DNA of 64,000 bases. Origin: Octopus sinensis. Its lineage: Eukaryota. Position 1 is the stretch's first letter. Each line of letters begins with the position of its first letter. This document shows positions 1 to 64,000 of this stretch, in pieces. The stretch spans positions 134,850,001-134,914,000 of the forward strand of contig NC_043000.1 in NCBI RefSeq assembly GCF_006345805.1, in the 5' to 3' direction. Made by a program: the position numbers and the translations under genes. The notes beneath the pieces were generated by a model, which worked only from the letters and a program-made list of their open reading frames with translations, searched no databases and had not been told where the DNA came from.

Positions 1-510
1 ATTATTCATTATTTTCAAAATAATAAGTTATAGCTATTTTTATATGAATAAATTCTCTTCCTAAAACATTTTTGTTTCATTTAATGCCTTAATTAAAATT
101 AGGATTGCAAGGATAGTTTGTAAAATAGAGTTACAGGTTCCACAATTATTAAGAAAATTGTATTATGGCTTCTGCATCAAAATATATTTAGGAACTGCAG
201 CCAAACACGATTTTTTGAATGACACACATACACTCTAAGTACCTGCCCTTAATCTACTTTTCACCTCCAAATACTACATCTAGCAAGAACATCACCGTCT
301 CTGTACCTATCGGTTGTCTGACCATTATAACAAAAAACTAAAACCAAAACACTCGGAACCTCCACCACCAACAGATGCATCCAACAAAAACATTGGAGCC
401 CTGAATATACGTAGAGAAGTCACAAGAGACCTAGAACATACAACTAAAAAGGCGATGTTCGAACATGGTTTCACTCGTGATTATTAAAAAAAAATGTTCA
501 AAATATTCAT

Positions 511-796
511 AATAATAATAATAATGAAATTATTGTATACAGTGCTCAGGTGCACAACAACTTGTCAAAAGTGCGTATAAAGCATATGCAGTAATGTACA
601 AATGTCTGGAAAGTGAACAGTGTATGAGTCAGATACATGCTTGCATGTGTATGGAGGGGAGAAAATGAGGTGTAATGTTGGCGAATCTCAGGAAGCATGG
701 AAGTTTTGAAGGATGCTGTGCTCCGACAATTAACAACTAACTGATGCTGGCAGTCTGTTCCATACTTCAGCAACTCTTAGCGTGAAAAAATGTTTC
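511..796 (-). mobile_element. CR1/L2-group LINE 3' end (ORF2 C-terminus, 3'UTR, (ATT)n tail)
   Basis: Minus strand reads KHFFTLRVAEVWNRLPASV..(frameshift)..CRSTASFKTSM, matching the FFxxRVxxxWNxLP...FK C-terminal motif of CR1-group ORF2. It ends in an (ATT)n tail near 511-527. Confidence 0.7.
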
Positions 797-2019
797 ATGG
801 CAGAGAAAAGGCGGAAAAATCTTTGAAGATATGGTTTAACACAACGAATACATTCAGAATATATACTGACAAAATCGTATTAGAAAAGCTAATATTTTAC
901 TAATTTCATATTATTACAATAATGAAAACAATATAACCAAGGAATGACAAATATCAATGGAACAAGGGAAATAACTTTCAAAGATTATTGTAAAACAAGA
1001 GTTCGGTCCCTTGAATTTCCACCAGCTTCTTGGCAAATACGAACGATCAAAAATCCAGTTCGCAGGTTCAATTTCTGGTTAACCTTACTACTTCTACAGC
1101 ATTTCAAATGTATTACTGTTAATTTCGCCAGAAACGAAATAGTTACCCCATAGTTGGAAGTTGTTATGACGAATTTTTCAATATTGTAAGTGGCGGTAGG
1201 TATTTGTCTGAGAAACACTAATTTAAATAGTTTAAGATATGTGATTGTCACCGACTTACAATCCCCCTCAGCTCTCTTCTCGAACATATATACACGTATC
1301 AATAAATATATGTCTTGACTCTATGAAATTCATTTATGTATATTCCATAATTAAACTTCAATTCCAGCATATACTGTAACATATTTCACCACAAATACAC
1401 GTGCATAAATTTGCATATATACATATATAATACTTAGAAAAGCGCTTTATTATAGTTAATCTGTCTAACGGACACTCTATACTTAGACATCTTTTGAACT
1501 GTATGGATGAATAGACAGGATAAATACTTTGTGAATCACACGTGCCATATAGGTACTAAACATGAGACTATTTTCAAAATCAATGGATTGAATGTAGTAA
1601 ATATTTCTATTTGCACCGCTAATTTCTGGACAATCCTGGTACCAAAAAAGGGACACTATGATTCTATGATGGACGAGCTCTGGGAATGGTCCAACAACCA
1701 AACTGGTCTTTTCAATATCTAGCGTGTGTGTCTTTCCTCGCTACATTATCCAATGTCTCTGTCCTTTAAATTATAGGAAGGTTTGATTTGGTTGTTATTT
1801 CTAGGAGCTCAAGTGCCCACATAGTATCACCTTTGCAACATTGTTATCTTCCATGATGTTTAGTTGCAATTTTTTACTTTGTAAAACCAGCAGACAGTGG
1901 ATAAGATAAAGTAAACACCATAAAAGTCATTTGAGTTGCCACAGAGATGAGAAGACAAGAACAGTTGCTATCTCTGTTTTTAATTTCAACTTGAATTGGT
2001 AAAATAAATACCAGAAAAG

Positions 2020-2270
2020 CACAGACGTGGCTGTGTGGTAAGAAGCTTGCTTTCCAAGCACATGGTTCTGGGTTCAGTCCCACTGCACGGCGAGTGTCTT
2101 TTACTATAGCCTCAGGCTGACCAAAGCTTTGTGAGTGGATTTGGTAGATGGAAACTGAAAGAAGTCCATCGTGTATATATATATATATATATATTCTTTT
2201 ATTCTGTAACTGGTTTCAGTCATTTGAGTGTGGCCATGCTGGAGCACAGCTTTTAGTTGAACAAATCAAT
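2020..2270. mobile_element. tRNA-SINE family A: 5' half (+), (TA)n, then a family A 3' tail (-)
   Basis: gtggctgtgtggtaagaagcttgc...gggttcagtcccactg head as in the full copies; reverse-oriented tail tttcagtcatttga..ggccatgctggagcac. Confidence 0.75.
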
Positions 2271-2274
2271 CCCT

Positions 2275-2580
2275 AATTCTCAATCCTGAAAGGATGAAAG
2301 GCAAAGTCAACCTTGGCAGAATTTGAACTCAGAATGTAAAGTCAGATGAAATGCTGCTAAGCATTTTGCCTGGTATGCTAATGATTCTTATTTCTTTATT
2401 GCCCACAAGGGGCTAAACATAGAGGGGACAAACAAGGACAGGCAAAGGGATTAGGTCGATTACATCGACCCCAGTGCGCAACTAGTACTTAATTTATCGA
2501 CCCCAAAAGGATGAAAGGCAAAGTCGACCTCGGCAGAATTTGAACTCAGAACATAGTGGCAGACAAAATGCCGCTAAGCT
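2275..2580 (-). mobile_element. tRNA-SINE family B, two partial tandem copies
   Basis: Repeated gaaaggatgaaaggcaaagtc(g/a)acct..gcagaatttgaactcagaa core, and the tail tttctttattgcccacaaggggctaaac. Confidence 0.8.
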
Positions 2581-3357
2581 GCCTTTACTGATACTATAAT
2601 ATTGAGTCCAGGACTTACAGATTGTGAACTTATTCTATTGAATTTGAAAGAATGAAAGAATCACATCTAAAGTCAAATCACATCTAAAGTGGATGGGGTT
2701 TGAATTCAGAAATACTACAAAATATTTCGTGTGATGTTCTATCGACTTTGCCAAAGGTTGTGTAAGTTTAAAATAAATCTTTTTTACAAACTAGATAAGA
2801 CAAAGAAAACAAATACTTCTCCCAATGGTTTTTGTGGAATTGAATGGAGGAAACAAGCTTCTCTCACAAGAAGGCACTACTTTGACACATGTTTCTCAGA
2901 AGGCTTCATAACCATTCTGTAGACAGATAAACTAAGGCATGCCTTGTTAAGAGAAACTGGTAAACATCTGCAGCATGATATAAATACATGATCCAAGAGA
3001 ATCTATTTAAATAGTTCTGATCTCAGCTGTTTTAATACTATTAATAAAAATACTTACACTAAATATATGTTATTTTAATTTGGGAAGGTTCTATTAGTAC
3101 CAGTTTCTATCATTAAGACTTTAGTCATGACAGGAACATTCTTAGGTTAAAAGTTACTCTTTATTTTAAGGACCTTCATTGTAGGGTACCACTAAAAATA
3201 GGCAAGATTTCTAACTTATCTCACTTTGTGCCTGCTATAGTTTGTAAGAACTAAATTACATACACACATGTTTATTATGTACACACACACACACACAAAT
3301 ATATGAACATGAATATGTATATAAATATGTATATATATGTATGTATATACACATATT

Positions 3358-3400
<43 letters not shown>

Positions 3401-3489
3401 TATATATATATATATATATTTATATATCCCTCTCTCTCTTTCGGAGAGGCACTGAGCAGCTATACGCACACAGCAGTAACTCCCGCCTA

Positions 3490-3620
3490 CCGAATTCAAT
3501 CACAAAGCTCCGGTCGGCTCGGGGCTATAGCGGAAGACATCTACCCAAAGTGTCATGCAGTAGGACTGAACCCAAAACCATGTAGTTAGGAAGCAAGCTC
3601 CCTAATCACACAGCCATGCC
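3490..3620 (-). mobile_element. tRNA-SINE family A, diverged 5' part
   Basis: ggggctatagcggaagacat...ggactgaaccc..aaccatgt...cacacagcca, the reverse complement of the family A head. Confidence 0.65.
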
Positions 3621-3835
3621 CATAGATATATATATATATATCAAAATAAGCAACAAGGATATCCAGTTGCTTATTTTGATTTTAATCACCTTAATTTGAA
3701 ATTGTATGGATAATACCATACTGAATTCTGGTGCCTCAATTTAAGTACCATATACATTTGAATCTACATCTATCTATCTATCTCTTTATATATATTATAT
3801 ATATGTATATGTGTGTATGAATATATATATATATA

Positions 3836-6213
3836 TCTACCTAGGAGACCAAGTCAGTAGCGGGGGTGGGTGTGCTGAAAGTGTAACTGCTAGAGTAAGA
3901 ATAGCCTGGGCAAAGTTTAGAGAGCTCTTACCCCTGCTGGTGACAAAAGGCCTCTCGCTCAGAGTAAAAGGCAGACTGTATGATGCATGTGTACGTACAG
4001 CCATGCTACATGGTAGTGAAACATGGGCCGTGACTGCTGAGGATATGCGTAAGCTCGCAAGAAATGAAGCCAGTATGCTCCGATGGATGTGTAATGTCAG
4101 TGTTCATAATCGTCAGAGTGTAAGTTCCTTGAGAGAAAAGCTGAACCTAAGAAGCGTCAGTTGTGGCGTGCAGAGAGACGGCTGCGCTGGTATGGTCATG
4201 TGACAAGAAAGGCTGAAGATAGTTGTGTGCAAAAGTGCTACACCCTAGCAGTGGAGGGAACCTGTGGAAGAGGTAGACCCAGGAAAACCTGGGACGAGGT
4301 GGTGAAGCACGACCTTCGAACTTTAGGTCTCACTAAGGAAATGTCTAGAGACCGAGACCTATGGAAGTATGCTGTGCATGAGAAGACCCGGCAAGACTAG
4401 TCAGGCCATAACCCGTGGCCCCGACCTGGGACGTAGTCAGTCCTGTGCATACCTTCCTTCTTGTGACACTTATGAAGACCTGTTGAGGCAAGTGAAAATC
4501 AAATCAAATCAAAACAAATCAAAATAGATGAACATCAGTGGAATTGTATTCTTTGTGGTACCAGTGCCGGTGGCACACAAGAAAACCACCCAAACGTGGC
4601 CGTAACCAGTACCGCATCGACTGGCCTCCGTGCTGTGGGCACAACAAACACCATCCGATCGTGGCCGTTCGCCAGCCTCATCTGGCACCTGTGCCGGTGG
4701 CACATAAAGACACCATCCGAAGACCCGGCGACGTAGTCAGTCCACCTGTGCATACCTTCCCTCTTATGACACTTGTGAAGACCTGTTGAGGCAAGTGTGT
4801 GACACTTGTGAAGACCTGTTGAGGCAAGTGAAAATCAAAAATCAAACCAAATCAAAATAGATGAATATCAATGGAATTTGTATCTTTGTGGTTCCAGTAC
4901 CGGTGGCACACAAGAAAACCATCCGAAGTGGCCGTAGCTGGTACCGCATCGACTGGCCTCCGTGCTGTGGGCACAACAAACACCATCTGATCGTGGCCGT
5001 TCGCCAGCCTCACCTGGCACCTGTGTCGGTGGCACATAAAAACACCATCCAAAGACCCGGCGACGTAGTCAGTCCACCTGTGCATACTTCCCTCTTATGA
5101 CACTTGTGAAGACCTGTTGAGGCAGAGGCAAGTGTGTGACACTTGTGAAGACCTGTTGAGGCAGAGGCAAGTGTGTGACACTTGGGAGACCTGTTGAGGC
5201 AAGTGTGTGACACGCGTGACACTTGTGAAGACCTGTTGAGGCAAGTGAAAATCAAACCAAATCAAAATAGATGAACATCATGGAATTTGTATCTTTGTGG
5301 TTCCAGTACCGGTGGCACACAAGGACACGCGTGACACTTGTGAAGACCTGTTGAGGCAAGTGAAAATCAAACCAAATCAAAATAGATGAACATCAATGGA
5401 ATTTGTATCTTTGTGGTTCCAGTACCGTGGCACACAAGAAAACCATCCGATCGTGGCCGTTCGCCAGCCACATCTGGCACCTGTGTCGGTGGCACATAAA
5501 GACACCATCCGAAGACCCGGCGACGTAGACAGTCCACCTGTGCATACCTTCCTTCTTGTGACACTTGTGAAGACCTGTTGAGGCAAGTGACACTTGTGTA
5601 GACCTGTTGAGGCAAGTGAAAATCAAATCAAATCAAAACAAATCAAAATAGATGAGCATAAATGGAATTTGTATCTTGTGGTACCAGTGCCGGTGGCACA
5701 CAAGAAAATCATCCGAACGTGGCCGTAGCCAGTACCGCATAGACTGGCCTCCGTGCTTTGGGGACGTAACAAACACCATCCGATCATGGCCGTCCGCCAG
5801 CCTCATCTGGCACCTGTGTCGGTGCACATAAAAACACCATCCGAGCGTGGCCGTCTGCCAGCCTCGTCTGGCACCTGCCAGCCTCATCTGGCACCTGTGT
5901 CGGTGGCACATAAAAACACCATCCGAGCGTGGCCGTCTGCCAGCCTCGTCTGGCACCTGTGTCGGTGGCACATAAAAAACACCATCCGAGCGTGGCCGTT
6001 CGCCAGCCTCGTCTGGCACCTGTGTCGGTGGCACATAAAATCACCCACTACACTCTCGGAGTGGTTGGCGTTAGGAAGGGCATCCAGCTGTAGAAACACT
6101 GCCAGATCTGACTGGCCTGGTGCAGCCTTCGGGCTCCCCAGACCCCAGTTGAACCGTCCAACCCATGCTAGCATGGAAAACGGACGCTAAATGATGATGA
6201 TGATGATGATGAT
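3836..6213 (+). mobile_element. 5'-truncated RTE-clade LINE: ORF C-terminus (3836-4400, frameshifted), long tandem-repeat 3'UTR, (GAT)n tail
   Basis: YLGD...ARVRIAWAKFREL...LYDACVRTAMLHGSETW...EASMLRWM and RRLRWYGHV...GRGRPRKTW are typical RTE post-RT motifs. The 3' end ccatgctagcatgg hairpin is followed by (GAT)n. Confidence 0.9.
4383..6040 (+). repeat. Hierarchical tandem repeat inside the RTE 3'UTR (~300-bp units with ~30-bp and ~58-bp sub-arrays)
   Basis: Recurrent gtgacacttgtgaagacctgttgaggcaagt, aaatcaaaatagatgaa and ggcacataaaaacaccatccgagcgtggccgt..gccagcctc.tctggcacctgtgtcggt. Confidence 0.9.
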
Positions 6214-6218
6214 ATATA

Positions 6219-6512
6219 TGTGGAGGCGCAATGGCCCAGTGGTTAGGGTAGCGGACTCGTGGTTGTAGGATCGCGGTTTCGATTCCCAGACTGGGCGTTG
6301 TGAGTGTTTATTGAGTGAAAACACCTAAAGCTCCACGGGGCTCTGGCAGGGGGTGGTGGCGAACCCTACTGTACTCTTTCGCCACAACTTTCTCTCACTC
6401 TTTCTTCTGTTGGCCTGCTCGCTTAGCCAGTGGGGTGGCGTCATTTGAAGGCTAAAACAATGCGAAGCGCATTGTGACCAGCGATGTGTAGCAACATCTG
6501 ATAGTCTGGTCG
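6219..6512 (+). mobile_element. tRNA-SINE family C (alternative 3' part)
   Basis: gtggaggcgcaatggcccagtggttagg (A box)...ggtttcgattccc (B box); the head and body are shared with 37462-37846 but the tail differs. Confidence 0.8.
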
Positions 6513-7109
6513 GAAAAAATATATATATATATATTATATATGCATGTACGTATGTATGTATGTATGTATGCATAAATATTTATGTATATGTATGAGTATA
6601 ATAATAAACCTAGTATTAACCTTACATCCTTGGTGAAGCTGTATTGCTATACAACACTTCGATAAGTGGCAGATAGTAGAATGGTCTTTAGAAATATATA
6701 GAGGTTAGCTGTGAATAAGCCAGCATGATGATCGGCTAATAAGTAGTTGCAAACAAGCTGTAGCAGCATTCACTAGGGTGCAGTGACCTAATAGTGGATC
6801 TATATATATAAAAAAAAAAAACAGCAATGACAAAAAATGGTATATGCCATATGACAGTGCTGTGACAAGGCAGATAAAAGCTGCTTTCAAATTCACCTGC
6901 TTCTGTCTGTGAGTAAGATTGTTGCAGCCTTCTCCCTCAAGCTACCACTTCTTTGATATTTTGCTGAGACAAAGAAAGTGCCTGTGCTTGCTCATGACTG
7001 CAAGGGCACCTAAAATAAGAGTGAAAGTTTGGTGCATGAGAAGGAAAATCTTTTCTGCTACCGAGTCATACTTGAATATGAGTGATGGCTAAGAAATTAA
7101 ACTCCTATA

Positions 7110-7503
7110 TTCTTTACTCTTTTACTTGTTTCAGTCATTTGACTGCGGCCATGCTGGGGCACCACCTTTAGTCGAGCAAATCGACCCCGGGACTTATTCT
7201 TTGTAAGCCCAGTACTTATTCTATCGGTCTCTTTTGCCGAACCGCTAAGTGACAGGGACATAAACACACCAGCATCGGTTGTCAAGCGATGTTGGGGGGA
7301 CAAACACAGACACACAAACACATATATATACATATATATATACGACGGGCTTCTTTCAGTTTCCGTCTACCAAATCCACTCACAAGGCATTGGTCGGCCC
7401 GGGGCTATAGCAGAAGACACTTGCCCAAGATGCCACGCAGTGGGACTGAACCTGGAACCATGTGGTTGGTTAGCAAGCTACTTATCACACAGCCACTCCC
7501 GCG
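7110..7503 (-). mobile_element. tRNA-SINE family A, full length
   Basis: Reverse complement of head, internal (TA)n/(TG)n, and tail ggtgccccagcatggccgcagtcaaatgactgaaacaagtaaaagagt. Confidence 0.9.
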
Positions 7504-8106
7504 TTTATAATAGCTAAATTTATCAATAAGCAGAAAATAATTTATTCATTGTTTTGTATCAGTATATTTAAGGGTGAGGACTGTATTTAGTGAAAGAGAA
7601 AAAAAAAATCAAATTTTCTTACATTTTCCTCATCCCTGTTGTCATATTTGGTGTAAGAGAAAAAAATTTTCTAACATCATCCTTGTCATCGTCATCACCA
7701 TCATCATTTAAACATTCAGTTTACCATGCTTGGATGGGTCAGATGGAATTTGTTGAGGCAGATTTTCCACGGCTGGATGACTCTCCTGTTGCCAACATTC
7801 ATGGATTTCCAAGCAAGATAATTTCCCCCCATGGCTGGACATGGTTTCATGGAAGCTTGGAAATGAAGGACACTTTTTTTACAACAATCACATGATATCA
7901 AGACAAGGAGACACCAACTCATAGACACAAAAGGCTTCTTTCAGGTTCCATCAACCAGATTTACTCCCAAGACAACAATCAGCATAGAACACATGGGCCC
8001 AAAGTGACACTCAGTAGAACTGATCCCAAAACCAAGAGGTTGGGAAGCAAGTTTCTTAACTACAGAGTTTTATGTGTGTGTGTGTATATACATATATATA
8101 TATATA

Positions 8107-8889
8107 CTAGCAGCATAACCCGGTGTTGCCCGGGTATGTAAGAGCCCCTAGTAGGCAACGACTAATCCCAATCTAGTCCTTTCCCTCTAGGGAACGAAGG
8201 CGCATGTGTAGGTCTTCTCTTCACTCCCAAATAACTATCAAACAGCTATCGATAATTCAACCCAACCAATTCCTACCAGGAAGAAATTACATTCGAGACT
8301 TTACCCCCAACTTCTGCTAATAGCTGCTGCAGCCGCAAGTTATTCGAATCCTTTTTTTGTTTACACTTTCTTTATAACTACCACCCCAAGCGTTTTACCT
8401 TAAATTTTTGACGTACCCTAAGGGTCCTCGGACGCTACTTGCAAACTCTTGGTTTATTATAAACCGCTTTTGTCGTGTGCATCAAAAATCCTTTTCCATT
8501 CATTTGTTCAGTTTGGTCACTTTTGACTTTTTCGTTGTTGTCACTCACATTGCTGCCCGCTTTTTTGCCGTTTTTGTACATTTTTATACATTTTGGGATA
8601 CTTACCCCACGTGTTCTGAGAGTTAAAAAGGTCGTGTTGCGTCCCCTAAACAGTCTGTAGAAAATGTGTTGCATATAAAAAGCTTAGATTCTCGACCCAT
8701 GTCGAATTTATCGATTTTTTTTCAGAACTGGGGGAACTTTTCAAAATTTTCGCTGCGTTAGTTTTGAATTATGACATTGGGCTATGTGTGTGTCAAGTTT
8801 CATCAGAATCGGTTGAAAGCCGTGGTCAGGGTGAGGGTACAACCTGACAGACACACAGACAGACAAACTGCCGTTTATATATAGAGAGA
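8107..8889 (-). mobile_element. Non-autonomous Helitron
   Basis: Minus strand starts A|TCtctctatatataa followed by (CTGT)-like repeats. It ends with hairpin acccgg-gcaaca-ccgggt plus CTAG|T. A|T insertion site with no TSD. Confidence 0.85.
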
Positions 8890-8989
8890 TAAAACTTGAC
8901 TCAATAGTTCTGCTCAAGCTGTCAGAGATGATGTCTAATTTTTTAATTAAAAAATAATTATAAATTATCTCTATTTTCTTAAGATATAA

Positions 8990-9305
8990 TATCACCTTGA
9001 TCACCTTGACCGACCAGTCTGTCAGGCATCCATTTGACACTGCTGGTCACAGCACGCTGTCCACTCCTCTCAGGATCGTGCCTTCCTCATCCACGTGATC
9101 CCAATCGCCCTCCTGAATTCGTAACTCCACTGTCATGGAGGCCTTCTGAGTGGTCATTTCTGCTTGCGTGGGTACCACTCGACAACTGCACAGGTCCACC
9201 GATTATCGGTGAGATGGACGATGTGTCCAGCCCATCTAAACTTGCTGCGTGTATATTCTACGATGATATCCCTCACACTGGACTTCTCTCTGATGACCTT
9301 GCTAC
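8990..9305 (-). mobile_element. RTE-clade LINE 3' fragment (second family)
   Basis: IREKSSVRDIIVEYTRSKFRWAGHIVHLTDNRWTCAVVEWYPRKQK*PLRRPP*QW; short tandem (tcaaggtga)2 at the 3' end. Confidence 0.8.
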
Positions 9306-9330
9306 TGATGTATATGTATATATATATATA

Positions 9331-9950
9331 GGCGCAGGAGTGGCTGTGTGGTAAGTAGCTTGCTTACCAACCACATGGTTCTGGGTTCAGTCCTACTGCG
9401 TGGCATCTTGGGCAAGTGTCTTCTGCTATAGCCCTGGGCCGACCAATGCCTTGTGAGTGGATTTGGTAGACAGAAACTGAAAGAAGCCTGTCGTATATAT
9501 GTATATATATGTATATGTGTATGTGTGTGTGTTTGTGTGTCTGTGTTTGTCCCCCTAGCATTGCTTGACAACCGATGCTGGTGTGTTTACGTCCCCGTCA
9601 CTTAGCAGTTCGGCAAAAGAGAACGATAGAATAAGTACTGGGCTTACAAAGAATAAGTCCCGGGGTCGATTTGCTCGACTAAAGACGGTGCTCCAGCATG
9701 GCCACAGTCAAATGACTGAAACAAGTAAAAGAGTAAAAGAGTATATGTTTTTTGTATCTCTGTTTGTTCCCCCACCATCACTTGACAACTGATGTTGGTG
9801 TGTTTATGTTCCTGTAAGTTAGCAGTTCGGCAAAAAAGACAGATAGAATAAGTACTAGGCTTACAAAGAATAAGTCTTGGGGTCGATTTGTTCAACTAAA
9901 GGTGGTGCTCCAGCATGGCCACAGTCAAATGACTGAAGCATGTAAAAGAA
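9331..9950 (+). mobile_element. tRNA-SINE family A, full copy followed by a second, more diverged 3' half
   Basis: ggcgcaggagtggctgtgtggtaagtagc head through the tail at ~9740, then the 3' half repeated at 9755-9950. Confidence 0.88.
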
Positions 9951-10222
9951 AAGCAAATAATTCTTCTCCAATCTCTAGGTATTATAATCTCTGACATGCA
10001 ATAATGTGAACAATCCTTAGAACTCATCCACGCTTTTGATTTGTCATCTTTTTTTTAACCTTTAAGATCATAGTATTTAAGATCATCATCTTTTACTTCA
10101 GTCATTGGACTGTGGCCATGCTGGGGCACCAGCTTCAAAGGTTTTAATTGAATAAATCAATACTTATTTTTTAAGCTTGATACTTATTCTATTGGTTATT
10201 TTTTTTTGTTGAACTGCTAAAT

Positions 10223-10630
10223 TATCATCATCATCATTGTTTAAAGTCTGCTTTCCATGCTGGCATGGGTTGGACGATTTGACTGAGGTCTGGCGAACCA
10301 GATGGCTGCACCAGACTCCAATCTGATTTGGTAGAGTTTCTACAGCCAGATACCCTTCCTAACGCCAACCACCTTGAGAGTGTAGTGGGTGCTTTTATGT
10401 GTCACCGGCACGAGGGCCACACTCAAATGGCGCTTTTTACGTGCCACCTGCACAGGAGCCAGTCCAGTGGCACTGGCAACGACCTCACTCAAATGTTTTT
10501 TCACGTGTCACCAGCACAAGTGCCAGTAAGGTGATGCAGGTAACGCTCACGCTTGAATGGTGTTTTTTATGTGCCACCAGCATGGAGGCCAGCTTGTTGC
10601 TCTGGCAATGATCACACTCATATGGTACTT
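10223..10630 (-). mobile_element. 3'UTR fragment related to the RTE family at 3836-6213
   Basis: (ATC)n + tttccatgctggcatgggttggacg...cccttcctaacgccaaccac..gagagtgtagtgggtgcttttatgtg, the reverse complement of 6030-6213. Confidence 0.8.
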
Positions 10631-11209
10631 TTAGTGCTCCAATAAACTAACATTGGTTATCAAATGGTGGAGACAAATGCAGACATATACACACACATAT
10701 GCAACTGGCTTCCAAATAGTTTCCATCAACCAAATTCATTTACATGGTAGGGCTCATGGCTATAGTTTACCTTAGACACTTGCCTAAGGTGTTGAACAGT
10801 GGTCTGAACCTAAAACCATAATGGTTGCAAAGCAAGCTTCTTACTTACACATCCATTTACAATAGTGAAATACTAGTGTAAGGAGGGGTTAGTAGCTAAA
10901 TAGAAATTTACGTCCCTTAATTCAAAAGAACAAAGTGTTTGGTTACAGCAGCTCCCATTGTGAAAGAGAAAGTACTCAGACATCCAAAGCATTTAGTTAT
11001 TTAACAGAATGACTGACAAGTAGGAATACTAACAGCCAGAAAAAATATATTCTTAATGAAGGCACCAGAAAACCATAAATGTGAAGCATGGAGATTGTTG
11101 ATTAGATTGCCCCTGTATTCAACTGGATGGAGACCCTTGAAAGGAGGAAAGGTAAAGTTGGCCTCAGTGGGTTTCGAAATCAGAATATAAAGGTATGCAA
11201 CTAAATATT

Positions 11210-11416
11210 GCTTTCAAATTTTGGCACAAGGCCAGCAATTTTAGGGGAGGGATAAGTCAATTTCATCAATCCTCGTGTTCAATTGGTACTTATTTTATCA
11301 ACCTCAAAAGTATGAAAGGCAAAGTTGACCTTGATGAACCCAGGACGTAAAGTCAGATGAAATGCTGCTAAGCATTTTGTCTGGTATGCTAACGATTCTG
11401 CCAGGTTGCTGCCTTA
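11210..11416 (-). mobile_element. tRNA-SINE family B, diverged, with the ggccttgtgccaaaatttgaaa tail
   Basis: tttcaaattttggcacaaggcc...ggtacttattttatc..atgaaaggcaaagttgacc...gctaagcatttt. Confidence 0.65.
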
Positions 11417-12717
11417 ATGCAGCTAAATGTTACAAGACAGAACCTATTGGGTGCATTTGGTATTATTGTCATCTAGGAATATTAATAAAATATTGATTAT
11501 TAAATTGATTGCAAATCTGATACATGAAAGAAGCAAGCAGATAAAGAAAACAAAAGAACTTTTTTCAAAAACAACACACACATACACAAAAATAATGAAT
11601 ATCAGTGTTCATTAATTTATTAATATAAAGTTATAGATTTAAATGTTTAATCAACAATTTAAGATTTTTTCTTTTTTGTGTTAATATTGTTAAATGGAAG
11701 TGAAAATGATGAGAATATTAACAATTTCAAAAACAATATATAAAATAGTCTTTTTTGAGATATTTTGTTTAATTTTCATCATTTGGAGCAAAAAAAAATT
11801 TCAGTTAAAACACACAACATAAATATTTCCCCCTACCAAGATGGAAAAAAGAAACAAACAAGAAAATGGTTGTTGTAATGAAAAGAAATGAGAAAAAAGA
11901 ATACAAGTTTAAGAGAAAAAAAATTTGTTTTTAAAAATAAAGGTCACTTAAAGTGAAACAAAAATGAAAATAGAACTTTTTGTATAAGTGATGTATATTT
12001 TAACTTATGATCTTTTATAATTTCCAGAGAATTTTTAAAAACAATTTTATACCTGTTTTTCAATGTCAGCATGGGAGGAATTCAATCATATAAATAAATT
12101 TAGGTGACCTCCTTAATGATAACCATACGAAAGTATGTCAGATTTTCAGAAAACTCAGAGCATAAGGTAAATGTTAGTGGCTTATAATATTGAACCACTA
12201 ACCACACCTTGAGCCAAGGGCTAACTTTTATAATAATGTTTGTAAGTAGGGTAGTGAATAAATTAAAATAGGAGAAGCAACAATGAAAATCATACCACAC
12301 TTCCAATGATAGATCTAATGATGACACATTGAAGAAAATGAAAATCTGAAACCAAACACTTAGAGGTTTTTTTCCCCAAATGCCAATCATTGTACCCAGT
12401 GGTGTAGCTAATAGGAGAGCAAGGGGGAGCGACCACTCCCACCAAGCACATTTTTCAAAATTGGTGCATTTTCAACAATTTATTTTTGACGCTTTAGTTA
12501 TCTACATCAGTAGGTGTAAGTTTTGTACATAATGACATTGTTACTGAAATAGAATACAATTATGTATAACTAATGAAATATAAGAGAAATTAGTTAAAAA
12601 TTGTTTGGTATATATCATGGCACCTTCTTTTTTTCATGTGCTCACTCCCACCAACTTTAGAACCAGGTCATGCCTCTGATTGCATCATAGAAGGAGAAAA
12701 ATATCTATACTTTAATA

Positions 12718-12888
12718 GGCGTAGGAGTGGCTGTGTGGTAAGTAGCTTGCTAACCAACCACATGGTTCCGGGTTCAGTCCCACTGTGTGGCACCTTGAGC
12801 AAGTGTCTTCTACTATAGCCTCGGGCCGATCAAAGCCTTGTGAGTGGATATGGTAGACGGAAACTGAAAGAAGCCCGTCGTATATATG

Positions 12889-12919
<31 letters not shown>

Positions 12920-13116
12920 CTGTGTTTGTCTCCCCAACATCGCTTGACAACCGATGCTGGTGTGTTAACGCACCCGTAACTTAGCGGTTCGGCAAAAGAG
13001 ACCAATAGAATAAGTACTAGGCTTATAAGGAATAAGTCCTGGGGTCGATTTGCTCGATCGACTAAAGGTGGTGCTCTAGCATGGCCACAGTCAAATGACT
13101 GAAACAAGTAAAAGAG
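12718..13116 (+). mobile_element. tRNA-SINE family A, full length
   Basis: Complete head, body and tail; flanked by a short direct repeat tttaata. Confidence 0.9.
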
Positions 13117-13426
13117 TTTAATAAGACAAATTGAGACAAAGTCAGGTTTCTTGCTTGCTATTTCATCCTCAGTTAAATAGTTGTATTTTATCTCCATAAC
13201 AGCGATGCTTTGATTGATTCGCAATATAGTACCTCTCTATGTGACATGACCCCATGTAGTCAAATCTGAGAGGTCAAGCATTCTTAAATCTGACCAAACC
13301 ATACGAATGCTTCTCTGAAGTTGTAATTGTCTGGCACAGAACTCTGCCATTGACTTGGCTGCAGTTGTTCAATGTAAATTTTGATGCCTCATGAAATACT
13401 TTTAAATCTTAACAGCTTCATGTGTT

Positions 13427-13640
13427 ATTAGTTAGTTAGTTAATTTTTTGGCTCAAAAAGCAAAAAGCAAGGCCATGTAGGGGGACATGGAGTTATGTAC
13501 AGGGTAGTGTTCATGTAAAGAGTTCAGGCCACCTGTGGTCAAGGGAGACTTTGAACCGAGCGGTTGTCGGCATCTTCACCATCTCGTCCAGCAGCTTATT
13601 CCACGGATCCGCAACCCGGACGGAGAAAGCCCCTCTCCTA
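13427..13640 (-). mobile_element. CR1-group LINE 3' end
   Basis: RRGAFSVRVADPWNKLLDEMVKMPTTARFKVSLDHRW C-terminal motif; (CTAA)n tail. Confidence 0.8.
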
Positions 13641-15239
13641 AATGCCTGAATGGTTTTTTCCACAATGGAGTTGCCTGTTTCGTCTTCATTCCTTCTCAAT
13701 GTAGCTAATTTGATTTATAGTTGTTTATATGCATTTTTAATTTGCTGTCGCCTATCCCATACTATTTAGATAAATCTATTGACACATCTGCTTGCATGTA
13801 AATGGAAAAAAAAAGTCACAGTAATTTAAAGTGGGCAGTGAAAGGGATAATCAACAATGGGGAAAAAAAGGGGTTATCATATGGAAAAAAAATCATGCAT
13901 TCTATTGATTTAAATTGGTATAAATCCTTAAAAATGTTTTAGCCCAAAGGCCGCGGCCATGCTGGGGCACCACCACTGATATAAACAATTTTTAAAAAAC
14001 TTTTAATACAAGGGCATAATTTCAAGGAAGGAATTAATCTTAGAACTCATTTATTTGCTGTCTCTGAAAGTATGGAATTATTAAACCTTATTTTGTATTT
14101 AAAAAAAAAAAATTTCCCTAATTTTAAGAGTAAATAGTTTTGAATTAATTTTCTTTTGTATCTAAAATATTCAGTTATATAGATGTTTAATGATACTGAA
14201 CAGAATAATAGTAATTTCATAGTTAGGCACAAGACCAGTAATTTGGGGGAGGAGGCTGGTCTGTTTTAATTGGCCCTTTATTTTATCAATCCAAGACAAG
14301 CAAAGCTGACCTCAGCAGAATATGAACACAGAACAAAGATCACAAAGCATTTTGTTTGATGCTCTAATAATTCTGCTAACCCATCATCCATTTAATAATT
14401 TCTAATAATAAGTTTTGGAGTCGATTTGTTCAACTAAAGGTGGTGCTCCAGCATGGCTGAAGTCAAATGAATGAAGCATGTAAAAGAAAAGCGAATAATT
14501 CTTCTCCAATCACAATAATTTCTGTAGTATAGGAGTGGGAAACAGTTGCTTAAATAGAGTACTTGACTGGTACTTTATTGACCCTAAAAGGGGTGAAAGG
14601 CAAAGTCAACCTTAATGGGATTTGAACACAGAACGTAAAGAGATGGCATTTTGTCCGATGCTCTTATGATTCTGCCAATCTACCACCATTATCATATTGT
14701 CAAAATTTTACTATTATTGTGATTACATACATAGGAAATTAAAAGGATATTTTAGATTTATAAGAATCCAGTAAAAACTTTACCAAGCCATATAGAAGTT
14801 AAAACAAACTGATTTAGATTATTTAACTTTGATTTGAGTAATACTGTATCAAAGAAGCAGGTTCGTACTTGCAATTGAGGTTTTGCTTTGTCAACTGAGT
14901 TTAACTGAAATATCATCCTTCAGAAAACAAAATATTTCTGTGGAGTTCCATTCCAGGTCTGAGATTTTAGAATCAATAATGTACTATGATTGAGTACCTA
15001 ATAAACAAGTTCGGTGTCAATCAGTCAATGTCTTTTCTCTGCTACCTCACTTGTTACCGAAATGATTTCTGCTACTCTGTACTTGTTGAAGTTATGCCAT
15101 CCTCATCTTATGAACCAATTCCTCTACTTCTCATTATTCACTAGTGTCTTTTCTTGTCCAGATTTCTGCATTAAATACTTGACTCCACCACATTCTTTCC
15201 TTTCTATCTACTGAAAATAGCCAACAAAGCAAGTATTGT

Positions 15240-15470
15240 CTTGAGTTCTTGGACTCAGGGCTGTTTACCTAGTTAGTTTCCATAGCATATAAGTAACTCA
15301 GATCACAACATTTCCACTGAATGGGATGTCAGTCTGTGACAGGGTTACTCACTCAAAGCTGAGTGGACTGGAGCAATGTGAAATGAAGTGTTTTGCTCAA
15401 GAAGACAATGCACTCAACCTGGGAATCAAAATCATGATCACAACATCCTAACCACGAGGCCGTGTGCCTT
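15240..15470 (-). mobile_element. tRNA-SINE family D, diverged
   Basis: agctgagtggactggagcaatgtgaaatgaagtgttttgctcaagaa is shared with 40254-40605. Confidence 0.65.
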
Positions 15471-17314
15471 CATAGAGTAACCAATAACAAATTCTTAAAA
15501 TTTAGACATGCAATAATTCTAATTTCTCTAGCTAGATTTCTCTACCTCTTAATGAAGGAGTACTTAAAAAAGCTCTGAGGGCTGCTACTCATATTATCCT
15601 TATTATTATCTTGTAAAAAAAAAAAAAAAAAAAAAACTATATTTAATAAAACATTAGAGTGTAGACAATGACAGAGTGAACTACAAGCATATATGACTGT
15701 GTGAATGTTATGTTACAATGAATTGTTGTTGTGAGCTTATTGTTGTACATTCACATGACCGTGACCCTAAATTTTGTTTAGTTTATGTCATCCCTTTGGT
15801 CAAATACATTTGATTTAACTCTCAGATAACAGAATCAGAGATATCATTTTATGAGGAGAGTTAATTGCTGATTGACTGGACTGGAATCTCTTCCTTAAGG
15901 GCAGAATATAAATTAAATTGCTCAGGTCATTTTATTTTATATTTAGGAAGATGTCATTTTAAAAAAGAAAATATGTTTGCTTCATTAAAAAAAAATTATG
16001 AGGTAAATATAATTATATTTATTCCTGTAGAATTAAGTCGGTTGGAAATCTTAGAATTTAGCGAAAAGAAAATAAGGTAAGTGGTCTCAAAACATCTTGA
16101 ACCTGTTGATATAAAGTAAATTTCGACTGAACAAAAAAAAAAAAGAAAGAAAAAAGAATTAAAAAAAAAAGAAAGAAAAAAAGAAAAAGGAAAATTGTCC
16201 CATACACCTGAAAGTTACAGGATTAAACACGAAGCGCGATTTTTTTAAATATCATAACCGTAAGTAAGCACAAAAGAAAACACGAACGCAAAATACGGTC
16301 AGATTTGACGCAGGGTTAAAATAACAGCAATCCGGAGTCGTTACTATATTGGATCAAATGCTAACCTTGTTTACTTCCAAAGTATAATTACAGTTTAGTG
16401 CACCCTCTACAACTTTGTCATAACGCAATTTTACAGGGGTACATTTTGAAAGTATAGATTACAATATTGTTGACGAAAATTAAAATTGAATTTAAAAAAA
16501 AATTATAATCCATGCGATTATAACCAAAGAGAAAAAAGGTATTATCCTTATTTATTATCAACATCAAAATTGGTAAGTAAGCATGACAATAAAATTTCGA
16601 ATCTCTGTTTAACCTACTATAAATAATACATATCGAAAGTAGTGCAATAAACGTCGTTTCTTACATCAGTATGCTGTGCAACGATCCTGTATTAGTTATT
16701 GAATGATCGAAAAAAAAGTATGTACTTCCTTTATCGCAATGATATTTTCATAAGCGCACCTCTGTAAAATCTTAGAAAAATATATGCACTATTAAAAAAG
16801 CGAGGAAGAAACAAAGTTGGGGGGCACTAAACTGCAGTTATTCCCTTTCAAAAACATTATTAAATATACATATCTTGGACAACTGAATTGTTGAAGAAAA
16901 TTTTGTGTTTAAAATAATTTAATGACACTGTTTTCAGATTTGTTTGTATTTTCTTTTGATTTTACAAACGTAATATACCTTATTTTAGTCATGGTTTTTC
17001 GGTTTCACACGGACATTTAAAGTGATTAAATAAATATGAAGGTTCGCCAATAAGGTTTAGTTGAATTTAATATTTCATTTTGTTTCAGTTGTATTTTAGT
17101 TTCACAGTCAGTACCTTTCGGAAATAAACCGAACTTTGTAAACGAAACAGACTTAGAAAATAATATTTTTTTTTTTTACACTACAGAAAGCAGTACCAAG
17201 TTTTTGTTGGGAAAGGATGAAAGGACGAGTCCAAGGTACAATGTACATGTCTGATACCCATTTATTTTGCCTTAAGGTCTATTATCAAAGATTGATATAA
17301 CAAAAGAAAAAATC

Positions 17315-18274
17315 TTAGGTCATGTAACGAAAGGGAGTTTGTCCAGGATAAGGAATAGTATGCGAATAATTAGGATAAATGATACGGTAACTAATAAACC
17401 AACATATCACAGACACCATCGATGCGGCAACTTTCTCGGCAAGAGAATGGAACCGGTAAACACTGGTGATTAGCAACATAAATTCCCAAACAAGTGTAAA
17501 GAAAGTCAACATAATGACGGCCGCCTTAATATAAGGGGTTAACTTTTCGTTGGCATCCTTAGATAAATTAACTTCCTCAGAACTTACTTTCCGCATCTGT
17601 TGAACATCAGGATTCTGTAAAAGTTCGCGTAATCTCCTCCAGTCTTTGAAAACCCGACATTCTTCTACGATGGTTAACAAGTTATGTGTCAGTAAAAACA
17701 CATGGCCGGATACATCGAATGCAAGCCAAACTCTACCGGCTTCTTTGCATTTATGCCTAGTAGTCAGCTTAATTTCAGTGCAGATACCTGTCCTCTGAGC
17801 CATATGATCAAAAGCGGTTGTACAGACGTACCACCAAAAGGTGGCAATAGCTAAGCGCAATAAATGCTTTTTAACCAAATTCACATTGCACCCAGTGTAT
17901 ACGTAACTCGTTAGCGATATAAAAGCTGATAGCATCAGCACAGTCCATATCCAACCGAAATTAACGAAGAAGAGGTTCAATAAATTATCCCTCCGAGAGA
18001 AATACATTGGTGGTACAACAAACAAATCAGCTATCACAGAAGCAACGAAGACACCAACGACATAGATACCGATTTTAACGGAGATATCCATGAGCAAAAC
18101 TTTGCGACACAGCTTCATGACAACCATAAGTAGAAAATGTCCGACATGTATTGGCTGAGCTAAAACAGGCATCTTGCCACTGGTATTACTTGCTTTCCTC
18201 TGTGTGGGCAGTTTCTTAGGTGGTTTTCGACTCTGTATTTGAGAACTGAGGCTTTCTCCTTTTGGGACTGCCAT
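17315..18274 (-). CDS. FITM2: Fat storage-inducing transmembrane (FIT family) protein, FIT2-like acyl-CoA diphosphatase; single coding exon, 319 aa
   Basis: Intact ORF with about six hydrophobic segments. Motifs: YFSRRDNLLNLFFVNFGWIWT, the luminal TGIC...C...G..W loop, FDVSGHVFLL (first catalytic His) and LITSVYRFHSLAEKV (second His). The FIT family call is strong. FITM1/2 paralogy is vertebrate-specific, so the symbol is by closest similarity. Confidence 0.93.
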   Translation of the reverse strand: MAVPKGESLSSQIQSRKPPKKLPTQRKASNTSGKMPVLAQPIHVGHFLLMVVMKLCRKVLLMDISVKIGIYVVGVFVASVIADLFVVPPMYFSRRDNLLNLFFVNFGWIWTVLMLSAFISLTSYVYTGCNVNLVKKHLLRLAIATFWWYVCTTAFDHMAQRTGICTEIKLTTRHKCKEAGRVWLAFDVSGHVFLLTHNLLTIVEECRVFKDWRRLRELLQNPDVQQMRKVSSEEVNLSKDANEKLTPYIKAAVIMLTFFTLVWEFMLLITSVYRFHSLAEKVAASMVSVICWFISYRIIYPNYSHTIPYPGQTPFRYMT

Positions 18275-19451
18275 ATTTCGACGACTTTTTATTTTATTTT
18301 AAATAACCAGTCATATAAGAGTTATCTCCCCATGAAGTCTACTCACCCTTTTTCTACCTCCCAAATCTTGTAGTTTTCGTCTGCTTCACTATTAAAAACT
18401 TGCCTAAAATCTTTCATAACTATATAAATAACTATTTAAAGTGTGAAAAGCTTTAAATGGATCATTCGAGCTTGCTACAATTCTTTAAACCAGTAGTTTA
18501 TTAACAGTACGAAAACGGAAAATAGTGTGTAAGCACCCGATCCAGCTGATAAAACACATACACACTAAATCTACGCTAATTCATAACTAAAATTCTAGTT
18601 TTGGCAAAAATTCAGGGAATCTTTATTAGTCCCTGAAAATCCAGTATTCTTTTATGACAGTAAATATTGCGTAGCAACGCACAAGATCAAATTAACTCCC
18701 ACTATTTCTTTTTCTCGTTGGTATAACTATTAATTTTATGAATATTGATATTTCCCTGTGGAATAATCTGCTAATTTTATCACAGATATTAATGTTAAAC
18801 TTTTTCCTGTGAGAAGTTAGGGATAATCACAACCATAAATTTTATAAATATTGATACGTTATCGTAATCTTAAAACTTTGTTAGGGGAAAAAATTAATTT
18901 GATCAATAAAATTTGGTAGAAAACACAGTAAAAAGAAGAATAGGTGTTGTATATTCTCAATAAAGACAACCGCAACAGCGGTAAAAACCTAATTTTTTTT
19001 TTTTTTTCTTGTTCTCGTAGACATAAATATAAATTTTATGAATTGACACTTTATCATAGAGTAATCTCGAAATTTTATCAGGAAAAAAATTAGTTTAATC
19101 AATACGAAGGAAAACAACAGATAAACAAATTGTGCGCTGATTCTCGCACGTGGAATTATAGTTATCTCCAACACGGTAAAGTATTAACGTTGCTGCCAAG
19201 TTTCCGCGATGGGGTAAGCGCAACGCCCACTACTTCTGTTAAAAAATTAATTTTAACAACAGCTACATTAATACATAAATTTCGTTATTATAAATACTAA
19301 AAAACAAGTATTTTACATAACAGAGGGACTCTCTCTTTTTTCCTTCCTCTTTTTCTTTCTTCCTCTTTTTTTTCTCTTTTTTCTTTCTTCGCTCATGTTT
19401 GTGTTTTCTTCGGTTTTGGATTTGTATCTTAATGTAGTTTTGTATTATATA

Positions 19452-19647
19452 CGAGGGGGTGCCGAAAAGTTCCTGGCCTTAAGGTTGTCGCGAAAGGCCT
19501 GGTTAGAGATCAGTTCTTTTACAGGGCATAGAAAAAGTGAAGGGCAGCTGCAATAAGTCTGTGAATCTGAGAGGTGTATAATCACAATTAACTTACCTTC
19601 CTGTATTTTATTTCATCCAAAGCCAGGAATTTTTCAGCAACCCCTCG
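19452..19647 (+). mobile_element. mariner-derived MITE
   Basis: ~29-bp TIRs cgagggggtgccgaaaagttcctggc / gccaggaatttttcagcaacccctcg with TA on both sides; interior resembles a decayed mariner transposase C-terminus (FLQGIEK...CNKSVNLRG). Confidence 0.85.
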
Positions 19648-19672
19648 TATGTACTATATATGAAATAGAATA

Positions 19673-20060
19673 GTGGAGGCACATGGCCTAGTGGTTAGAG
19701 CCGCGGACTTGCGGTCGAGGGATCGCGGGTTTGAGTCTCTGACCGGGTGATGTGTGTGTTTATGAGCAAAACACCTAAGCTCCACGCGGCTCCAGCAGAA
19801 GGTAATGGCGAACTTCTACTGACTCTTAGAAGGCGGCGAACTGGCAGAAACGTTAGCACGCCGGGCGAAATGCGTAGCCGTATTTCGTCTGCCGTTACGT
19901 TCTGAGTTCAAATTCCACCGAGGTCGACTTTGCCTTTCATCCTTTCGGGGGTCGATAAATTGAGTACCAGTTACGCACTTGGGTCGATGTAATCGACTTA
20001 ATCCCTTTGTCTGTCCTTGTTTGTCCCCTTGTTTAGCCCCTTGTGGGTAGTAAAGAAATA
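19673..20060 (+). mobile_element. Composite SINE: family C-like head plus complete family B SINE
   Basis: Two tRNA-like heads (19673 and ~19829); flanked by an exact 18-bp direct repeat tatatatgaaatagaata (19655-19672 and 20061-20078). Confidence 0.88.
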
Positions 20061-20654
20061 TATATATGAAATAGAATATATGAATTAGTTTAAATGAAAA
20101 GAAAAGCAGATACATATCAAGTTGACGTTAATGAGAAAATAATCATAGCCTTTTCCTATTGATTTGGAAGATATTCGAAATTGTGTATTTTTTAAAAAGA
20201 GGACTGATATGTGTGAAACGACGTGTAGTAACACGTGTAGTAACACGTCCTATATTCTCAAGAACTTTTTACATAAGAGAAAATAAAAGACAGGACGACT
20301 AAGGATGGAATGTTTTTTATTATCGGTTTTGCAGGATCAGAGCTGACCAGCAACATTAATAACTACCAAGATACATCTTCACCAAAAGAGGTGCTGTGTG
20401 CTAACTCGACCACCCATGATCAAAGGCAGTCCACCTATGACCATCCCAACATTTATTTTCCAGGCAATCGGAATATGTTAAAATATATCTGTTGCGTCTT
20501 AATGTGTTTTTTTTTTTTCAATATTTCTATGAATTCATTTGAAGAAATTTTCGTATTTACGAGGAATATTGTTGTTCGTCTGCAGCTGTACACCCCACTC
20601 GCGCTTATATATTCTTTTATCGGTTTCAGCACAAAGCTGCGGCCATGCTGGGGC

Positions 20655-21898
20655 CCCATAAATAATGCGGTTTTTCAATTGCATGAACTAAAAGTTGGAG
20701 GAGGAGGGATAAACTACCCGGATCAACTTGCTGTAAAAGCAGGTAGTAATTTTACCTTGTCATTATTCTTAGTGCAAGTTTCGAAGAGTGCAGTTCGATT
20801 TTAACAGTTATTTTTTCAAAGCTATAATGGAAGTGACAAAGGAACATATTCGGCAGATTTTGCTTTACGAGTTCAATAAAGGTAATAACGCAACGGAAAG
20901 TGCGAGGAATATTAAATCAGTATATGGGGATCGGACAATAAGCATAAGCCAGTGTCAATGGTGGTTCCAGAAATTCCGAGCCGGAAACTACAGCCTAGAA
21001 GATAAGCCTCGTGGAGCCCGACGAGGACGTCCTGCAAACCCTGGTGGAACAAAATCCCATTGTAATTGTTGAGGAACTAGCATAGAAGTTTGGATTTGGT
21101 CATTCAACCATTCATTGAGACCTGCGTGCCATCGGAAAAGACAGCAAATTGGGTCAATGGGTTCCTCACAAACTTTCCGAGTCTAATCTTGCGCAGAGAG
21201 TGAATGTGTGCTCTTCTTTGCTGTCACGTCTCACGAATGAACCTGTTTTTTTGGACCGAATAGTGACTGGTGACAAGAAATGGGCTCTCTATAAAAATGT
21301 CAAACACCGAAAACAGTGAGTAGGGAAAGGAGAAATACCGCCACTCCAGGCCTTCACACATGTTAGGTGTTGTTATCTGTTTGGTGGCATATGAAAGGTT
21401 TAGTCCACTTTGAACTTATAAACTCAAACCAAACGATAACAAAGGAGATCTGCTGCGAGCAGCTTGAGCGGCTTAAGTCAGTGCTAGAAGAAAAACGACC
21501 ATCTTTGGTTTCAAGACAAAAGGTATTTTTCCATCAGGATAATCTTGACCATATACAGCGAGGATGACATTCCAAAGGCTGGAGTAGTTTGAATGGAATA
21601 CGATGCCCCACCCACCATATTTATCGGACATTGCCCCATCTGATTATCCTTTATTCCGCAGTCTTCAAAATCATTTGGACAGAAAAAATACGAATTCTGT
21701 AGACGAGGTCAGAACAGTACTGGAGGAGTATTTTTCGTTACGGACAAGTGAATTTTGGAAGAGAGGCCTTGCAAATCTACAAGATAGATGGAAGAGCATT
21801 GTAAAAAATGGAGTATATCTTAGATTAAAAAAGAACATTGTTTTAATTTTGAAATATAAAAAGTATAAAAACATGCATTATTAATTTGATGACCCAAC
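20655..21898 (+). mobile_element. mariner (DD34D) transposon, decayed transposase
   Basis: MEVTKEHIRQILLYEFNKG...WFQKFRAGNYSLEDKPR, WVPHKL, IVTGDKKW, FHQDN and HPPYLSDIAPSDYPLF motifs, with stops and frameshifts. Imperfect termini: ataaataatgcggttttt / aaaaacatgcattattaatttgatgacccaa. Confidence 0.93.
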
Positions 21899-21909
21899 AC
21901 ACACACACA

Positions 21910-21956
<47 letters not shown>

Positions 21957-22027
21957 TTAAAGAGGACAACTAACGTTAAGGCAAGGCAAACATCTCAAGT
22001 CATATACATTATTGGAAAAAATTCAAA

Positions 22028-22083
22028 GTCTTACAGCTGTTTCTGGGATATCCTAGAGTATGGAGTATTCCGTCATCGGAGAG
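22028..22083 (-). ncRNA. Degenerate hammerhead ribozyme-like motif (Penelope type)
   Basis: tct-CCGATGA-cggaata...tatccca-GAAA-CAGCTG-TA-aga; palindromic stem III; core U4>C. Confidence 0.55.
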
Positions 22084-22154
22084 AAATAGGGAAAATGAGA
22101 AGGGTATAGATTAATAAAATGACATAGAGGACAAGAGTAAAGGAATGAGGAGAT

Positions 22155-22628
22155 GAGTGGCTGTGTGGTAAGTAGCTTGTTTACCAACTACATGGTTCCG
22201 GGTTCAGTCCCACTGCGTGGCATCTTGGGCAAGTGTCTTCTGCTATAGCCTCGGGCCGACCAAAGCCTTGTGAGTGGATTTGGTAGACGGAAACTGAAAG
22301 AAGCCCGTCGTATATATGTATATATATAACGGGGACATAACACACGCAATATTATATATAATATATAATATATATATTATATATATATATATAATATATA
22401 TATATGCGTTGTGTGTGTTTGTGTGTCTGTGTTTGTCCCCCTAGCATTGCTTGACAACCGATGCTGGTGTGTTTATGTCCCCGTTACTAGCGGTTCGGCA
22501 AAGAGACCGATAGAATAAGTACTGGGCTTACAAAAGAATAAGTCCCGGGGTCGAGTTGCTCGACTAAAGGTTGTGCTCCAGCATGGTCGCAGTCAAATGA
22601 CTGAAAAAAGTAAAAGAGTAAAAGAGAG
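22155..22628 (+). mobile_element. tRNA-SINE family A
   Basis: gagtggctgtgtggtaagtagc head through the tail cagtcaaatgactgaaaaaagtaaaagagt. Confidence 0.88.
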
Positions 22629-22899
22629 TATGAAGAAAGGGAAGACAAAAGAAGCATAAAAGTTCACAGTTCAACCATCCGATCTTGTAGAAATAAGTCC
22701 TTAGGTGCAATCCTACGTAAATTCATGTGTACTTTAACCCACATGGATTTACGCAGGATTGAACCTAAGTACTTATGGATTTATTTCTACAAGAAAATCA
22801 TAAATATCAGGCAGTGACAACGGAAAGCACACTTGCCTTTTGTACGTGCCACTATTCGAGCGATTAAAAATAAGGAGAAAAAGGATTTCTTTGTTAAAT

Positions 22900-24267
22900 T
22901 TAGTACTTATTTTGGGAATTTTCGACGATTGATGAGGAATTTTACCCTAGAGGCCACACCTTTCAATTGAGCAAACTCAAAGTTACCATGCAAACTCGCT
23001 AACCATTTAACGTAGGTGTGCAACTTTTCTGCCCAATCCGACCATATTTACTAACACACTTGCCTGTATAACTGCTTGTGAGACAACGTCCGCCCTTTTC
23101 ACAAATATGCAGTAGACCTACAGAGATACGCAGCTATGCTCGGGATTAAAATTGTATAGTTTTTCATCGTTTTACTTGTTTGGTTAATATAACCCGATTT
23201 CATTCGGGTCTACTCGGGCCACATTTTAAAAGATGAGGAATTTTGTCGTAGAGGTCACGCCTTTCATTTGAGGAAAAAAATAGGGATCTCTTCTAAAAGA
23301 TGGACAGAATTTTCTACTTAACTAAATAATTTGAAACTTCGTATGCTGGTAGAATGTGTCAAAAGAAAACATTAATTTCAGATTTTTAATATAGAGACTA
23401 GCTTAAGGTGACCCGCTCTACGCGCGGGTGAGGGTGTGGTTGTTACTTTCGGTTGCTTCCTTTCTGTTTCTTATCACCACATTCTCCCTTTTTGTTTCTC
23501 TCTCCTTTCTCACTTTCCCATTCTCTTACTCTTCCTTTCACTCAACTCTCCCTCGCCTTCTCTTACTCTTTATCTTTCTCTATCTATCTCTCTTCCATTT
23601 ATAAAAAAATTAGATTTCCGCGTTTAAATTACAAATCCGCTTCCACTTTACCATGTTCAAAATTTGATTGAAATCGGGCAAAAGGTGTCCGATCTAGATC
23701 CCCAAGTGTCCCGCAACATCAATAAAATCCCAGTTTTCACACCAAAGCAACCACTGTAGCCCTCCCCACCAACGTCTCCCAATCAATTTCCCACGTCAAG
23801 TTATCCCCTCCTGTAACTTTTAATCCCCTTCCAGCCCCATTTAGAGCCCTTTTTACATAAAAATCCAATTTGTATCAACGTTCGCCTTTTTCATTTTATA
23901 GATTAGACAGATATACCGGGCCTTGCTCGGGATTAAAATAGTTTATTATTGTTTTACTTGTTTCGGCATTATAATCCGATTTCATTCGGGTGTACGAGGA
24001 CCACATTTTAAAAGATGAGGAATTTTGCCCTAGAGACGATGCCTTTCAATTGAGCAAACTGAAAGTTGCCATGCAAACTCGCTTGCACTTTTAACATAGG
24101 TATGCATATTTTCAGCTGAATCCGATCACATATGCACACATTATATATATAAATATATATATACATACGCATTAAATATGTACATATATACGCATTATAT
24201 ATACATGTCTACATATATATATCTACACACATATATACAAATATATACACTTTATATATATGCACAC

Positions 24268-24305
<38 letters not shown>

Positions 24306-24598
24306 GTATACACATATATATATTTACACACACACACATATATATATATATAAATTAACCCAATATATCTGATTAATAATATCTGTTATGATTGTGCGAT
24401 GGTGGTGGGCGATAATAATTTACCGTTCTAAAAGACGGGAATATTTAAACTGTTGCTACTGTCACGCTTTCTCTCTATAGATAGAGACAGGCAGAAGTAT
24501 AGTGAGAGGTGGAGGAAGAAAGAGTGACAGAGAGACGCCGAAGTTGTCAAACGTCGTTATTGAAAGAAAGTTATAGAGAGAAAGTGCAGACAGACGTA

Positions 24599-24633
<35 letters not shown>

Positions 24634-25013
24634 GGAGAGGGAGAGAGAGAGAATGTGGAAAAAAGAGTGACAGAGCTGGCGAAGGTGGCGGGGGAAAGAT
24701 AGTGGAGGCTGTCAAACGTCGTTATAGAGAGAAAGTGGAGGTAAGAGAGGAAAGAGCGAGAGACGGAGGAAAGCAGGCAGATATGAAAAAGAGAGAAACG
24801 ACAAACACTTGTCAAAGTGTGGGTTTTTTACCCTAGTAACTACAGATTTTGAGATAGGGATTTCTAACCTAGCCCACTCACATCTTCGCCTTTTTTTACA
24901 TGTCCCTGTAAATTTTGGAGCGAATCCGACCGCATTTAGCGCTCTTTAACCCGTTCCAATGCCAAAACCAGAGAAACAAGTTTTTAGCACCTCAGATTTA
25001 TTAATAGAGAAGA
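22900..25013 (-). mobile_element. Cluster of tandem non-autonomous Helitrons
   Basis: Hairpin acccgc-gcgtaga-gcgggt plus CTAG at 23398-23401. 5' TC ends are at ~23397 (tctctatattaaaaatctga), ~23902-23911 and ~25013 (tcttctctattaataaatctga). The block gatgaggaatttt.ccctagag...cctttca.ttgag occurs three times. Confidence 0.7.
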
Positions 25014-25084
25014 TATATTTATGTGAATATTATGGGGAAGTATATAGGTGTATATATATATATATGTGCATATGTGAAAGAATA

Positions 25085-25100
25085 ATTATTTATTTGTTAA

Positions 25101-25161
<61 letters not shown>

Positions 25162-25255
25162 TTGTTGTTATTGTTGTTGTTGTTGCTGTTGTTGTTGTTG
25201 TTGCTGTTGTTGTTGTTATTATTATTATTATCATCATCATCATTATTATTATTAT
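25085..25255. repeat. Compound trinucleotide microsatellite (TTA)n-(TTG)n-(CAT)n
   Basis: Directly visible. Confidence 0.95.
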
Positions 25256-25302
25256 TTTGTATACATAGGTAAATGTATACTCGCATATATATGATGTATG
25301 TC

Positions 25303-25356
<54 letters not shown>

Positions 25357-26650
25357 TATATATATAAGTGTGTGTATGTATATGTGTCTATGTATGTGTG
25401 TGTATATATACATATGTGTATGTGTATATATATGTGTGTGTGTTTGTGCGCATGTGTATATGTATATGTGTATATATCTATATGTATTTGAATTTATATA
25501 CATGTTACTTAATGGATAATCACTTAAGGAATATAAATAACTAAATAAATTGGTAAGTAATCGAATTAATTTATAGATACAGAATGTGGTAAAATTCTAA
25601 CGTTATTGATGATGATATGAACGCAGTTTTTCTTGTTTGTACCCATCTTTATGACGTGATTGACATTTTTGATGTAATTGAATTTTGAAAAAAATATTTT
25701 ATTGGAGCTGACTGATTCGTAAGTTTAAATCAGTATATTAACAGAGATATTTGTAATAATTCCGTGAATTAGTAACTAAATTAATTTTATATTATATATA
25801 ATGTAATTGTCTAATATAAAATTAATATAAACAAAATACTCTAATGTATTTATCTTAAGTGTATAACTATGTTGGTAGATGAATAAAAGACATAATTTTA
25901 AAATTATATTTTATTTAATAAATCTCTGAACGTGGTCTAAATATTCAGAAACCCGGGTTCGTGCGTATCACGTCAGGTCGACGATGGGAAATATGGCTTC
26001 CCTTTGCAAATACTGATCAGGCACAGAAAGTGTGTTAATAGCCAGATGGAGAAGATGTTCTCCTGGGGCTACAAGCTACAGTAGCATCCACCCTTAGTGG
26101 TTAGCCATATTTAAGTAGCAAATAATGGTTCACATATTTTATTTAATCTTGAGTAATTATGAGCATTTAAACTAAATTTGAAAATATACAAATAACTTTA
26201 TAGTAGACCTTAAAGTAATTAAAAACGAAAGCATGAATGAATAAAATTATAAACATTGATTTACTGTGGTCTATTTTTCTCTGAAAAATTAAGTAAATTT
26301 TTGTTTTTTATTTATTTATTTATTTTATGTAATAATTAGTATAAATAAAAAAAATATATATTGGTACATAAACAAAACTTATAACTTTTAATAATTCTTA
26401 AATATAATTACATATGTTTAAAATTTTAAATAATTATACATATACGAATATTTATCGTAGACTATCATACTTAGTAAATTTCTATTGTAAAATTATGTAT
26501 CTCCCGTTCTTGTATTCTTTTGAAAGTATGAATCCATAAAAAGTATTAACATATTGCTTTACAGTAAGTTATTTCCCCCTGAAAAAACTAAGTAACTTTT
26601 TGATGATTTATTTATATTTATTTGTTTATTTATTTTATGTACAAAATTGT

Positions 26651-26883
26651 ACTCTTTACTCTTTTACTCTTTTACTTGTTTCAGTCATTTGACTGCGGCC
26701 ATGCTGGAGCACCGCCTTTAGTCGAGCAAATCGACCCCGGGACTTATTCTTTGTAAGCCCAGTACTTATTCTATCGGTCTCTTTTGCCGAACCGCTAAGT
26801 GACGGGAACGTAAACACACCAGCATCGGTTATCAAGCAATGCTAGGGGGACAAACACAGACACACAAACACACATACATACAT

Positions 26884-26972
<89 letters not shown>

Positions 26973-27158
26973 ATATACATATATACGAATATATACGACA
27001 GGCTTCTTTCAGTTTCCGTCTACCAAATCCACTCACAAGGCATTGGTCGGTCCGGGGCTATAGCAGAAGACACCCGCCCAAGATGCCACGCAGTGGGACT
27101 GAACCCGGAACCATGTGGTTGGTAAACAAGCTACTTACCACACAGCCACTCCTGCGCC
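26651..27158 (-). mobile_element. tRNA-SINE family A, full length, with expanded internal (TA)n
   Basis: Reverse complement of the full consensus, ending cacacagccactcctgcgcc. Confidence 0.92.
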
Positions 27159-27567
27159 TGTACGTAATAAATAATCTGAATTTTTATAAAATTGCTTAAT
27201 ATCGGCGTATTTAGAATAAGCAAACTTTTGAATAAATAGTTAAAGGTCATTTTTTAAATGACTTTAGTAAATTTCTATTATAATAATATAATTATATTAT
27301 TATGATAAGTATTCATGGTTTTCTTTTCTTTTCGAATGTTAATTTCTTAATAAAACTACGTAATCTTTAATTTTGATTGCATTTTTAGTATGGGTGATTA
27401 TAAATAATGAACACAGTGTAATTTATAATATTATTTAGTATTGGCCTAGTCAGGATAAAGTATTTAAATATTTTTTTTTACTATTTAGCCTTGATTAATA
27501 GTGGGTTGTTTTATAATACTAGTGAGCATAAGGATTTTTCCTGAATAAATTGTCTGAATAAAATGTA

Positions 27568-28481
27568 TTTTTTCCTCCGCCAAGGAAGTAGGTTATGTCT
27601 TCATCGGCGTTGGTTTGTCCGTCTGTCCGTCTGCGTGCAAAATAACTCAAAATGTTGTGAACGGTATTTTATGAAACTTGCAAGAATAGTTGGTAATGAC
27701 ACAAGGAACCTGATGATGAAATTTTGGTAGTGATCCGAGAATTTTTATGGATTCTTGAAGGATTTTTCATTTGTTATATTTACTTGACATGAAGTAGTTA
27801 CGTTCTTTGATTATCTCCCTTGAAAACACGTTCATCGTTTCCACATAACCTATGGTGGCGTTGCTGTTTCCAAAGTTTATTTTCATTTCTCTATTTGTAA
27901 TTTTACTCGCCTATCTATGGACTCTTGAGGGATGATTGATACTATACCGACCACAGAGGGATGTAGAGTAGGTAGGTATGTTTAGTTTCGTAAGTAGACA
28001 GATACCTCTTTTATCTTTGCCAAGGAATCATCTGACCATCGATTTTGGTGATTTCAATATGGATTTCCTTGATTCCCCTAACCATGAGATCTTGACAACT
28101 ATGAACCAGTTTGGGTTCGACCAACTAGTCCAAAAATCCACCACCGACTATGGAAGCCTGCTAGATCATGTTTACGTGAACCAGGATCGGCGTCGACAAG
28201 TCACCGTAACCGACTGTTACTTTTCCGACCATGATGTTGTGTGTGTATCACTCAAGTTTTAGGTAATTGTTGTTTAGTTTTAGTTGTATAGTGAAACTAG
28301 CTTGCTGTTGTCATTGATGTATTATAACTACTTCAGATGATTCCTGTTTTTAAAAACCCCGCCAAGGAGGTTATGTTCTTGCCGGCGTTGGTTTGGGAAA
28401 TTGGGCGATTTTCAGCATGCGTGTATATAGGTGGAAATGATCTGATTGGTAGAGGTCTGAGCTCTCCGAGTGCTTTTCTAG
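27568..28481 (+). mobile_element. Helentron-type non-autonomous element (HINE-like) retaining an AP-endonuclease C-terminal fragment
   Basis: T-rich start, then subTIR cctccgccaa, (gtcc/gtct) repeats, 3' ttggtagagg, hairpin-like gctctccgagtgc and ttttctagtt. Internal GDFNMD...TTDYGSLLDHVYVN...DCYFSDHDVV* ends in a stop right after the SDH motif. Confidence 0.75.
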
Positions 28482-28683
28482 TTCCTAATATTATGGAAGA
28501 ATACAAGGAGATATTTCCTATTTCGCCATAAATTTTTGGCATATTATTTCTGGTTTTTTTTTTGAACTAATGCACAGAAATATATTTAGATTAATATTCT
28601 TAAATGTACACAAACATATTTATGACCGTTTATTAGTTTTTATTTTTTAATTTTTTACTTTTATAATATATTTTTACTATATG

Positions 28684-28802
28684 GCTTACGGCCATATCAC
28701 GTTAAAAGCACCGGTTCTCGTCCGATCACCGAAGTTAAGCAACATCGAGCCTAGTTAGTACTTAGATGGGTGACCGCTTGGGAAACCTAGGGGCTGTAAG
28801 CA
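28684..28802 (+). rRNA. 5S rRNA, full-length solitary copy (gene, pseudogene or SINE head)
   Basis: 119 nt: gcttacggccatatcacg...tctcgtccgatcaccgaagttaagc...agttagtacttagatgggtgaccgcttgggaa...gctgtaagca. Helix I pairs (gcttacggc/gctgtaagc); T5 run at 28808-28812. Confidence 0.92.
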
Positions 28803-28984
28803 TTCAATTTTTAATGGCGGTGCCCCAGCATGGCCACAGCTTGTGAGCTGAAACTAAATAAATAAAAAAAATATATATATATATTTAAAAAAAATTATTG
28901 ACGCTTACGCTTACAAACAAACATATTTAATTTAGTCTATTCTTGGCTCTATAAATCCTCATGTAATTTTTGTCAGATATTTCC

Positions 28985-29055
28985 CTGGTGAGATTCTTAC
29001 CCATAAACATGAATTTTTATGAATTCATTATTGGGGTTGAATTGAAACAGCTGTA
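28985..29055 (+). ncRNA. Degenerate hammerhead ribozyme-like motif
   Basis: CTGGTGA, extended stem II (gattc/gaatt, accc/gggt, atgaat/attcat), GAAA-CAGCTG-TA; same 3' part as 22028-22083; stem I decayed. Confidence 0.45.
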
Positions 29056-29156
29056 AGATTATAATATTTATATTCTGTTAGACTATAATAATAATAATAT
29101 AATATTATGTTAATAAATTAAAATGTGTCAATCGTAAATCTCCATTTTCTTTTCAT

Positions 29157-29193
<37 letters not shown>

Positions 29194-29584
29194 TCTGTCG
29201 TTGTTGTCGTTTAGCCCCTAATCAACTCAGATCTAACAGACCTTATGATCAAAGGGTGTCCATCTATGACTACCCTATCGTTTATTTTTCAGGCATAGTG
29301 TACCTCGGACTACATTATCCAACATGTTATTAAAAAAAAATGATGGAGGGAGAAATGAAAGAAATTTTGGTTTTCAAAAAGGGATAGTCACGGTTGGAAT
29401 GTTTAAAATGATATTGGATGGAAACTATTTGAACGCTTTAAAAGGACAGGTTGGTCACAGTTACAACGTTCTACAAAGATGTAAGGTAATAGTTTAAAAG
29501 ATGTGATTGATATTGTCAGTGTGCTCGTAAAAGAATTACATATATTTAAAAACACATTTTTCGCGCGTCCGAGGGTGTTTAGTA

Positions 29585-29594
29585 GCGCATGCGC
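29585..29594. promoter_or_regulatory. NRF-1/ewg-type palindrome GCGCATGCGC in a small CpG-rich patch
   Basis: Exact palindrome beside tttcgcgcgtccg; no linked gene identified. Confidence 0.35.
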
Positions 29595-31766
29595 AAGTGC
29601 ACATACGCCTTATTAACACAGTTCCATTTATCATCACACAGCAAACAAAAAAAAAAAAAATTAAAAAAATAAAATAAAAGGTATCGATGTTGATATATGG
29701 AAAATTATCAATATTTATACAATTAATAGTTTGACTGTTCTTCGCTATTATTCTACATTTAAAAATGAAAGAAAAAAGAAAATATGAATACGTATGAATA
29801 TATATACAATACGTAAATTATTCTTACAGTTTCAGTTTACTATTCTTAAACAGTGTGTTCTTTCCGATAGTTATTTCTATGCGATAGCATCCCCACGAAT
29901 TTGCCTAGAGTCAGTCATTTCATGACCACACGTAGCTCATATTCATTGGGAAAACAACCCGATTTTCTAAAGTTGGATATTGTTAAATTTCTTCCAGCCT
30001 CTGAAATTTTCTAAAATTTTTCCAAATTTTCTCAAATTTCTATCTGAATATATTGAAAAAATGTATTTTTGATGTAGTTTTGCTGGCTGATGAAAATTTC
30101 ATTCATTTCTTTTTTTTTTCGCGAAATTAATAATAAAGAACTTACAAGTATTTGAAGTTACGCAATTTTAGCAAATCGAATGTCTTCATTGTCCACACAG
30201 CGGAAGCCAAAACTATTTGTTGCTGTCACTCTATTGTACAGCTTTGGCCCATAATTTTTCCATAAATTATAATTTGAAAATTATATAATGTGAAAAGGTC
30301 CAATGAAATAAATGACGCGAGGGGTAATATCGAAGACGTTCCAATAGTTATACCTTCGCAGGCCCGGCAACTTAGGCAATTAGAGAGCATCACGTCACGT
30401 ATTTAGAGTCTTTGAATCACAAAGGAGAAAAATGTAAAGCTAGAAATGAAATGGAATTAAAAAGAAAAAAAAAACCAAAAAAAAAAAAACCAAAAAGAAA
30501 ACAAACTAGAATGTGAAAAATCTTGGGTGGAGTAAAATTTTCGAGAAACTAATTATTAATATTTTTTCTGTTACCTGGATAAAGCTATGAAATATAATGG
30601 ACATAGAAAGTCTTCACTACCGTCAGCTAGTCTGGTGAATTCAGTTTGCATGGCATTCATTTAGCCGAACCATAGTGCCACCAGGTTGTCAGAATAAAAA
30701 GTCACAGAAAGGAAAGACCCTTTGAAGTGGTCGGGTGGGAAGGCAACTCATTTATGTGAACGGTGTGTCATACAGGTATGGCATATATGAATTATGGGAC
30801 TGTTCAAGCCTTCTGTTTAATTTAGTGGTTACACGAAAAAAAATTATTTCTAGAAATTCCTGACGTATTGCTAGTATCACACGAAAGAGCTCAGAATTAA
30901 CACAAAAGATTTCTGCTCCCAGTCTTTCAATTGCCTTCGACATTTGTCGCAACTGTGTTTATTTTAAAATATTGCGCAATTTCGTGCCAAAGAGTAACGG
31001 AGTTGGTAGCTGTGCAACACACAAGTACGATAAATAAATGAACTGGTTTTGATTCTCGCCTGTGACTAGTAACCACCTCTTCATTTAAGGTGGGCAGCTT
31101 TGCTTAGCCGTCATTCGCCAGCGAGTACGACTTGGTAGTTTGTACCAAGCCTTCGCTATATACTTTAGAAACCTCTGTTGGCGCGATCAGACATAAGTAC
31201 CCTCATAGTGCTACCACCCATGATCCTGCAAAATAACGATGATGTAACAGCACGAGGGATAGAGGGCTGCACTAGCAGTCGCCTGGTACTCATAACAGCT
31301 GATTAAACTGGAATGACTTGGAAGTGTCTTGCTCAAGAACTCAATTCACCATCTAGTCCAGAATTGAATCCCCAACTTTACGATAGTGAGCCTAACACTC
31401 TAGCCATTCGGCCACAGATCTTCCACTATTCAATTGAGCCGTTCTGTTTTAAGGCTGCAGGCTGTGACTTGAAGGTCATTTCGCTTTTATTTCTAAGTCT
31501 CTTGTTGGCTCTAATTAACCCAAGTTAACCTCAAATTTTCAAATCTTAATCGAGATGGACTTAAATTACTGAATTAGTCCTTAGTCTAGTGCTGTAACAT
31601 TAGTACCTTTGTAACACCTTCAACAGTGATTACAAAGATAAGAAAAAAGAAAAAAGAAAAAACTTACGAAAGATCAGAAGTAGGTGAATATACATCTAAA
31701 AAGTTACTTTATTACAGCTAAGCTATTAAGAAGGCCGATGAAGTTTTAAGCTATGTAGCAAATATA

Positions 31767-32349
31767 TTGATTTCAAATTTTGGCACAAGGCTAGGAAGTT
31801 TGGGGAGAGAGCAAGTTGTTTATATCAATTCAAGTATTTAACTGGCTGGTACTTAATTTATCGACCCTGAAAGGATGAGAGGCAAAGTCGACTTCGGCGG
31901 AATTTAATCTCAGAACATAAAGTCGGACAAAACACCTATTTCTTTACTATCCACAAGGGGCTAAACACAGAGGACAAACAAGTACAGACAAACGGATTAA
32001 GCCGATTATATCGACCCCAGTGCGTAACTGGTACTTATTTAATCGACCCCGAAAGGATGAGAGGCAAAGTCGACCTCGGCGGAATTTAAACTCAGAACAT
32101 AAAGTCGGACAAAACACCTATTTCTTTACTATCCACAAGGGGCTAAACACAGAGGACAAACAAGGACAGACAAACGGATTAAGTCGATTATATCGACCCC
32201 AGTGCGTAACTGGTACTTATTTAATCGACCCCGAAAGGATGAAAGGCAAAGTCGACCTCGGCGGAATTTAAACTCAGAACGTAACGGCAGACGAAATACG
32301 GCTACGCATTTCGCCCGGCGTGCTAACGTTTCTGCCAGCTCGCCGCCTT
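31767..32349 (-). mobile_element. tRNA-SINE family B with internal ~180-bp tandem duplications
   Basis: Head at ~32349; the unit ggtactta.tt(t/a)atcgaccc.gaaaggatga...ctcagaac occurs three times (~31848, ~32031, ~32212). Confidence 0.88.
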
Positions 32350-32449
32350 GGGCTAACTATTTATTACATGTGTCATTTTTATTCATCATCATCATCATCA
32401 TCATCATCATCTGAAAAAGAAGTCAGTTTAAATACGAGGTCCCAAATAC

Positions 32450-32935
32450 AGATAACCTAGAAAGATTAAACAAATCATTTGTTCAATATAACACTCAACA
32501 TTGCTACTATTTACTCTTTATCAGACAGATTTGAATAGTCGCAAAGTTTCTATAGCACATAGGAATTTTTGTTGATAGCATAAAATACTTGCAAGACAAA
32601 TATCAGCTGAAATTAGCACGTCAAGATTTGAAGGATAAGTTAAGATACAAAGAAAATAGTGACATTAACGGATGTAATCTCTTAACCGAGCTAGGTCTTG
32701 CAAAAAATTCATTTCCTGGAGATGCAAAGCTTCCGATAGCAGCCGATAGCTTAATCAACAGTTAATAGATACAGGAAATCATACCAAGTCTGTGGGTTGC
32801 ATTAAGAATAATGGTTTCGTTACGTATCACTGTGACCACAAGCGAGAGAAGTTTTGCTAAACTAAAGCTTATAAAGCATTAGTCATAAATCTTTAGTCCT
32901 TTATACAAGATAGATTAAATTCTTAGGCATATTAA
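32450..32935 (+). mobile_element. hAT transposase remnant (C-terminal dimerisation domain)
   Basis: IPSLWVALRIMVSLRITVTTSERSFAKLKLIKH...QDRLNS matches the hATC ERSFSKLKLIK motif; multiple stops. Confidence 0.8.
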
Positions 32936-35900
32936 TGACCATAATATACTACAATGTATATTAAACGCTTTATAATGGTATATTATATAACCATAATATT
33001 CTATAAAGTATATTAAACGTTTTTATAAGTCAATACGGTGTTCTACTGTGTTAGCAGTGCTATTAAATCACTTGTTAAGGTTATCTTTACAAATTTTCAA
33101 TAGAAATTATAGCCAGCTCTGATTTGTTACAACATTCTATGTCCGAATACGCCTAATGTAAACAATAATGCTGCCGAAGATGGGAAAATGGGTAATGAGT
33201 GTTTTTGCCATATTTCTGCAGGTTTAACACCACATCCAACCCATTAACCATTTACGAACTCATTGCTTAAATAGCCACTAAATATAGCGGTGTAACGTTA
33301 TTGGATATAACTATTTTACTTATTAAACACATTTTTGGCAGTTTTTTGTCCATAGAAAATGATCTTGTAAAAAAGAGAGACGTAAGAGAGCCATGAAAAT
33401 ATGCACAGATCTGTCTAGAGCTTCCCTCTAGAGCATCGACGTTCTTCCTCACCCATAACCCAGCCATAGACTGCTCGAGTGAAACTTCTGGAAATCCCGT
33501 TTTTCAGCCAGATATTGAGATTGGCAAGCAGATTTCTTACTAGCGCGCTCCACTTGTTATAGATTTGCTATCGCTACCTCTTTGCAACGCGTTATCAATT
33601 GTAGTCCATTCATTTTCTTCAGGGTGTTTCGCCATCGGCTTTTAATGATTGCCTCTGTCATTTGCCGACTAATTTACTTGTCCGGTCTCAGTAGTTTTTG
33701 CGTGCTTGCAAAGACGCGTTCAACATACAGGTAACCGATTCCTATGAGTTCTCTCTAAGTCGACCATGCAGATTATACATTTCTGATTTACATTGCTGAT
33801 TTTTTGAACTGTGTATATCATGCACTATCCACGATCTGCTTACATAACTAAACTATCTAGAAACGATTTGGATGATCTCCCGTGGTTGCTCTCTCCTATG
33901 TTTTAGATGCACACTATCATATCATACAACGGAAATGCAATTCCAGTCTTCTACTAGCCCTAGAAAGGGGAATAATACTAGGAAAACTTTTAGACGCCGC
34001 CCCACAAAAAAAAAAAAAAAAAAAAAGAATCGTCCAGCTTATGACGGAGGTATATTTAGCTATAAATCTGAAACGATCACCTTCGCAGCTAGCTTTTCAA
34101 AATCAGGACCACTGGCTTACTGTCTTGACCCACAAATATTACAAAGATGGGTAGATGTCGTAGTCGTCGAAGACAGGTACGAGTTCTTGGAGTCCAAAGA
34201 TCTTGGTCTGGCTAATAGCTAAGTGAGATTGGTACCAAGCTAAGCTGAGGCCAGGTACATTTGTACAACCTTCTCGAAAACCATTCACTTTGGTTTTCGA
34301 GAAGGGCTGGTGATCTAGTCCTTTTGATATTTGTGGAGAAAAAAAATATTGAAAACACTTTCTAAGTATCTTTTATTTGTTTTTTTCTTCACAAATGGTA
34401 TATTTTTTTGGTTCATATATGTGCTAGTATCAGTCTGTATTAATAGTTTGTTTTGGGGAGTTTGCAACAGTAGTTCGTTGAAATCCTCATCTATTTTAAG
34501 AATGCTTTTATTTTGATAACCTCTTCTATGAACTCGCAGCTTCTCTTTCGAACAAGAGCTACGTTGATGGGGGAAAGAGTTGGGCTAGTGTGTTTAATCG
34601 TTGCTGTTCTTGATTTTGTTATTGTTTTTGTTCTCCCAGCTTTCTTATATATCTGTGGTCGTTGTTCTATTTGTTGGTGTTGATATTGGTAGGTAATTTA
34701 ACGACAGATTTTGTGCTTCACCATCTGGCTGTTGATTGGGAAGGAATTTTTTTTTCTGTTATTTTTAATCCTCACACCAAAAGATCCTTTGCAGCTTCTT
34801 CGTCTTGCCCTCGCCGCACGAGGTTTCTGAGCCCGTCAAATCTGCATCGGGAGGAAGAGGTAGATGTGCAAGTGTATGCATAAATGTTTCTGTGTGTTGG
34901 TGAGCTTGCGGTGAGCGAGAGCAAAACTCTGGTTGTAGTAGTGTTGGTGGAATTTTTTCCTGGGTTGCGATGTTGTTGTTTTTAGATTGTTTCAAAGAAA
35001 TATAAGCATGCGCGTGCACACACACACACCACACACACACACGCGCGCGCGTGCGCGCACACACGCAGGCACACACCTACCTTCTGTAGGTTTCCGTACA
35101 GTTTCCGTCCTTCAAATTCACTCACAAAACAGTCGGTCGGGGGACTACAGTAGAAGACACTAGCCCAAGGTATCGCGCAGTGGATTAAACCCGAATACAA
35201 AGCGAGTTTCTTAGTCATATAACAACGCCTGAGCTTTGCTTCGCAATTACGTGGTTTCGGGTTCAGTTCCACAGCGTGGTACCTTAAGTATCTTCTGCTA
35301 CAGCACCGGGTAGACTAATGCCTTATGAGTGAATCTGTGAATTTGGTAAACGGAAACTAATAAAGCCCTGTGTGTGTGTGGTGCATCTTGCAGGCATGAA
35401 GTGGATTCGATCCACCATAGCCAAATTTAAATTAACACTTCAACAGAACTTTTCTCACAGTAAAACAATAGTTTTTCTGTGACAGCAGTTTTACATTTGC
35501 TAGATTGCCTTAGCTAGGCTGAAATAATGTTTTCGCCACTTGACATTTTTTAACCTCTTCTATTTTACCAAAAGCTAGAATTAAGATAACAAGATCACGA
35601 ACTAAATCTATTGTTCTGAACGATATGTGTATCCTTCTGGATAGTTATAAAAGCAAGAATCCGAAGCAAAAATCAGTTAGTCACTTGGTTACAACTAAGT
35701 TAGTCGGCTCGTGACAACTCAATCAGTTAGTTAATGAATGACAAACTCGAGTCAGACAGTTACCATCAGTTAGGGAGCAGAACGCTAGAATCATGATTCA
35801 AAGCAAGGCAGCTACTAAAGATAATGGTTAAATGGAGAAATGAAATTTACTGTCAGTGGCTATGAGACCCAACTTCCCACACTCTCTCACTTTCACTAAC

Positions 35901-36214
35901 TCACTTTGTCTTCTCTGTACATTACCATATCTCTCTCTATGGTTTACTACTACAATAAGAACACACCCGCTGAAATTTTTTTACTACGCACGCTGTAGGA
36001 TTTTATCACCTGCCCGTCGAGGCAAGGTATATTCGATGTAACGGTAAATAAATATTTTCTTCACAACTTCAATCACTGTTCTTTCATCTTTACATAACAG
36101 CAATCAACGAAGAACCAACCCTTACAAACAGAGTACATCCATCCTGCTGTGTATCAACTATCGTTTATCATATTAATATCTTCCGTTACACACACACACA
36201 CACACACATAACAG

Positions 36215-36259
36215 AGAGAGAGAGAGAGAGGAGAGAGAGCGAGAGAGAGAGAGAGAGAG

Positions 36260-36320
<61 letters not shown>
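36215..36320. repeat. (GA)n microsatellite
   Basis: Directly visible. Confidence 0.95.
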
Positions 36321-36325
<5 letters not shown>

Positions 36326-36627
36326 CAGGAAAGGCAGAAAGATGGGGCATTTTCAATGCAGCACTCAACCCAAGCTTGAGGCTGTCTACACTCTTGAATT
36401 GTAGTCTTAAGGTCGAAATCTTTCAGGTATAGAAAATCCAGGTGTGACATCAGTAAAACCAATGAGTGGGTTTAGCGAAGAGTAAAATATAATCTAAAGA
36501 AGACGAAGGGGGAGATTATCACGTATTTAATCTCAGTTATAATTGTTTCTGTACCAACGATGTTTTGAACGGCAATTCACACAAAAGTTCCATGCGAAAA
36601 GTTGCGTAATATTTGCGTTGCATCAAA

Positions 36628-37222
36628 GACGCAGGTGTGGCTGTACGGTAAGAAGGTTGCTTTCCAACCACGTGGTTGCAGGTTCAGTCCCATTACGTGG
36701 GACCTTGGGCAAATGTCTTCTACTATAGCCTCTGACCGACCAAAACCTTGTGAGTGGATTTGGTAGACGGAAACTGAGAAAAATCTGTCGTATATATATA
36801 TATATATGTTGTGTGTGTGTGTGTGTGTGGTGTGTGTGTGTGTGTGTGTTTGCTTGTACCTCCAACACCATTTGACAACTGGTATTGGTGTGTTTACGTC
36901 CCTGTAACCTAGCGGCTCGGAAGAAACGTTAGCACGCCGGGCGAAATGCTTTGCAGTATTTCGTCTGCCGCTACGTTCTGAGTTCAAATTCCGCCGATGT
37001 CGACTTTGCCTTTCATCCTTTCGGGGTCGATAAATTAAGTACCAGTGAAGCACAGGTGTCGATGTAATCGACTTAATCCGTTTGTCCGTCCTTGTTTGTC
37101 CCCTCTATGTTTAGCCCCTTGTGAGCAATAAAGAAATAAGAAATAAATACTGGAGTCGATTCATTTAAGGTGGTGCCCCAGCATGGCCGAAGTCTGATGA
37201 CTGAAACAGGTAAAAGATAAAA
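36628..37222 (+). mobile_element. Family A SINE interrupted by a family B SINE (~36920-37140)
   Basis: A head and body, then gaaacgttagcacgccggg...tttagccccttgtgagcaataaagaaata, then the A tail aaggtggtgccccagcatggcc. Confidence 0.85.
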
Positions 37223-37461
37223 GATGTGAGTTCTATGCATCTCTGTCCTCCTTTAATATCAAATTTCTAATTTCTAATCCCATCAAATATGATGGAAAAA
37301 GGATTATCTCCCCTGTAATACCAGCGACCACTAGGGAAACCACACTTACAAAATACGGATCAATGAAATATAAATCTGATTGGGAATATGGGGAAGATTT
37401 AAGAACAGGACATTCTAAAGGTGGATATTAAGAAACACAGCAATAATCTAAAGATGGAAAT

Positions 37462-37846
37462 GTGGAAGCACTCCGTCGGTTACGACGATGAGGGTTCCGG
37501 TTGATCCGATCAAAAGAACAGCCTGCTCGTGAAATTAACGTGTAAGTGGCTGAGCACTCCACAGACACGTGTACCCTTAACGCAGTTCTCGGGGATATTC
37601 AGCGTGACACAGAGAGTGACAAGGCCGGCCCTTTGAAATACAGGTACAACAGAAACAGGAAGTAAGAGTGAGAGAAAGTTGTGGTGAAAGAGTACAGCAG
37701 GGATCACCACCATCCCCTGCCGGAGCCTCGTGGAGCTTTAGGTGTTTTCGCTCAATAAACACTCACAACGCCCGGTCTGGGAATCGAAACCGCGATCTTA
37801 CGACCGCGAGTCCGCTGCCCTAACCCCTGGGCCATTGCGCCTCCAC
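37462..37846 (-). mobile_element. tRNA-SINE family C, full length
   Basis: A/B boxes in the head; 13-bp TSD taaagatggaaat (37449-37461 and 37847-37859). Confidence 0.92.
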
Positions 37847-38364
37847 TAAAGATGGAAATAATACAAGAATAAAAAAAAAAAAAAAAAGCTGTAGACGTTG
37901 TTCAAGGACCAACGAAAATACCCGCCAGAGAGAAAATAGCAACAAAATAGGAAATCAACAACAAAAAAATGTAGACCTGGCCATCACTCAATGAAAGCGG
38001 ACACCAAGTTAAACGGAATATTATATGCAACAACTACTGCAGTCACAAAGGAAATTGATTTCTCTTCTTGATCTACTCATATATAAGAATAGCAAAACTT
38101 AAGCAAAGCAAATATATAGGAAAAAATAAAATAGAAAACAAAAACATCTCCGCCTTTTATGAAATCAATAACAAAACGGCATATAACACGCACACTCACA
38201 CACACGTAATATACATACGCATACGCGATTGTGTAATACACACATATATGTATTGTATATATTATATATATTATATATATATATATATATTATATATATA
38301 TATATATATTATATATATTATATATATTATAATATATATGTAGGTATGTATATATATATATGGG

Positions 38365-38400
<36 letters not shown>

Positions 38401-38689
38401 GGTATGATATATACATATATGTAGGTATGTATACATATATATATATATATATATATATGTAGGTATATATATATATATATATATAGGTATGTATAATATA
38501 TGCAGGTATGTAATATATATAATATATATTATATATATATATATGTATATGTATATATATGTATATGTATATATTATGTATATGTAATGTATGTATATAT
38601 ATATATGTATGTATATATATATATATATTATATATATATATGTATGTATTTATGTATATACACGCAAAAGGAGAGACAAATACTATAGA

Positions 38690-39020
38690 AACATGGGATT
38701 AAAAAAAAACTGAATAAAGAAATATCTGAAATCAAAGAATGCCTGAAACAAGAGATTCTTGCTAAATCATAACGAATCCTTTACCGATATGAAAATCGAC
38801 AACGATTCTTTGAACCGTGCAAGCAGCACATCTCCAATCCATAACGATTTTATCAAGAACTAGGTAAAAATAAATAGAAATCAATACACCTCCAACAACA
38901 AAAGAAGGAGAAGAATTGTGGAGGGAGTAAAGACTAAAAGAATTACTACGGACATAATTATTCAAAACAACAATTATAATATAGAAATATTAAATTTCTA
39001 AATATCTCAGAGAGATATAA
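38690..39020 (+). mobile_element. Decayed RLE-type (Dong/R4-like) LINE, pre-RT region
   Basis: EIKECLKQEILAKS*RIL/RYENRQRFF...NP*RFYQELG resembles the E.LKQ.I.AK..RL.RY..R...FY..L block upstream of the RT in Dong/R4 elements; heavily decayed. Confidence 0.5.
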
Positions 39021-39035
39021 GCAGTGGTGGAACGA

Positions 39036-39423
39036 TAGAGCAGTTGTTTACTGTCAACTTAAAGTGATAGTCCCATAAAGGGAATCACACTACCGCTATT
39101 TAGCCCTAGGAAGCATCAACGCTTCCTGTGTCCTTATGTTTACAAAGGGGAGACAAGCACCCCCATCCAGCTAAGCCTGCATCCAGAGACATGTATCTTC
39201 AGCTAGCAGGCCATGCTACTCCAGACTGATGACGAGCAAATACTCAGAAACATGTCTCTGGATGCAGGCTTAGCTCGATGCTTGTCTCCCCTTTGTAAAC
39301 ATAAGGACAAAGGAAATGTGTTAAGGCCGACAAGAAGCGTTGATGCTTCCTAGGGCTAAATAGCAGTGGTGTGATTCCCTTTATGGGACTGCCACTTTAA
39401 GTTGACAGTATACAACTGCTCTA
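39036..39423. repeat. ~390-bp imperfect palindrome (foldback)
   Basis: Arms of ~160-170 bp, e.g. tagccctaggaagcatcaacgcttc / gaagcgttgatgcttcctagggcta and agctaagcctgcatccagagacatgt / acatgtctctggatgcaggcttagct. Confidence 0.95.
39220..39262 (+). ncRNA. Minimal type I hammerhead ribozyme motif (Penelope type)
   Basis: tccaga-CTGATGA-c-gag-caaata-ctc-a-GAAA-CATGTC-tctgga: 6-bp stem I, intact core, palindromic stem III ACATGT, GUC cleavage triplet at 39254-39256. Confidence 0.78.
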
Positions 39424-39599
39424 ACAATTATAATGTTTGCTTGGAAAGTAAGTCTCTCCATATTTTTGACATGGTTACTTTGAGATTACTTTTTCAATAT
39501 TTGCGGTAAAATAAACGTTAATTTTTGCATTCTAATGTTTTATGCTTTTTACTTTCCTTGTAGATTACTTTATACCCTAGTGGTTAAATTCGTTTCGAT

Positions 39600-41050
39600 T
39601 TTATCTTTTTAAAATCAGTTTAGATCAGACCCTTATCATACATTGTATTGCTGTATGAATTCAAATGGGTTTTTTCAGCAATGGAAGCGATAAGAAATAT
39701 TCGTTCTGCCTATGATAATGAAGCTTTAAGTGCCCGGATATGCTATCGATGGTTTGGTAATTTCGCTCGGGAAATTTTTCTCTCGCAAATTCCTTTCGAT
39801 TTTGAACGACAAAGTTCTGTCAATATTGAGTTTCTGAAAACTATAGTTGAGGAAAATCCAAAGCGAACTGCACGAGAATGAGCAAAACGTTTCAATTCAC
39901 ATCACACTTTGATAAAAAAAAATCTTCATCAGCTGATCTAAGCACTAGCAGAGGGTCTCTCATCATCTGACTACTTTTCAGCTTTACCGAAAAGTTGCCC
40001 TCTAGTCATCATTGAAGAGTAGGCTTACTATCGAACTTTTCCTGGTTAGTAGAATCATCGCAACTAATGGAAAGTGGGTTCTCTGCAACCATTTCAAATG
40101 AAAGCTACAGTCGTCATCACCAACTAAAAATAGTAGAATTCATCGCAAAACCAGGACTACACCCGAAAAACATGCTCTGTGTTTGATGGGATATGAATGG
40201 TGTCGTATATCGTGAGATATTAAACCAAAACGAAACAGTTAACGCAGAGAAGTTTGTTTGTTGTTTGTTTGTTCCTTCTCGATCCATGTCTGGCTCATTA
40301 GAGCCCGTTTCCCGGTTTCCTTGGCGTATAGCTTCCCCACCTGGATGGGACGCCGGTCCGTCGCAGGTATAAATGCGCCCTTTTAAAGCCTAGCCAGGCT
40401 CATGGGCCCGGTTTCCCGGTTTCTATGTCGTATGTGTTCCCCAGTCCATCGCAGCGTTACTCATTTTTGCCAGCTGAGTGGACTGGAGCAACGTGAAATG
40501 AAGTGTTTTGCTCAAGAACACAACGCGTCGCCCGGTCCAGGAATCGAAACCACAATCTTACGATCATAGTGCTGACACCCTAACCACTAAGCCACGCGCC
40601 TCCACAACGCAGAGAAGTACTGCTGTTAAATGGAAGCATTGCATTAAATTTGCAGGAAAAGCGTTCATCATTGGACATTTATAAAAGGGTGTTGTTCTTA
40701 CGCGATAATGCAAGACTATATGTTGTCCATGTCACCTAGGAAGAGATTATGGCTTTAAATGTGGAAGTTTTGCCTCATTTTCTTTATTCTTCTGACCTCG
40801 CGCCATCTTTTTAGATATTTGCTACATTATTCGGAAGGAAAACGGTTTATTAATTGTGAAGTGTTTAAAAATGACAGAGTATTTCTTTGCTTCGAAACCT
40901 GAAGAATTTTACACCCGAGGGATTAAGAATCTACCCGACTGAAGGGATTATGTTATCAATAATGAGGGGAAATATTACCTTGATTAAATATATCAATTAA
41001 AGCAGAAGCATTTGTTACCTTCCCATCTTAAAGTGCGACAGAACTTTGTA
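39600..41050 (+). mobile_element. Second mariner-family transposon, highly decayed and interrupted by a SINE
   Basis: LLYEFKW...AIRNIRSAYDNEALSARICYRWF, IIATNGKWV, FLRDNARL, VLPHFLYSSDLAPS and SKPEEFYTRGIKNLPD remnants; ends approximate. Confidence 0.8.
40254..40605 (-). mobile_element. tRNA-SINE family D (CORE-like body) with two tandem 3' tails
   Basis: gtggaggcgcgtggcttagtggttagg head and ttgtgttcttgagcaaaacactt body; 13-bp TSD aacgcagagaagt (40241-40253 and 40606-40618); (AAAC)n end. Confidence 0.9.
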
Positions 41051-41146
41051 ACTTAATAGTTAGAAAACCCGTAGGAACCATAACAATACTAGAGCTGCAA
41101 AAAGAAAAATAAACCCAACACGAAACAACAGCAACAAACAAGTATA

Positions 41147-41570
41147 GGCGCAGGAGTGGCTGTGTGGTAAGTAGCTTGCTAACCAACTACATGGTTCCGG
41201 GTTCAGTCCCACTGCGTGGCACCTTGGGCAAGTGTCTTCTGCTATAGCCTCGGGCAGACCAAAGCCTTGTGAGTGGATTTGGTAGACGAAAACTGAAAGA
41301 AGCCTGTCGTATATATGTATATATATATATAAGTGTGTGTGTATATGTTTGTGTGTCTTTGTTTGTCCCCCTAGCATTGCTTGACAACCGATGCTGGTGT
41401 GTTTACGTCCCCGTCACTTAGCGGTTCGGCAAAAGAGACCTAGTAGAATAAGTACTGGGCTTACAAAGAATAAGTCCCGGGGTCGATTTGCTCTCGACTA
41501 AAGGCGGTGCTCCAGCATGGCCGCAGTCAAATGACTGAAACAAGTAAAAGAGTAAAAGAGAGTAAAGAGT
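41147..41570 (+). mobile_element. tRNA-SINE family A, full length
   Basis: Complete head, body and tail matching the other copies. Confidence 0.92.
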
Positions 41571-42084
41571 AACTGGAGAGTACTGGGGCAGGATTAGATC
41601 CCAAACTTTTAGTTAAAATATTAATAATGCTCTTTTTTTTTTAATACATTCAATAAAATGTATACAAACGGATTTATACCAATCTATTGTATATAATTTG
41701 ACCACTCCTGACTTCGTTTTTATATGACGTTGTTCAACCCACACGTATTGTAGCGCCCGTATTTTTCTTTTCAACTTTTGATGAATATTGTGTATGAGCC
41801 CTTTGTAATAATAAAGGAGCAATTATCTTTAGTGTCATTAAAAAAAAATCATTCGTCTCTATGTCAATATTCACACTTTACTTGTTTTTGTATCGTCCCC
41901 TCCTCCATCGTCCTAATGGCAAATGAAAGAAATCATCACAATCAGCATCATCATCGTTGTCGTCGTCGTCATCATCATCATACCAGACACCTTGGTATGA
42001 GGATGACGTTCTCACTCGTAAAATGGGGTAATGGAATGGCTCCACGAGAGTAGAAGGACAGGGACATTCTGGTCACTCTCCATT

Positions 42085-42620
42085 TGAGACTGAGAATTAC
42101 CAAAGACTATGGGCAGGCGTGCGGCGAAGATGAGCGTGGTGGCTGTACCACCAGAAATAAGCATCTGGTGGCAAACAGCGGTTGTTTTGTCTGATGTAGA
42201 TGAAACAAGTATTCTTGAAATGCTCGAAATATAATAAAGAAATTGGTGAAGGCTAAAACGAGAGCTCTTGGTCTAATCGAAACAGGAAACAAAGCGAAGC
42301 AACAACCGGTATAATTGAGTTATTTGATGGAACTCAGCTATTTGTAGCGTCGAGGGGAAGAAAGCCTAGGTGCCATACATGTAACACTATTTAACCATTT
42401 AAAGGCTTTCAGCCGAGAGAGAAAATAAGGAAGAAGCAGTCTCCACCTCTACTGCCGACGCCTCAAGCACAACAGCAACAACTTCAAGAATAACAACAGC
42501 ATCGACAACATTAACAATGGCAACAACACCAACAACAGGAAGAACAGTAAAAACCGATACAACTAGTACAAAAGAAGCAACTACCAATATCAATGAAAAT
42601 TACAACTGCAACAACTTCAA
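42085..42620 (+). mobile_element. Probable L1/Tx1-type LINE ORF1 remnant
   Basis: MGRRAAKMSVVAVPPEISIWW...IELFDGTQLFVASRGRKPRCHTC..H (decayed zinc knuckle), followed by a Thr-rich linker. Confidence 0.5.
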
Positions 42621-42624
42621 CAGC

Positions 42625-42920
42625 ATCCTCCTCCTCCTCCCTCCTATCCTCCCCCTCCTCCTCCTCACATTTCCCCATCCTCCTCCACGTCTCCCCCTCC
42701 TCCTCACATTCCCCTCCTCCTCCCCTCCTCCTCCTCACATTCCCCCTCCTCCTCCGCACCGTCTCCCCCTCCTCCTCCTCACATTACCCTCCTCCTCCTC
42801 CTCCTCCCCATCATCATCGTCATCGTCATCATCGTCATCATCATCATCATCATCATCATCAGAATCATCATGACCACCACCACCACCACCTCCATCATCA
42901 TCATCATCATCATCATCAAT
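42625..42920. repeat. (CCT)n-rich minisatellite plus (CAT)n/(CCA)n
   Basis: Repeats of ccccctcctcctcctcacattcc followed by trinucleotide runs. Confidence 0.9.
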
Positions 42921-43316
42921 CCCGGCAAATTTCTCAAAGAAATTGCAGACTTCAGTACAAAAACCCACACTAAAAGAAAAACTTCTCAACAATTCCTTCA
43001 ATAACCACAGCAGGAAAACACAAACTCGAATACTCATCTCAGCCATCACAGAATCCCCGAATTAGGGGTCGGACCGAACAACGAAATCGAGTCAAGTAGT
43101 CAAACTATAGAGATCTGTAAGGGAAAGAGAGAGAGAGAGAGAGAGAAGATAAAGGTGGGACAAAACAAACTGTCCCAGGATGATATCCGGTTCATTCAAA
43201 GGGTTGGTAGATGTTCCTTCTCTGAGCACAAAAGACACCCACTATTCCACCACAGTATCATCATCATCATCATAGTTGCCGTCATCGTTACCGTCACCGT
43301 CGCCGAAGCAGCAACC

Positions 43317-43548
43317 TATTTCTTTACTGCCCACAAGGGGCTAAACACACAGGGTACAAACAAGGACAGACCAACGGATTAAGTCGATTATATCGACCCC
43401 AGTGCGTAACTGGTACTTACTTAATCGACCCCGAAAGGATGAAAGGTAAAGTCGACCTCGGCGGAATTTGAACTCGCAACGTAGCGGCAGACGAAATACC
43501 GCTAAGCATTTCGCCCGGCGTGCTAACGTTTCTGCCAGCTCGCCGCCT
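43317..43548 (-). mobile_element. tRNA-SINE family B, full length
   Basis: 16-bp TSD cgccgaagcagcaacc (43301-43316 and 43549-43564). Confidence 0.93.
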
Positions 43549-43989
43549 CGCCGAAGCAGCAACCGCCGCCGCCGCCACCACCACCACCATGTTAAACGAA
43601 AATCTCAGTCTCAATTTCAATCATGAAGGGAGATAAATCAGTCACAAAAGTAACAGCACAAAACATAGAAGGAGAAACCTTCTACATCAACTTTACTGTT
43701 CAAAATTGTACAACTAAATTGGTCAAATATAAATTAAGTTGAGGTAAACCGTTGCATGGAAAATATACAACTTCATGTTGGAGATGTGTAGCAGACCTTT
43801 TGAGCAAATTTAACCATAGCAATTACAACACCAGCATCGAACTTTTGTCTTTCGTGAGGTTCATTGAAGGATATCATCTCCTTTATCCTCACATTCTCTT
43901 CGTCTGGATTTACGCTCCCATTTTGTATCTTGGGTTCTTTTAGCAGAGTCCACAATGTTGCATGCATTCGGACCGGCTCCTCGGTTTGA

Positions 43990-44800
43990 GGATACTTTCC
44001 TCTTCTCTCCCATCGGTTTTGGAGGTCCTGTAAATGATCATGAGAACTGCTTTTCCTCTTGACTAAAAGATACAATAATAAAAAGTGGTATTGTGGTACT
44101 TGAAAGAAGTTGGTGTTAGCTTGGCCTGAAAAGAAAAGCTCTGGGATCTTTTCGGTTTGAACGGCAGTTTTTTCTAGCAGTGTCATATGAAATTGTCACC
44201 CATAATTATGACCCTAGTATCGATCTATTGCATTTCAATCTGTTTTAGGGTTAGGGTTAGTTAGGGTTAGGGGTGGGGGGAAGGGTATCTTTTTTTCTTC
44301 ACAAATGTAAATAAACCCAATCTGTTTCTTAAACGAGGGACATATTCATACGGCACAGAATGTTTTCACCTCAATAGACGTCATTGATTGGTTGAAATTG
44401 CAGAAATTGAAGGAAAAAAAACAACAACAAATATCTTACAAACTATAGAATTTTCTCAATAAAGCCAAGAGAAAAAGATGTTTTATTAACACATTCTACC
44501 AGTATACGAAGTTTAAAAGTGTTTAGTTACGTGGAAATTTTGAACTGCCGTTCAAACCGAAAAGATCCGAAAGAAGTTGGTGTTGGCTTCCGTTTTCAAA
44601 TTATTTAAACGTATCCACCATACTGCCTCCTTTGCCATAGTCACCTTGAAGAGAAAGACTATCCGTTTCTCCTTAACAAAAGAAAGCAGTGGTTCGATCC
44701 CCCAGGATAGATTTGGCTTATATCTAGATCCGTTCCGCACGTGATAGCAGCAGTTCGACATTATGAACAGTAACAGGTATCTAACAAAAATTAAACAAAA
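43990..44800 (-). mobile_element. Probable L1/Tx1-type ORF2 C-terminal remnant, interrupted by a MITE
   Basis: VFLFKVTMAKEAVWWIRLNNLKT...FFSGQANTNFFQ...LQNRW resembles the AK..IW..R...F...W C-terminus of L1/Tx1 ORF2. Confidence 0.5.
44144..44568. mobile_element. TIR element (MITE) with internal TTAGGG repeats
   Basis: Perfect 26-bp TIR ggatcttttcggtttgaacggcagtt / aactgccgttcaaaccgaaaagatcc; ttagggttagggttagttagggttagggg at ~44245-44273. Confidence 0.88.
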
Positions 44801-45116
44801 CAAGGCAATGGTTGTCTCCCTTGAGAGAAGGTGGCACAGTTTTCTTAAAGTAAAAATATGTGTAACTATAGTTAGGTGTAAAGTATCAGAATGCTTTGTT
44901 TCTATTTCTGAACGATGTTGCTTTGCCATTGTAACAGAACAGCTGATACAGCTGCAGTAATAGTAACAGGGTGCAGTAGGGGTGAGGGTGAGAACATGCA
45001 GTGTGGGTGTAAGGGGTGAGGGGTGAGGTGTAAGGTGTGAAGAACGGGTGAGTTTTCTAGTGATGTTGCTTGATCTTATGTGGTGACAGAAGGTTACCTT
45101 GAATGCATATTCATAG

Positions 45117-45506
45117 ATGTGTTGTGTGTGTGTGTGTTGTGTGTGTTGTGTGTGTGTATGCTGTGTGTATGTGTGTGAGTGTTGTGTGTGTGTGTTGTGT
45201 GTGTATGTGTGTGTTGTGTTGTGTGTTGTGTTGTGTGTGTTGTGTTGTGTGTGTGTTGTGTGTGTTGTGTGTGTTGTGTGTGCTGTGTGAGTATGTGTGT
45301 TGTGTGTCATGTGTGTGTGTTGTGTGTGTTGTGTGTGTGTGCTGTGTGTGTATGTGTGTATGTGTTGTGTGTGTGTGTCGTGTGCGTGTATGTTATGTGT
45401 TGTGCATGTTGTGTGTATGTTGTGTGTTGTGTGTGTTGTGAGGTGTGTGTGTGCTGTGTGTGTATGTGTTGTGTGTATGTTGTGTGCTGTGTGTGTGTTG
45501 TGTGTG

Positions 45507-45544
<38 letters not shown>

Positions 45545-45625
45545 GGTGTGTATGTGTATGTGTGTGTTGTGCGCGTGTCGTGTATGTGTTTGTATGTTGT
45601 GTGCTGTGTGTGCTGTGTGTTGTGT
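45117..45625. repeat. Long imperfect (GT)n/(GTTGT) array
   Basis: Directly visible; runs into a family A SINE 3' half at ~45625-45790. Confidence 0.9.
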
Positions 45626-45943
45626 CTTTGAGAACCAGTGTTACTTTGCTTACGTTCCCATACCTTAACGCTTCGGTAAAAGAGACCCTTAGAATAAATA
45701 CTAGGCTTAAAATATGAATAAGTACTGGGGTCAATTTTCTCGACCGAAGCCCGCAGTTCAATGACGGAAAGAAGTAATAGATAAAAGATATTGTTGACGT
45801 TATAGTAACTTTTGTCATGTGGGTTCGAATCCATTGGACAGCTTTCGACTTATTCTATTCAAGGGAATTTTTTTTTACTCCAATCTTTGCACGCTATCAT
45901 TAATATTTTTCCCTGCTTCGAGATCCATCGTTCCATATAATAA

Positions 45944-45997
<54 letters not shown>

Positions 45998-46034
45998 TAT
46001 ATATATAATATATAAATACATGCACATACACATG

Positions 46035-46093
<59 letters not shown>

Positions 46094-46287
46094 TATATAA
46101 TATATACATACATATATACATACATAATCACACACATTGCATATGCATATGTATGTATGTATATATATATGTATATATTCATACATGCATACATTCACAC
46201 ACACATGCATATGTATGTATTATATATATATATATATAATATATATATTATATATATACATACATACATACATGCATACACACATGC

Positions 46288-46338
<51 letters not shown>

Positions 46339-47049
46339 TTACGCATTATGTAATCTATTGGTAATAGCTCTTAACCTTTACTAGGTTTATTAATACCTGC
46401 AATAAATGCAGTTATGTGAATTCACTACATCTTGCATAAATCGCTCTCAAAGTTGCTGACAAAACCTCGTTTAGTCTGGGAATGTTGGCTCATCACAGAA
46501 TTGTCGAATTCACACAATTCACAAAATGGTTCAATGAAAGCTTCATAAAAATGTGCAACCACTCTCCATGTCAAAAAAAAAAAAAAGCAAAGGAAGAACA
46601 AACAAACACAATCAAACAAATATAAACCCTATAAGTCGCTTACTCTATGATCTTCCTGAAAAGATGCGCCCCCGTGCAAAATTTCAGCTGCTAAGACGCA
46701 TTCTGTGTCCTACCTACCCACACACCCACCTACCCACCTACCTACCTACACACCTACATACCTACCTACCTACCTACCTACCTACCTACCTACTACATAT
46801 ACACATACATACACACGTACACACATACACGGAAACATACATATACATACACACATACATGCATGCATGCATGCATACATATAAACATAATGCTTGCACG
46901 CATATATATATATATTATAATATATATATATATATCAGTTGAGGTAAACCGTTACATAATTTAATTGAAATTTAACTTTAAATCCTGTATATATGAGAAT
47001 CTGTATGAATCGAAACATTTGTGGTGATTAAAAGGCTGCCTAACCGTAC

Positions 47050-47388
47050 ATGCATAAGTACATACATGCATATCTACCTACATACATACATACATATCTA
47101 CCTGCTTACCTATCTGCCTACCTACCTACCTACCTACCTACCTACCTACCTACCTACCTACCTATCTACCTACCTAAATACACTCATACATACATGCATG
47201 CATACATACATTCATACATACATACATGCATACATACATACATTCATACATACATACATACATACATACATTCATACATACATACATACATGCATACATA
47301 CGTTCATACATACATACATACATTCATACATACATTCATACATACATACATACATACATACATTCATACATATATACATACATACATT

Positions 47389-47419
<31 letters not shown>

Positions 47420-47587
47420 GCATACATACATACATACATTCATACATACATACATACATACATACATACATACATACATACATAACATTCATACATACAT
47501 ACATACATACATACACACATACATACATACATACATACATTCATACATACATACATACGTACATACATACATACATACATACATACT
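47050..47587. repeat. (CTAC)n/(CATA)n tetranucleotide array
   Basis: Directly visible. Confidence 0.95.
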
Positions 47588-47589
47588 TA

Positions 47590-48185
47590 CAAGTTAGCCT
47601 CTTTCTCTTTCTCGAGTGTAAGATGACGACACCAGTACGCCAAACGATGCCAGTGCATGATGCTTTTGAAAGTGAGGAGAGGCCTTGCACACAACCCATC
47701 TGTTTCTCTGGACAACGATGACAGATACCTAAAAAAAAAATAACTGTTCAACATCATTGGCTGCCATCGAGTCGCAGACATCAGAATTTTCTTATTCTTA
47801 GCAAGGATTAGAAGTTACTTACACTCAGTAATGTGGCACACCATACTTATCTTCTGATTTTCATGGTTCTCTGCTGATCAAATCTTTTGTTTCTGCTCAT
47901 TGTAAAAAATGTATCAATCCACAACACAGTCGTTGTCTTTTCTGCACCGAAGTCACCAGATTGTCGATGCTTGCTGCAGGAACTACCGCTGTCTATGAGA
48001 AAAAGCATGACCAAGCATAATATTAGGTGGTCGTTGACTTCCATGTGTTCATGCACCAATTGACAGGCTTCGTTTTTCATTCTACAGGCTGTCCGATCAC
48101 CCTTCTCACTAAGCAAACTTAGTGGGGCTGCCAGTTTAGTTCGCTGACGACCCGACCATGTAACAGGATGAACTAGATTACACGT
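47590..48185 (-). mobile_element. Non-coding dispersed repeat (RTE 5'UTR-like), older copy
   Basis: Homologous to 49779-50282: catggtcgggtcgtc.gcga..taaac.ggca.ccc..., gatgttga, cctcacttt.aaaa, tgcac.ggcat; ends at (TATG)n. Confidence 0.6.
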
Positions 48186-48243
48186 TACCAGTAGTGCTCA
48201 CAAGCGACCTGACAGACAGACAGACAGACAGATAGGCAGACAG

Positions 48244-48275
<32 letters not shown>

Positions 48276-48648
48276 CACACACACACACACAAAGAGGACA
48301 TCTATGAACCATTGATAAGGAGTTTGTAAATCCTGTACCCAAGATACGCTGTCAGCTTCATACCCATTATTATTGGAGGAATATAATACACATCAACACT
48401 TCTGGAGCAAAGTATGACCGAATCCTTTAATCATACGCTACAAATGATCACGATATCTGGGACAATTAAAATCTGAAATATCATCTTAATATTTAAAGAA
48501 TGATGGGTAAAACAAGATGCTTTCTTTCACAACCTTGCTGCCAGGTAGGTGGACGACCAAACTTTACTTTAAATTAAAAAGAGAGAGGATATATTTACGT
48601 TCATGAAAATGTTGAAGCTATGACATATGTAATAAGTAGTTAGCTTAA

Positions 48649-49041
48649 GGCGGCGAGCGGGCAGAAACGTTAGCACGCCGGACGAAATGCTTAGCGGTAT
48701 TTCGTCTGCCGCTACGTTCTGAGTTCAAATTCTGCCGAGGTCGACTTTGCCTTTCATCCTTTCGGGGTCGATAAATTAAATACCAGTTACGCACTGGGGT
48801 CGATATAATCGACTTAATCCGTTTGTCTGTCCTTGTTCGTCCCCTCTGTGTTTAGCCCCTTGTGGGTAGTAAAGACAGGTATTTCGTCTGTCTTTACGTT
48901 CTGGGTTCAAATTCCGTCGTAGTCGACTTTGCCTTTTATCCTTTCGGGGTCGATGAATTAAGTACTAATTGCGTACTGGAGTCGATCTAATCGACTGGAC
49001 CCTCTCCCCAAATTTCGGGCCTTGTGCCTAGAGTAGAAAAG
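48649..49041 (+). mobile_element. Family B SINE plus a partial second B unit with a different tail
   Basis: Flanked by aataagtagttagcttaa / aataagtagttatcctaa (first 12 nt identical). Confidence 0.85.
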
Positions 49042-49778
49042 AATAAGTAGTTATCCTAAAATGTCATGAAGATATCTCAAAAGGTCCAGTTATAGTTGTA
49101 GTGTGTTTGTTGGTTTTGTTTGTTTCAGAGTACTGGACTGATCGAAGGATGACCATTTCTTCCCAGAGGTAAAAGTATGTTTACGTAGGATCAACATCGT
49201 CACGACACACACACACACCACACACACACACACACACACAAAGAAACAGCAAAAATTTCCACAATTACAGAAGCATCGATAACATTTCAAAACTAACAAG
49301 ATTGGGAGAAAAAGGCCTTCTCCCAGGCAAAGTGGTAAAGGAAGCCCAGCGTTGAGAACGGTGGAGAAAAGTTGGCGTTGGCCTGTGCTCCATAGTAAAT
49401 AAATATTCAGCAGTTACCTCCAAATATCATGAAGATACTATCTTCCAATGTGGTATGATGTTGTAAAAACAATACTCAATTTATCATATGAAGGACTGTC
49501 CGAGAATAAATATAGGGAATACTCAATAATTTCCCGTCTTGATAAATAAGTGGATTATCAGTAGAAAATTTCTATAAAAACTGCCAAGTAACCGACCTGA
49601 TATAGCTAATAAGGATAGAAAGGGGAATATTGTCCGGTTGTAGAGTCTAGCTGCTATATTGACCTGAACGTCTCTTTCAAAATCAGCGAGAAAGTGAATG
49701 TTTATGGATAACTGCTTTGAAACCAATAAATCTACTATTTTACTTGTTTGTTTGTTTGTTTGTTTGTTTGTTTGTATG

Positions 49779-50282
49779 TATGTAACCCAGTACAAACTAT
49801 TACATGGTCGGGTCGTCGGCGACTAAACCGGCAACCCCGCCAAGCTTGCCTGGTGAGGAGGTGTTTATTGGACACCCTGCGGGATGAAAAACAAAAACCT
49901 TCAAAGGCGGAGAAACACTTGAGAGTCACGGCTATCCAATAAATGTCTTAAGGCTGTATCATGCGCGGGGACATAGAAATAATCGGACTGAATACCCGAT
50001 CGCGCGGTTAAACCATTGGGAATGAAGGACTCCTAGCCTTTGTTAGGGCATCCTTCTAGGAGAAGGTAACTCCAACATAAAACCTGCGGCTCAGTGGTTA
50101 CCGATGATGTTGACTTGTTCGTCTTTTCAGATTATGGCTGCTGTTGCTTAGTGAGTGGGATTGACTCAGTGCATAGTCTTTCCTCACTTTTAAAAAAGTC
50201 TTCTTGCACAGGCATTGCACGATAACAACTTCGATTAAGCTTCGTGCAATGGCCATACTTGATAACAAGGGGGCAGCCACCA
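49779..50282 (+). mobile_element. Non-coding dispersed repeat (RTE 5'UTR-like)
   Basis: See 47590-48185; contains ggagaaggtaactcc..ataaaacct, reminiscent of RTE 5'UTRs; flanked by TATG repeats. Confidence 0.6.
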
Positions 50283-50444
50283 TGTATGTATGTATGTATG
50301 TATGTATGTATGTATGTATGTATGTATGTATGTATGTATGTATGTATGTATGTATGTATGTATGTATGTATCAGCACTAGTCGCCATGATAGATCGTTAG
50401 CCACTACACACACATTTTTTTCTCTCCTTGTTTATTTTGCGTCC

Positions 50445-50480
50445 CTTTCTGTAGAAGAGCGTAGGCTCGAAACGTAAAAG
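50445..50480 (+). ncRNA. Variant minimal hammerhead-like motif
   Basis: cttt-CTGTAGA-a-gagc-gtag-gctc-GAAA-CG-TA-aaag; stems I and II intact, palindromic ACGT stem III, core A6>U. It lies in a ~200-bp insert between (TATG)n tracts. Confidence 0.6.
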
Positions 50481-50656
50481 AGTTTTTCTATTCCTGAGCG
50501 TTATACTAATACATCTGTTTGTTTTGTACACCACCTGTCTTCGTCTTTTGTATTTTTTTCGTAAACTCTCCCTATGTATGTATGTATGTATGTATGTATG
50601 TATGTATGTATGTATGTATGTATGTATGTATGTAGGCATGCATGCATGTATGTATG

Positions 50657-50690
<34 letters not shown>

Positions 50691-51723
50691 TGTATGTATG
50701 TATGTATGTATGTATGCATGCATGTATGCATATTGTCTTCCAGGGTTATTTCTCATCAAGTCTTAGAAAAAGAAATCTCTAAATATGTTATAAAATCTTA
50801 TTTGATTCTCTTCTTGAATTCTTGAATTAGAAACACTTTACTCTTCAGATCTAAAATATATAAGAGAAGGAGCGGGACGAAGGCATATACAAAAATATAC
50901 TTTACGGCAATAACAAATTATAAAACAGTGTAAGGGAAACAAACCGTCAAGGGAAATAATTTTTATGTGGTTAGAGAATATTCAAGAAAGATAACTCTTA
51001 CTATCATTTTAGAGTTATTGTTCTTGATGATATTTACTTTACCGCTTGAACCGCGATATAAACAAATATTTTAATGATTATCACCGGATCGGCTCTGACT
51101 GAGCGTTCCAGACATGGTTATTCTGTCTTTTCCAGGAACTGTGCATGTTATTCAGTGTCATCTAGTGTGGCTTGAAATATTTTTAAGTTTGTAGGATTTA
51201 AGAGAAATTTGGCTGTTATTTCTCTGATGTCAATCAACAACTTAGTTGTTTCCCTGTCAGCTCGCACAAAATTTCACTGTATTCCTCTACGTTCCGAAAA
51301 TCCAATTATGACTGACTTTGCACTTCATCATTCTAACAGAGTATTATTAAAACCACTGAGCTTGTTCATATAATGCTTAAAAAAATTTTTTTTTAATAAA
51401 ATTTAGTTTTGAAAATATCAAAGAAATAATTGCAGTGTAACTGTGTCGCAATTGACGCGGTGAAAATTTTTGACATCAAATGAGAAATGCTTAAGTTAAG
51501 TTAACAGTCTTCGTTTGTGTTTGAATCGTCTTCCACGCTGTAATTGTTTTAGTTTCAACACAGTCTCATTTCAAATCACTTGTCTAGCAAGTACATTTCC
51601 AAAGGAAATAATCATTTTTATACACTAATTTACTTTTAAGTTCGTATTGCGTACAATAATTATAGAAATAATTAGTTTTGTATAAATTAATATTGCGTGT
51701 AAATCAAATATAAATTATTATAC

Positions 51724-51952
51724 ATTTCTTTATTGCCCACAAGGGGCTAAACATAGAGGGGACAAACAAGGACAGCAAAGGGATTAAGTTCGATTACATC
51801 AACCCCAGTGCGAAACTGGTACTTTATTTATCGACCCCGAAGGATGAAAAGGTAAAGTTGACCTGGCGGAATTTGAACTCAGAACGTAACGACAGACGAA
51901 ATACCGCTAAGCATTTCACCCGACGCGCTTAACGTGTCTGCCAGCTCGCCGC
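51724..51952 (-). mobile_element. tRNA-SINE family B, full length
   Basis: tttctttattgcccacaaggggctaaac...ctgccagctcgccgc. Confidence 0.88.
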
Positions 51953-52679
51953 TTTTTTTATTATATTAATCTGAATGTATACAATATTGATTTCAAATTT
52001 TGGCACAAAGCTAGCAATTTCGGGAGAAGGGTAAAGTCGACTTTGTCTTTCATCCTTTCGGGGTCAATAAAATAAGTACCAGATGAACACTGGGGCCAAT
52101 GTAATCGACCTACCCCATCCCCCATACCTCTAGCTTTGTGCCAAAACTTGAAATAAAAATTATTAGCAGTTTGAAGGATCTCTTTCCTATAACAAAAAAA
52201 GTTAAGATTTTGTCTTCTGTTTCTCATTTAGAGTAGAATATTTCAGGTCTGGGAAATGTTGATCTAATTCCTCATAAATGTCTTCGGATACCAATATTAA
52301 GATAAAACGCATTCCTTATTATTGTTCCTCTTAATCTTAAGTGTAGTAATTATATCCTTCACTAACCAGGGATTCACCTCAGTTTTATCTCATACAGTGT
52401 TGGAATTTGTTAATGAACCTAATTATATTCTACAATCTTTTCTTAATTATTAGAATGGAAAATCGAAAGCTGGAACGTTTTAGGTCTTCTCCAAGAAACT
52501 ACGTATATACGTACATATATGCATTTATACATACATACATACATATATACATACATACATACATACATACATACATACATACATACATACATACATACAT
52601 ACATACATACATACATACATAGGTACATACTTAGGTACGTGTGTGCGTGTATATATACACACATGCACACAGAAATATA

Positions 52680-52926
52680 CAGAGTTGGCCAAGAGTCACC
52701 TGACAGTAAATGAAAACCATTTAATTCCAAGATTTATTTATGCTTAACTACTGAATGAATTTAATAAAAGCATCTAAATATGAAACATCATGAAAATAGT
52801 TCAAACTGAAGTCCTTCTTGACTGATACATTTTTTCCATTCGAGTCAATAGGGAATTACATATTTATAGAATTTATAGTATTTATAGAATTTTGATTTAC
52901 TGTTGGGTGACTTTTGGCCAACGCTG
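52680..52926. mobile_element. Tc1/mariner-type MITE
   Basis: 32-bp TIRs cagagttggccaagagtcacctgacagtaaat / atttactgttgggtgacttttggccaacgctg (4 mismatches); TA on both flanks. Confidence 0.85.
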
Positions 52927-53042
52927 TATATGCCTGTATACCTGTCTATCTGTATACATACATACATACATACATACATACATAACTACATACATACATA
53001 CATACATACATACATACATACATACGTACATACATATATACA

Positions 53043-53300
53043 TACAAGTTCAGGTTTATACCTGTAAGTATTGGGGCCCTAGGATAATGTAACACACTGC
53101 CTAAATTCCAATCTTGAGAAATTGGGCTTCTCAGGACCTGAAAGGAGAAAGCTAATTCGAAGACTACAGATCCAATCCAACATTGGAACTGTAACAATCT
53201 GTAAAACTTTCCAGAAGTTTATCATTGAAATATATATGAGCATGTCTAGATATGCAACTATATGCATGAAAATACATACATAAGGCATACAAGTCTGCAC
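53043..53300 (+). mobile_element. RLE-type non-LTR retrotransposon 3' end embedded in (TACA)n
   Basis: YKFRFIPVSIGALG*..CLNSNLEKLGF...IRRLQIQSNIGTVTICKTF matches the IP.xIGALG...Q....GT..I C-terminus of RLE LINEs. Confidence 0.65.
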
Positions 53301-54743
53301 ATACATACATACATACATACATACATACATACATACATACATACATGTACACATAATCGCATCCTATTCAATGAACCTTAATATAAGTATTAGCAAGAAG
53401 TTTAGAAACAGAGGTAAACTCTCGTAAAATAGAGCCTACGACTCGATTCCAATTACACATTATTTCTCTGACTAACATTCTTGAGAAAGAATTAAATGTC
53501 ACAACATCTCGTTCCTCTCTTTGTAAATATGAGACTGATACCAATATAAGAAATTTAACTATAAACTATAATCTATAATTTATTAAATGTGTTCTAAATT
53601 ATTATATTAACAGTATGTTTTTATCTTGAAAAACCAATGTCTTTGTGAGTGAAATTTGGTAGACGGAAACTGAAAATCCAAAGTGTGCACTTGCGTGTTT
53701 ATATGTATGCATATCTATATAGATATTATATATATATATATATATATAATATATATATATATATATGTATGTGTGTATTTATATGTATGTGTATATGTAT
53801 CTGTATGTGTGCATGTGTGTGTATGTGTCGGTGTGTGGGTATGTGTGTAGAAGTGTATGTTTGTGTGTCATTCCAATCGACGTAAAGAGCTCATCGTCTT
53901 TAAGTTCAGAAAAAGAAGCTAATTCTTCGAAGCCCTTAACTCCAGTAAATTTAGCCATTCTAAGTACTGCCGTGCATATTATTGGCTAAAACCCTTTGAG
54001 GACGGTGCTCTAGCATGGCCGCATTCTTAATGACTGAAAAGAATAAGATAAGTATATTTATTGCTGCCTTTGTATTTAAAGATAATCACTCCTTTACTCA
54101 AGAAGGGTCATGGCGTGTTAGTTCGGCAACAGGGCTTTCGATATTAAAGTCGTGAGTTCGACTCCCGTTCAGGGATGCGCGTTGGGATCTTGGGCATGGC
54201 ATTTTTATTTCATGTTGCTCTTATTCACTTCACTGGTAAAAATGAGTATTATGACCGACAGAAACCCGGTCAATGTTAAATTGACGCGGCAGTGTTACGA
54301 CCCAAAAACATTTAAGTATGAAGAAGGATATGTCCGGCAGTGGTCTGTTTTATTGAATCTTAAACCTTTACATTTTTCGTATTCAGTCATTCAGTAATAA
54401 ACTATCTGTTCGCTCATTAACTCGTGACACGATCCACAGAAAAAGACAACGGGTAAGTAAGTAGTAATATGCACAGAGAAAAAATGCAATGTGCCAAAAA
54501 ATATGGATTTGTTAAAAGTACATTTGCGATGAGAAAATTGAAAGAGGTATATGAAGCAAACGTCCTCAAGGTAAGTGGGGTCACAAATGTTATGAGTTAA
54601 TTCATTGAAATTTAAATACTATGGACTGCGATATCATAGGTTTATCCTTTATACTTTACTGATTCAGTCATAAACTATCTATTTCTTATTACCAAGTGAC
54701 ACCATCTGCACCAAATAGAACAGTTAAGAAGGTAGTAACATGT

Positions 54744-54793
<50 letters not shown>

Positions 54794-54839
54794 CAGGCAA
54801 ATTGTAGTGAGCCCCCCCCCCAAATTATAACATGAATTA

Positions 54840-56121
54840 GAGGAGACCAAGTCTAGTTGTTACACGGGTAAGTTGTTACAAGCCAATTGCTTCCAACTTC
54901 AAGAAATAGGTGGCACTTGGGTTTCTACCTCGTAAAGGCCAACTCCATAGCATCATGACTGCTCATGTGTATTACACAGGCGGAGGTATGGCTCAAAAAA
55001 CGATTTTTTAATCCAAAAGTGAAATTTTGCCACAAAGTTATTTCCTTAACTACTAAAGCACAATTGGTGTTACTGAAGTAGTTTGTGGCTCATTAGGAAG
55101 TGTTGGAAGTTGCCTTCGATACATGAAGGTGTGGTTTGGATGCCATTCATTGCTAGTGCTGTGTACGAGGTAATTCCCAGAAATCCATGATCGGGGTTAA
55201 TTATTACAGTGTATCAACTTACCCCAGGCATGTAACAAACAATTTACTCCTTCTATTTCAGTTTAACACGCCATGCCTAAAAATTACAAAAGGAAGACTA
55301 CAAGGGGGTGGGGATACCCCTCCTGATGTCATGGAAAGAGCCGCCAGAAAAGTTGTGGATGAAAAGAAATCATTACGGGATGTTGCCGTAAAACAGCGCA
55401 TAGTGGATGAAATAAACGAACGGAAATCCAAACCAAAGAAGGCAACTGGTTCAGAAAAGGCAACAAAGGAGAAGAGAAAGTCAACTAAAACAGGTAAAGG
55501 CAAAGGGAAGCAGCCTCGCAGCAAGCAAGTTGCCGATTAGAAATGCTTTGTCTGCTCAGATTGGTATTCCAACTCCATTACAGGCGAAGAATGGGTGCAA
55601 TGCATGATCTGTAAAGACTGGGCACACACTGACTGTACCGACGGCCGACATGACTTTCTGTGTGAGAAGATAATGGAGGACGATTCCAACTAGATGGCAC
55701 ATGTATCAATGGGGAAATTGGTTGATGAGGACTCTCAGTATCACAGTTAGGATATGAGGTGGTTCAAAGCACAGTTAATTAATTAAGATAATACTTCCTA
55801 GAGGCAAGAAGCAGGAGACGTATTCATTTGAAACTTGTTTGTTAACATAATTCCGATTTATCGACAGTTGTAACAAAGTACCCCAGTAAGTGTCACAACG
55901 TACCCCGCACTCGGGGAAAATTGTTACAGCTGACACCACCTCATTAATTAGAACCTGTCTAATTAATGTTATGTAATTTCTGTTTTTTTGCTTGTGAATA
56001 ATAAATAGAGATGTTTTACTAATTAAATCTGAAAAGAAACTTCGGCTGTGTTCATTTATGTGGGTGCCAAGGCAAAAAAAAAAAAAAATGAGAGAATGTA
56101 ACAACTAGGCCCGGTCTCCCC
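54840..56121 (+). mobile_element. Internally deleted pogo-like DNA transposon
   Basis: 25-bp TIRs gaggagaccaagtctagttgttaca / tgtaacaactaggcccggtctcccc with TA flanks. MPKNYKRKT..DVMERAARKVVDEKKSLRDVA (psq-type HTH start) is joined to a K-rich tail and CFVC...EEWVQCMICKDWAHTDC (PHD-like). No DDE core. Confidence 0.82.
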
Positions 56122-56757
56122 TAATTATAATTTTCATTTGTGGCGAGAAAAGGAAAAAGACTAATATTAAGCCAACGTGGTCAAGGCAAGCAAGTGACAA
56201 ACCTAAAGCTTTAATTAATGAAAATTAAATTGTTCATGAATAAAGAATCATTAATTAACACATTGACTTATTCATTAAATTTTTCGTTTATTCAACCACC
56301 GAGTAATACTCTCCTCTCTTCCTCACTCACTCGTTCATTCATTTATTCCTCCAGTTATTTATTCAACCATAGTATACAACCATTTATCCATTAAAGGAAA
56401 AATAGATAATAAAAATAAAACTCCTCTAATTGAATATTCATTCATAAGCCTTCTCAGACTCCACCTCATTCATTCACTCTTTCATTATTCACTATATTCC
56501 TATATCATTCATATATCTACATCTAGAATCTTTGTGATCATTCATAGAAGACCACGAAATAAAGGCTGCTTGATTCATTACTGACTTAATGGATCTTTCA
56601 GATTTTATCACCTAAAATGTAAATATAAATATAAATGAAAGAGAAAAACATAACACCAACACTAACAAGAACAACAACTATAGTAAGAAGACCCGGGAAA
56701 ACAAAAACGACTAACATTAATAATAATAATAACAATGATAATAATAAATAATGATTA

Positions 56758-57775
56758 ATGCGATACGATGCAGGTGTTGTTAGGTGGACAAAGAGCGAGT
56801 TTGAGGAAATAGATAGAAAAACTGGAAAGTTATGACAATAAACAAGGAACTGTACCCTAAAGGCGATATCGATAGACTGCATGTGCCTAGGAACAAAGGA
56901 AGAAGAGGTCTCATAGGATGCAAGATCTGTGCTGTCAACGAGAAGAACAGCCTGGGATGGTACAGTAAACAGCAACACGATACTTAGCAAAAATATGACG
57001 CACAGAAAGACATTTAAGAAACAAGATGAAGAACAAAGACTAAACCTTTGGAAAACGAAAACAATGCATGCGCATCACATCAGAGAAATCGAAGCGAAAC
57101 ATAAGACCAATATCTGATGGCTGAGGAAAAGTGATCTGGAAGGATACACTGAGGCACTGATACGCAGTGCCCAGGAACAAGCTCTGAGAACTAGTTATAC
57201 TAGTTCCAAATAGATTAGAGCAATAGATCGCCCCTTTGTATGATGTGTGGTAGCAAAAACGAAACTGTCTCACATGTTGTGAGTGAGGGTAGCAAACTAG
57301 CTCAAAGGATTACAAAATGAGGTATGATAACGAGGCTATGTTTGTTCACTGGAGATTGTGTGAGAAGTAAGGTCTTGGAAGAACGTGGAAATGGTACGAG
57401 CAGAAGGCGTCACTGAGAATAATGAATTTTACAATCCAGTGTGATTTTACAATTCAGTGTGACTCACTGATTGATGCTTGGTGACCAATCATTGTTGCAG
57501 TGGATAAAAAGAAGGAGACTAAGATTATAGATATTGTCATATCTGGGGACACACGCGTACGTGACAAAGAGCTGGAAAAGGCGGAAAAATAACTTACTAA
57601 AATAATTTTGGGGATTAAGGGAGTAACTGTTATACCAATAGTTATAGGCGTACTCGAAGCACTAACAACCAAGTTTGAGGTATATGTCGGAGAAATTGGA
57701 ATTGACATGAGATTGGGACATGCCCCAAAATCTGCTCTGTTGGGGACATAGATCTTCCGACAAGAGGTAAGCGTC
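56758..57775 (+). mobile_element. 5'-truncated Dong/R4-like (RLE) LINE, decayed
   Basis: RYDAGVVRWTKSEFEEIDRKT, PKGDIDRLHVPRNKGRRGL, TEALIRSAQEQALRT, CMMCGSKNETVSHVVSE (CCHC remnant), DFTIQCD, KIIDIVISGD...ELEK and IPIVIGVL...KSALLGT. Confidence 0.88.
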
Positions 57776-57957
57776 TCATTCTCAAGAAACGAAAAAGAAG
57801 AAGCCCCAACTGGTCTTTTTCTAAGCCCATTTCTGGGTGAGACTGATCCTAGATCCAACCGATATGGAGTTCTTGCCGCAGAGCCTTAACAGAACGGTCG
57901 GTTCCAGCAATCCATGACTCTGACTGTCAGTGGACTTGCCTTTCCGCATGGAACAAT

Positions 57958-58470
57958 CCACAAACTAAAGCTAATACAATAAATTATGATTGCAGCTGTG
58001 TTGCATGGATGTGAGACGTGGACATACAAAAACATAAAAACAACAAGAAACACTCAAACAAATAAAACTGTCGTCATGAAATTTTCAATGTTCAAAATGA
58101 GACATTTTCATAGAATTCTTGGTATTATAGAGAAGGATTGCCGAAACAAGCAGTCAGTCAAGATCTACTTAATGTTTTGGTTGGGAAGAGAGAAAGTCTC
58201 ACAGAAACAGTAAGACGGATGAAAACGCAAAACTTATGTCAAATCAGTAAACTAATACAATGCTAATACAATGGTACAATGATAAACTAATACAATGCTA
58301 ATATAATGATACTTAGAAAAATAAAAGGTGAGAAAAAGAGGGCGGGCTAAGAAAGATTGCTTCATTGATATTGTGACGTGGACAGCAATGAGAATATTGC
58401 TATGCTTAAAGAAAGTCCTGGAAGAAGGATGGAAAAAAGTGGTTAAAAATTTGCAGGTATCTCAACTATA
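57958..58470 (+). mobile_element. RTE-clade LINE 3' remnant
   Basis: TKLKLIQ*IMIAAVLHGCETWT...FKMRHFHRILGI; decayed G.K.R.G motif. Confidence 0.65.
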
Positions 58471-59090
58471 GAAATTTTTGGAAACGACTTGATTTGATGG
58501 GTACGTATGTTTCCGTGCATGAATATCTATGTGTGTGTATGTATATGTATATGTATGTGTATGTATGTATGTGTGTGTATGTATATGTATGCATGTATGT
58601 ATGTGCGTGTAGATGTGTATGCATGTTAGTGTGTATGTATGTATGTATGTATGTATGTATGTATGTATGTATGTATGTATGTATGATGTATGTATGTATG
58701 TATGTATGTATGTATGTATGTATGTATGTATCTATCTATCTATCTATCTATCTATGCAGATGTTAAATTGAAGTTATTTTAAGGACTAGAAAATTTGCTG
58801 AGGGGCTAACCAAAACACTGGTCATATAAACCGTTAAGCAAAATTTGAAGACTTGAAGACCTGGATTCGTACTTTTAATGTTATACAACCCTTAAAGTAC
58901 CAATCGAAGGCAGTGCAATTGGCAGAATTTCTTGCACCAGATATGCCTTGCGTTGTCTATTTCGACTCTTAGCGTTCGGGCGGCGATGCGTGAAACAATA
59001 ATGGTGCTAAACTCTAACGGCCTTTATCTTTTCTTTGGAAAGCATTGGGTAGAGATGCGTGCATGAGCAACTATTGGTTACCCACTAGAC

Positions 59091-59309
59091 CAGTGCTTTT
59101 CAACATTTTTGCTGGAGCGGAACCCCAAGGAAACATTCCACTGGCTCGAGGAACCCCTGTGCAATAATTTAATAGTCTTTTCCACACATATCTTCACAGA
59201 AGAATTAAAAATTACTGCCGATTTTAACAGTTTTGTAACTTCTTGCGAAACCCCTGGACTGTACTGGCGGAGCCCTAAGCTTCCGCGGAACCCTGTTTGA
59301 AAACCACTG
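59091..59309. mobile_element. hAT (Charlie-like) MITE
   Basis: TIR cagtgcttttcaa / ttgaaaaccactg; exact 8-bp TSD cactagac; subterminal g(c)ggaaccc repeats. Confidence 0.92.
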
Positions 59310-59783
59310 CACTAGACCTTTACTTAGGGTTGCGTCTTAATATGGCTGCAGATGCATGGTCAACCCTGGTTGATGGAAGAATCGCATATGATAATATACG
59401 TTTATATGTAATGCATTTATGTATGGATCCATGCAGGTATTACGCCGTGCACTCACATATGCGTGTGAGTACGGTGTATATATTTGTTCAAGTTCAGACA
59501 TAAGTGCGCTCATGTATGAAGGAGAGTATGTGTGTGTATGTGTGTGTGTGCCTGCGTGCGCACGCGTTTGTATGTATGCTAGTGGATATCATTGTGTACT
59601 TGTGGGTATTTGAGAGTGCCTTCGTCTATATATATATATATATATATATTGATATATATATATATATATATATATATGCATGAGAAAGTGAATATATCTC
59701 TGGAAGTATACATGACTATAGGAGTGTGTAAAGGTGTGTGCGTATGTGTGTGTGTATACATACATACATACATATATATAATA

Positions 59784-59858
<75 letters not shown>

Positions 59859-59940
59859 TACATGCATACGTACACAACAAACGCATTCATACATATGCAT
59901 GCATGCATTGAACATGTATGCGTACGTGTCTGTGTATATT

Positions 59941-59972
<32 letters not shown>

Positions 59973-60505
59973 TGTATTTATGCATGTATGAGTGTTTTAT
60001 GTATGTGTTTTTTGTGTATGTATGCGAGCGCGTATACGAGCGTGTGTGTGTGTGCGTGCGCGCGCGCGTGAGTGAATGAGTGGTTATGAGTGTTATGAAA
60101 CAGAATGGTGAATAAATTAACAACCAATGAACATGGTAATTCGTTTATGTGTTCTAATAATTATTATTTGAAACAATACTGCGGAGTTTATTGAATATAA
60201 TACACAGATTTATGGACACAGACAGAATTTCACGTCTCAACTGAGAACACATGTGCATCTATATATAAATATTTGTACACACATACATACACACACGTCT
60301 CACATGCATATATTTGATGAACGCCTACGTACTTGTTTATGTATGTTTATTGTGTGTGTGTGTGTATATATGTATATATATTCATATATTATATGTGTAT
60401 ATATACTGTATATATATATATATTCATATATATATATATATAATAATATAATATGTATATATATATATCACACATACACATGTGTATATTATATGCATAT
60501 TTCTG

Positions 60506-60566
<61 letters not shown>

Positions 60567-60740
60567 TTCTGTATAATTATATATATATATATGTGTATAT
60601 TTCTGTATAAATATATATATGTATATATTATATATATATATATATACATACATACATACATACATACATACATACATACATCTACACACATATATATACA
60701 CATCTCTCCATCCATTCATCCATCCATCCATCATCCAATC

Positions 60741-60773
<33 letters not shown>

Positions 60774-60932
60774 GTATATATACACACGCACACACGAATA
60801 AATATATATGTTGGCTTTGGTGTATAAAGTTACATAGATTTACATCTATATATATCTTAGGTAATGTTTATCCTTTTTATGCGTATAAAATTTCATGTAT
60901 ATTACACATGAACATACTTTTCTCCCACGCAA

Positions 60933-60933
<1 letters not shown>

Positions 60934-61023
<90 letters not shown>

Positions 61024-61024
61024 A

Positions 61025-61080
<56 letters not shown>

Positions 61081-61100
61081 GTCTGTCTCTTTGTCTATCT
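60934..61100. repeat. (TCTA)n-(TCTG)n microsatellite
   Basis: Directly visible. Confidence 0.95.
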
Positions 61101-62241
61101 GTTTGTCTGTCCGTCTGTATATATATATTATATATATATATATATATATACTACCTAACGTGATTTTTATTGAACTCCTAATATTTTTATTGACCTTTTT
61201 GTTTAATATTTTCTTAGATATTTTCTTGTAAACTGTTTTTAACGTTTTCTTCTTATTATTATCAAAGAACGTATATATGTATTTTAATACTTTTGTGACA
61301 ACCAGTACTTAACCTATGTTATATGTATATATTTATGTATATGTCTGTATGCACGTATATATGTCATGTGAGATAATAGTTTCACTATGTATATTATTAT
61401 ATGTATATATTATATACATGTATATATTATATACTATGTATATATTATATACATAGTGAAACTATTATTTCATATTACAATAGAGATATTATTTTTTCAT
61501 TTTCTAAACAATACATTTTTGAAATGTAATACAGGAACAGTCGATGAGATTGCTCAGGGCTCGCATTAGGCAAAAAGTTGAAAATTATTGGGGCCCATGA
61601 CATTCCATGGACCCTAAGTAATGCATGTGTAAACTTTGAATGAATATGTTTAGGTAGTTCTCGAATTTTAGTGATGCACACACACACACACACATTCTCA
61701 GTTTTATATATATATTATATATACATACACACATATATATGTATTTATACACACGCACTCACTCACTCTCACATACACACACGCACGCACACACACTCAC
61801 ACACGCATTAGACATTCATGCGCTTGACTTGGCGTATCTTAACTCAGCTTCCAACTCTCCCAAAACATGCCATTTACGATAAAAGTGTTCAATAAATAAC
61901 TCAAAATAAGTTAGAGCAATGACGTCTACGGGAAAAGTGGAATAGAATGCTAAGAATCTCGCGTAAACGGTACATATGTATGTTTATATATATAAATATA
62001 TATAAATATATATATATATAACTAATGTAGGATAAAAAATTTTTTTCGGGAAAAATTTTTTATCAATGGCCAGTATATCAAAAAATACCTTTAAAGGTCA
62101 AATTTATAAGTAATTTACAAAATAAGGGCAAAAGAAAAATTCTATTGCCAAATATGCCGAAAAAAAGACAAAATTGTCAATAACCATTATAATTTCTGCG
62201 TCTCGAAACAAACCGATATAAATTTCTAAAAAATCCGCTAT

Positions 62242-62300
62242 TACCGTATTGGTCCCAATTTCGGGGTTAATTCATAAGAATTTTCCCCTCTTCTGCGATA
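62242..62300 (-). ncRNA. Hammerhead ribozyme-like motif (type I, Penelope type)
   Basis: tatcg-CAGAAGA-gggg-aa-aattc-ttat-gaatt-aa-cccc-GAAA-ttgg-ga-ccaa-TA-cggta; all three stems form; core U4>A. Confidence 0.68.
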
Positions 62301-62440
62301 AATACGTGAAATATAAGTGTAATACTTACTCAAACACATGGAAAAAGCAAGCACTAAGTCCTGGGCAGACCTAAGTACCCCAAATATATCCAAAATAGAA
62401 AATCTTCGGCACATCTCGTGACACGTGTGATTCGAACTAG

Positions 62441-62480
<40 letters not shown>

Positions 62481-62589
62481 TTGTCCGTCTGTCTGTCTCT
62501 CTATCTATGGGATGGACTCTCTCATCGAAGATGACGTATGAGAATTCAGCGTGATGACAAACATAAACAAAAAACATCTAACATAATCC

Positions 62590-62955
62590 TTTCTACTATA
62601 GGCACAAGGCCTGACATTTTTGGGGAGGGGACCAGTCGATTACATTGACTCCAGTACGTAACTGGTACTTAATTTATCGACCCCGAAAGGATGAAAGGCA
62701 AAGTCGACCTCGGCGGAATTTGAACTCAGAACGCAGCGGCGGACGAAATATCACAAAGCATTTCGCCCGGCGTGCTAACGTTTCTGCTAGCTCGCCGCCA
62801 CACAGTTTCTGGCAACCAAATTCACTAACAAGGTATTGGTCAACTCAGGGCTAGAAGTAGGAAATGTTTGCCCAAGGTGTTGTGCTGTGGGACTGAACCC
62901 GAATCCATGTGGTTGTGAAGGGAACTTTTGAATAACACAGCCATATCTGCGCCTT
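62590..62955 (-). mobile_element. Family B SINE (62590-62799) adjacent to a diverged family A head (62800-62955)
   Basis: ttctactataggcacaaggcc tail...ctcgccgcc, then cccaaggtgttgtgctgtgggactgaaccc...cacagccat.tctgcgcc. Confidence 0.8.
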
Positions 62956-63530
62956 TCACAATAAAACAAACAAGAAATGATGGAGGTATACTGAGGGTAG
63001 GGAAAACGAGGAGGTTACAATATTCGTTTATATTAACTACATGAATCTTACTCAAACGAATCATCTCCACACCCTATAAAGCTTACAGTCACTTCTTTGC
63101 TTATAATTATAGACATTCCAAATGGAATCATAAAATAAGTGAAAAGAAACTAATTATTTCTACAGACTGCAAGTTACAATTTCTTTAGTTGTTTACTTAA
63201 TGTCATATCAAAAATATATCTCGTCTGAATAAGCACAAGTGAAAGCTTTACAACAAAGTGATCGGATCCGAGCAGGCTTTACCTGTCAAATTACAAAATG
63301 GTTTAACTGTGACATTAACATGGCTCCATTGTATCATTTATATTTGGAAGTAAATTGAGCAGAACATGAAATCGCTTCTCTCCGAATGTTTTCCCTTCGT
63401 GTCGCTCAATGGTGTTGACAACTAAAAGATAGGCTTCACTAGTTGTTCACTGTCTGACAACTAGCAACGCCTTGATGCATATTCTTGTATCTTCTTACAC
63501 ACAGTAGTAACATTTAAACAAGTTTACTGC

Positions 63531-63712
63531 TGGAGGCGAGTGCGTTAGTTAGTGGTTAGGGTGTTGTGTTCTTGGGCAAAACAATTTATTTCAAGGTAAT
63601 CCAATCAGCTCAGCTCTGCGACAGAATGGCAACCCGTTCATGGGGATGTGATCTCGATCCCTCATATGCCATGGAAACTGGGCAACTAGCCTCTACGAGT
63701 CTTAGGACTCGA
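63531..63712 (+). mobile_element. tRNA-SINE family D, degraded
   Basis: tggaggcg...ttagtggttagggtgttgtgttcttgggcaaaaca...gccatggaaactggg. Confidence 0.55.
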
Positions 63713-64000
63713 GATAGTTATGTCCAGGGCTTGATGATGACTGTCAGAGAGTTTGAAACTCGACGCAGATTGAATGTGTGGTTAAGAAGTTTGTTTCACA
63801 AACTCGTGAACTCAGGTTCGATTCAATTGCACGCTAACTTCTATCATAGTCTTCTTTATCTTTTCTTTTGTGAATGAATTTGGTAGGTTCAGATTGTTCG
63901 TGCTCACGAATTCATCTACTCTATAGAAGGCAGATCATTATTCTGGTTTATTTTGACTAATTGAGAGAAATGCAAAGTTTATGAGCTCATACATTTCTCA

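What the first reader, a model, noticed from the sequence alone, without database searches (positions are those of the whole stretch)
28684..28870. Full-length 5S rRNA joined to a retroposon 3' tail: candidate 5S-derived SINE (SINE3)
Seen: a 119-nt 5S copy, a T5 run, then ggcggtgccccagcatggccacagcttgtgagctgaaac and an A-rich end. This tail is the same module that ends tRNA-SINE family A (ggcggtgctccagcatggccgcagtcaaatgactgaaac), but with a different stem-loop sequence (cagc/gctg vs cagtc/gactg). The copy is solitary rather than in an array. Established: 5S-headed SINE3 elements with LINE-derived tails exist in some fish and insects. Inference: this may be a 5S-headed SINE family, or a 5S retrocopy formed by template switching. 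I cannot confirm novelty without a search.
Basis: partly seen in the sequence, partly recalled or inferred. Interest (0 to 1): 0.8.

Follow-up and report, generated by a model that had tools for sequence, protein, structure and literature searches.

The report
5S RNA hitchhiking on retroposon tails
This is a DNA copy of the cell's 5S ribosomal RNA precursor fused to the last 40-odd bases of a jumping gene; it is one of many separately made fusions in this genome, likely formed when the jumping gene's enzyme hops from one RNA onto another, and it shows how SINE-type elements could be born again and again.

Summary
The 5S copy, T5 run and tail are real, but the element is not a member of a self-copying SINE3 family. 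It is a chimeric retrocopy. Of 76 unselected dispersed 5S copies, 70 carry a retroposon in sense right behind them by motif (about 1 expected); the other 6 are also joined to repeats. Partners include several LINE tails, three SINE families joined at their own 5' ends, and cut LINEs. Of 76 5S-tail junctions, 75 differ. The linker is the 5S gene's own 3' trailer. U6 does the same (15 of 19 loci); dispersed U1 does not (0 of 11). The tail is the two-hairpin 3' end of an endonuclease/RT LINE with a sharp 5' cut point at the hairpin base (19 of 30 copies; 48 of 54 5S fusions keep 3-4 bases). Likely mechanism: end-to-end template jumping onto U-ending Pol III precursors. The kind is known (U6/L1, platypus U6/L2). 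The precursor trailers, range of partners and fixed junction were not found in ten searches. This scan earlier noted only an antisense 5S/L1 chimera in another genome.

The parts
28684..28802 (+). Full-length 5S rRNA copy; starts exactly at +1, no rDNA upstream flank
   Evidence: Rfam RF00001 106 bits; 4 differences from each of 6 array genes compared; upstream 45 nt no more like the array flank than its shuffles (202 of 500 reach the score)
28803..28812 (+). Linker TTCAA + T5, read as the 3' trailer and oligo-U end of a 5S precursor (inferred for this copy)
   Evidence: Sequence; array genes end in TTCCAT.., TCCC.. or T runs; for two other trailer types the trailer tracks the gene's 5S variant
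28813..28854 (+). 3' tail of an endonuclease/RT LINE, cut at the family's hot spot (AAT|GGCGG)
   Evidence: Same 39-mer type ends LINE copies; LINE frame has PF14529 and PF00078; cut point
28815..28836 (+). Predicted hairpin 1, nearly invariant across tail types; the junction sits at its base
   Evidence: Fold z = -2.6; 6 of 8 pairs never vary, so no covariation support
28837..28850 (+). Predicted hairpin 2 (CAGCT/AGCTG), differing between tail types
   Evidence: 2 of 5 pairs change on both sides among 9 distinct sequences
28855..28871 (+). A-rich terminal repeat of the LINE, running into a short (TA)n tract
   Evidence: Sequence; same ends on LINE copies
28678..28682 (+). TATAT, possible 5-bp target duplication (also found after the tail); not significant alone

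Best explanation
This is a one-off chimeric retrocopy: a 5S precursor RNA, trailer and U-run included, joined to the two-hairpin 3' end of a LINE, likely made when the LINE's reverse transcriptase jumped from one RNA onto the other during a single insertion. Shown: the tail belongs to an endonuclease/RT LINE; most copies of it stop at the base of hairpin 1; 5S, U6 and one tRNA precursor are joined at that point; the junctions differ from copy to copy. Inferred: the enzyme primes at an AT-rich target, copies the tail, stops at the hairpin base (or runs off a short RNA that starts there), and restarts on the U-ending 3' end of an abundant Pol III precursor. The same jump would follow the copying of a whole SINE RNA. 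Inferred: this copy is a dead end, because its T5 run would stop Pol III before the tail.
For: (1) 70 of 76 dispersed 5S copies, unselected for partner, have a sense partner motif within 40 nt; 0 antisense; about 1.2 expected. Five of the other 6 are followed by sequence matching other repeats; the sixth is an SA copy with a deletion, by eye. (2) Partners: tail types T1 22, T2 3, T3 3, other T 4, SINEs SA 19, SB 9, SC 3, tails R 6, Q 2, cut or unassigned 5; each of 8 trailer classes rides on 3 or more partner types. (3) 75 distinct linkers in 76 T-tail fusions, 5-21 nt long, 29 with T4 or more. (4) Two partnerless 5S genes on C5 carry the TAGCACATT and TCTTTCT trailers. Fusions with those linkers are nearest to those genes at 11 diagnostic sites: 23 of 25 (2 ties) and 5 of 5. 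(5) One insertion event: (AT)n on both flanks 15, left only 4, right only 9, neither 46 (p = 1.5e-6); short flanking repeat mean 4.15 against 3.33, 0 of 1000 permutations; 5 clean cases where the whole unit interrupts another repeat. (6) U6: 15 of 19 non-array loci fused to the same partners; U1: 0 of 11 dispersed loci (by eye). (7) SINE partners are joined where solo copies begin. RtcB ligation was much reduced with a 5' triphosphate or a 3'-OH (PMC6789731 passages), which favours jumping over ligation.
Against: No long target-site duplications: 2 of 63 at 7 bp or more, against 2.6 in permutations. Partner motifs were read by eye from these same loci, and the background count allowed 4 errors where the classifier allowed up to 5. 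Ageing inflates the count of distinct linkers. One identical T-tail linker pair exists (L002/L028), and SA fusions repeat linkers more often (27 distinct in 33). Only 5 of 144 loci gave a clean empty-site match. Genes for the commonest trailer (GTCACACATT, 74 matches) were not found; all were dispersed. The chemical step, jump or ligation, is not observed.
Confidence: 0.76

Rival explanations
1. Independent chimeras as above, but joined as RNA first: a ligase (RtcB or other) links the U-ending RNA to a cleaved tail RNA, and the product is then reverse transcribed.
For: Shown for human U6/L1 (PMC6789731 passages). A sharp 5' end at the hairpin base could be a cleavage site that leaves a 5'-OH. 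U6 is fused here too.
Against: Fusions also occur at the natural 5' end of three SINE families, which as Pol III transcripts should bear triphosphates (established knowledge). 5S and tRNA precursors with trailers should end in 3'-OH (established knowledge). Both ends were poor RtcB substrates.
Confidence: 0.14
2. A true SINE3: one or a few master copies of 5S+tail are transcribed from the internal promoter and copied by the LINE.
For: Short, interspersed, the same head and tail at 40 or more loci, 90-95% alike; 30 exact junction-pattern matches. The 5S part is near-intact. 47 of 76 linkers lack a T4 run, so read-through is possible.
Against: 75 of 76 junctions differ. 5S variants track real genes rather than a master. 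Several tail and terminal-repeat types occur. Tail copies without 5S are far more numerous: 1506 and 3020 exact matches. That meets the expectation Kojima gives for independent template switches (PMC4494074 passage).
Confidence: 0.07
3. Two steps: a 5S orphon landed first, and a tail or SINE later inserted into the T-run behind it.
For: These elements favour AT-rich targets, and long duplications around the whole unit are absent.
Against: 0 of 76 dispersed copies lack a partner and 0 have an antisense motif. The 5S starts at +1 or is 5'-cut and has no rDNA flank. The two outer flanks are correlated.
Confidence: 0.03

Closest known systems
U6 chimeras with L2, Mon-1, RTE and AnolisSINE2 in platypus and lizard (Doucet et al. 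2015, PMC4476161; passages read)
   Same: Pol III RNA 5' of a short LINE piece or a SINE; stringent non-L1 LINEs; only small duplications (1-9 bp); no solo retrocopies; ascribed to template switching.
   Different: There the rider is U6, mostly 5'-cut, in vertebrates. Here 5S precursors with gene-specific trailers ride, 45 of 76 starting within 4 nt of +1, in what is probably an invertebrate, with a fixed junction in the LINE.
Human U6/L1 and 5S/L1 chimeric insertions (PMC6789731 and PMC11838501; passages read)
   Same: Each copy is a separate event and does not spread further; U6 is full-length and in sense.
   Different: L1 junctions vary and have 6-19 bp duplications. Human 5S/L1 chimeras are often antisense and truncated; here the 5S is in sense and complete at its 3' end.
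Dictyostelium SINE-like 5S retropseudogene made by template jumping (Szafranski et al. 2004; title only, in a reference list; paper not held)
   Same: By its title: 5S joined to a LINE by template jumping and resembling a SINE.
   Different: By its title a single retropseudogene; details not seen.
SINE3 families (zebrafish SINE3, OS-SINE, MEG, Ped-1, 5S-Sauria, HaSE3; passages and table)
   Same: 5S head plus LINE-type tail or SINE body.
   Different: Treated there as families of uniform chimeric structure copied from masters; here junction and partner change with nearly every copy. None of the listed families is from a cephalopod.

Membership tests
SINE3 / SINE family (SINEBase criteria) | Short (<1 kb), interspersed, non-tandem | tested here: met
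   About 190 nt, distinct flanks on many contigs
SINE3 / SINE family | At least 60% identity to 5S over 60 nt | tested here: met
   115 of 119 identical to array genes
SINE3 / SINE family | At least 100 copies | tested here: inconclusive
   54 T1-tail fusions in hand; 22 in the first 727 Mb sampled extrapolate to about 80 with an exact core, a lower bound
SINE3 / SINE family | Common origin: shared junction and changes not found in the cellular gene | tested here: not met
   75 distinct linkers in 76; variants track real 5S genes
SINE3 / SINE family | Transcribed through head and tail from its own copies | not testable with these tools
   Only contigs of runs not on record as RNA were available; this copy has T5 before the tail
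Chimeric retrocopies (U6/LINE type) | Cellular small RNA 5' of a retroposon 3' part, same sense | tested here: met
   70 of 76 by sense motif, 0 antisense
Chimeric retrocopies (U6/LINE type) | Each copy an independent junction; partner far more common without the rider | tested here: met
Chimeric retrocopies (U6/LINE type) | Single insertion bounded by a target duplication | tested here: met
   Met for the set by short repeats, flank correlation and 5 empty sites; no long duplications; weak for this copy alone
5S rDNA array unit | Tandem unit with shared upstream element and no tail | tested here: not met
   Solitary; flank unlike the array
CR1/L2-group LINE (the tail donor) | RT phylogeny places it in the clade | not tested
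   Endonuclease and RT shown; Atlas and PDB gave no clade name; 'CR1-like' is recalled from motifs

The most novel reading that the evidence does not exclude
This LINE group has a built-in break point at the base of its 3' recognition hairpin. It makes a roughly 45-base mini-template that is welded, hundreds of separate times, to whichever U-ending Pol III precursor is at hand (5S, U6, pre-tRNA). The genome is thus a standing nursery of ready-made SINE candidates. The fixed tail length of real SINEs would then reflect enzyme mechanics rather than later trimming, and the fusions would record 5S gene variants that have left the arrays.
Probability: 0.45. Interest if true: 0.7.

Novelty: new variant of a known kind. 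Interest (0 to 1): 0.52.

Why it matters
How SINEs arise is usually inferred from finished families. Here many unsuccessful first-step fusions lie side by side with the SINEs that use the same tail, so what separates a failed fusion from a founder (for example a terminator left in the linker) can be counted. Because partners include whole SINE RNAs joined at their own 5' ends, the set lets template jumping be tested against RNA ligation. It also warns that repeat annotation could call such a set a SINE3 family by mistake.

Tried and rejected
Long target-duplication test: negative. Sequencing runs: no RNA holder listed. Four runs were laid, all contigs of uncertain kind; three contigs of X1 bridge a 5S-tail junction but may be DNA, so they are not used as evidence of expression. 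The first trailer-by-partner table merged two trailer classes through a loose pattern and was replaced. In one search the tail motif was found in only 9 of 20 fetched LINE stretches; the other 11 were not analysed. Of 19 empty-site hits among 144 loci, 14 were microsatellite, self or distant matches and were dropped by eye. Rfam on 19 solo-tail loci gave one relevant hit, a tRNA at L098; the rest were below cut-off, mostly microsatellite noise. ARAGORN found no tRNA gene in the window; SINE heads look tRNA-like only at a relaxed threshold. A ribozyme reading of the tail (hammerhead, HDV-like) was considered by eye against recalled consensus and dropped; Rfam found none in the window. Atlas and PDB did not name the LINE clade. 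The repeat finder was swamped by microsatellites. Look-ups of earlier findings by sequence and by place were empty.

Full report
Observation. A complete 5S rRNA lies at 28684-28802, followed by TTCAA, T5, AAT and a tail ending GAAAC at 28854, then an A-rich run. The tail start recurs 14 times in the window against none by chance. The genome is 2.72 Gb. From its size and repeats I guess a cephalopod, probably an octopus; this is recalled and untested.

First look. The element matched 40 scored loci over nearly its whole length, and a tight junction pattern matched 30 places. That looked like a family, but the stretch between 5S and tail differed at almost every locus.

The real genes. An exact 5S core matched 438 places; the first 100 were listed, 77 dispersed on C1-C4 and 23 in an array at C4:131.78-131.82 Mb. 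The 12 array copies printed share no tail and end in T-rich trailers. The window copy differs from array genes at 4 of 119 sites and has no array-like upstream flank.

What follows dispersed 5S copies. I held all 77 dispersed hits (76 distinct; one is a tandem duplicate). 70 of 76 have a partner motif in sense within 40 nt, none antisense within 70 nt, against about 1.2 expected from 249 kb of flank. The motifs were read from these loci and the background was counted slightly more strictly, so the expectation is rough. Five of the remaining six match other repeats, one of them the 5' part of a relative of the tail-donor LINE; the sixth is an SA SINE with a deletion, by eye. Partners are four kinds of two-hairpin tail, two other tails, three SINE families and cut elements, and each of eight trailer classes rides on three or more of them. 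In 36 further loci chosen by trailer, two partners are 5'-cut RT coding sequence.

The linker is the gene's own trailer. Among 76 pooled T-tail fusions, many found by searching with the element itself, 75 linkers are distinct, 5-21 nt long, and 29 hold T4 or more. Two partnerless 5S genes on C5 end in TAGCACATT and TCTTTCT trailers followed by T runs. Of 108 copies that could be scored (of 143), those with the TAGCAC linker are nearest that gene in 23 of 25 cases (2 ties), and those with the TCTTTCT linker in 5 of 5. The GTCACACATT trailer has 74 matches and the TAGCACATT trailer 40, none in an array.

One insertion. Long duplications are absent: 2 of 63 against 2.6 by permutation. But (AT)n tracts on the two outer flanks go together (15 both, 4 left, 9 right, 46 neither; p = 1.5e-6), and short flanking repeats exceed all 1000 permutations in 55 loci. 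In five loci (L009, L012, L028, L114, L118) the whole unit interrupts another repeat at one point; 14 other hits among 144 loci were dropped as microsatellite, self or distant matches. Small duplications are what Doucet et al. report for L2 chimeras.

The tail. One 39-mer form has 1506 exact copies. Some end a LINE whose longest frame seen is 982 aa with endonuclease and RT domains; its clade was not determined. It folds into two hairpins; hairpin 2 shows compensatory changes in a small alignment of related sequences, hairpin 1 is invariant. Using only hairpin 2 as bait (3020 matches), 19 of the first 30 copies start within -5 to +6 of GGCGG, none is cut deeper, none extends 7-70 nt, and 11 extend 71 nt or more. 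This sample overlaps that. Among 54 5S fusions with this tail type, 48 keep 3-4 LINE bases before GGCGG.

Other riders. Of 48 U6 matches, 26 rows lie outside an array; I examined 20 (19 distinct), and 15 are fused to the same tails or SINEs at the same points (by eye). One tRNA-Thr-like sequence with trailer and T run is fused to the tail (L098). Of 42 U1 matches, 14 of the 15 top hits printed look like genes; none of 11 dispersed loci is fused to these partners (by eye).

Mechanism. Solo SA, SB and SC copies lose homology 1-3 nt before their head motif, and the fusions join there. End-to-end template jumping, known for R2 RT (title seen in a reference list), fits better. The jump itself and the cause of the hot spot are inferred.

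Numbers. 76 exact-core copies in about 727 Mb extrapolate to about 280 genome-wide. The exact core caught only 5 of 26 GTCACACATT copies in the same region, so several hundred to about a thousand is likely.

Literature. I read passages only, from PMC4476161, PMC6789731, PMC11838501, PMC4494074, PMC7245038, PMC3531059, PMC10946416, PMC10886601, PMC4758252, PMC4824008, PMC6740152, PMC11481361 and PMC3956500; no supplements, which may list further 5S-headed elements. Szafranski 2004 was seen as a title only. Ten searches showed no report of 5S chimeras or SINE3 in cephalopods and none of a fixed junction at the tail hairpin, though none was aimed at truncation hot spots as such. Subscription journals, Repbase and Dfam were not covered. 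The scan's one related note, e1-7855460, concerns an antisense 5S/L1 chimera elsewhere.

Verdict. A real feature and a new variant of a known kind: it works like the U6/LINE chimeric retrocopies and meets their defining features. It looks like a SINE3 but fails the common-origin test. A small self-copying subset among terminator-free fusions is not excluded.

Noticed in passing
G000:C4:131.78-131.82 Mb (L100, L101, L224): 5S rDNA array with a unit of about 5 kb holding three 5S genes in mixed orientation and with different trailers.
   Followed up: partly
G000:C5:50223076-50224057 (L211, L258): Two partnerless 5S genes about 750 bp apart on opposite strands, with trailers not seen in the array stretches read; likely relics of an older 5S locus.
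   Followed up: partly
window 28683 and other fusions: 17 of 29 full-length fusions printed have G just before 5S +1, where array genes have T; possibly a non-templated base added at the end of the cDNA.
   Followed up: no
L070-L099, L260-L289; window 13955-13974 (-): About two thirds of the LINE's tail copies are tail-only inserts of about 45 nt plus terminal repeat; one tail-only copy of another type appears to lie in the window.
   Followed up: partly
L320-L329: Several dispersed U1 copies end directly in (ATT)n or (AT)n runs, three with a piece of the gene's 3' flank; this suggests a different mobilising element.
   Followed up: no
G000:C1:141.83-141.95 Mb and C15:28.98-29.18 Mb: Tandem array of a variant U6 gene, and a U1 gene cluster.
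   Followed up: no
window 28047-28262 (+): 71-codon fragment like the C-terminal end of an AP-type endonuclease, ending in a stop (Pfam PF03372 E = 0.003, below cut-off); a Helitron origin is a recalled guess.
   Followed up: partly
window 17318-18298 (-): Open frame with a FIT (fat storage-inducing transmembrane protein) domain, E = 4e-28.
   Followed up: no
L031 and L254/L255: A 5S fusion and a U6 fusion each duplicated in tandem together with their microsatellite flanks (557 and 326 bp apart).
   Followed up: no
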